A DNA stretch of 64,000 nucleotides from an uncultured Candidatus Saccharibacteria bacterium (GTDB lineage: Bacteria; Patescibacteriota; Minisyncoccia; Phycocordibacterales; UBA9973): positions 140,368 through 204,367 of the forward strand of contig CAZBZO010000001.1 in the NCBI GenBank assembly GCA_964496425.1. Reading direction: 5' to 3'. Below, piece by piece: positions 1-64,000 of the stretch. Under the pieces are notes generated by a model that searched no databases, was not told where the DNA came from, and worked only from the letters and a program-made list of their open reading frames with translations. How positions within the stretch are numbered: position 1 is the stretch's first letter; each line of letters starts with the position of its first letter. The position numbers and the translations under genes are program-made.

Positions 1-1
1 T

Positions 2-526
2 GACAGCGGTAGATTCATACTAGGCGGAACAGCCCAATCAAATGACGGTGACGTCAGCGGCAATCACGGCAGTTTCGATACCTGGATCGTGAAAATTGAT
101 TTAGTGGGAGAACTACTCGATGCTGACTGTTATGGTGGTTCTGGTTATGATGAAGGTACAAATGTCGCCCTGATCGCAGAAGGCAGTAAAATTATTGTCG
201 CTGCCCATACCTCAAGTAACAACGATGGAGATGTAATCGGTGACCATAGTTCGGAAGACATTAGAGTTTTCACTGTCGAAGATTCCTCGATAGCAACGAA
301 TGTTGCAACAGTGGTGAATGCTGAGATGCGGATGCTATTGTATCCAAACCCGACATCAGATTTCGTCAGTATTACTAACCATAATAACGAAGAATTATTT
401 CTCGTAACAATGGAGGGTAAGATACTGTGGTCTGGCAAGTCTCCAATTGATATGAGAGATTTCCCAGATGGAATGTACCTTGTATGGACTTCCAAAAAAT
501 TTATCGGGAAGGTTATAAAAAAATAA
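2..526 (+). CDS. Secreted repeat protein, C-terminal part (N-terminus lies outside the window); ends in a T9SS-type C-terminal sorting domain
   Basis: Frame is open from position 2. Repeated G-x-D-G-D-V-x-G-x-H-G-S-x-D-x-W-I-V-K motifs are paralogous to the ORF at 31106-32650. C-terminal ...LYPNPTSDFVSI... beta-sandwich motif. Confidence 0.6.
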   Translation, partial: DSGRFILGGTAQSNDGDVSGNHGSFDTWIVKIDLVGELLDADCYGGSGYDEGTNVALIAEGSKIIVAAHTSSNNDGDVIGDHSSEDIRVFTVEDSSIATNVATVVNAEMRMLLYPNPTSDFVSITNHNNEELFLVTMEGKILWSGKSPIDMRDFPDGMYLVWTSKKFIGKVIKK

Positions 527-541
527 AAGTAAAAAATAATT

Positions 542-577
542 AACGGGCCTGCAGAAAAAGCAGGCCCGTTCTTTTTA
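542..577. terminator. Bidirectional rho-independent terminator (GC hairpin aacgggcctgc-agaaaaa-gcaggcccgtt followed by a T-run)
   Basis: Perfect 11-bp inverted repeat plus cttttt; sits between convergent genes. Confidence 0.5.
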
Positions 578-1171
578 TGTTAAATAATTTTTCATCTTTT
601 GTTTAAAACTTTCAAAGGACTCATAGAGCTCAGCATGGATCCCAAATTGTTTTGCTCCTTCTATATTTTCTAGTGTATCGTCCCAAAATATTATTTCTTC
701 CTTTTCAATACCTTCAAGGTCATCTATAAGTCTTTGAAAAAACTCAATACTTGGCTTTTTGTGACCAAGATGTGCCGAAAAGTAGTACCGATCGAAATTT
801 TCTGCAAATCCCATTTTCTCGAGGAGATATTCTGCCCGATATTTTTCTTGATTGGTAGCGAGAGCTGTGATAATACCGTTCTTTCGAAGGTCCTCGATAT
901 ACAATAAAAGTTCTTCACTTACATTGTGTTCAGAAGTAAACCAATATTCTAAAAAGCGGTCCGGTCCTTCCGCCCAACCCCATTCAGAAAGGTATGGAAG
1001 AATGCTTTCCTTTAAATCAGCCTTTCCCAAAATACAGTCAGCAAATGGTCCCAGGAAAAAAGGTGCGACCTTTTCCATTGGAATTTTGTACTCAGTCGAG
1101 AATTTTCTACTAAACTTTTTATTATTTACAATAAGCACTCCATCAGCATCAAAAATTGCAGCTTTAATCAT
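575..1171 (-). CDS. HAD-superfamily hydrolase (beta-phosphoglucomutase-like)
   Basis: N-terminal FDADGVL (DxDG) motif and HAD fold pattern. Confidence 0.7.
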   Translation of the reverse strand: MIKAAIFDADGVLIVNNKKFSRKFSTEYKIPMEKVAPFFLGPFADCILGKADLKESILPYLSEWGWAEGPDRFLEYWFTSEHNVSEELLLYIEDLRKNGIITALATNQEKYRAEYLLEKMGFAENFDRYYFSAHLGHKKPSIEFFQRLIDDLEGIEKEEIIFWDDTLENIEGAKQFGIHAELYESFESFKQKMKNYLT

Positions 1172-1180
1172 AAAAAAATA

Positions 1181-1768
1181 TCATTTTCTTAGCGCAAATA
1201 ATTCCTCAAGCTCTTTTCTTTTTTCAGGATCAATTTTGGCTTCCATGAGCCGCATAACAATTTCTTTTTCAGCGAAACGTTCTTGCCGCGATAGTTCAAT
1301 AAGCTCGTCGAGTGTTACGATCTTCTCCCTGATTTTTTCTCCAGCATCCGGTGCTGGCTCCCCTACTTTCATAAGTCCTTTGGCGATAAATGTATACACT
1401 GCCCAATCAATCTTCGTCGCCGGTTGCCTTGCATCCCAGAGGATAAATTCTGAAGCCTCATATCCGCTCTCTTCGCGAAGCTCGCGCGCAGCCGCAGCCA
1501 GCACATCTTCTCCCCGCTCCACTCGCCCACCAGTTGCACCACAAAATGGCTCCATGCCCGGCTGTTCTTGCTCAGTCAGTAAGATCCTCCCGTCATCGAG
1601 TACTGGAAAGACGATGACCGTATCGAGTCGCTTTATTTTCTCAAACATCTTTTTGCTGCCATCGTACATGTCCTGCTGCCATTGATAGACATCGAAGATT
1701 ACACCTTCAAAAACCCGCGTGGCATGTTCCGGTATCGGCTGTTTAGACTTTGGTCGCTCGATATTCAT
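1181..1768 (-). CDS. NUDIX hydrolase (ADP-ribose pyrophosphatase-like)
   Basis: Nudix box GGRVERGEDVLAAAARELREESG. Start chosen at the internal Met MNIERPK (ATG at 1768) rather than 1870. Confidence 0.8.
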   Translation of the reverse strand: MNIERPKSKQPIPEHATRVFEGVIFDVYQWQQDMYDGSKKMFEKIKRLDTVIVFPVLDDGRILLTEQEQPGMEPFCGATGGRVERGEDVLAAAARELREESGYEASEFILWDARQPATKIDWAVYTFIAKGLMKVGEPAPDAGEKIREKIVTLDELIELSRQERFAEKEIVMRLMEAKIDPEKRKELEELFALRK

Positions 1769-1898
1769 ACTGTGAGTATAGCAGTTTTTAATTTCCTTTT
1801 TTAAACCGATAGTTTGTAAGAAAAAGTGTTTTCGACTGTCTATATAATAGAGAGACGTCACATATTGCAATCCAATCCGTTTGTTTTAGTATAAAGAT

Positions 1899-3113
1899 AT
1901 GATAAAAAACACACAGTACATTTCAATACTCTTCTCCCTTACAATCATGGCAGCAATAGCAACGCCGTTTTCAGCATTGGCCAGCATCCAAAATGATTTT
2001 GAAGTAGCCGGCTGGATCCCCTATTGGAAAAGTGTGGAGGGCGCAGCCGTAGCCGAAAAAAATATCGACACCCTCAATATGATTTTCCCATTTGGCTATA
2101 GCGTAGAGACTGATGGGACCCTTAATGATCTAGCGAAACTTGAAAGCACTACGACTTGGGACGATTTGATCGATACTGCCGACAACAAAGATGTAGCTGT
2201 AATCCCCACTATCACCTGGAACGACGGCATAAATATCGAGCGTATTTTATCTGACCGCAATCTCCGCGAAGATCATATCGAAGCCATCGACGACATGGTG
2301 ACTGACGGCCACTACGACGGCGTCGATATAGACTACGAGGGTAAGCTCGCCGCGACGAAGGATGATTTTTCTCTTTTTTTAGAAGAGCTCAAGGATGAGC
2401 TCGGTTCAAAAAAAATACTGGTCTGTTCGATTGAAGCCCGCACCCCACCGGAGTCGCTCTACCAAGTCGTCCCGGCTACTATTGAATACGCCAACGATTA
2501 TGAAGCAATCGGCGAACATTGTGACCGCGTCATCTTACTTGCCTACGATCAAGGTCGCGCAGACTTTCGTTTGAATGATGCCAAGTCCGGCACGCCATAT
2601 ATTCCGATTGCCGATGTCGAGTGGGTGCGTAAAGTCGTAACTCTCGCTGCCGAAACAATTCCTAAAGAAAAAATAATGCTCGGCGTGCCGACCTATGGAT
2701 TTGAATATGAAGTCACCGTCTCCCCCAACCGTTTTGCCGACTACAAAAAACTCTGGTCAGTATCCGCACCATATGCATCAGAGTTTGCAAGCTCGCTTGG
2801 CATGACATCAATGCGAAACAAGGCTGGCGAACTTTCGTTTTCATATAAAGGTGAGTCCACCCCACTCGTCGTCGGCACCTCATACCCAGCGCCAGCTAGT
2901 ACGCTTCCAGGAGACATCTTTGCTCAAAAAGCCTTGTCGTATGCCAACACTACTGGACAAACTATCTCCTTCAATACACTCTGGTGGAGTGATGCCGAAG
3001 CAATCCGACAAAAAATAGCACTCGCTCGCGAACTCGGTCTTAAGGGTATCTCCATCTTCCGCATTGATGGCACCGAAGATCCTGCACTCTGGAATGTTCT
3101 AGCGACAGAATAA
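1899..3113 (+). CDS. Secreted glycoside hydrolase family 18-like protein
   Basis: Signal peptide plus the GH18 catalytic motif DGVDIDYEG (DxxDxDxE). Confidence 0.65.
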   Translation: MIKNTQYISILFSLTIMAAIATPFSALASIQNDFEVAGWIPYWKSVEGAAVAEKNIDTLNMIFPFGYSVETDGTLNDLAKLESTTTWDDLIDTADNKDVAVIPTITWNDGINIERILSDRNLREDHIEAIDDMVTDGHYDGVDIDYEGKLAATKDDFSLFLEELKDELGSKKILVCSIEARTPPESLYQVVPATIEYANDYEAIGEHCDRVILLAYDQGRADFRLNDAKSGTPYIPIADVEWVRKVVTLAAETIPKEKIMLGVPTYGFEYEVTVSPNRFADYKKLWSVSAPYASEFASSLGMTSMRNKAGELSFSYKGESTPLVVGTSYPAPASTLPGDIFAQKALSYANTTGQTISFNTLWWSDAEAIRQKIALARELGLKGISIFRIDGTEDPALWNVLATE

Positions 3114-3120
3114 TAAAAAC

Positions 3121-3166
3121 ATACAATTAAAATCCCGCAGAGAGCGGGATTTTAATTGTATGTATA
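3121..3166. terminator. Long perfect hairpin between convergent genes (bidirectional terminator)
   Basis: atacaattaaaatcccgc-agaga-gcgggattttaattgtat. Confidence 0.5.
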
Positions 3167-3169
3167 TCT

Positions 3170-4417
3170 TTAATTCCCTCCTGAGCCACTATTGTCTTCG
3201 TCGTCATCGTCAGAATGGCTACTGCCACTATTATCATCACTTCCCCCTCCACTAGAACTTCCGCTGCCGGAATTATCATCGTCGTCACTACTTCCAGAAC
3301 TACTGCTCCCACTATTGTTGTCGTCATCATCACTTGATGTTGAATGATCATCGTCTCCATCACTCCCAGAACTTCCACTCCCGGAATTATCGTCGTCATC
3401 ATTGCCGCCAGAATTCGAACTGTCAGAATTATTATTATCGTCATCATCACTGTTTGAAGTAGTATCATCAGAGCCAGAACCGGAATTTGAACTTCCGGAA
3501 TTATCATCGCCACTACTTGAAGTAGTACTTGAATCATCTCCGCTTCCATCTTCACTTTCAAATTCGACTTTCAAAACTCCATCTTCATTTTCGATCTCTA
3601 TTTCGCCATCTGCAAACTCAACTTTTATTTTTTCACCACTTTGAAGTGACACAAGGAGTGCCTTAAGTGCATCAGTAAATTCTACTGAATCACTACTACT
3701 ATTCCCTTCGAGCGCTGCAATCGTTTGCAGAAACCCGGCTTCAGCGCTCATAAGATCATCGGTATCGACAATCACACTACTTGAAGTCGTCGTAGAAAAA
3801 TCTATATCGTCTGGTCGACTCGCACGGTCTTCGATTTCCAAGACAAGCAAAGTCTCAACTGTCGCTATTGGAATATCAAAATGTTCGGCGATTGCCGTCA
3901 CAATTTCTGCTCGAGTATCAGCGTTCGTAATAAAACCAAATTTCTGATCACCTGCTTCTATTTTCACAATCGTCTCGTTCGTGAAAACATCAGCTTCGAT
4001 TTCAGTCACCGCACGCCCACCAAGCTCAGCCCCAGAAGAAGCTACGGTTGTGGCTGTATTTTCTTTTTGTAAATCCTCTATCTCACGCAAGCGCTCTTTG
4101 GCAAATTTAATCGCCAAATCATGCTTACCAGAATCATCAGAGAGGAGGAGTCGCGCGCGCTCAGCCGCCAGATCAACAGAGAAAAGCGTATCGCCGGGGC
4201 GAGCGTCATTGGAAGCAGCGACGATTCCGCCGCCGCCGAAAAGTAAAACTAAAATAATGAATAGTGTTGTCATAGGTGTAAATCTAAAAAATGCTAATAA
4301 TGGTCGACGTGATACTCTTTGGTTTTGCTCATGAAAACCATACCACACATACGCGCGTTCTTCACTCGTGATCTTCTTGAGGCGAATATTTTTTAATTCT
4401 TCTTCAATGTTAGACAT
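3170..4417 (-). CDS. Membrane-anchored putative anti-sigma factor with an approximately 110-aa extreme Asp/Ser/Gly/Asn low-complexity C-terminal tail
   Basis: Overlaps the upstream ECF sigma gene by 8 nt. One TM segment after an N-terminal cytoplasmic region. The tail is ...SGDDNSGSSNSGSGSDD... repeats. Confidence 0.45.
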   Translation of the reverse strand: MSNIEEELKNIRLKKITSEERAYVWYGFHEQNQRVSRRPLLAFFRFTPMTTLFIILVLLFGGGGIVAASNDARPGDTLFSVDLAAERARLLLSDDSGKHDLAIKFAKERLREIEDLQKENTATTVASSGAELGGRAVTEIEADVFTNETIVKIEAGDQKFGFITNADTRAEIVTAIAEHFDIPIATVETLLVLEIEDRASRPDDIDFSTTTSSSVIVDTDDLMSAEAGFLQTIAALEGNSSSDSVEFTDALKALLVSLQSGEKIKVEFADGEIEIENEDGVLKVEFESEDGSGDDSSTTSSSGDDNSGSSNSGSGSDDTTSNSDDDDNNNSDSSNSGGNDDDDNSGSGSSGSDGDDDHSTSSDDDDNNSGSSSSGSSDDDDNSGSGSSSGGGSDDNSGSSHSDDDDEDNSGSGGN

Positions 4418-4928
4418 AGTATTTTTTTACTGCACGCAACTTTTCAATCGCTCGATGGTGTAAAACTTTAGCATAGTTTTCGGTGATTGAAAGCATGGCG
4501 GCGATACCAGCAAAACTTTCATCTGAAAAATATCGGAGCGAGATGACGAGCGATTCTTTTTCTGGAAGTGTGGACGTTGCTTCCAGAAGTTTCCGATAAT
4601 CTTCATGATCTTCTGTCGGAGCAGCAATGTCAAAGACTTCGTCGAGTGAAATATCTTCTATGGCACGCTTGTGCTTGGCTCGAATGAGCTCACGCCGTAC
4701 AATTGTAAAAAGAAATCCCCAAAACGATTCCATATTTTGATACCGAAATCCTGGAAGCGCCTTCCAAAGAGCAATGTACACATTTTGCGAAATATCGGCG
4801 CTTGCTGCCCTACTTTTAGTGCGCACTAAAAGATACCGGAACACACGCTCCACTGTTGCATCGTAAAGCTCCCGAAATGCGCTCTCGTCATGCGTAGCTT
4901 TTGAAATAACAGCTTCTAATTCTTCCAT
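4410..4928 (-). CDS. ECF-type RNA polymerase sigma-70 factor
   Basis: Sigma-70 region 2 and region 4 patterns (…DLAQ…VFL…, C-terminal HTH). Start at MEELEAV (4928). Confidence 0.8.
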   Translation of the reverse strand: MEELEAVISKATHDESAFRELYDATVERVFRYLLVRTKSRAASADISQNVYIALWKALPGFRYQNMESFWGFLFTIVRRELIRAKHKRAIEDISLDEVFDIAAPTEDHEDYRKLLEATSTLPEKESLVISLRYFSDESFAGIAAMLSITENYAKVLHHRAIEKLRAVKKYYV

Positions 4929-5027
4929 GCTCCTATTGTATATATACCAAGGAAGGAATAAAAGGTTACAAAAATCAGCGCTGCACAATTACTGATTCCC
5001 ACCGCCATTGGGAGAAAACAACATTTT

Positions 5028-6308
5028 GTGTATAGTACTAGAATGATTGCTTCAGATATTAAGGATAAAAAACTCGCGGCAGCAGGAAAAGCTAAAATTC
5101 TTTGGGCAGGGCTAGATATGCCAGTGCTCAAGATCATCGAGCAGGATTTTAGCAAAAGAAAACCTTTTAAAGGCATCCGCATTGCGGCCTGCCTCCATGT
5201 CACTGCGGAAACTGCCAATCTGTGTCTCGCTTTGAAAGCCGGCGGTGCCGAGATTGCCTTGGCTGCTTCAAATCCCCTTTCAACCCAAGACGATGTAGCA
5301 GCATCGCTTGTTCATGATTTTGGTGTATCTGTTTTTGCTAAAAAAGGAGAGGATGCTAAAACATATGGATCACATATTAAAGCCGTACTCGATACTCATC
5401 CGGCTATCGTAATGGATGACGGCGCAGATCTTGTCTCCGAACTTCATGAAAAAAGACGTGCGCAAATACCAGAAATAATCGGTAGTACCGAAGAGACGAC
5501 TACTGGCGTGATCCGTCTGCGCGCTCTTGAAAAAGAGGGTCGCCTTGCTTTCCCAGTGATCGGCGTCAACGAATCAAAAACAAAACACATGTTCGACAAT
5601 CGTTACGGTACCGGACAGTCCACACTCGACGGATTTATCCGTGCGACCAACAAGCTCATCGCTGGCTCAACATTCGTCGTGGCTGGCTACGGCTGGTGCG
5701 GCAAAGGACTTGCGTCCCGCGCACGCGGTATGGGTGCGCGAGTCCTAGTGACAGAAATCGATGCAGTCAAAGCGCTCGAAGCAGTGATGGATGGGTTTGA
5801 AGTTGCACCAATGGCACGTGCAGTGCGCGAAGCGGACTTTATCTGCACCGTCACTGGCAACAAACACGTGCTCGACAAGGCACATTTCCTTGCCATGAAA
5901 GATCGTTGTGTCGTCGCCAACTCCGGCCACTTTGATATTGAAATAAATATTCCAGCACTTAAAAAACTTTCTAAAAAAGTAACTGAAGTCCGTCCAAACA
6001 CACTCGAATATGATCTCGGAAGGAAGAAAATCTATCTTTTGGCGGAAGGACGCTTGGTCAATCTCGGTAGCGCCGAAGGTCATCCTGCAAGCGTCATGGA
6101 TATGAGCTTTGCAAACCAGGCCTATGGGTTGGAGTATCTCCTCCAACATCAAAAAACGCTTTCGCCAAACGTCTATGTTCTTCCTCAAGCACTTGATCAA
6201 AAGATAGCAACGCTCAAGCTCAAGGCGCTTACGATGAATATTGATACTCTTACCAGTGAACAAAAAAAATATCTAGAAACGTGGAACGAAGGAACACACA
6301 TGGCCTAA
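5028..6308 (+). CDS. ahcY: Adenosylhomocysteinase (S-adenosyl-L-homocysteine hydrolase)
   Basis: Full-length match to conserved AhcY blocks (…GSTEETTTGV…, NAD-binding GYGWCGKG…). Confidence 0.9.
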   Translation: MYSTRMIASDIKDKKLAAAGKAKILWAGLDMPVLKIIEQDFSKRKPFKGIRIAACLHVTAETANLCLALKAGGAEIALAASNPLSTQDDVAASLVHDFGVSVFAKKGEDAKTYGSHIKAVLDTHPAIVMDDGADLVSELHEKRRAQIPEIIGSTEETTTGVIRLRALEKEGRLAFPVIGVNESKTKHMFDNRYGTGQSTLDGFIRATNKLIAGSTFVVAGYGWCGKGLASRARGMGARVLVTEIDAVKALEAVMDGFEVAPMARAVREADFICTVTGNKHVLDKAHFLAMKDRCVVANSGHFDIEINIPALKKLSKKVTEVRPNTLEYDLGRKKIYLLAEGRLVNLGSAEGHPASVMDMSFANQAYGLEYLLQHQKTLSPNVYVLPQALDQKIATLKLKALTMNIDTLTSEQKKYLETWNEGTHMA

Positions 6309-7246
6309 AAAAACAAAGTTCCCCCGCGGCGGCGCTCGTCTCGGGCTCTTTGGTTGTCGATACTCTTTTCGAGGGGACGAGCAGTATTGCCGATCAGATC
6401 ATTGTCACCAACGGGAAACCAGGAAAACAAAACCTAATGTTTACCGCATCAAAAAAAGAGACCTACTTTGGCGGTAGTGCAGGAAATATCTGTTACGGTC
6501 TTGGTCTTCTTCGGTCGCCTTCATTTATTGTCTCAGCCGCTGGGCTTGACTCTAAAGAGTATCAAAAACATTTAGAAATGTTTGGATGCCAAAGTCGTAT
6601 TCTCGTTGACCCGAAAGGACAGACATCTTCTTTCTTCGGATTTACCGACACTCGCGGTGAACAAATAGGTGTTTTTGAGCCGGGCTGTTACCACGCGCAC
6701 GTCAACACTTTGCCCTTGTCCAAATTTCTTAAGGCCGCTGACTGGAAGAAAATAAAAGTAGCAATATTCTCTCCTGGTACAGCTTTAAGTATTGCAAAAT
6801 GGGCGGAGGAGTTTAAAAAAAAAGGACCGAAAGATGCACTCATTATCATTGACCCCGGACAAATGCTCGCAATCGATTTCACCAGGGTACTTCTCACACG
6901 CGCTATCCGAAGTGCAGACATTCTTATCATGAACGACAGCGAAGCGCACTTTATGAAAACAAAATTGGGCATCACACATGAAATGCTCTGGGGCCTGAAG
7001 CTCAAGTATTTTATTGTGACCGAAGGAGGAAATGGCAGTACGCTTTATACAAAAGACGCCGCGGAACATATATCCGCTCCAAAAACTTCACATGTTATTG
7101 ATCCAACTGGTGCCGGAGATGCCTATCGCGCGGGGCTTGTGCATGCACTTCTCGCTGGAAAAAATATTATTGAAGGAATGAAAATCGGATCACGACTTGG
7201 AGCAAAATGTGTAGGCAAAAAAGGCCCGCAGACATACATCTTTTAA
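6281..7246 (+). CDS. PfkB-family carbohydrate/nucleoside kinase (adenosine kinase-like)
   Basis: GG motif GGSAGN and C-terminal DPTGAGDA motif. Overlaps the ahcY 3' end; functional link through adenosine salvage. Confidence 0.75.
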   Translation: MERRNTHGLKKQSSPAAALVSGSLVVDTLFEGTSSIADQIIVTNGKPGKQNLMFTASKKETYFGGSAGNICYGLGLLRSPSFIVSAAGLDSKEYQKHLEMFGCQSRILVDPKGQTSSFFGFTDTRGEQIGVFEPGCYHAHVNTLPLSKFLKAADWKKIKVAIFSPGTALSIAKWAEEFKKKGPKDALIIIDPGQMLAIDFTRVLLTRAIRSADILIMNDSEAHFMKTKLGITHEMLWGLKLKYFIVTEGGNGSTLYTKDAAEHISAPKTSHVIDPTGAGDAYRAGLVHALLAGKNIIEGMKIGSRLGAKCVGKKGPQTYIF

Positions 7247-7247
7247 C

Positions 7248-7649
7248 TTAAGAAAACATAATTATATAAGCTACCACACTTAAAAACGAAGTCGCGGCTG
7301 AAAATATATGCCACATTCCGTGGTTGAAATTGTAACCATGCTTATTTTGCCGATAGAAAAACCAAAGAGCAATCACCGCAGAGATGAACGCACCGATACC
7401 ATACGGGAAAACCCAATCACCTTTAAATAAAAGAAGTAAGTTGGCGATCATAAGAACATATGCACCAACAACATCCGCATATGCAAAATTTTTCTCATTT
7501 CTCAAATGAAAGATTGAGGAGACTATAAAAACCAAACCGATGACGATGGCGTACCAGTAAATATGGTGCTTGAGTGAGATAACAAGTGGAACTAGGAAAA
7601 AGAGATTACTCCAGGATTTGATTTGGAATGACTGTTTCATTAAAGTCAC
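7248..7649 (-). CDS. Small integral membrane protein (4 predicted TM segments), hypothetical
   Basis: Hydrophobic 133-aa ORF, tightly packed against neighbouring genes. Confidence 0.4.
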   Translation of the reverse strand: MTLMKQSFQIKSWSNLFFLVPLVISLKHHIYWYAIVIGLVFIVSSIFHLRNEKNFAYADVVGAYVLMIANLLLLFKGDWVFPYGIGAFISAVIALWFFYRQNKHGYNFNHGMWHIFSAATSFLSVVAYIIMFS

Positions 7650-7655
7650 AAAATA

Positions 7656-7942
7656 TGGGGTGCCTATCGGGGTAATCTTTCCTTACCCAGTAGGTGATTG
7701 TACTCAATCACAGGAACAGTATACCTTTTCAATTCGCATATGCGAATAATGAAAAGCTTTTCGACCTCGGGATATCTCCCTCGACTCGAGTTTCGCCGCC
7801 GCTCAACTCGGTCTGGGCACCAGCTCGTCTATTTTTCCTACTGAAAAAATAAGACTCCGCTGTTTGATTCCCGAACGGAAGCAAAGCAGTTTGCTTCCTT
7901 AGGCACCATATGAAAAACCCGCAAATGCGGGTATTCAATAGG
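7656..7942 (-). repeat. tRNA-His-associated small element (family member 1)
   Basis: Begins after a terminator hairpin 3' of tRNA-His with a copy of the tRNA-His 5' end (catatGGTGCCTAagg). Ends in a duplicate of the tRNA 3' end (cccgataggcaccCCA). Carries conserved blocks shared with 13189-13392 and 44738-44881 and the hairpin ggaagcaAAGCAGTTtgcttcc. Confidence 0.5.
7913..7932 (-). terminator. Terminator hairpin directly 3' of tRNA-His (acccgcatttgcgggttttt on the minus strand)
   Basis: GC hairpin plus T-run. Confidence 0.5.
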
Positions 7943-8015
7943 GGTGCCTATCGGGAATCGAACCCGAATCGAAGGTTCCACAAACCTCAGTGTTAACCGT
8001 TACACCATAGGCACC
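7943..8015 (-). tRNA. tRNA-His (anticodon GTG) with encoded G-1
   Basis: Manual cloverleaf: G-1:C73, acceptor GTGCCTA/TAGGCAC, D-stem GTGT/ACAC, anticodon loop TTGTGGA, T-arm TCGGG-TTCGATT-CCCGA. Confidence 0.9.
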
Positions 8016-8104
8016 ATGTCGCCCATATGGGCAGCTTTCGAGCGCCGCAGTGGAACATGCGGCGCTACAGTTATAACAGATTTGAGCCTTTTATTCAATC
8101 AGAC

Positions 8105-9109
8105 TTATAGCTGCTCGTCTTGTTTCTGGCGAGAGAAAACATAATCAAACACCTGACTACCTAAGATCGCCAGCGCCAGAAGTCCAATATACCCAAACAA
8201 GAGTGGCAAAAATGGCACGATCACCCCACGGAGCGCTCCCAAAACAAAAATGAAATACCACGAAGTGATCGAGATCGCGCCAAGGGCGAAAGAAAATTTG
8301 CGCAAACGGTGAAGTTCGCCTTCGTGATGATCGTGGGTTGCGCCAAACGTGATCTTGGCAAGACGCGGCTGGACGATAAGATTGAGGAGAAATCCGTTGG
8401 TGATAAGCACCAGGATGCCGATCATTTTCACCAAAAACTTCCCGGAGGCCAGAAGCGTTTCGGATTTCGGGAAGAAGAGTCCGAGTCCTGAGAGTACCAA
8501 AATACCAAGCGCAAACCATATAACTTCAGAGAAAACTTTGAGCGTACTTGCTTCCTCTTCAGAGATCTTGAAATCTTTGAGAAAACGGAAAAAGAATATG
8601 TCAGTAAATGTCGCAGCGCCAATGCCAAGTGCCATGCCAAACAAATGGACAATGGTGAAAATACGAGTATGCGCAGCCAAAAGTACGATCGGCGCATACG
8701 GTGAGCTTATGAGGGTAAAAGTAAAGATAATTGTGGAGAGAAATGCCGAAGCTAAGCACCATGTACACCATTCTTTAAGTACAAACGCTTGGATAGAGAT
8801 CAGATACATCGAGAACAGAAATGCAATCGTGGAGAGGACAAGCGAAACAAAGATAGTAGTAGAAGTAACAACAGCGGGGAATATAACAAATCCGACGTGA
8901 ATGAGTATTACTAAAGAGTAGTAGGCCAAGCCTAAATACTCCACAGGAACACCGAAAAATCGGGAAAAATCCGAGCTCAACACTTCCGTGCATTTTGAAC
9001 GCATGGGACAGATGAGTGGTTTCTTTTTGCTTTTTTTGTAGTGAATGTAAGCAGCAATAGAAAAACCGCATCCCCCTGCTATTAAGATAATGACGTCGGC
9101 TATATGCAT
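8105..9109 (-). CDS. Vitamin K epoxide reductase (VKOR) family membrane protein with an extra C-terminal membrane domain
   Basis: Loop Cys pair CPMRSKC and the active-site CTWC in a TM helix; multi-TM topology. Confidence 0.65.
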   Translation of the reverse strand: MHIADVIILIAGGCGFSIAAYIHYKKSKKKPLICPMRSKCTEVLSSDFSRFFGVPVEYLGLAYYSLVILIHVGFVIFPAVVTSTTIFVSLVLSTIAFLFSMYLISIQAFVLKEWCTWCLASAFLSTIIFTFTLISSPYAPIVLLAAHTRIFTIVHLFGMALGIGAATFTDIFFFRFLKDFKISEEEASTLKVFSEVIWFALGILVLSGLGLFFPKSETLLASGKFLVKMIGILVLITNGFLLNLIVQPRLAKITFGATHDHHEGELHRLRKFSFALGAISITSWYFIFVLGALRGVIVPFLPLLFGYIGLLALAILGSQVFDYVFSRQKQDEQL

Positions 9110-9110
9110 A

Positions 9111-25672: not shown

Positions 25673-27439
25673 TTAGAGCGCAGATGCTGTGCATCCCACA
25701 AGTTCGTTGAAGACCTTGTTGGTAAGCGTACCCTTATTGCCGTAGCTCGTCGTAAGTCCCAAGGGATCAAGCATGATCTCGTGGAATGTTTGTTGAAATG
25801 CAATCAACGCATTTTGAAGTGGCGCATCAAACACTGAGTTTACGAGGCCGACATCATATCCCAAACTTTTTAAAATAAGTTTGGCATGATACACCTCAGC
25901 TGTGTTGGTATTGTTTACGACAGAATTTATTTCAGTAAATGCAGGACATGTCGGCGGCACAAATGTCGGGCACATCATTTCATTGATTTGCCGATAGGTG
26001 GTGCGATATACCCCTCCGGTTGGCTCGGTGAGTCCCCAGACGGTAAGCACCGTAGATGCATGTTTTAGTTGAAAGCGATTTACGGCCTCGCGATCAAGTG
26101 GCCCGTAAAAGCCGTCCACCGCAAGTGTCTCGCCTTGGGTGTTTAAAAAGAGCTCAAGTTTTTTCATATCCTCCGTCGTGTTTCGAGGATCACCATATTG
26201 CACAAACCCTGAAAGATACGGCGAGCAAGAACCTCCGCTTAAAACTAATGCTTGCGTAGGATTTTCGATAGGAGCAGGCGGGAGCACGATATCTGATGGT
26301 GTATTTTTGCTTCCACCACTACTACCGCCACCTCCACTACTACTCGTATTTCCCCCACCTGAAGAATTATCTTCCTCTTCTTCTGTCTCGTCTTCAACAT
26401 CGATAGGTGAGACGCTCATGTTGCTTGCCGGACAATCACCCTCCACAACATGCTCATAGAGAATTGGAAAAATTTTCTCTTCTACATCTTTTTGATCCAC
26501 ACCATGAGCTTTGTCGGGATAGCTATAGAGCTCCGCGAAAATTCCAAGCCCCTGCATCGCCTCAATAGTTTGCACTGCGTCAGGATACGGCACGGTCGTA
26601 TCGAGCTCACCATGAAAATCTACGCTCGGCGAATCAAATTCATCGAGATGTTTTGCGCGATATCCATCATCAATAGCACCCGAAGTCGATACAGCCATAC
26701 ATACCCATTGAGCCTCGCCTTCATTTGAAAAATTTGCTTTGACTTGTTCGTAGCTTGCTTCCAGCATTTCAGGACTGATCTCAGAAGAAGCCCCAACCAT
26801 AAGTGAAGTAATCGCACCAGCTGAGGCACCCATAGTAATAATTTTATTGGGATCGATACCGTATTCGTCCGCATGTGCGCGCATATATTTCACCGCAGCT
26901 TGCGCGTCTGACATGGATTCTTTCATCGCAATATTTTCTTCTCCATTTCGCAGACGATAGTTGATCGAAGCAGCTACATAGCCGCGCTCTGCAAACCATT
27001 CCTTAGACCATTCAACAATTTTTTCTGAATTTTTGTCGCCACCGGAAAATCCTCCGCCATGAATAATGATCGCAAGAGGGCGAGATGTTTCTGCATCGGA
27101 CGCAGGTGGCGTATAGACATCAAGCATAAGTGCTTCAGTATCTCCGGCTTTATTGATCGCGCTTCCATACTCGATATTTGACGTCACAACGATCTCTTCA
27201 GCATCAAATATTTGATCAAGGTATCGCGCGCCCATTTTCAAACTCACACCTTTACGGCTTCCAAAGAGTCCTTCAATACTACTAATGCCGGTTTTGATAG
27301 CATGGGAGACTGCTTGCGAGAATGAGGAGGTAGAGGTGGAATTTGTAGACTTTTTTCCTTCTTTGGCATAGGTAAATTGTCCACCAAGTAAAGTGAGGAC
27401 GAGGAAAAAAGAAACAATAAAAATGTGTTTTTTGTTCAT
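25673..27439 (-). CDS. Secreted alpha/beta-hydrolase (esterase/lipase fold-3) fused to two peptidoglycan-binding domains
   Basis: Signal peptide; HGGGF and GASAGA (GxSxG); low-complexity linker; two C-terminal PG_binding_1-like repeats. Confidence 0.7.
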   Translation of the reverse strand: MNKKHIFIVSFFLVLTLLGGQFTYAKEGKKSTNSTSTSSFSQAVSHAIKTGISSIEGLFGSRKGVSLKMGARYLDQIFDAEEIVVTSNIEYGSAINKAGDTEALMLDVYTPPASDAETSRPLAIIIHGGGFSGGDKNSEKIVEWSKEWFAERGYVAASINYRLRNGEENIAMKESMSDAQAAVKYMRAHADEYGIDPNKIITMGASAGAITSLMVGASSEISPEMLEASYEQVKANFSNEGEAQWVCMAVSTSGAIDDGYRAKHLDEFDSPSVDFHGELDTTVPYPDAVQTIEAMQGLGIFAELYSYPDKAHGVDQKDVEEKIFPILYEHVVEGDCPASNMSVSPIDVEDETEEEEDNSSGGGNTSSSGGGGSSGGSKNTPSDIVLPPAPIENPTQALVLSGGSCSPYLSGFVQYGDPRNTTEDMKKLELFLNTQGETLAVDGFYGPLDREAVNRFQLKHASTVLTVWGLTEPTGGVYRTTYRQINEMMCPTFVPPTCPAFTEINSVVNNTNTAEVYHAKLILKSLGYDVGLVNSVFDAPLQNALIAFQQTFHEIMLDPLGLTTSYGNKGTLTNKVFNELVGCTASAL

Positions 27440-27483
27440 ATATACTGTGAATTAAACGAATAACCTGTGGGACTATACCACAC

Positions 27484-28452
27484 TTAGCCAAAAAGTAGGT
27501 GCCCGGCGTGTGCTATCTCTTTTAAGCGCCATGGTCGTAAAAACGTCACTGAACCGACTGAAATCGCATCAGCACCGGCATCTTTCAATTTTTTTACAGC
27601 GACTTTTGACATTACTCCGCCACTGGCAATAATTGGTATTGTTATCCCTTCTTTTCGCGCCTCCCTGATCCAATCCACAACAATCGGTAAAAGATAGTTG
27701 CCTGAAATTCCGCCGCCGCCGTAGCGAGCGAGTGGAGAAACGCTAGACCCAAACATTTTTTTACGATCTGACTCCTTTATATCAGCCCACCCAATCGTAT
27801 TACTCACACACAGTGCATCGCAATCTGGATGCTCAGCTATCTTTTTTGCATATGGGAGCGCAATTAATGCAGAAAATTTTGGAATAAGTGGTATGCCAAG
27901 ATCGCGAGCAATAATAAGCGCATCAGTGACTTCGTCGAGTAATAGTTCTTGCCCATGGCCGGTATTGGGACAAGAAAAATTGAGCTGAAGGCCGATGTGT
28001 CCGTGAAAATCCGGCAATGCTTTTTTTAATTTTTCGCAAAATCCTTGTAGCTCATTGAGACGCGCTTCTTTGGTGTCTCCAACTGACATGAAGGAAAGAA
28101 AGAAATTGTCAGTGCGCTTCTGCCAGCGGCCCGTAAAAAGTAAAAAATCAATGCCCGGCCCAGAGAGTCCCACCGCGTTGAGTGCCACTCCAGAGAAGGG
28201 CCGCACAGAAATACAGTCGGGCTTAAAGTCTCGCGGCGTGAGCCTATCTTTGCCAAGGGGCATATTGCCAGCCCAGGGAAGCGCAGTAGTAGTTTTGCCA
28301 ACAAATGTGACCCCGTCAAAAGAAAATCCAGGAATAAAGCGAAAAATTTTGTGGTACGGATAGCCTTCGCCGAAAAATCCCATCACGCCCGAGGCGCCGA
28401 AGACACTGCCAAATTCTATTCCGCGCAACTTCATAATAATGGTATTATACAC
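27484..28452 (-). CDS. pyrD: Dihydroorotate dehydrogenase (class 1-like)
   Basis: N.VGLSGPG and the catalytic NFSCPN motif; C-terminal IPIIASGGV FMN-binding block. Confidence 0.7.
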   Translation of the reverse strand: MYNTIIMKLRGIEFGSVFGASGVMGFFGEGYPYHKIFRFIPGFSFDGVTFVGKTTTALPWAGNMPLGKDRLTPRDFKPDCISVRPFSGVALNAVGLSGPGIDFLLFTGRWQKRTDNFFLSFMSVGDTKEARLNELQGFCEKLKKALPDFHGHIGLQLNFSCPNTGHGQELLLDEVTDALIIARDLGIPLIPKFSALIALPYAKKIAEHPDCDALCVSNTIGWADIKESDRKKMFGSSVSPLARYGGGGISGNYLLPIVVDWIREARKEGITIPIIASGGVMSKVAVKKLKDAGADAISVGSVTFLRPWRLKEIAHAGHLLFG

Positions 28453-28454
28453 AC

Positions 28455-29078
28455 ATGGCCGAAGAAACTATTCTCGACATCCTCAAACGTACTGGCGCTC
28501 TCCTCTCGGACGATCACTTCGTCTATACATCAGGCAAGCATGGCTCATTTTATATCAATAAAGATTACCTGTATCTACACACCGAAGAAACTTCCAAAGT
28601 CGGCAAAATGTTGGGCGAGCGTTTCGCTGACAAAGACATCGACGTCGTTGTCGGCCCGGCGCTTGGCGGAATAATACTTGCCCAATGGACGGCCTATCAT
28701 CTTTCTAAAACAAAAGGCAAAGAAGTGCTCTCGGTCTACACGGAGAAAACTCCTGATGGTGGACAAATACTGACTCGCGGATATGACCAATATATCGTCG
28801 GAAAAAATGTTCTCATTGTAGAAGACACGACTATGACCGGCGGCTCGGTAAAAAAAGTCGTCGATACGATCAAAGCCGCTGGTGGAAATATCATCGGGGT
28901 TTCTGTTATGACCAATCGCGATCCAGTCGACATCAACGAGTCCACGATCGGCGCGCCATTCTCCGCACTCGGCATACTTGATATCCCCGCTTTTGATGCG
29001 GCCGATTGTGAACTCTGCAAAAAAGGAATCCCAGTAAACACTAAAATCGGCAAAGGTAAAAACTTTGTAAAAAAATAG
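28455..29078 (+). CDS. pyrE: Orotate phosphoribosyltransferase
   Basis: PRTase motif VLIVEDTTMTGGS. Confidence 0.8.
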   Translation: MAEETILDILKRTGALLSDDHFVYTSGKHGSFYINKDYLYLHTEETSKVGKMLGERFADKDIDVVVGPALGGIILAQWTAYHLSKTKGKEVLSVYTEKTPDGGQILTRGYDQYIVGKNVLIVEDTTMTGGSVKKVVDTIKAAGGNIIGVSVMTNRDPVDINESTIGAPFSALGILDIPAFDAADCELCKKGIPVNTKIGKGKNFVKK

Positions 29079-29087
29079 TTCTCAAAA

Positions 29088-29134
29088 AACAAAACCACCC
29101 TTCGGAGAAATACCGAGGGTGGTTTTGTTTTTAC
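29088..29134. terminator. Bidirectional terminator hairpin between pyrE and the convergent secreted-protein gene
   Basis: caaaaccaccc…gggtggttttg plus a T-run. Confidence 0.5.
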
Positions 29135-29144
29135 ATTAAAATTG

Positions 29145-30956
29145 TTACTGACAATACTCCCAGAAATCCTTTTTATAATTATTTGAGCCAGCAATACCTG
29201 TTCCTATATACCCTCTACTGCTAATACTGAATCCGATAGCATTATTACGAGCAGCCCCAGCAAAGTCAGCTTTCTGAGTCCAAGTGTTTGTGGCAGGATC
29301 ATATTCCCAGAAATCTTTTTTATATCCACTCCCTGTATTCCCTGTTCCTACATATCCTTTGCTACCAATAGCGAAGCCCACAGCGCCTTCTCGGGCTACT
29401 CCTCCAAAGTCAGCTTTCTGAGTCCAAGTGTTTGTGGCAGGATCATATTCCCAGAAATCTTTCTTTTTGCCCACATCATCTTCTCCCGTTCCCAAATATC
29501 CTTTTCCATTTATTGCGAAACCAGTCGCCCCACTGCGGCCAGTTCCTGGAAAATCAGCTTTCTGGGTCCAGGTGTCTGTCCCTGGATCATATTCCCAGAA
29601 AAAATTGTTAATTGGGCCATTCGTGAGGTTATGTCCAGTTCCAATATATACTTTAGAATTAAGAGTGAAAGCCACACTTTGATGCCAGCCAACAACATTA
29701 GCGCTCGATTTTTGAGTCCAGGCACTAAGTGTTGGATTATATTCCCACATATCATCAAAAGGGCCAGTGGTCCAGTTTATGCCGGTTCCGACATATCCTT
29801 TGTCCCCAATATTGAAACCAACAGCTGCCATGCGAGACGTTCCAGTGAGATCTGCTTTCTGAGTCCAAGTATTTACTATTTGATCGTATTCCCAAAAATC
29901 TTTATAGAACTTATTGTTTCCACTCGTATATGCATACCCTGTTCCTACATATCCTTTATTATTAATTGAAAAACCCACTGCTTCATGGCGACCAACGCCT
30001 CCAAAATCCGCCTTCTGTGTCCAGGTATTCGATGTACAGGCCGGCGGCGCCACGTTGACTGTCGTTGTTGCAAATGTCGTATTCGCCGTTCCGATTGCTG
30101 TCAATTTATACAGCATTGTTTGAGTGAGTGGCAGCGTCGTAAACGATCCTTGCGCTATAGTCGGCGTGATTGAGCCAACACCTTGATCGATGGATCCAGC
30201 TTCGCAATTGGTCGTCTTCCAATTAAGTGTCGTTGTTTGTCCATACGCGATTATTTGTGGAGTAGCATTAAAAAAATTGATCGTGCATTGTGGTGGCGGA
30301 ACCACGGTAATAATCTTGATGGCTGAGGTAGTGTTAGTAGCGTTTGAAGCAGTCAGTGTAAAAACTGTCGTGAGTGTAAGATTACCCGATGATATGGAAC
30401 CGTTCTGAGGCACAGTACCAATAGCGGGCGAAATAGAGATGGTTGTGCAGTTGGTCGTACTCCAAGAGAGCGTAGAGGCAGTGTTGTAAGGAATAGATGG
30501 TGGTGTCGCATTAAAGGAGTTGATCATGCAAGCTGAAGGAGTACCCACAGTCACTGTGGCAGTTGCAGTAGCAGTATTAGTATCTCCGACTGCAGTGAGA
30601 ACATATGTTTTAGTCGAAGTAAGTGGGCCAGTTCCAACTGAGCCAGTCGGAGAAGGTGAGGAAATTAAAACCGTAGAAGCTTGGATAACGGCATGTGACA
30701 TGCAACCTGTCGTCGACCATTTAAGGTTAGAGGCTCCACCTGAAGCAACAGCAGCTGGTGTAGCTTTGAAATAAAGAATAGAACATGGAGCGAAACCCTC
30801 CTCGCCAGAACCGGAAGAATCTTCATCGGAAGATGTAGTAGAGCCAGGATCAACTTCGCCACCTATCACCCGCTCGGCTGAAGCAGAAATTGGGCTTATA
30901 AAAACAAAGGTTATTAAAAAGGTTACGAAAAAGCTCCCCAAAAATATATTTTTCAT
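29145..30956 (-). CDS. Secreted protein: about 4 N-terminal Ig-like repeats followed by about 7 Kelch-like beta-propeller repeats
   Basis: Signal peptide. Repeated …KDFWEYDP.TNTWTQKADF.G..R..A.GF.I..KGY.GTG… blades; upstream repeats about 85 aa long ending in …TTNC…. Confidence 0.6.
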   Translation of the reverse strand: MKNIFLGSFFVTFLITFVFISPISASAERVIGGEVDPGSTTSSDEDSSGSGEEGFAPCSILYFKATPAAVASGGASNLKWSTTGCMSHAVIQASTVLISSPSPTGSVGTGPLTSTKTYVLTAVGDTNTATATATVTVGTPSACMINSFNATPPSIPYNTASTLSWSTTNCTTISISPAIGTVPQNGSISSGNLTLTTVFTLTASNATNTTSAIKIITVVPPPQCTINFFNATPQIIAYGQTTTLNWKTTNCEAGSIDQGVGSITPTIAQGSFTTLPLTQTMLYKLTAIGTANTTFATTTVNVAPPACTSNTWTQKADFGGVGRHEAVGFSINNKGYVGTGYAYTSGNNKFYKDFWEYDQIVNTWTQKADLTGTSRMAAVGFNIGDKGYVGTGINWTTGPFDDMWEYNPTLSAWTQKSSANVVGWHQSVAFTLNSKVYIGTGHNLTNGPINNFFWEYDPGTDTWTQKADFPGTGRSGATGFAINGKGYLGTGEDDVGKKKDFWEYDPATNTWTQKADFGGVAREGAVGFAIGSKGYVGTGNTGSGYKKDFWEYDPATNTWTQKADFAGAARNNAIGFSISSRGYIGTGIAGSNNYKKDFWEYCQ

Positions 30957-31105
30957 GGCGTCGTTATATCATACGCTTATAATTTGTCAAATGTGAAACA
31001 ATTGACTTACAGAGAAATATACTGTATAACTCAAACGAAGTTTCGCGTTCTGTGGGCATTTTCTCATAGGCGGAAGCTATTTTAAAACAAAAAAATCGTT
31101 AAACA

Positions 31106-32650
31106 ATGAAAAAACTTTTCCGATTACCTGCTATGGCAACACTTTGTCTCGCAGTATTACTTTTTACTGTGCCTACAATGGCACAGGTTACAATAACTTC
31201 AAGTAAGGCCATTGGCGGATCTCTTGATGACCGTTTCTACGATATGGCAAAAACCCCGGACGGTGGACATGTGCAGGTTGGAGCAATATTTTCTAATGAT
31301 GCCGGTGCAGCAAACAAGCATGGAGGAACTGACAATTCCGATGCGTGGTTGGTAATAACCGACTCAGTAGGAAATGTGACTATGAATGTGTTATTCGGTG
31401 GGAAAAAACCGGATTGGTTTAGTAAAGTTATCGTACATTCCTCTGGTAAAATCATTGCAGTGGGATCCACTTCTTCAAAAGAAGGTGATATATCAGGTAA
31501 ATATGGAGGCGCTACTGCCGACGAAAATTTTGATTGCTGGGTAGTTGTAATCGACCAAAACACTGGAGCACTTCTTGGCCAAAAATGTATTGGTGGTGCT
31601 GATGATGATTTTGGCGCCAATCTAACAGAAGAAGATGATGGTGACATCGCTGTTGTTGCAAGTACCGAATCAACTGATGAAGATGCTACTGGTAACAATG
31701 GCAAGTATGACATGCTCGGAGTATCTATGAGTAATGACGTCGCAACAATCAAATGGAAAGCAGTCTATGGTGGGTCAGAAGATGATATTGCCACCTATGT
31801 TGTACACACGGGCGATAACTACATTATTGGCGGAACTACTACTTCCAATGATAATATCTTCGAGGGGTATGCTCTCGGAGGGAAGGATGGTGCGCTCGTC
31901 TATACTGGCGGTACCGGTAATTCCTTTTATGCCATAGTATCAGGTAGTGGAGGCGATGATTTATTGTCGTGTTCCGTCACATTAGGAAATAGCAACATAG
32001 TCCATGGTGGTAACAGGGGTGATAATGGAGGATCTGATTTGTGGAATATGAATCTTTCATCGGATTGCACTACACAAGAATGGGAAATCATAAATGAAAC
32101 AGAGGGAAATGATAGTCTCATGGCTATGTGCTTAGGGCCCAATGAAGCAATAATCAGTGTTGGAGCAATCAGTACAATTGATGGGCACGATGCTCTCATC
32201 TCAAAAGTTGATCAATCAGGAGCTCTTAAGTGGGTAAGCTCATTTGGAACTTCAGGAGACAGGGCTTTTGCTGCAGTCGCTTCTACTGGTAATAAAAAAT
32301 ATGCAACAGCAGGTTGGGCAAATAATCTTCCGGACGGTTTTGGAGGATATGATGGATGGATAACTTATCTTGAAGAAGGTTTCGGAACAAATGCGAATGA
32401 GATCGCAGTTTTAGATGAGCTAAACATTTATCCTAATCCTGCAACCGATGTTGTGACTATCTCATTTGCCAATACAAAAGAAGGCACGTATCAGCTTTTT
32501 AACGTAACCGGTGATCTTTTTTCAGTAGGAGAAATTCCTGCAAGACAATCGCAAATTCAAATTAATTGTGATGCATTTCCTGCCGGTACTTATTTCTTAC
32601 GCCATATCACTGGCGACAATGTGACAGTAGAAGAATTTATGGTTCAGTAA
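31106..32650 (+). CDS. Secreted repeat protein with a T9SS-type C-terminal sorting domain
   Basis: Signal peptide; repeats paralogous to the ORF at 2-526; C-terminal …LNIYPNPATDVVTISF… domain. Confidence 0.6.
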   Translation: MKKLFRLPAMATLCLAVLLFTVPTMAQVTITSSKAIGGSLDDRFYDMAKTPDGGHVQVGAIFSNDAGAANKHGGTDNSDAWLVITDSVGNVTMNVLFGGKKPDWFSKVIVHSSGKIIAVGSTSSKEGDISGKYGGATADENFDCWVVVIDQNTGALLGQKCIGGADDDFGANLTEEDDGDIAVVASTESTDEDATGNNGKYDMLGVSMSNDVATIKWKAVYGGSEDDIATYVVHTGDNYIIGGTTTSNDNIFEGYALGGKDGALVYTGGTGNSFYAIVSGSGGDDLLSCSVTLGNSNIVHGGNRGDNGGSDLWNMNLSSDCTTQEWEIINETEGNDSLMAMCLGPNEAIISVGAISTIDGHDALISKVDQSGALKWVSSFGTSGDRAFAAVASTGNKKYATAGWANNLPDGFGGYDGWITYLEEGFGTNANEIAVLDELNIYPNPATDVVTISFANTKEGTYQLFNVTGDLFSVGEIPARQSQIQINCDAFPAGTYFLRHITGDNVTVEEFMVQ

Positions 32651-32673
32651 CTTATCTGGACTACAACAATCCC

Positions 32674-32708
32674 GAGCCTTTCCGATTTTTGGAAAGGCTC
32701 TTTTTTAT
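32674..32708 (+). terminator. Rho-independent terminator
   Basis: gagcctttccgatttttggaaaggctc plus ttttttt. Confidence 0.5.
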
Positions 32709-32715
32709 TTCAATA

Positions 32716-33876
32716 TTATGAGAACGGATATAGTAGCCCAGCTTTTAGATACGCTTCTTTTTCTTGAGCGCGGAAGGCGGCGACCGCACGAGACATTTCG
32801 AAGGCTAAGTTTTTTGGATCCCCTGCCCCGCCCGCCTTTTCCATCCATGGATAATTAAAATCGCGCGACGATGAGAGGATGCCGATGTGTCCAGCGAGCG
32901 GACCGCTCGAGATATGAAGCGGCATGACATTTTCAAAACTTCCGCCTTGAGCACCAAATCCTGGCACGAGTGCGATACCGTGCGGGCGAATTTTGCGGAA
33001 GGTGTCAGTCATTTTCACAGTGGAGCCCATCACAGAAAAAATCGGCGAGATACCATCAGTATTTAAATCATTTTTCTTACTAAATTCTTCGGTCTGATAC
33101 AGCATGAATTCGTGAGCTGTAGGCTTTCGGCCGATAATACCCTCTATTTTTTTTATCTCCTCACCACTTACCGCAAAACTTTTTTGTTTTTCCGAAAGTT
33201 CCACACCCGTGTTTTCTTCTATGTATACGTCTTGGATGGTCGTACCTGAGGGATTGGAGCTTCGCGTCACCACGATTGCTCCGCGGCCGTTTTTGAAAAA
33301 TGGCAGTCCCGGTGTCAGTACATCAGTGCCCATCCAAGTCGTCACGGTCATAGTGTCAAAACCAAAGCGTCCAGCGACCCCAGGAAACACTTCCTCGTTC
33401 GAACGAGAAAGATAGCTCGCATAATATGGATATTGAGTGCTTTCGATGTCGCCTCGCTTGGCGTCGAGAATAAGAAATATATCTTCGCCAGATTTTTCAC
33501 TTCGCACATGAAGGTCACGACAGAGTATTTCAAGGACTGTCGTGCCGAATGGCGCGAAACGTTCGTAAAATGCAATCTGGGGTTTGTATACCCGGATACC
33601 TGCATCCCAAGCCACTTCAATAATATCGAGAAAATAGGCCGTGAGGCCAGCGAGGAAATATGGTGCATCTGCACCAACCGGACTATGTATACTTTCGCCC
33701 ACTTTCGCGAGAGTTTGGAAATATGTTTCAAGCAGAGCACGTCGCCCACTGACATACTGTGTGTAAAATTCCTTGTTCAAAACTCCCTCGGCTTCAAAAT
33801 GCGGATCAAGTCCGATACAGAGCCCTGTTTTTTGCTTTCTCTGAACATTCCAAAGTTTTTGGCCAGCATTCAACAT
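32716..33876 (-). CDS. pyrF: Orotidine-5'-phosphate decarboxylase (long type-2 form with about 100 extra residues)
   Basis: LCIGLDPH and ILDAKRGDI (DxKxxDI) motifs; C-terminal VPGFGAQGG. Confidence 0.75.
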   Translation of the reverse strand: MLNAGQKLWNVQRKQKTGLCIGLDPHFEAEGVLNKEFYTQYVSGRRALLETYFQTLAKVGESIHSPVGADAPYFLAGLTAYFLDIIEVAWDAGIRVYKPQIAFYERFAPFGTTVLEILCRDLHVRSEKSGEDIFLILDAKRGDIESTQYPYYASYLSRSNEEVFPGVAGRFGFDTMTVTTWMGTDVLTPGLPFFKNGRGAIVVTRSSNPSGTTIQDVYIEENTGVELSEKQKSFAVSGEEIKKIEGIIGRKPTAHEFMLYQTEEFSKKNDLNTDGISPIFSVMGSTVKMTDTFRKIRPHGIALVPGFGAQGGSFENVMPLHISSGPLAGHIGILSSSRDFNYPWMEKAGGAGDPKNLAFEMSRAVAAFRAQEKEAYLKAGLLYPFS

Positions 33877-34001
33877 ATAATGGCAAGTGTAGCACGCCCT
33901 GGCTTTCTATTCCTACCCTTCTGTACAAAGGGTTATTCAACACTTTCCTCCTTCTAAAAACAGTAGTATTATCGTCACAAAAAGGTATACTGTACGTTAC
34001 T

Positions 34002-34571
34002 ATGATCGGACAACAACAATCGAACGAGGAAACAATACTCTTGCTCGATCAGGCCCGCGCAGGCGATCAAGATGCTTTTGCCCTTTTATATAAAGAGTAC
34101 TATACACCGATTTATCGATTCATTTATTTCCGAGTAAAGAGCAAAGAAGAAGCGGAAGATCTTGCCCAGACAGTTTTTCTCAAAGTCTATGCAACACTGA
34201 GCGACATGCAGGGCGAAACGACTGCCCCACGCGCATTTTTCTTCACAGTTGCCCGAAATGCGATCATCGATCACTATCGCAAACAAAGTTACCGCAATCA
34301 TAGCGGTGAAGAAGCTATGATAGATATTGCCGACGATGATGTACGCCCCGACGAAGCCCGGGCGATCAGTGAAGAGACCGACCGCTTGAAACAAGCAATC
34401 AGTCAGCTGACAAAAGAGCAGCAAGAAGTGATCATTTTAAAATTTATAAATGAACTTGAAACCAAAGAGATTGCACAGGCAATCGGCAAGCGAGAAGATG
34501 CTGTCAGGCAGATCCAATCGCGAGCCATTAAAGCCTTGCGAAAAATTCTCGACGGGGATGTGCGTTTTTAA
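34002..34571 (+). CDS. ECF-type RNA polymerase sigma-70 factor (second copy)
   Basis: Region 2 and region 4 motifs. Start at MIGQQQ (34002) rather than the long upstream ORF start. Confidence 0.8.
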   Translation: MIGQQQSNEETILLLDQARAGDQDAFALLYKEYYTPIYRFIYFRVKSKEEAEDLAQTVFLKVYATLSDMQGETTAPRAFFFTVARNAIIDHYRKQSYRNHSGEEAMIDIADDDVRPDEARAISEETDRLKQAISQLTKEQQEVIILKFINELETKEIAQAIGKREDAVRQIQSRAIKALRKILDGDVRF

Positions 34572-34588
34572 TATGTAATAAAAATATA

Positions 34589-35059
34589 ATGGAAGAACAC
34601 TACACAAAAGAAGAAGAGGCAGTCATACACTCGCTAAAACACAGCGGGTCTCGTGTCGCTCCAAGCGAAGCAGCTTTTAGGCGTGTGCTGATGTCCATAT
34701 CTAAAACAAACGCAAGCACTCCTATCGAACCTGCTTTCATGTATGGTACGCAACCGCTTGAATGGAATACATTTTGGAATGGAGCTCAGATGATCCCGAA
34801 ACAAATCAAACAAGCAACTCCGCTCTTTCGGTACAGTAGCCTCGCTGCAGTGGCCTTTGTAGCAATACTCCTTATTGGTGGGCCAAAAATAGGGAGCCGA
34901 AGCGGCATAACAGCACAACTCCAATCAATGAATGAACTCTCTGAAACCGAAGCCCGCGAGACGAGTCTAGCGCTCGCTGACTTAAACGAAACTGGTCTTA
35001 ATTTTGCAAACCAAGATGGGTCGGAAGATGGCGATATTGATTCACTATTAAATCTATGA
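34589..35059 (+). CDS. Putative anti-sigma factor (single-TM protein directly downstream of the ECF sigma gene)
   Basis: Gene order and one TM segment (AAVAFVAILLIGG); no sequence motif recognised. Confidence 0.4.
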   Translation: MEEHYTKEEEAVIHSLKHSGSRVAPSEAAFRRVLMSISKTNASTPIEPAFMYGTQPLEWNTFWNGAQMIPKQIKQATPLFRYSSLAAVAFVAILLIGGPKIGSRSGITAQLQSMNELSETEARETSLALADLNETGLNFANQDGSEDGDIDSLLNL

Positions 35060-35808
35060 GACTTAATCCTATAAAAAATAAAGCGACAGTGGCAATCGGC
35101 GTCATCGTACTGTTCAGCATCTTTGCCTTACCTTCCCTGAGTCTTGCAGAAGTAATACGAACTCGCGGGAACTTCTGTGAAAATATTTTAAACCCAGCAT
35201 CCCCGATACGTGAGCGCGTCGTATCTATCAACACCAAACTCGGGATAGTTGGATCGGAGCGCTTGAGCCGTTTTGAAAAAAATATTAATGAAAAATCTGA
35301 GCGGCGCGACGAATCGCATCGCTCCCTGGATGCAAAACGTCTTGAGCAATACGAAAAACTCAAGGCCCAAGCTACAACAGATATTCAAGAAAACGCAGTT
35401 GCTGATTTTGTCAGTATGTCTGATGGCGCAATTCAAGCACGACGAGAAGCAACCAACAATGCCGAAGAAAACTTTGTGAAAAGCGTAAAAGATATCCTTG
35501 AAAAGCGTAGCCCGATCATAGCTTCTGCCGCTAAGAACTTCAGATACACTCTCGACGCACTCGTGGCAAACGCGACGACAGACTGCAAAGCTGGTGTGGA
35601 AGACATCGCAGCTCATGACACCTTTATGAAAGGTCTTAAAAAAGCTCATACTACTTTTGTTTCAGAACGTGGCGACCCAAAAGTCTGGAGAAGTCAGATC
35701 ATTGCCTTAAACAAAACCCTGAAAGCGAGTGTCGCAAGCGCTGAAGCGACATTCCGTTCACAAATCGCCGCTGCCGAAGAAACACTCGAAGCTGCATTTA
35801 AACAATAA
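35056..35808 (+). CDS. Secreted alpha-helical hypothetical protein
   Basis: Signal peptide; ATGA overlap with the upstream gene. Confidence 0.45.
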   Translation: MRLNPIKNKATVAIGVIVLFSIFALPSLSLAEVIRTRGNFCENILNPASPIRERVVSINTKLGIVGSERLSRFEKNINEKSERRDESHRSLDAKRLEQYEKLKAQATTDIQENAVADFVSMSDGAIQARREATNNAEENFVKSVKDILEKRSPIIASAAKNFRYTLDALVANATTDCKAGVEDIAAHDTFMKGLKKAHTTFVSERGDPKVWRSQIIALNKTLKASVASAEATFRSQIAAAEETLEAAFKQ

Positions 35809-35824
35809 AATTGTAATCCCTTAC

Positions 35825-35853
35825 AAAAAAGCCCCTAACCGGGCTTTTTTGTT
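35825..35853 (+). terminator. Rho-independent terminator
   Basis: aaaaagcccctaaccgggcttttttg. Confidence 0.5.
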
Positions 35854-35888
35854 TATTTATTAAGTACGAATATAGTACAATAGTAGGA

Positions 35889-36350
35889 ATGGATGACGTC
35901 ATCGCATGGGAAGCGGAAGAATATACACATCGACAAAAAAACCCAGACTGGTTTTGGGCACTTGGCATTATTGCTGCCTGCGTCAGTATTGTTTCAGCGA
36001 TCAATGGCAATTTTCTTTTTGCAGTTTTTATTGTCCTCGCCGCCGTCACGATCGGATTTTATGCGATCCGCAAACCTGAAATGGTACGTTTTGAAATAAA
36101 TAAAAAAGGTATTAGAGTACGCAATTTTTTATACACCTACAATTCATTGAAAGGTTTCGCTGTGCACACTCACGATGATGGCTCGCGGCTCCTGATCGAA
36201 ACCAGCCGAGCTGTTCTCCCAATCATTTCCTTCCCCTTGCCTGAAGAATTTGATCCTGAGCGACTGCGTGATATCCTCCTCGTTTACATTCTAGAAAAAG
36301 AACTGAGCGAACACGCCTCCGATCGCATGATCGAGTATTTGGGGTTGTAA
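35889..36350 (+). CDS. Small membrane protein, hypothetical
   Basis: Two TM helices followed by a soluble domain. Confidence 0.45.
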   Translation: MDDVIAWEAEEYTHRQKNPDWFWALGIIAACVSIVSAINGNFLFAVFIVLAAVTIGFYAIRKPEMVRFEINKKGIRVRNFLYTYNSLKGFAVHTHDDGSRLLIETSRAVLPIISFPLPEEFDPERLRDILLVYILEKELSEHASDRMIEYLGL

Positions 36351-36385
36351 ATGACTCGATCAAACTTTTATTGAAAAGATTACTC

Positions 36386-36410
36386 GAGTGAATAGTTTCA
36401 CTCTTTTTTG
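36386..36410 (+). terminator. Rho-independent terminator
   Basis: gagtgaatagtttcactc plus tttttt. Confidence 0.45.
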
Positions 36411-36461
36411 GTTTCAGACAGGTTTACTTCGAGTCTAAAATGCAGTATAGTGCGGTGCACT

Positions 36462-36536
36462 GGCCCCGTCGTTCAATGGATAGGACATGACTTTGCGGAA
36501 GTTAAAATGTAGGTTCGATTCCTACCGGGGTCACCA
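36462..36536 (+). tRNA. tRNA-Arg (anticodon GCG) with encoded CCA
   Basis: Manual fold: acceptor GGCCCCG/CGGGGTC, D-arm GTTC-AATGGATA-GGAC, anticodon loop TTGCGGA (G37), T-arm GTAGG-TTCGATT-CCTAC, then ACCA. Confidence 0.8.
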
Positions 36537-36581
36537 TTTATTTATTCAATAAGACATTCCTGGAGTGGGAAGATAATAAAA

Positions 36582-36616
36582 AAATCGTCCTGGAATACCA
36601 AGACGATTTACGGCAT
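36582..36616 (-). terminator. Terminator after the PLP-enzyme gene
   Basis: aaatcgtcttggtattccaggacgattt plus a T-run on the minus strand. Confidence 0.45.
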
Positions 36617-36622
36617 TACTTA

Positions 36623-37717
36623 CTATAAAACTAATTTCCACTCTTCTTTGGGAATGGAATTATCTACTTCAACAACCGTATCTCTCAAACGGTCTTTGCC
36701 AGTAATCATAACCAGGATATTTTTCTCTCTAAGTCGATCAATCTTCAATCGATCGTGAAGTCCAGCAAGTACGACCGAAGAAGCGTACCCGGCATCAATT
36801 CCCTCAAGCTTGTGTAGCATGTGTTTTGCGTCGAAAATCGCTGCCTCTGTGGCATCAAGTGCAAGTCCTTGGCTTTTACTCAAAATATCTCTCACAAGGT
36901 GATACGTACCGCTTGCATCTCCGCGGCGTATTGGCCAAGCCAACGACTGTTTTGGGCTTTTTATAGAAAATTTTTGATTATAATCAAAAACTCCATTTTG
37001 GTAAGAGACCACGATCGGATTTGCGTATTTAGGTTGAGCAACAATCATACGTGGATACACCTTAAGCCACCGAAGTTGCAATGCATCACGTACTGCCTTA
37101 TCAGCTCCAATAATACCAACGCCTGCCGAGATCGATTGGCAAACAGCATCAATCGGTATGCGCAAAGAACAAAGCTGTGCGAAAGCTTCAAGATATGAAA
37201 TCTTGCTCGCATCGTGACGAAAACTACTAGTAGCCCCACCAAGCTCACGTTCATCTTTAAGAACATGTTTGGTATACCAATTAGCATACCGCACTGATTC
37301 GTCATAGGTTGCTTCCTCGAGGACAGATACCCGCATTCGACTTGGTTTCTCAAAATTGTGATATGCCAGCTGCTTAGATGCGATGAAAAGATGCGCAGTA
37401 AATGGATGCTCGTACTGTTCCATTCCCCATGCGAGCGATGCCGCAGTATTACCCGTAGAAGCATGGGCATATTCAGAAATATTTTCATATTTAAAACGTG
37501 AAAACATAAGCTCGGTGATACGGTCCTTCATGGTCCCGGTCGGAAGCTCCGTCTCAAGTTTTAAAAAACATCGTTTTACCCCTAAGTAATTTGCAAAAGC
37601 CTGACTTGTTTCCACAAGAGAAGTTTCCTGCAAATTAAAATCAAGTATTTCAACATTGGTGAAATACGGAAGGAACCTAGACAACCTCTGCCGTAGTGAA
37701 AAAGTTTGAGTTTCCAT
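36623..37717 (-). CDS. PLP-dependent fold-type II enzyme (threonine synthase/cysteine synthase-like)
   Basis: PLP-lysine motif PTGTMKDR. Confidence 0.65.
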   Translation of the reverse strand: METQTFSLRQRLSRFLPYFTNVEILDFNLQETSLVETSQAFANYLGVKRCFLKLETELPTGTMKDRITELMFSRFKYENISEYAHASTGNTAASLAWGMEQYEHPFTAHLFIASKQLAYHNFEKPSRMRVSVLEEATYDESVRYANWYTKHVLKDERELGGATSSFRHDASKISYLEAFAQLCSLRIPIDAVCQSISAGVGIIGADKAVRDALQLRWLKVYPRMIVAQPKYANPIVVSYQNGVFDYNQKFSIKSPKQSLAWPIRRGDASGTYHLVRDILSKSQGLALDATEAAIFDAKHMLHKLEGIDAGYASSVVLAGLHDRLKIDRLREKNILVMITGKDRLRDTVVEVDNSIPKEEWKLVL

Positions 37718-37837
37718 AGTAATTTATTTTTTTGTGAAAGAACACTTTGATTATGGAGGCGTGGAGACACATTGTTAAATTTTTTATCAAATCAAACATA
37801 TTTGTATCTTTTTGTTATAAATGATAGATTATTGAAT

Positions 37838-38473
37838 ATGATCAAAATACAGGACGTTGTACGAGATATCGTTTATGCCGAAGAAGAAGGTCTCTATGCT
37901 CTCGCACAGGGCTATATGAATCTTTCCGCATATGCGAAAAAAATTCGAAAAGAAGTTGAAGATAGATCAAAAAAGGATGTCCACATTCCAGGAATAGTGG
38001 TGGCACTTTCTCGTGTACAAAAGGAACTAAAAAAAGTACATCCACTTATTCAGGATATAAAAATAAATAATATTACGACCAAGTCCCCTCTTTCCGAGAT
38101 TGTGTTCAATAAAACACCCCTGATACTCTCACAGCTTTCTTCTTTGTATGAAAAACTTAAGACAACGGGAGATGATTTTCTTGCTATAACCCTTTCTACT
38201 TCTGAAGTGACAGTTATTTGTTCAGACAAGATTAAAGACACCATTTTAAAACATTTTAAAGAAAGCCCTCGCATGATTGAACCTGGGCTTGCTTCGCTTG
38301 GGATTTCACTCGATCCAAAATATTATCCAATGCCGAATATTACGTACTCTTTAATTCGAAGGATAGCAAGAAAACGTATCCCCCTCGCTGAAACAATTAC
38401 CACACACACTGAAATTATTTTTATCTTCCCGAAGAAAAGCCTCCCGGAAGTTCTTAGTCTCTTTCATTCTTGA
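37838..38473 (+). CDS. Hypothetical protein
   Basis: ORF with reasonable coding density; start chosen at MIKIQD. Confidence 0.4.
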   Translation: MIKIQDVVRDIVYAEEEGLYALAQGYMNLSAYAKKIRKEVEDRSKKDVHIPGIVVALSRVQKELKKVHPLIQDIKINNITTKSPLSEIVFNKTPLILSQLSSLYEKLKTTGDDFLAITLSTSEVTVICSDKIKDTILKHFKESPRMIEPGLASLGISLDPKYYPMPNITYSLIRRIARKRIPLAETITTHTEIIFIFPKKSLPEVLSLFHS

Positions 38474-38499
38474 TTGTTGGATATAATTTAGATTATTTT

Positions 38500-40209
38500 T
38501 TACTCCATCAGCATCCGCGCAATGCGGATTTCGTCAAAGGTAAAGGCGCTGCCGAGTTTTTCATACACGGGCGTGAGCTTATCAGTACCAGCTGCCTTAA
38601 ATGCCCGGTGGATTTCTGCCAGACCTTTTGAGATTTTGGGAGTCAAAAGCCGTAAAAGCTCGGTGCGATCGATCGCTCCTTGTTTAAAAAGTTTTTCAAT
38701 ATGATCAAATATCGTCCGGCTCTGCACCCCCCGCTCACGAGCGATGAGGGCAACCGTCATGCCTTCTTTCCATAACCCAAGCGTCACATCGTAAGTCGAA
38801 AGTTTTTTGCCAGTACGAGCTCTTTCACTTTTTTTGCTTTTTACGGCTTGCAGTGTGCCACCACAGGCGCGAACAAAGTTGTCATACATTTTTTGTAAAT
38901 CCGTAGCAGGTAATTTTGAAAATGCGAGCCGAGCTTCTTCAGAGCGAGCACGAAAGCTGGCATCTTCTTCCAAGATTGCTGGATGCACAGCCAATGCTTT
39001 CTGATTGATCCCGAGAAGATAGAGTCCGGAAAGTCGCCTAACACGGGAGAGTGCTACGTAGCCCTGGCCGTACTCAAATACCTGCGAGAGATCCATTACC
39101 GCTGCATCCAAGCTCATGCCTTGGCTTTTGTGGACCGTGATCGCCCAGGCCAAGCGTAGCGGGATCTGGCTGATGCTTGCCCGTACTACACCGTTTTCCT
39201 GCACACTCCACTCCATCGACTCAGCGATGACTTTGTGGCCACTTTTAGTGCGAATGATCGGGGCACCGGTATCGGTATCAAAATCCTCCACGGTACCGAG
39301 CGTGCCGTTTGCAAAATGCATAAGTGGATTATTTTTGGTAAACATCACGCTTGCGCCGATCTTAAGCGTTAAAGTTTCTGGAGAAAGACACCCTCGAGCA
39401 AGAGTGGCCACCAGCGCGTCCGGACCACGCGAAGACATTTCATATGTTTTTTGTCGACTGGTGAGCTTGCTGAGCGCATTGGTATTTAAACTATCAACAT
39501 CAGCATTGTGCGAAAAAAGACGAGTAATATCGGGGGGTGCTTGGGTGGGAGCGATCTGGCGCGACAGAATGTGTTCCATATGCACCTCGCCAATCTCACC
39601 CGCGCGCAAGGCTTGGAGCACGGAGAGAAAATGTTTGTCATCTTGGCGATATTGCTCGGTGAGATAGCACACAATCGGCCGAAGTGCTGCCCACTCTGGC
39701 GACTCATAGGCAAATATCGCCACCTGTTCGTCATCAAACATAGTTTGATCTTCGCTTCCATAATTGATTTTCTGAATTGGCGGCAGTTGGAAGAAATCGC
39801 CGACGAGTATCACTTGCATGCCGCCAAACGGCGCATCGTTTTGCCGTATTTCCTTTAGCACTTGATCAATCATCGAAAGCATCGATGGTGCGAGCATAGA
39901 AACTTCATCAATAATAAGAACCTGAGTGCGACTGACTCGCTTTGCTACGTATTCACTGCTCGCAATCTTGTCGAGATCGTATTTTGTAAGTGTCGTCTTA
40001 ATACCAATACCGCTCCAGGAATGAATTGTCATACCGCCGATGTGGGTCGCGGCAATACCAGTAGAGGCGGTAATAGCTGGCTCAATACTATGCTCGCGCA
40101 AATATGCCACATACGCGTTCACGGTATGCGACTTGCCAGCCCCTGGCTCCCCCGTCAGAAATACGTTGGCTCCTGTTTTTAAAATAGTAAGCGCTTGGGC
40201 TTGAGTCAT
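38500..40209 (-). CDS. PIF1/RecD-like ATP-dependent DNA helicase with a C-terminal helix-turn-helix-like domain
   Basis: Walker A GEPGAGKS; QVLIIDEVSM; helicase C-terminal blocks. Confidence 0.75.
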   Translation of the reverse strand: MTQAQALTILKTGANVFLTGEPGAGKSHTVNAYVAYLREHSIEPAITASTGIAATHIGGMTIHSWSGIGIKTTLTKYDLDKIASSEYVAKRVSRTQVLIIDEVSMLAPSMLSMIDQVLKEIRQNDAPFGGMQVILVGDFFQLPPIQKINYGSEDQTMFDDEQVAIFAYESPEWAALRPIVCYLTEQYRQDDKHFLSVLQALRAGEIGEVHMEHILSRQIAPTQAPPDITRLFSHNADVDSLNTNALSKLTSRQKTYEMSSRGPDALVATLARGCLSPETLTLKIGASVMFTKNNPLMHFANGTLGTVEDFDTDTGAPIIRTKSGHKVIAESMEWSVQENGVVRASISQIPLRLAWAITVHKSQGMSLDAAVMDLSQVFEYGQGYVALSRVRRLSGLYLLGINQKALAVHPAILEEDASFRARSEEARLAFSKLPATDLQKMYDNFVRACGGTLQAVKSKKSERARTGKKLSTYDVTLGLWKEGMTVALIARERGVQSRTIFDHIEKLFKQGAIDRTELLRLLTPKISKGLAEIHRAFKAAGTDKLTPVYEKLGSAFTFDEIRIARMLME

Positions 40210-40228
40210 ATAAAAGTTAAGAGTTGTT

Positions 40229-40393
40229 AATTACGAATTACGAGTTGACTACAGGATAAAATTTTCGAAATGAGGACTCGGAGTAATTTCACTGAAGGGA
40301 TAATTATTACTGACTAGCCGAACCGCAATGAGAAAATTTTATCCTGCATCTAATACACAAAAAAGCGCAGCTCCCAATTCGTAATTTGTAATT
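40229..40393. repeat. Small element with 19-nt terminal inverted repeats AATTACGAATTACGAGTTG / CAATTCGTAATTTGTAATT enclosing a 15-bp-stem palindrome
   Basis: Terminal inverted repeats at 40229-40247 and 40375-40393; inner caggataaaattttc…gaaaattttatcctg. Related AATTACGAG repeats at 50413-50446. Confidence 0.4.
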
Positions 40394-40394
40394 T

Positions 40395-40667
40395 CTAACT
40401 TTTAACTGAATCTGTTGCCCAGGCTTTGAGTTCTTCGTAGTCGGCTTCGCCGCAGATGAATTTTTTGTTTTCAGTATTGTAAAAAAATGGCACACCTCCA
40501 CAAAGCTCACCGTTGTCGATCGCTTCGAGTTTTTTCATATTTTCTTCGTTGTGCCAGACTTCTAGTTTTTCAATAGCAATACCCGCTTCCGCTTCGAGGC
40601 GGTCAGTGAGTTTGTGCATTTCGATGCAATGTGGGCACTCAGTGCCGTAAAAATTAAGTAGTGCCAT
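40395..40667 (-). CDS. Glutaredoxin-like/thioredoxin-fold protein (CPHC active site)
   Basis: FYGTECPHC motif; 90 aa. Confidence 0.7.
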   Translation of the reverse strand: MALLNFYGTECPHCIEMHKLTDRLEAEAGIAIEKLEVWHNEENMKKLEAIDNGELCGGVPFFYNTENKKFICGEADYEELKAWATDSVKS

Positions 40668-40692
40668 AGAGCAAGTAGTAAATAGTTAGTAG

Positions 40693-40851
40693 TAAAGGAT
40701 TAATGATGTATTTCTAATTCTACTCCTTCGTTATGATTATGATCATCAATCACAGAAGCAGCAATACTCTGGTGACCAATCGTATGCATAAAAAGCGCTC
40801 CGAAAACAGCGCCGACCGCAAGGAGGAGTACTGTTTGTTTCCAAGAAATAT
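40693..40851 (-). CDS. Possible small membrane protein (52 aa) with a His-rich tail
   Basis: Unannotated short ORF MQDISWKQTVLLLAVGAVFGALFMHTIGHQ…HNHNEGVELEIHH between rpsT and the grx-like gene. Confidence 0.25.
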
Positions 40852-41028
40852 CCTGCATGTGCACAAGTATACCGCGTCTTCAAAAAGTAGCCAAGACAAA
40901 CTACCTGCCTAGAGGGCAAGCCGGGCTACAAACATTACAAACATGGTTATAAGTATAAGAGTAATCATACCCTTATACTGACGCACCAATAGCCATAATA
41001 TGACAAAATTGTGCAATCAACAGCAGCG

Positions 41029-41117
41029 ACAAAGTCCGCCGATTTTGCCGTCTTTCGCAAGTCGACGGACTGAGAAGGAGCAAATTTCGAGTACGAAATT
41101 ATGCGACGGCAAAATCG
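41029..41117. promoter_or_regulatory. Structured region 3' of rpsT: 17-bp long-range inverted repeat (ccgccgattttgccgtc / gacggcaaaatcggcgg) with an alternative competing helix
   Basis: Mutually exclusive pairings (agtccgccg / cggcggact-like) resemble an attenuator or leader architecture. Confidence 0.3.
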
Positions 41118-41133
41118 GCGGGCGGAGGAGCCT

Positions 41134-41388
41134 TTATTTTACGATACGGGCCAAACGGGCTTTTTTTCGAGAAGCAGTATTTTGCTTCAAAACCTTGGAT
41201 TTTGTACCTTTGTCGATAGCACTTTGAGCAGCACCCAAAAGCTTGAGAGCTTCGTCTTTTTTACCGTCTTTGACGAGGCGCTCGATCTTCTTGATCATTT
41301 CACGATACGCGCGCTTGCGGCTTTCGTTATAAACTTGTTTTTTGACGCTCCCGCGGAGGGCCTTTTTGGCTGATGAGGTGATTGGCAT
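41134..41388 (-). CDS. rpsT: 30S ribosomal protein S20
   Basis: Typical S20 sequence (…SAKKALR…RNKAYRS…-like basic helical protein, 84 aa). Confidence 0.9.
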   Translation of the reverse strand: MPITSSAKKALRGSVKKQVYNESRKRAYREMIKKIERLVKDGKKDEALKLLGAAQSAIDKGTKSKVLKQNTASRKKARLARIVK

Positions 41389-41529
41389 GGCTGATATGTA
41401 TATTAAATATAATGTATAAAGGATTATCTATAAGTACGATAACGTAGGGCATAGTACCACAGAGATTGAAAAACCACAAATTATAGAGCGTACTTGATAC
41501 TTACTACTTTATACATCATACTTACTTCC

Positions 41530-42108
41530 ATGATTGGAAAAATATCCGGGCTTGTTGCCCACCTCACAGACAAATACGCCATCATTGAAGCTTCAGGGGT
41601 AGGATATAAAGTGTCGCTCACAGCAGATACTTTGGCTTCGCTCTCTCTTGGTGAGGTGGGCTCGCTTTGGACCTATCTTGCCGTGCGCGAAGATGCCTTA
41701 GATCTCTACGGCTTCTCGACACTTGAAGAGCATGATTTTTTTACCATGCTGATTTCCGTCTCTGGCATCGGACCAAAAGGTGCGCTCGGTATTCTCGCTG
41801 TCGCGAGCACCGATACGCTCAAACGTGCGATCGGCACTGGCGACACTGCCTACCTCACCAAGGTCTCAGGCATCGGTAAAAAAACAGCCGAGAAAATAGT
41901 GCTAGAACTTCGCGACAAACTCCATGCCCATGCTGAAACCAAAGAATCTCACGGCACGCTTCGCGCGGAGAGCGATGTCGTCCTTGCTCTTCAATCTTTG
42001 GGCTACTCGCAAAACGAAGCTCGCGATGCGCTTAAAGAAGTGCCTGTAACAATCGAGGGCACAAATGCCCGAATCAAAGAGGCACTCAAAATCTTGGGTA
42101 GTAAATAG
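41530..42108 (+). CDS. ruvA: Holliday junction DNA helicase subunit RuvA
   Basis: MIGKISG start, SVSGIGPK and VSGIGKKTAEKI helix-hairpin-helix motifs. Confidence 0.85.
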   Translation: MIGKISGLVAHLTDKYAIIEASGVGYKVSLTADTLASLSLGEVGSLWTYLAVREDALDLYGFSTLEEHDFFTMLISVSGIGPKGALGILAVASTDTLKRAIGTGDTAYLTKVSGIGKKTAEKIVLELRDKLHAHAETKESHGTLRAESDVVLALQSLGYSQNEARDALKEVPVTIEGTNARIKEALKILGSK

Positions 42109-42133
42109 AAAATAGTTAGTAGGAAATTTTATT

Positions 42134-43087
42134 ATGCCCGAACTTCCTGAAGTCCAAACAACAGTCGATGGTCTTAAAAAAACCGTGATTGGTCTTACCT
42201 TTCGCGATGTCTGGACTGATTTGGCTATTGGAGAATTTACTTCCCCTCACCTTTCACAATCACTTAAAGATAAAAAATTCTTTGCGAAGTTTAAAAAAGA
42301 AATTATTGGCAAAAAGATCATCGATGCCAAGCGTCGAGCAAAAAATATCCTCATCTATCTCTCGGGCGGTAAAGTCATTCTCATTCATATGAAAATGACC
42401 GGGCATTTAATGTTTGGCGAGTACAGCAAACATGAAATTACGAATGGTAAATTACGAATTACGAATTGGGCACCAAGCAAGAAAGAGAAAAATCAGGCAC
42501 TGTGGGATCCCTACAATAAATTTCTACACGTAGTATTCACGCTCAGCAACGGCAAGCATCTCGTCCTTTCTGATGCGCGCAAGTTCGCCAAGGTAACATT
42601 GCTTGATGTGAGTGACATGGATACAAGCATTCATCTTGGACATTTTGGGCCTGAGCCGCTAGAAAAGAGTTTCACACTTCCGCAATTCATAGCTCGTCTC
42701 AAGAAAAAACCAAACGGTAAAATAAAAGAAGTCTTGATGGACCAATCTATCATCGCTGGCATTGGTAATATTTATTCAGATGAAATGCTGTGGCTTACAG
42801 GCATTCATCCAGAAGAGCGGGTGAAAAATATTCCTGGTGCGAAACTCCGCGTGCTGTATACAAACATGAAAGCAGTACTCAAAAAAGGTATTGATTTCGG
42901 CGGCGACTCCACAAGCGACTATCGCGACATAGACGGTAAACGCGGAAAGTTTAGCGCGCACCACAATGCCTATCAACGAACAGATAAAAGCTGTGGAAAG
43001 CCAAGATGTAAAGGTGTTATACTAAGGAAGATCGTCGGCGGCCGGAGCGCACATTACTGCTCGGTACATCAACGACTATTAAAATAA
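42134..43087 (+). CDS. mutM: Formamidopyrimidine-DNA glycosylase (Fpg/MutM) with a C-terminal zinc finger; carries an insertion of about 25 aa
   Basis: MPELPEVQTT N-terminus, H2TH region, C-terminal C-x2-C…C-x2-C. Confidence 0.85.
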   Translation: MPELPEVQTTVDGLKKTVIGLTFRDVWTDLAIGEFTSPHLSQSLKDKKFFAKFKKEIIGKKIIDAKRRAKNILIYLSGGKVILIHMKMTGHLMFGEYSKHEITNGKLRITNWAPSKKEKNQALWDPYNKFLHVVFTLSNGKHLVLSDARKFAKVTLLDVSDMDTSIHLGHFGPEPLEKSFTLPQFIARLKKKPNGKIKEVLMDQSIIAGIGNIYSDEMLWLTGIHPEERVKNIPGAKLRVLYTNMKAVLKKGIDFGGDSTSDYRDIDGKRGKFSAHHNAYQRTDKSCGKPRCKGVILRKIVGGRSAHYCSVHQRLLK

Positions 43088-43115
43088 TTTACTACTAATT
43101 TAATTTACTATTTTT

Positions 43116-43331
43116 ATGGCAGCACACGCAGGTGGAGGACATGGTGGTGGAGGCGGACTTGGAAGCGGCTGTATGTTCGCGCTTTCAGTCCTAGGCATTT
43201 TGGCAGTTTTATGGATTATTTGGTATTACTCTGGCGGCCCAGCACATTATGAAGCCACCCATGGTCCTTTCATAAAACCGCCCGCTCCACTTGATAGCGG
43301 AGAGGTCTACGGGCCTGATTCTAAATATTAG
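43116..43331 (+). CDS. Small Gly-rich membrane protein, hypothetical
   Basis: 71-aa ORF with one TM segment. Confidence 0.35.
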   Translation: MAAHAGGGHGGGGGLGSGCMFALSVLGILAVLWIIWYYSGGPAHYEATHGPFIKPPAPLDSGEVYGPDSKY

Positions 43332-43828
43332 AGCCCAAGGAGCCGAAAGAGCGCTATCCCTGCCGCTACCGAAACATTGAGCGACTCTTTTCCAATATTA
43401 TTTTTCTCACGATTACGCAGGAGTTTCCCTTGCATGGGGATTTCTATTATTTCATCACAGTGTTTCAAAATACTTCCCGGAATGCCATGCACTTCTTCAC
43501 CAAGTATGAGCGCACAACTTTTTTTGGGTTTGGCTTTTTTGTAGTCTACTGATTTTTTATCTTGCTCAAGAGCGTAGATCTTTATACCTCCTTTTTTTAA
43601 TTTTGAAATAAGTCTCACGGTTGAATGCACACTCTCCCACGCGACGGTCTTCTCCGCCCCAAGCGCAGTTTTGGCAATATCTTTTCGTGGCCGACCATAC
43701 TGATCAAGCGGCGAAGGCGTGTAGCCAGAGAGATATATTTTAGATACTCCCGCAGCATCTGCTGAGCGAAAAATCGCGCCGACATTGTACGTACTTCTAA
43801 TATTGTGAAGAATAAGAATAGAAATCAT
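43328..43828 (-). CDS. SpoU/TrmH-family RNA 2'-O-methyltransferase (TrmL-like)
   Basis: SPOUT motifs (…NVGAIFRSADAAG…, …LILGEEVHGI…, C-terminal …SLNVSVAAGIALF…). Confidence 0.8.
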   Translation of the reverse strand: MISILILHNIRSTYNVGAIFRSADAAGVSKIYLSGYTPSPLDQYGRPRKDIAKTALGAEKTVAWESVHSTVRLISKLKKGGIKIYALEQDKKSVDYKKAKPKKSCALILGEEVHGIPGSILKHCDEIIEIPMQGKLLRNREKNNIGKESLNVSVAAGIALFRLLGL

Positions 43829-43831
43829 AGA

Positions 43832-44686
43832 TTATGATATGAATGAAAGTACTAACACTGCACTTAAAGTGAGGATGATACCGATCCATTGATATTTTTT
43901 GAGACGTTCATGGTTGAATACAACACCTAACATCACAGCGAGAATAATATACGATTCTGAAATCGTAATGGCGAGAGAAATCGGAATAAGTATGACAGCA
44001 AAGCTGTAGGCAAGCCAGGCGCAATTATCAAAAAGTGCTACTGCCACACTCTCTGCGGGATGTTTTCGTATGTGGTGAAAAAAACTCCACCAGCTTCGTG
44101 AGTAGGTAAAATATAAAATACAGCATACAGCGATCACTGTATGTACAAACCAGATAGTAGCCACAGGTCCCACGCTGCGACTGGCGAGGCCAGTCGTAAA
44201 ATTGACGAACGCCATAACAACGGTAGCCATAAGGGCAAGGATGGCACCATGCTCCCAAAAATGATGCGCTTTTATTTTACCGCTATACGCCACCAAGAGA
44301 ATTCCAAGGAAAACAAGTGCAATGAGGCCGCCTTGATACCACGTCAAATGTTCTCCAAGTAGAGTAATACCGAGAAGCACCGTAAGGGGAAGCTCAAATG
44401 ACAAAATCGGCTCGATCACCGTAAGCTTACCAATCTGGAGCGCCTTAAATTCTAAAAGTGCTACGACGAGCGTGAGAGCTGCAACAAGAAAAAGAAATGG
44501 CCAGAAAAATACCATCAATGGGATTTCTCCAAACACAAACGGTAAAAGCACGATGCTACCAGCGCCAGTGATACAAAAGAGACTCGGCCAGATGCCAAAG
44601 TCACGAGACGTCCGCTGGATAAAAAAATCTCCAAAGCCCCAAGAGACAAGGGCAACGAGAGCGTACATGATACCGAAAGAATTCAT
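43832..44686 (-). CDS. EamA/DMT-family transporter
   Basis: 10-TM duplicated EamA-domain topology. Confidence 0.7.
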   Translation of the reverse strand: MNSFGIMYALVALVSWGFGDFFIQRTSRDFGIWPSLFCITGAGSIVLLPFVFGEIPLMVFFWPFLFLVAALTLVVALLEFKALQIGKLTVIEPILSFELPLTVLLGITLLGEHLTWYQGGLIALVFLGILLVAYSGKIKAHHFWEHGAILALMATVVMAFVNFTTGLASRSVGPVATIWFVHTVIAVCCILYFTYSRSWWSFFHHIRKHPAESVAVALFDNCAWLAYSFAVILIPISLAITISESYIILAVMLGVVFNHERLKKYQWIGIILTLSAVLVLSFIS

Positions 44687-44737
44687 GGCGATATTGTAGC
44701 ACCCAAAACTTTATTGCGCTTCAATTTATACTTATAC

Positions 44738-44881
44738 TGGTCCGCCCGGTAGGAATCTCGACTACCGTCGCGGGTGAGTTTCGCTCGGACTAAAGTCCGA
44801 CAACGAAACTCCTTTCGATTTCTGCACGCGAGTGAAGCAGTTCACTCGTTCGAGGCGCCAAAATCCGCTTCGTGTATTTTG
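44738..44881 (-). repeat. tRNA-Lys-associated small element (family member 3)
   Basis: Shares the tcgact…gagtttcgc…ctcgg blocks and the hairpin gcgagtgAAGCAGTTcactcg. Ends in a duplicate of the tRNA-Lys 3' end including CCA (gattcctaccgggcggaCCA). Confidence 0.5.
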
Positions 44882-44954
44882 TCCGCCCGGTAGGAATCGA
44901 ACCTACGACCCTCTCCTTAAAAGGGAGCTGCTCTACCAACTGAGCTACGGGCGG
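44882..44954 (-). tRNA. tRNA-Lys (anticodon TTT)
   Basis: Manual fold: acceptor CCGCCCG/CGGGCGG, D-arm GCTC-AGTTGGTA-GAGC, anticodon loop CTTTTAA (G27-A43 mismatch), T-arm GTAGG-TTCGATT-CCTAC. Confidence 0.8.
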
Positions 44955-45001
44955 ATGTCTTATACTTACTTTTCAAACACTAATTCTATACTTCGAGTTG
45001 T

Positions 45002-64000: not shown

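What the first reader, a model, noticed from the sequence alone, without database searches (positions are those of the whole stretch)
7656..8015. tRNA-His followed by a 287-bp element bounded by copies of the tRNA's own 5' and 3' ends (family member 1)
Immediately 3' of the minus-strand tRNA-His(GTG) and its terminator hairpin lies a 287-bp non-coding segment. It starts with a copy of the tRNA-His 5' end including G-1 (catatGGTGCCTAagg, compared with acatGGTGCCTAtgg in the gene). It ends with a copy of the tRNA 3' end (ccccgataggcacc-C-CCA), preceded by a T-arm-like hairpin (gggtaa-ggaaaga-ttaccc). The distal copy encodes CCA, whereas the tRNA gene itself has CCT. This has the topology of an att core duplication left by site-specific integration into a tRNA 3' end, or of a tRNA-like RNA whose body is replaced by about 250 nt of structured sequence. 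The 287-bp segment has no coding capacity and no recombinase gene. Its interior shares conserved blocks with the elements next to tRNA-Arg and tRNA-Lys, so this is a recurrent element rather than random decay.
Basis: seen in the sequence. Interest (0 to 1): 0.8.

Follow-up and report, generated by a model that had tools for sequence, protein, structure and literature searches.

The report
Mirror-ended repeat element behind tRNA genes
The 287 bp after tRNA-His is one copy of a widespread, undescribed family of small non-coding elements in Patescibacteria that sit behind tRNA and tmRNA genes and carry both a mirror-image and a direct copy of that gene's last ~20 bases.

Summary
The element's 5' end, however, is the reverse complement of the tRNA's 3' end, split by a conserved hairpin (P2). 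It is not a copy of the tRNA 5' end. The 3' end is a direct copy of the tRNA 3' end.

One P2-based pattern found at least 120 loci, almost all in Patescibacteria MAGs. These sit behind 23 tRNA anticodon types and behind tmRNA. In 65 of 88 copies the antisense segment matches the adjacent gene with 0-2 mismatches in 21 nt.

The elements are 113-383 nt, hold no ORF and are modular. They occur as tandem arrays, as truncated copies and as orphans. Relatives carry tRNA-His with no element. Five helices covary strongly, yet wobble pairs are nearly absent, whereas tRNA stems in the same genomes have many. The sense strand is rich in GNA-loop mini-hairpins.

Rfam, phage, plasmid and literature searches found nothing. 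No recombinase lies in the window.

Best reading, at moderate confidence: a non-autonomous, site-specific DNA repeat or mobile element that acts as folded single-stranded DNA. A structured RNA is not excluded. The His copy is a fusion of two units. The CCA end is not a family trait.

The parts
7943..8015 (-). tRNA-His(GTG) gene including G-1. Its last ~21 nt (T loop, T-stem 3' strand, acceptor 3' strand, C73) are the sequence 'S' that the element mirrors.
   Evidence: ARAGORN; Rfam tRNA 61.2 bits
7909..7940 (-). Spacer X: an imperfect palindrome that contains a terminator-like hairpin (ACCCGC-ATTT-GCGGGT plus a T run, 7932->7917). It is contiguous with S on one side and S' on the other.
   Evidence: (I2); tRNAs without the element in relatives lack it
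7900..7907 (-). S' part 1: GGTGCCTA, the exact complement of the tRNA acceptor 3' strand plus C73. It pairs with both 7943-7950 and 7659-7666.
   Evidence: I9, I11; family statistics
7877..7898 (-). P2: the conserved 9-bp hairpin GGAAGCAAA-CTGC-TTTGCTTCC, flanked by A and GT. It is the family hallmark and its loop AACTGCTT is invariant.
   Evidence: I6; 518 of 531 pairs Watson-Crick with covariation across 59 distinct P2 sequences; genome scan
7863..7874 (-). S' part 2: TCGGGAATCAAA, the complement of the tRNA T-stem 3' strand and T loop.
   Evidence: I3: 13 nt, 92% complementary to 7951-7963
7772..7862 (-). Core of unit 1 (type A): CAGCGGA-hairpin-GAGCTG, then GTGCCCAGAC-hairpin-GTCGAGGGAGAT. 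It is 82% identical to the tRNA-Arg copy.
   Evidence: model hit 7760-7908 at 46.7 bits, E=3e-10
7767..7771 (-). Internal partial S (CCCGA, the T-stem 3' strand) that closes unit 1.
   Evidence: read from the sequence; same layout as the inner units of L050
7672..7764 (-). Unit 2: a type B core without its own S' or P2 (TCGAAAAGCTTTTC...GAAAAGGTATACTG-P5-AGATTACC), with an extra hairpin inserted in the P5 loop.
   Evidence: model hit 7672-7759, model positions 47-109, E=0.006; comparison with type B copies
7657..7671 (-). Distal S: an exact 15-nt direct copy of the tRNA 3' end (CCCGATAGGCACCCC). A7656 completes a CCA.
   Evidence: D1; family: 51 of 88 copies have such a repeat
13192..13354 (-). 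Family member behind tRNA-Arg(TCT) (gene 13392-13464; X 13355-13391). It has S' GTGCCCCT, P2 at 13323-13344, T' GTAGGAATCGAA, a type A core and distal S at 13192-13205.
   Evidence: z -5.9; 57.6 bits, E=4e-13
44740..44859 (-). Family member behind tRNA-Lys(UUU) (gene 44882-44954; spacer 44860-44880). It has a type C core, a decayed S' (6 of 21 mismatches) and distal S at 44740-44753 followed by CA.
   Evidence: (88.5 bits; this copy was in the seed alignment)

Best explanation
**What it is.** It is a small (113-383 nt), non-coding, non-autonomous repeat element that is specific for the 3' end of tRNA and tmRNA genes in Patescibacteria (class Paceibacteria). It most likely acts as folded single-stranded DNA of the tRNA-sense strand.

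**Anatomy, as shown by the sequences.** The order is: tRNA 3' end (S); spacer X, a terminator-like palindrome; S', the reverse complement of S, split between its acceptor part and its T-arm part by the conserved hairpin P2; one or more interchangeable cores, each a three-way junction; and finally a direct copy of S.
- S' can pair either with the tRNA's own end across X, or with the distal S across the core.
- Either pairing gives the same junction: an acceptor helix stacked on a T helix, with P2 branching where the D and anticodon arms leave a real tRNA.

**Mechanism, as inferred.**
- A trans-acting enzyme that has not been found, such as an HUH/Y1-type ssDNA transposase or a recombinase, recognises P2 and this junction.
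- S':S pairing sets the insertion point right after the tRNA-like end.
- Each distal S then regenerates a target, which produces tandem arrays.
- After insertion, S' is kept matched to the selected tRNA sequence by palindrome correction and gene conversion.
- The cores are homogenised or exchanged between loci at the conserved GGAATCGAA and GATTC joints.
For: **Distribution and target matching**
- At least 120 loci, nearly all Patescibacteria.
- 88 of 128 motif hits lie 11-62 nt 3' of a same-strand tRNA or tmRNA. These cover 23 anticodon types plus tmRNA.
- S' matches the neighbouring gene with 0-2 mismatches of 21 in 65 of 88 copies. Against other tRNAs the median is 7-8 mismatches.
- S' is the complement of the 3' strand, not a copy of the 5' strand.
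- A distal direct repeat is present in 51 of 88 copies.

**Signs of gain, loss and movement**
- Relatives with 84% and 61% identical VKOR neighbours have tRNA-His with neither the element nor X.
- Tandem arrays hold different core types.
- Three species-representative genomes with near-identical tRNA-Lys, X, S' and P2 differ in unit number and order.
- Orphan copies carry X but have only a partial S upstream.
- Truncated and decayed copies exist.
- Cores are near-identical at different targets in one genome, for example 98% between tRNA-Lys and tmRNA.

**Single-stranded structure**
- 95.3% of cells are paired versus 67.5% in shuffles, and 211 double-change cells versus 61.

**DNA-like rather than RNA-like evolution**
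- Element helices have about 11-20 G.U cells against 7-11 A.C cells. tRNA acceptor stems of the same loci have 58 G.U against 1 A.C.
- The sense strand carries GCGAAGC and GCGTAGC 23 times against 0 for their complements, and C-GNA-G 191 times against 53 for its reverse complement C-TNC-G. From my own knowledge, d(GCGNAGC) GNA loops are exceptionally stable DNA mini-hairpins.
- GC skew suggests that the element-bearing tRNAs are co-oriented with replication. If so, the sense strand would be the lagging-strand template (the orientation is an inference from the skew).

**Nothing else explains it**
- There is no ORF inside any copy and no Rfam family.
- There is no match in the phage, plasmid or virus collections.
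Against: - No transposase, integrase, HUH enzyme or reverse transcriptase was found in the 64-kb window.
- No such gene recurs next to the elements across the Patescibacteria loci examined.
- No autonomous copy was seen.
- No excision product and no same-species filled versus empty pair was observed.
- Elements at tRNA-Gln are conserved across several species with compensatory changes, while X and the flanks are unalignable. S' also followed a change in the tRNA acceptor stem in L088. Both look like purifying selection in place, so they fit a host function equally well.
- Within-genome similarity of cores can be gene conversion rather than transposition.
- The wobble-pair argument rests on small counts.
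- The RNA-parameter fold of the sense strand is 3.4 kcal/mol better than its complement in 42 of 51 copies. This is equally compatible with an RNA.
Confidence: 0.45

Rival explanations
1. It is a structured non-coding RNA gene or trailer. The element would be transcribed with the tRNA by read-through of X, or on its own. It would fold into an acceptor/T minihelix mimic (P1 plus P3) with P2 in place of the D and anticodon arms, be processed by RNase P and RNase Z, and serve a cellular role such as a decoy, a processing aid or a sensor for enzymes acting on tRNA 3' ends.
For: - Folds are very stable: z -7.0 and -5.9.
- All helices covary and the joining motifs are conserved, including tandem G.A next to P3.
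- The sense strand folds better than the antisense strand.
- Copies at tRNA-Gln are conserved across species, and S' tracks the tRNA.
- Loop motifs are strand-specific.
- Some distal copies end in N73-CCA.
Against: - A terminator-like hairpin usually separates the tRNA from the element, and there is no room for a promoter.
- P1 pairs N73 and C74, so the 3' end is not tRNA-like for CCA addition or charging.
- Wobble pairs are almost absent and are no commoner than A.C, unlike tRNA helices in the same genomes.
- Many copies are truncated, shuffled or orphaned.
- Presence is patchy between relatives.
- No Rfam match.
Confidence: 0.25
2. It is the remnant of classical site-specific integration. 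A tyrosine integrase encoded elsewhere, or now lost, integrated small circles or larger islands at the T-loop region of tRNA and tmRNA genes. What remains would be attL and attR plus a minimal attP-derived core, that is, a cis-mobilisable element.
For: - The direct repeat runs from the T-stem 3' strand to N74, as for elements that integrate at tRNA 3' ends.
- tmRNA is also a target.
- Tandem arrays occur.
- Empty sites exist.
Against: - The units are only 113-170 nt and no integrase gene was found in or near any copy.
- It does not explain the inverted copy S', the P2 hairpin inside it, or the three-way-junction cores with covariation.
- Specificity would have to be re-evolved for at least 23 tRNA species.
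- No related sequence exists in the phage, plasmid or virus collections.
Confidence: 0.1
3. It is a non-mobile by-product. tRNA terminators in these genomes are long palindromes that begin right at the tRNA end. Template-switch (quasi-palindrome) repair would extend them into the tRNA 3' end, creating S'. Illegitimate recombination and gene conversion would then spread the cores, with no dedicated enzyme and no function.
For: - tRNAs without the element often have terminator palindromes that start at the tRNA end.
- The S-X-S' palindrome is continuous.
- There is a microhomology joint and module shuffling.
- tRNA plus element evolves in concert.
Against: - It cannot explain the invariant P2 loop placed at exactly the same point of S' at every tRNA.
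- It cannot explain the conserved junction motifs across many Paceibacteria lineages.
- It cannot explain the orphan copies that carry a complete 5' module.
Confidence: 0.1

Closest known systems
IS200/IS605-family ssDNA transposons and their non-autonomous derivatives (PATEs); REP/BIME elements with RAYT transposases
   Same: - Small, extragenic, hairpin-rich and strand-specific.
- Arranged as mosaics or tandem arrays, with no ORF.
- In IS608 the insertion site lies 3' of a short target that base-pairs with a guide inside the element (my own knowledge). This is analogous to S:S'.
- The active strand is the lagging-strand template, which is compatible.
   Different: - Here the 'guide' is about 21 nt of Watson-Crick complement to a tRNA end, split by a conserved hairpin.
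- The ends differ at every target.
- No Y1/HUH transposase was found.
- REP's GTAG signature is absent as such.
Genomic islands, prophages and cis-mobilisable elements that integrate at tRNA/tmRNA 3' ends by tyrosine integrases
   Same: - Same targets: tRNA and tmRNA 3' ends.
- A direct repeat of the gene's 3' end.
- The gene stays intact.
- Tandem accretion occurs.
   Different: - About 100 times smaller.
- No integrase gene.
- Carries an inverted copy of the target plus a structured core.
- One family serves dozens of different tRNAs.
Folded single-strand recombination sites (integron attC; CTX-phi attP hairpin that mimics dif)
   Same: Two inverted segments of one strand pair to imitate a double-stranded target site, with extra-helical features that mark the strand. 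The structure, not the sequence, is conserved.
   Different: Those sites are recognised by known tyrosine recombinases (IntI, XerCD) and mimic attI or dif, not a tRNA gene end. No such enzyme is linked here.
tRNA-like domains of non-coding RNAs (tmRNA, bacterial Y RNA YrlA, viral TLS)
   Same: The 5' and 3' ends pair into an acceptor-like stem stacked on a T-like stem.
   Different: - There is no T loop.
- N73 and N74 are paired, and CCA is not conserved.
- The sequence copies the neighbouring tRNA.
- No Rfam hit.
- The substitution pattern is not RNA-like.
Split-guide nucleic-acid-guided systems (IS110 bridge RNA, TIGR-Tas; PMC12045711)
   Same: Two short target-complementary segments flank a conserved structured element. 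TIGR stem-loop arrays also have variable but always palindromic spacers.
   Different: - Both halves here pair with the same strand and are contiguous on the target.
- No IS110 recombinase or Tas (Nop-domain) protein is nearby.
- There are no 9-nt dual spacers with box C/D motifs.

Membership tests
tRNA-targeting integrative element (tyrosine integrase island / CIME) | Insert flanked by direct repeats of the tRNA 3' end | tested here: met
   15-nt exact repeat at 7657-7671 and 7941-7955; 51 of 88 family members have one
tRNA-targeting integrative element (tyrosine integrase island / CIME) | Integrase gene within or beside the insert, or demonstrably in the genome | tested here: not met
   No ORF in the 113-383 nt units. 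No integrase Pfam hit in about 48 window ORFs. None recurs near the loci examined. The rest of the genome was not available.
MITE | Family-constant terminal inverted repeats derived from a parent IS | tested here: not met
   The terminal inverted segments (S' and S) differ with each neighbouring tRNA
MITE | Short target-site duplication (2-10 bp) and a related autonomous IS | tested here: inconclusive
   The repeat is 13-21 nt and equals the tRNA end. No autonomous relative was seen in 120 loci.
IS200/IS605-type ssDNA element or PATE; REP/RAYT | Conserved single-strand hairpins, strand-specific, no ORF | tested here: met
   Covariation; strand-specific GNA-loop hairpins
IS200/IS605-type ssDNA element or PATE; REP/RAYT | Y1/HUH transposase (TnpA or RAYT) in the genome | not testable with these tools
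   Only 64 kb of the genome is held, and no such Pfam hit lies in it
Curated RNA family in Rfam 15 (tmRNA, Y RNA, ribozymes, introns, other families) | Score at or above the family's gathering threshold | tested here: not met
   Only tRNA and tmRNA hits in the window and in 15 loci. Nothing over the element at E<=10.
tRNA-like RNA with a chargeable end (tmRNA / TLS type) | Single-stranded N73-CCA 3' end and a T loop | tested here: not met
   P1 pairs N73 and C74. CCA follows 7 of 51 distal copies. The T loop is replaced by the core.
TIGR-Tas array | Tas (Nop-domain) gene beside an array of 9-nt dual spacers with box C/D motifs | tested here: not met
   No Nop-domain hit in the window ORFs. The unit layout differs from the one described in PMC12045711.
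Group I / group II intron | Intron core recognisable by a covariance model; interrupts a gene | tested here: not met
   No Rfam intron hit. The tRNA gene is intact and the element lies downstream.

The most novel reading that the evidence does not exclude
The element is a natural, reprogrammable, nucleic-acid-guided insertion system. A split ~21-nt guide (S'), held around a protein-binding hairpin (P2), would pair with the end of a tRNA or tmRNA gene and direct an unknown Patescibacteria enzyme to insert the element right after it. Retargeting to any tRNA would need only a rewritten guide. This would be a new counterpart to the IS200/IS605 guides and the IS110 bridge RNAs.
Probability: 0.2. 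Interest if true: 0.9.

Novelty: categorically new. Interest (0 to 1): 0.8.

Why it matters
- Patescibacteria have tiny genomes, yet many of their tRNA and tmRNA genes carry these structured tails. In the loci examined they break assemblies and blur tRNA-end annotation.
- I know of no bacterial repeat or mobile-element family whose two ends are rewritten to mirror whichever tRNA it follows.
- If an enzyme reads that match, this is a new guide-based way to choose insertion sites, and possibly a programmable one.
- If instead it is an RNA, it is a large new class of tRNA-end mimics.
- Either way it makes a testable link between tRNA gene ends, terminators and genome dynamics in an uncultured phylum.

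Tried and rejected
**Searches that found nothing**
- Rfam at gathering and at E<=10 returned only tRNA and tmRNA.
- Viral contig scans with the core pattern and the P2 pattern gave one chance hit in a high-GC phage contig and zero hits.
- blastn against the phage and plasmid collections gave no match.
- Literature searches found nothing that describes the element. They did find the paper on group I introns in Patescibacteria tRNAs (PMC13011429) and the TIGR-Tas paper (PMC12045711, read). Neither fits.

**The hunt for an enzyme or an autonomous copy**
- Pfam on about 48 window ORFs found none.
- ORF clustering around the Patescibacteria loci examined recovered only housekeeping neighbours.
- A suspected 1.3-kb autonomous copy in L075 was a chance repeat.

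**Ideas tested and dropped**
- tRNA-primed reverse transcription with S' as a primer-binding site. S' continues into the gene's non-CCA flank, so it matches the DNA, not the mature tRNA.
- An aminoacylatable or CCA-bearing RNA.
- Assigning the strand by wobble pairs was inconclusive.
- Looking for same-strain alleles with and without the element. The other assembly is identical and one lookup found no record.
- A sigma-70 promoter between X and S'. The only promoter-like site in the region lies inside the element core, and the count is no higher than in shuffled sequence.

Full report
**1. The observation**

The minus strand holds tRNA-His(GTG) at 7943-8014, with G-1 at 8015. A terminator-like hairpin follows at 7932->7917. 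Non-coding sequence then runs down to 7656.

The repeat finder confirms four features:
- a 15-nt exact direct repeat of the tRNA 3' end, at 7941-7955 and 7657-7671;
- an 8-nt exact inverted match of the acceptor strand, 7900-7907 against both 7943-7950 and 7659-7666;
- a 13-nt, 92% inverted match of the T arm, 7862-7874 against 7951-7963;
- a 9-bp hairpin between these last two, at 7877-7898.

Similar elements follow tRNA-Arg(TCT) and the tRNA that ARAGORN calls 'Stop(tta)'. That tRNA is a tRNA-Lys(UUU). Near-identical genes in L019, L029 and L050 are called Lys(ttt).

**2. Anatomy**

I call the last ~21 nt of the tRNA 'S'. It comprises the T loop, the T-stem 3' strand, the acceptor 3' strand, N73 and C74. 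The layout along the tRNA strand is:

S (end of the gene) - X - S' - core(s) - S (direct copy)

- S' is the reverse complement of S.
- S' is interrupted exactly between its acceptor part and its T-stem part by 'A - P2 hairpin - GT'.
- X is a terminator-like palindrome of A tract, GC stem and T tract. It is contiguous with S and S', so S-X-S' is one long hairpin with P2 as a side branch.
- S' can equally pair with the distal S, giving helices P1 and P3 and closing the core.

For tRNA-His the two readings coincide, because its acceptor stem is fully Watson-Crick. Across the family they differ. At 33 positions where the neighbouring tRNA has a G.U pair, the element carries the complement of the 3' strand 29 times and the tRNA's own 5' base once.

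The His copy is composite. A covariance model built from other members matches 7760-7908 as a full unit (46.7 bits, E=3e-10). It matches 7672-7759 as a core only (model positions 47-109, E=0.006). Unit 1 ends with a partial S (CCCGA, 7767-7771). Unit 2 is a type B core with an extra hairpin in its P5 loop, and it ends with the full distal S.

**3. A large family**

The organism is a Patescibacteria / Paceibacteria (CPR) bacterium, judging from the names of VKOR homologues.

A single scan of one genome per species used the pattern AACTGCTTNNNNNNCGTNNNRRAATCRAA, which covers the P2 loop and the T-loop complement. All but about seven chance hits are Patescibacteria MAGs.

- 88 of 128 motif hits lie 11-62 nt downstream of a same-strand tRNA or tmRNA gene. 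These cover 23 anticodon types plus tmRNA.
- With P2 removed, the reverse complement of S' matches the adjacent gene with 0-2 mismatches of 21 in 65 of 88 cases. Against other tRNAs the median is 7-8 mismatches.
- A distal direct copy of the last 13 nt (at most 2 mismatches) is present in 51 of 88 copies. Unit lengths are 113-383 nt, median about 137. The remaining copies are truncated or decayed at the 3' end.
- The pattern only admits T loops of the TTCGATT type. Other tRNAs in the same loci (Tyr, Phe, Ser, further Leu and Gly) show the same S-X-S' layout with variant P2 sequences. The family is therefore broader than sampled.

Behind the common 5' module there are at least four core types. 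Types A and D are related to each other, as are types B and C. There is also an optional 3' module, GATAAGCGTACTCGCGGTC.

**4. Evidence for gain, loss and rearrangement**

- Relatives whose neighbouring VKOR protein is 84% (L003) or 61% (L004) identical have tRNA-His in the same place, with neither the element nor X.
- Tandem arrays hold different core types behind one tRNA (L053, L097, L050, L075).
- Three species-level genomes share tRNA-Lys, X, S' and P2 at about 100% identity. They nevertheless differ in the number and order of units. They also show a microhomology joint (CGAGC) and a 55-nt insertion inside a P2 loop.
- Orphan copies lie far from any tRNA. They keep X and a complete 5' module but have only 3-10 nt of S upstream.
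- Within one genome, cores at different targets can be nearly identical while S' and even the P2 stem differ. Examples are tRNA-Lys versus tmRNA at 98%, L017/L051 at 90%, and the window's His and Arg copies at 82%.
- tRNA-Glu(CTC) and tRNA-Glu(TTC) in one genome are identical from tRNA nucleotide 1 to the end of the distal S, with unrelated flanks.

So modules are exchanged or homogenised inside genomes. Some of this could be gene conversion rather than transposition.

**5. Evidence for constraint**

An alignment of 25 type B/C members gives five helices, P1 to P5.
- 95.3% of cells are paired, against 67.5% in shuffles and 31-49% when partners are slid.
- 211 cells changed on both sides, against 61 expected.
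- In 59 distinct P2 hairpins, 518 of 531 pairs are Watson-Crick, with six covarying positions.

Elements behind tRNA-Gln in four or five species keep sequence and structure, with compensatory changes, while X and the flanks cannot be aligned. Two of these loci share a neighbouring gene at 88% identity. In L088 the tRNA acceptor stem changed and S' changed with it.

**6. RNA or DNA?**

Folds are very stable, with z of -7.0 and -5.9. The tRNA-sense strand folds better than its complement in 42 of 51 copies. That would suit an RNA.

Four observations point the other way.
- Element helices contain almost no wobble pairs, and no more G.U than A.C: about 11-20 against 7-11 cells. tRNA acceptor stems in the same loci have 58 G.U against 1 A.C.
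- Hairpin tips on the sense strand are rich in GNA trinucleotide loops and in the heptamers GCGAAGC and GCGTAGC:

| Motif on the sense strand | Count | Reverse complement | Count |
|---|---|---|---|
| GCGAAGC + GCGTAGC | 23 | GCTTCGC + GCTACGC | 0 |
| C-GNA-G | 191 | C-TNC-G | 53 |

  From my own knowledge, d(GCGNAGC) is a classic, unusually stable DNA mini-hairpin.
- A terminator-like hairpin normally separates the tRNA from the element, and there is no room for a promoter.
- S' continues into the gene's non-CCA flank, so it matches the DNA rather than the mature tRNA. P1 pairs N73 and C74. N73-CCA follows only 7 of 51 distal copies.

GC skew suggests the minus strand is the leading strand here. 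If so, the sense strand of the three element-bearing tRNAs would be the lagging-strand template, which is the strand exposed as single-stranded DNA (inference).

**7. What it is not**

- No Rfam family matches.
- Nothing similar is in IMG/VR, INPHARED phages or PLSDB plasmids.
- No ORF lies inside any copy.
- No integrase, transposase, HUH enzyme or reverse transcriptase is among about 48 window ORFs.
- No mobility gene recurs near the loci examined.
- TIGR-Tas arrays, IS110 bridge RNAs, group I/II introns, MITEs and integrase-borne islands each fail at least one defining feature (see the membership table).
- Full-text searches found no description of such an element.

**8. Most likely explanation and rivals**

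| Reading | Weight |
|---|---|
| Non-autonomous, site-specific repeat or mobile element acting as folded ssDNA of the sense strand | about 0.45 |
| Structured RNA: a tRNA-end mimic made by read-through | 0.25 |
| Relics of integrase-type integration | 0.10 |
| Enzyme-free by-product of palindromic terminators plus recombination | 0.10 |

In the preferred reading, S':S pairing together with P2 builds a mimic of the tRNA acceptor/T-arm junction. That junction marks the insertion point right after a tRNA-like end. The enzyme acts in trans and is unknown.

Shown here:
- the anatomy;
- the target matching;
- the wide distribution;
- the structural constraint;
- the patchy presence and the rearrangements.

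Inferred:
- the single-stranded DNA form;
- guide-directed insertion;
- the upkeep of S' by palindrome correction.

The conservation at tRNA-Gln and the co-evolution of S' with the tRNA keep a host function in play.

**9. Verdict**

The finding is real. The feature belongs to a large family for which I found no prior description. Its mechanism remains open.

Noticed in passing
window 12958-13049 (+), upstream of tRNA-Val; window 45050->44955 (-), upstream of tRNA-Lys: There is a second kind of module on the 5' side of tRNAs. It is a copy of tRNA nucleotides 1-12, then GTTCT, a hairpin, GG and TTGGTAGGTAT (the D-loop sequence). It ends exactly 52 nt before the real tRNA in both cases. The motif was not found in the 120 other loci.
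   Followed up: partly
window 44881-44954 (-): ARAGORN calls this tRNA 'Stop(tta)'. With the other register of the anticodon loop (CUUUUAA) it is tRNA-Lys(UUU). Near-identical genes in L019, L029 and L050 are called Lys(ttt). It is not a suppressor tRNA.
   Followed up: partly
window ~24030-24260 (-), just 3' of tRNA-Ser(TGA); L009 2967-3221 and L010 3926-4180, just 3' of tRNA-His: Small stand-alone GIY-YIG nuclease ORFs (77-84 aa; Pfam PF01541, E=3e-13) sit directly downstream of tRNA genes that lack the mirror element. They may be another tRNA-linked selfish or nuclease gene.
   Followed up: partly
element loci L012-L131 and window: tRNA genes with the element mostly end N73-C-A-A (N74-75 = CA in 43 of 51) rather than CCA or an unrelated flank. 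Many tRNAs without the element carry long A-tract/T-tract palindromic terminators that start at the very first base after the tRNA.
   Followed up: partly
L029 (about 100-260 nt 3' of tRNA-Lys): A P2 hairpin loop is interrupted by a 55-nt insert made of two tandem copies of CCGCCCGGATGAACCC(G/A)TTCGGA(C/T)GGGC. This is another small repeat nested in the array.
   Followed up: no
L001 (GCA_013558355.1 contig) versus window 8003: A short contig in another public assembly, which encodes an identical VKOR protein, ends inside tRNA-His. Several other loci also end at the element. This suggests the repeats break short-read assemblies.
   Followed up: no
window 38500-40209 (-): This ORF is a PIF1-like helicase with a C-terminal HTH_40 domain. 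The window also holds RuvA (41494-42108), RuvB (57775-58800) and RuvC (59430-59906). No link to the element was found.
   Followed up: no
window 17171-18919, 18947-20689 and 21528-23192 (-): Three adjacent large ORFs (554-582 aa) have no Pfam hit. One shows only a weak zinc-finger match.
   Followed up: no

What the first reader, a model, noticed from the sequence alone, without database searches (positions are those of the whole stretch)
40229..40393. 165-bp MITE-like element with 19-nt terminal inverted repeats in the helicase 5' leader
It carries perfect or near-perfect terminal inverted repeats, AATTACGAATTACGAGTTG at 40229-40247 and CAATTCGTAATTTGTAATT at 40375-40393. These flank an internal 15-bp-stem palindrome (caggataaaattttc…gaaaattttatcctg). 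The interior contains a GAAGGGA(T/A)AATT block reminiscent of the GAAGGGAATTTT block of the 16667 and 50461 elements. It sits between the grx-like gene and the PIF1-like helicase gene, with no coding capacity.
Basis: seen in the sequence. Interest (0 to 1): 0.5.

Follow-up and report, generated by a model that had tools for sequence, protein, structure and literature searches.

The report
Heptamer-armed RNA hairpin between two genes
The reported element is real, but it is not a clear-cut jumping MITE: it is a conserved RNA hairpin between a glutaredoxin-like gene and a helicase gene, wrapped in two inverted arrays of a 7-base repeat, a design that recurs next to stop codons in many bacterial phyla and around the genes found in ribosomal-RNA intervening sequences.

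Summary
The arms are 17/19 complementary and extend to 33 nt. They enclose a perfect 15-bp stem, and the region folds far better than shuffles (z -7.6). The arms are period-7 arrays of AATTACG-type units. Two more copies of this 34-nt module lie in the window, at 42435 inside fpg and at 50411.

The MITE reading is only partly supported. I found no target-site duplication, no second full copy and no transposase partner.

A relative with 80%-identical grx carries the same hairpin in the same grx-helicase spacer. Ten of 33 pairs are compensatory, and the gene-sense strand folds better. That relative has only one heptamer array, at the grx stop codon. A closer relative (92%) lacks the array and most of the hairpin. 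The "TIR" is therefore a lineage-specific inverted duplication of an array.

The element does not score as a member of the 16667/50461 hairpin family (5-6 bits against 91-107).

AATTACG-armed hairpins occur in many phyla, abut stop codons, and bracket PF05635 (23S-rRNA intervening-sequence protein) genes. Of 18 such genes not selected for heptamers, 13 have inverted heptamer-array arms.

Best reading: a cis-acting intercistronic RNA stem, like an ORF-less intervening sequence. RNase III processing is inferred, not shown.

The parts
40215..40247 (.). Left heptamer array, next to the helicase start.
   Evidence: Inverted repeat I2. TRF period 7. Direct-repeat family D9 (82-85% to 42435-42468 and 50411-50444). 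There is no counterpart in the orthologous spacers L333 and L334, which share a different helicase-proximal segment, so this arm is derived in the window lineage.
40252..40266 (-). One strand of the perfect 15-bp closing stem of the inner hairpin (3' strand when read on the gene-sense minus strand).
   Evidence: In the ortholog L334 the stem has a different sequence but stays fully paired (compensatory pairs).
40271..40281 (-). 3' strand of the conserved second stem (CCGAGUCCUCA on the minus strand).
   Evidence: Paired with 40318-40327 in the consensus structure of T and L334. The pairing includes a U-G wobble conserved in both and one G-C to U-A compensation.
40282..40317 (-). Variable apical region. 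It holds the GAAGGGATAATT box (40294-40305 on the plus strand).
   Evidence: Not conserved in the L334 ortholog. The box matches elements A and B exactly as a pattern, but there is no covariance-model or alignment support for homology.
40318..40327 (-). 5' strand of the conserved second stem (UGCGGUUCGG on the minus strand).
40332..40346 (-). Other strand of the perfect 15-bp closing stem.
40347..40374 (.). Asymmetric 28-nt spacer between the inner hairpin and the right arm. It holds an A6 run and GGGAGC (minus-strand reading).
   Evidence: The AATYGGGAGC junction after the array is shared with L334.
40375..40407 (.). Right heptamer array, on the grx stop-codon side. On the minus strand it reads AGTTAAA AGTTAGA AATTACA AATTACG AATTG. 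It contains the grx stop codon and the last four codons.
   Evidence: It is orthologous to the five perfect AATTACG units just after the grx stop in L334. The grx C-terminal SVKS tail encoded here is absent from homologs.
40395..40667 (-). Upstream gene: a 90-aa CPHC thioredoxin-fold (grx-like) protein.
   Evidence: ORF. No Pfam hit. Homologs carry source names such as thiol-disulfide isomerase, thioredoxin or glutaredoxin family.
38500..40209 (-). Downstream gene: PIF1-like helicase with a C-terminal HTH_40 domain.
   Evidence: Pfam PF05970 at 6.7e-34 and PF14493.
42435..42468 (+). Solo copy of the 34-nt heptamer module inside the fpg coding sequence. It encodes EITNGKLRITNW.
   Evidence: It lies in a length-variable loop. 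The window protein is 7 aa (21 nt, three heptamers) longer than P0122 and P0124 (both 310 aa); other homologs range from 306 to 329 aa.
50411..50444 (+). Solo copy of the 34-nt module, 16 nt from hairpin element B and 24 nt from the polA start codon.
   Evidence: No inverted partner was detected.

Best explanation
The element is a composite intercistronic structure on the grx-to-helicase transcript, not a free-standing MITE. It has three parts.

1. A hairpin of about 95 nt (40252-40346, read on the minus strand, which is the gene-sense strand). It has a long closing stem, an internal loop and a conserved second stem. It is inherited at this locus.
2. An AATTACG-type heptamer array that begins at the grx stop codon. 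This array is also inherited.
3. A second, inverted heptamer array next to the helicase start codon. It exists only in the window's lineage. It turns the whole 185-nt spacer into one long foldback: a 33-bp imperfect outer stem plus a 15-bp perfect inner stem, whose base brings the grx stop and the helicase start to within a few nucleotides of each other.

This architecture matches a widespread class of heptamer-armed stem-loops. These sit directly after stop codons, often fill short operon spacers, and in their gene-bearing form enclose a PF05635/S23p gene. That is the design of the RNase III-excised intervening sequences of 23S rRNA.

Most likely mechanism: the spacer is co-transcribed and folds into a long duplex that punctuates the two cistrons. 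The duplex would protect the 3' end of the grx message, offer an RNase III-type double-strand cleavage site, and bury the helicase start region.

Shown here: the structure, its orthologous conservation with compensatory changes, the sense-strand preference, gain and loss among relatives, and the class regularities.

Inferred only: transcription through the element, RNase III cleavage and any effect on helicase expression.
For: Structure: z = -7.57, -64.1 kcal/mol on the minus strand.

Ortholog: L334 (grx 80% identical; grx and helicase adjacent) carries stop codon, then (AATTACG)x5, then a hairpin with a 19-20-bp closing stem, then the helicase.

Consensus structure of T and L334 on the sense strand: 33 pairs, 10 of them compensatory, a conserved U-G wobble, -36.2 kcal/mol. 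On the antisense strand: 26 pairs, 6 compensatory, -29.0 kcal/mol. Single-sequence folds also favour the sense strand: T -31.5 against -27.5, L334 -55.4 against -45.0.

Gain and loss: L333 (grx 92%) has a 76-nt spacer without the array or most of the hairpin, and that spacer does not fold better than shuffles (z -0.85). L333 and L334 share a helicase-proximal segment that the left arm replaces in the window.

Element-encoded gene tail: the grx tail SVKS and its stop codon lie in the right arm and are absent from homologs.

Class evidence:
- 47/120 and 34/120 loci have convergent (AATTACG)n...(CGTAATT)n pairs within 400 nt.
- 44 of 68 hairpin edges lie -20 to +9 nt from a stop codon. Divergent-gene spacers are under-represented, 3/54 against 111/683.
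- In another Patescibacterium, such hairpins sit between smpB, tmRNA and infC. One runs from the stop of a 70-aa ORF, read as rpmI from gene order, to 6 nt before the rplT ATG. The Pfam L35 hit for that ORF (20.3 bits) is below the 28.9 cut-off.
- The arms bracket PF05635/TIGR02436 genes in 8 loci.
- In 18 PF05635 loci not selected for heptamers, 13 are bracketed by inverted arrays of tandem heptamers of varied sequence.
- The Coxiella 23S rRNA intervening sequence has a 28-bp terminal stem, tandem GACAGAT heptamers and RNase III excision (PMC4990558).
Against: - Only two orthologous sequences support the covariation. A DNA palindrome kept complementary by template switching could mimic it.
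- On the mRNA strand, four positions of the outer stem are C-A mismatches; they would be G-U on the other strand (direct reading).
- No expression data exist.
- No RNase III gene was looked for beyond ten ORFs.
- The closest relative lacks the element, so it is dispensable.
- No PF05635 gene is in the window or in the 5.5 kb beyond it, and no remnant of one lies inside T.
- In viral contigs the AATTACG pattern (28 loci) is only 1.5-5 times commoner than permuted heptamer controls (5, 8, 18). Shared heptamer sequence alone is therefore weak evidence of common descent across phyla.
- The position statistics rest on crude ORF calling, and the divergent-spacer deficit is marginal (p = 0.058).
Confidence: 0.5

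Rival explanations
1. It is a true MITE: a non-autonomous DNA transposon, bounded by the heptamer TIRs, that inserted as one unit between grx and the helicase and is mobilised in trans by an element with the same ends.
For: Inverted arms that are copies of a dispersed 34-nt module. Contig breaks inside the left arm in two assemblies. Absence in L333. The same arm type around ORF-less and gene-bearing units in many genomes. The grx C-terminus and stop codon are supplied by the arm.
Against: L334 has the same interior with one array only, and the window's second arm replaces sequence shared by L333 and L334. No target-site duplication is readable. There is no second copy of the interior. The cargo of the gene-bearing relatives is a four-helix-bundle protein, not a transposase. 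There is no match in plasmid or phage records.
Confidence: 0.12
2. It is a neutral by-product: heptamer simple-sequence repeats arise by replication slippage, one array was copied in inverted orientation by template switching, and the resulting palindrome has no function.
For: Ten of 26 tandem repeats in the window have period 7. Heptamer SSR excess in bacteria is documented, as are occasional inverted pairs (PMC4692102, PMC4679880). Permuted heptamer controls are also found in viral contigs. The element is dispensable in L333. Array length differs between orthologs.
Against: The interior hairpin keeps two stems through 10 compensatory changes and prefers the sense strand. The three direct copies share the same imperfect second unit, which independent slippage would not give. 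The class shows tight placement at stop codons.
Confidence: 0.2
3. It is simply the transcription terminator of the grx-like gene.
For: It starts at the grx stop codon. The class sits at gene 3' ends and rarely between divergent genes. On the minus strand the outer stem is followed by UUUUAUAU.
Against: The terminator scan finds nothing at the element, although it finds two terminator-like sites elsewhere in the same 1.1-kb region. Other hairpins in the window look by eye like A-run, GC-rich stem, T-run terminators (not tested). The stem base here is AU-rich. The U-rich tract contains the helicase start codon, leaving no room for a separate helicase promoter. Equivalent hairpins sit between an apparent rpmI and rplT, a pair known from general knowledge to be co-transcribed in other bacteria.
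Confidence: 0.08
4. It is a degenerate member of the three-way-junction hairpin family at 16665-16753, 41036-41121 and 50463-50549 (elements A, C, B) that has lost its internal hairpins.
For: An exact shared GAAGGGAWWWTT box, 3 hits against 0.15 expected. Same orientation relative to flanking genes. The same 34-nt heptamer module lies next to element B. Long closing stems with unrelated but complementary sequences occur in all.
Against: The covariance model scores T at 5-6 bits, through the outer stem only, against 91-107 bits for members. Local alignment is no better than shuffles (p 0.08-0.75). The box lies in the apical region that is not conserved in the L334 ortholog. T prefers the minus strand whereas A and B prefer the plus strand.
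Confidence: 0.1

Closest known systems
23S rRNA intervening sequences (IVS) and S23p/PF05635 cassettes, e.g. the Coxiella burnetii IVS (PMC4990558)
   Same: Terminal inverted repeats forming a stem of about 28-33 bp. Tandem heptamer repeats in the arms. A selfish or dispensable character and sporadic distribution. ORF-less short forms exist in rRNA (own knowledge). Arms identical in type to T's bracket PF05635 genes in 8 loci, and 13 of 18 unselected PF05635 genes have inverted heptamer-array arms.
   Different: T lies in an mRNA spacer, not in helix 25 or 45 of 23S rRNA. None of the PF05635 cassettes examined lies in rRNA either. T has no ORF and no PF05635 remnant. RNase III excision is untested here.
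Correia/NEMIS elements of Neisseria (MITEs; own knowledge)
   Same: About 100-160 bp, 26-bp terminal inverted repeats, close to genes, co-transcribed, with the hairpin formed by the repeats cleaved by RNase III. This is the best functional analogy for a TIR hairpin within an mRNA.
   Different: Correia elements occur in hundreds of near-identical copies with a TA target duplication. T is single-copy in about 70 kb, has no readable duplication, its arms are heptamer arrays, and one arm is lineage-specific.
REP/BIME elements and REPINs (own knowledge; PMC3116915 appeared in a search list but was not read)
   Same: Intergenic palindromes at gene 3' ends, rare between divergent genes, acting as 3' mRNA stabilisers.
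   Different: REPs are 20-40-nt GC-rich palindromes tied to a RAYT transposase. T is AU-rich, far longer, heptamer-based, and no RAYT is seen.
Intergenic heptamer repeat arrays: TAACTGA in Beggiatoaceae, Cyanobacteria and Bacteroidetes (PMC4679880); GGGAATC/GGGGAYT in Xanthomonas and Nostoc (PMC4692102)
   Same: Period-7 arrays, patchy cross-phylum distribution, placement within a few nucleotides of start or stop codons, stop codons in all frames on one strand, and occasional inverted pairs.
   Different: Those are mostly direct arrays with other unit sequences. AATTACG arrays paired as long hairpin arms, and their link to PF05635 genes, were not found in the searchable literature.
Rickettsia palindromic elements (own knowledge)
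   Same: A repeat module that also occurs in frame inside a housekeeping gene (fpg, 42435-42468).
   Different: The fpg copy is a solo 34-nt array in a naturally variable loop, not a whole palindromic element.

Membership tests
MITE (non-autonomous DNA transposon) | Terminal inverted repeats | tested here: met
MITE (non-autonomous DNA transposon) | Target-site duplication flanking the TIRs | tested here: not met
   By direct reading, no direct repeat flanks either the 19-nt or the 33-nt arm definition. A TA duplication fits only some of the canonical copies seen in other genomes.
MITE (non-autonomous DNA transposon) | Multiple dispersed copies of the whole unit in the genome | tested here: not met
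   Only the 34-nt arm module recurs. The interior has no second copy in the window, in L193, or in about 2.2 Mb of fetched loci. The rest of the 286-kb contig and of the genome could not be read.
MITE (non-autonomous DNA transposon) | An autonomous partner with the same TIRs that encodes a transposase | tested here: not met
   Units with the same arms carry a PF05635 four-helix-bundle gene or an unknown 190-198-aa ORF, not a transposase.
MITE (non-autonomous DNA transposon) | Presence/absence of the whole TIR-bounded unit at orthologous sites | tested here: inconclusive
   L333 lacks it. L334 has the interior plus one array only. The window has both arrays. The polymorphism does not follow the TIR boundaries.
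IVS-type heptamer-armed stem-loop (S23p/PF05635-associated) | Long terminal stem formed by inverted arms | tested here: met
   For comparison, a 28-bp stem in Coxiella (PMC4990558).
IVS-type heptamer-armed stem-loop (S23p/PF05635-associated) | Arms built of tandem heptamers | tested here: met
   TRF period 7 in both arms. The same holds in 13 of 18 PF05635 cassettes and in Coxiella (PMC4990558).
IVS-type heptamer-armed stem-loop (S23p/PF05635-associated) | Encloses a PF05635 gene | tested here: not met
   No ORF and no remnant in T; none in the window. ORF-less forms of the class are common.
IVS-type heptamer-armed stem-loop (S23p/PF05635-associated) | Inserted in a 23S rRNA helix | tested here: not met
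   T lies between two protein genes. There is no rRNA in the window.
IVS-type heptamer-armed stem-loop (S23p/PF05635-associated) | Excised or cleaved by RNase III | not testable with these tools
   Needs an in vitro cleavage assay or end mapping.
A/B/C three-way-junction hairpin family of this window | Scores with the covariance model built from A, B and C (P1, P2 with GACG loop, P3, GGAG and GAAGGR junctions) | tested here: not met
   5.4-5.9 bits through the outer stem only, against 90.6-107 for members and 31.9 for D in L127.
Intrinsic (Rho-independent) terminator | GC-rich stem followed directly by a U tract | tested here: not met
   No terminator-like site at the element on either strand, while two are found elsewhere in the scanned 1.1-kb region.
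Any Rfam 15 family | Covariance-model match | tested here: not met
   Nothing at gathering score. Only chance-level miRNA and plastid hits at E of 3.5 or more.

The most novel reading that the evidence does not exclude
Heptamer-array-armed stem-loops form one cross-phylum class of RNA-level "cistron punctuation" elements. The class ranges from ORF-less hairpins lodged exactly between a stop codon and the next start codon to cassettes that carry the PF05635/S23p gene, of which the rRNA intervening sequences are the special case already known. On this reading the window's element, together with its one-armed ortholog and an empty site, catches such a stem-loop being assembled in place: an array at the stop codon, then an inverted duplication, then a long stem. 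It was not inserted ready-made.
Probability: 0.25. Interest if true: 0.7.

Novelty: new variant of a known kind. Interest (0 to 1): 0.5.

Why it matters
On its own, the element is a modest non-coding feature of a Patescibacteria chromosome.

Its value lies in the links it exposed:
- The "TIRs" are heptamer arrays of a type found after stop codons in many phyla.
- The same arms enclose the enigmatic S23p/PF05635 genes.
- Most unselected PF05635 genes examined are bracketed by inverted heptamer arrays.

That would tie three poorly understood things together: the excess of heptamer repeats in bacteria, intergenic palindromes, and rRNA intervening sequences. It also suggests direct experiments, namely RNase III cleavage of the stems and binding of S23p to heptamer arrays.

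The three-state orthologous series (empty, one array plus hairpin, two arrays plus hairpin) offers a concrete view of how such foldbacks arise.

Tried and rejected
- **Rfam.** Nothing at gathering score or at a relaxed threshold on T and on B.
- **Covariance model of A/B/C.** It finds no further member in the window, and T fails. It finds nothing in the closer relatives' loci. An attempt to enlarge the model automatically pulled in reverse-strand hits and was dropped.
- **Pairwise alignment of T's interior to A, B and C.** Not significant against shuffles.
- **A right-hand inverted arm for element B.** I thought I saw one by eye; the repeat finder did not confirm it.
- **Promoter scan around T.** No site on either strand within the element.
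- **Target-site duplications.** Looked for by eye, including TA; none was consistent.
- **BLAST of T and of a pure heptamer array against plasmid and phage records.** No match; the array query was probably masked as low complexity.
- **PF05635 remnant inside T.** None.
- **RNase III gene.** Not among ten mid-sized ORFs of the window.
- **Extending the genome beyond the window.** 5.5 kb was gained on one side; the other look-up failed.
- **Single-protein search for PF05635 loci in viral contigs.** Failed; the alignment-based search worked.
- **Literature searches for AATTACG arrays.** Nothing found.
- **Integron attC site.** Considered from the sequence and set aside. The R'/R'' core sites do not fit, and the flanking genes are housekeeping genes.

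Full report
**1. Observation**

The region lies between two minus-strand genes. Upstream is a 90-aa CPHC thioredoxin-fold ("grx-like") ORF at 40395-40667. Downstream is a PIF1-like helicase with an HTH_40 tail at 38500-40209.

- The two 19-nt arms are 17/19 complementary. By direct reading, both mismatches are G opposite T.
- Complementarity extends to 33 nt at 82% (40215-40247 with 40375-40407).
- The inner stem is a perfect 15 bp (40252-40266 with 40332-40346).
- The 211-nt region folds at -64.1 kcal/mol (minus strand) and -61.9 (plus strand), against about -35 for shuffles (z = -7.57).
- The arm motif has 5 matches in the window against 0.02 expected.
- Four independent assemblies that span the region are 100% identical to it. 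Two other assemblies break at 40226/40227, inside the left arm.

There are three corrections. The arms are period-7 tandem arrays. The right arm contains the grx stop codon and the last four codons. The extended left arm ends 5 nt from the helicase ATG.

**2. The arms are a dispersed heptamer module**

A 34-nt module (AGTTAAG AGTTGTT AATTACG AATTACG AGTTG) occurs three times in direct orientation, 82-85% alike: at 40214, at 42435 and at 50411. It occurs once inverted, at 40375-40407.

- The copy at 42435 lies inside the fpg coding sequence, in a length-variable loop. The window protein is 7 aa (21 nt) longer than two close homologs of 310 aa.
- The copy at 50411 lies next to hairpin element B and has no inverted partner.
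- Ten of the 26 tandem repeats in the window have period 7. This fits the published excess of heptamer repeats in bacteria (PMC4692102 and PMC4679880, both citing Mrazek 2007).

**3. Relation to the 16667/50461 elements**

Elements A (16665-16753), B (50463-50549) and a third, C (41036-41121), form a clear structured family. They share a three-way junction, and 15 of 33 pairs are compensatory among the three copies.

A covariance model built from them recovers only these three in the window and one member in a relative (L127, 31.9 bits). The target scores 5-6 bits, and only through its closing stem.

The shared GAAGGGAWWWTT box is unlikely by chance (3 hits against 0.15 expected). However, local alignment of the interior to A, B and C is no better than shuffles, and the box sits in a part of the hairpin that the ortholog does not conserve. 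I therefore do not file the target in that family.

**4. Orthologous spacers**

More distant helicase orthologs (58-62% identity) have other upstream genes and spacers from a 1-nt overlap to 107 nt. The element is therefore not a conserved helicase leader.

Homologs of the grx-like protein gave closer relatives.

| Locus | grx identity | Spacer to next gene | Content |
|---|---|---|---|
| L333 | 92% | 76 nt (helicase) | No array, most of the hairpin missing; folds no better than shuffles |
| L334 | 80% | 188 nt (helicase) | Five perfect AATTACG units just after the stop; hairpin with a 19-20-bp closing stem; ends of its core align with T; no inverted array on the helicase side |
| L337 | 76% | 7 nt (other gene) | grx followed directly by a different gene |
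| L338 | 68% | 1 nt (other gene) | grx followed directly by a different gene |

L333 and L334 share a helicase-proximal segment of about 35 nt. In the window, the left arm replaces this segment.

The grx protein of the window ends in SVKS, encoded by the right arm. Homologs end two or three residues after the conserved WA.

**5. The interior is a sense-strand RNA structure**

The consensus structure of T (minus strand) and L334 (gene-sense strand) has 33 pairs, of which 10 are compensatory. It includes:
- the whole closing stem, whose sequence differs apart from its six innermost pairs;
- a second stem, UGCGGUUCGG with CCGAGUCCUCA (window 40318-40327 with 40271-40281), which has one G-C to U-A exchange and a conserved U-G wobble.

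The energy is -36.2 kcal/mol. The antisense alignment gives 26 pairs, 6 compensatory, and -29.0 kcal/mol. Single-sequence folds agree: T -31.5 against -27.5, and L334 -55.4 against -45.0.

Two sequences are few, and a DNA palindrome corrected by template switching could mimic this. The wobble pairs and the strand asymmetry nevertheless favour an RNA element on the mRNA strand.

**6. The class to which the arms belong**

Hits included Cyanobacteria, Bacteroidota, Acidobacteriota, Chloroflexota, Planctomycetota, the Verrucomicrobia group, Patescibacteria, SR1 and others. A narrower pattern did the same in metagenomes.

*Specificity.* In viral contigs the pattern gave 28 loci against 5, 8 and 18 for three permuted-heptamer controls. 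Heptamer arrays are common in general, and this unit is only moderately special.

*Pairing.* In 47/120 and 34/120 loci, an (AATTACG)n array is followed within 400 nt by (CGTAATT)n. Arms are typically 25-32 nt.

*Position.* With a crude gene call:
- Hairpin-bearing spacers are co-directional (34), convergent (17) and rarely divergent (3). The background is 446, 126 and 111 (p = 0.058 for the divergent deficit).
- 44 of 68 hairpin edges lie -20 to +9 nt from a stop codon. The mode is -2, where T plus AATTACG makes TAA.
- About half of the adjacent start codons are within 20 nt.

*A parallel case.* In another Patescibacterium (L039), such hairpins separate smpB, tmRNA and infC. One runs from the stop of a 70-aa ORF to 6 nt before the rplT ATG. 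I read that ORF as rpmI from gene order; its Pfam L35 hit (20.3 bits) is below the cut-off. The geometry is the same as in the window.

**7. Link to intervening sequences**

- In eight heptamer-selected loci, the inverted AATTACG arms bracket a gene of about 120 aa. Three of these products were scanned and match PF05635 (23S rRNA-intervening sequence protein), and one matches TIGR02436 (four helix bundle protein). The others match a local profile built from them.
- One of these loci, L225, has an arm nearly identical to the window's left arm and abuts an upstream TAA.
- None of the cassettes examined lies in rRNA.
- In a sample of 18 PF05635 genes found without reference to heptamers, 13 are bracketed by inverted arrays of tandem heptamers. 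This is 12 of 16 after collapsing two identical pairs. The unit sequence differs from locus to locus (CAATTGA, AGTTAGG, AGTAATG, AACCTAT, AATTTTG, TAATTCG and others).
- The Coxiella intervening sequence has a 28-bp terminal stem and tandem GACAGAT heptamers next to its S23p ORF, and it is excised by RNase III (PMC4990558).
- I found no paper describing AATTACG arrays or this general association. The searchable library is incomplete.
- The window holds no PF05635 gene, and T holds no remnant of one.

**8. Interpretation**

The element is best described as a composite intercistronic stem-loop with three parts: an inherited sense-strand hairpin, an inherited heptamer array at the grx stop codon, and a lineage-specific inverted copy of the array at the helicase start.

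It resembles an ORF-less intervening-sequence-type foldback. It would be expected to work as those and the Correia elements of Neisseria do (own knowledge), as a long duplex in a co-transcript. Such a duplex protects the upstream 3' end, is a substrate for RNase III, and hides the downstream start. Those last steps are inference.

The MITE reading is weakened by the one-armed ortholog, the lack of a target duplication, the lack of other full copies and the lack of a transposase partner. A plain terminator is unlikely. A neutral slippage product remains a serious rival.

**9. Verdict**

The feature is real. It is a new variant of a known kind, namely intergenic palindromic or intervening-sequence-like stem-loops.

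Interest is moderate for the element itself. It is higher for the class-level link between heptamer arrays, stop-codon-abutting hairpins and PF05635 genes, which needs a proper census.

Noticed in passing
window 16665-16753, 41036-41121, 50463-50549; L127 20311-20392: A family of hairpins of about 87 nt with a three-way junction (long closing stem, P2 with a GACG loop, P3, and conserved GGAG and GAAGGR junction motifs). Fifteen of 33 pairs are compensatory among the three window copies. There is no Rfam match. Each window copy lies 11-12 nt beyond the stop codon of a minus-strand gene, yet A and B fold better on the plus strand. One weaker member lies in a relative.
   Followed up: partly
   Followed up: yes
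window 42435-42468 (inside fpg, 42134-43087): The 34-nt heptamer module sits in frame inside the Fpg coding sequence (EITNGKLRITNW), in a variable loop. The protein is 7 aa (three heptamers) longer than two close homologs of 310 aa. A distant homolog (P0165) has a similar peptide, ISNNKLLISKW.
   Followed up: partly
window 44881-44954 (minus strand): ARAGORN calls a tRNA with anticodon UUA, which would read the UAA stop codon. Rfam scores it as a good tRNA (70 bits). Its 3' part resembles tRNA-Arg(UCU) at 13392-13464, and a third partial copy lies at 44739-44765.
   Followed up: no
window 7773-7894, 13220-13340, 44814-44845: Repeated segments of 30-50 nt (69-84% alike) lie beside several tRNA genes (direct-repeat families D11, D13, D15).
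   Followed up: no
window 40673-40695 and 42099-42127: A shared motif, GTAGTAAATAG...TAGTTAGTAG, itself heptamer-like (AAGTAGT), lies just upstream of the grx start and just upstream of the fpg start.
   Followed up: no
window 29145-30956: A 603-aa ORF contains 144-nt tandem repeats (four or five copies, 65-79% alike).
   Followed up: no
L039 (Patescibacteria MAG H41-bin209_1) 532-630, 1042-1125, 2033-2134: Heptamer-armed hairpins flank the tmRNA gene on both sides. One sits between an apparent rpmI and rplT. A second conserved GC-rich hairpin (GCCTCGCCCGTCCGTAGCCC...) recurs at 15-55 and 1127-1168.
   Followed up: partly
L315-L328 (viral contigs): PF05635 genes are bracketed by inverted arrays of tandem heptamers whose unit differs from locus to locus. 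This suggests a general property of this gene family rather than of one heptamer.
   Followed up: partly
L141, L142, L145, L149, L151 (viral contigs): Related contigs carry a 190-198-aa ORF with no Pfam or NCBIfam match. It is bracketed by inverted heptamer arrays (AATGACG/AATTACG type).
   Followed up: partly
L016 1-400; L076 6270-6640: In an Acidobacteriota MAG and a Lentisphaerales MAG, the AATTACG arrays are embedded in longer tandem units of about 85-122 nt, with variable numbers of heptamers per unit.
   Followed up: no
L337, L338 compared with window 40395-44700: The SpoU, Fpg, RuvA, S20, grx gene order is conserved in relatives, but the gene after grx differs (helicase, methyltransferase or GH3). 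The grx 3' junction is therefore a rearrangement point.
   Followed up: partly
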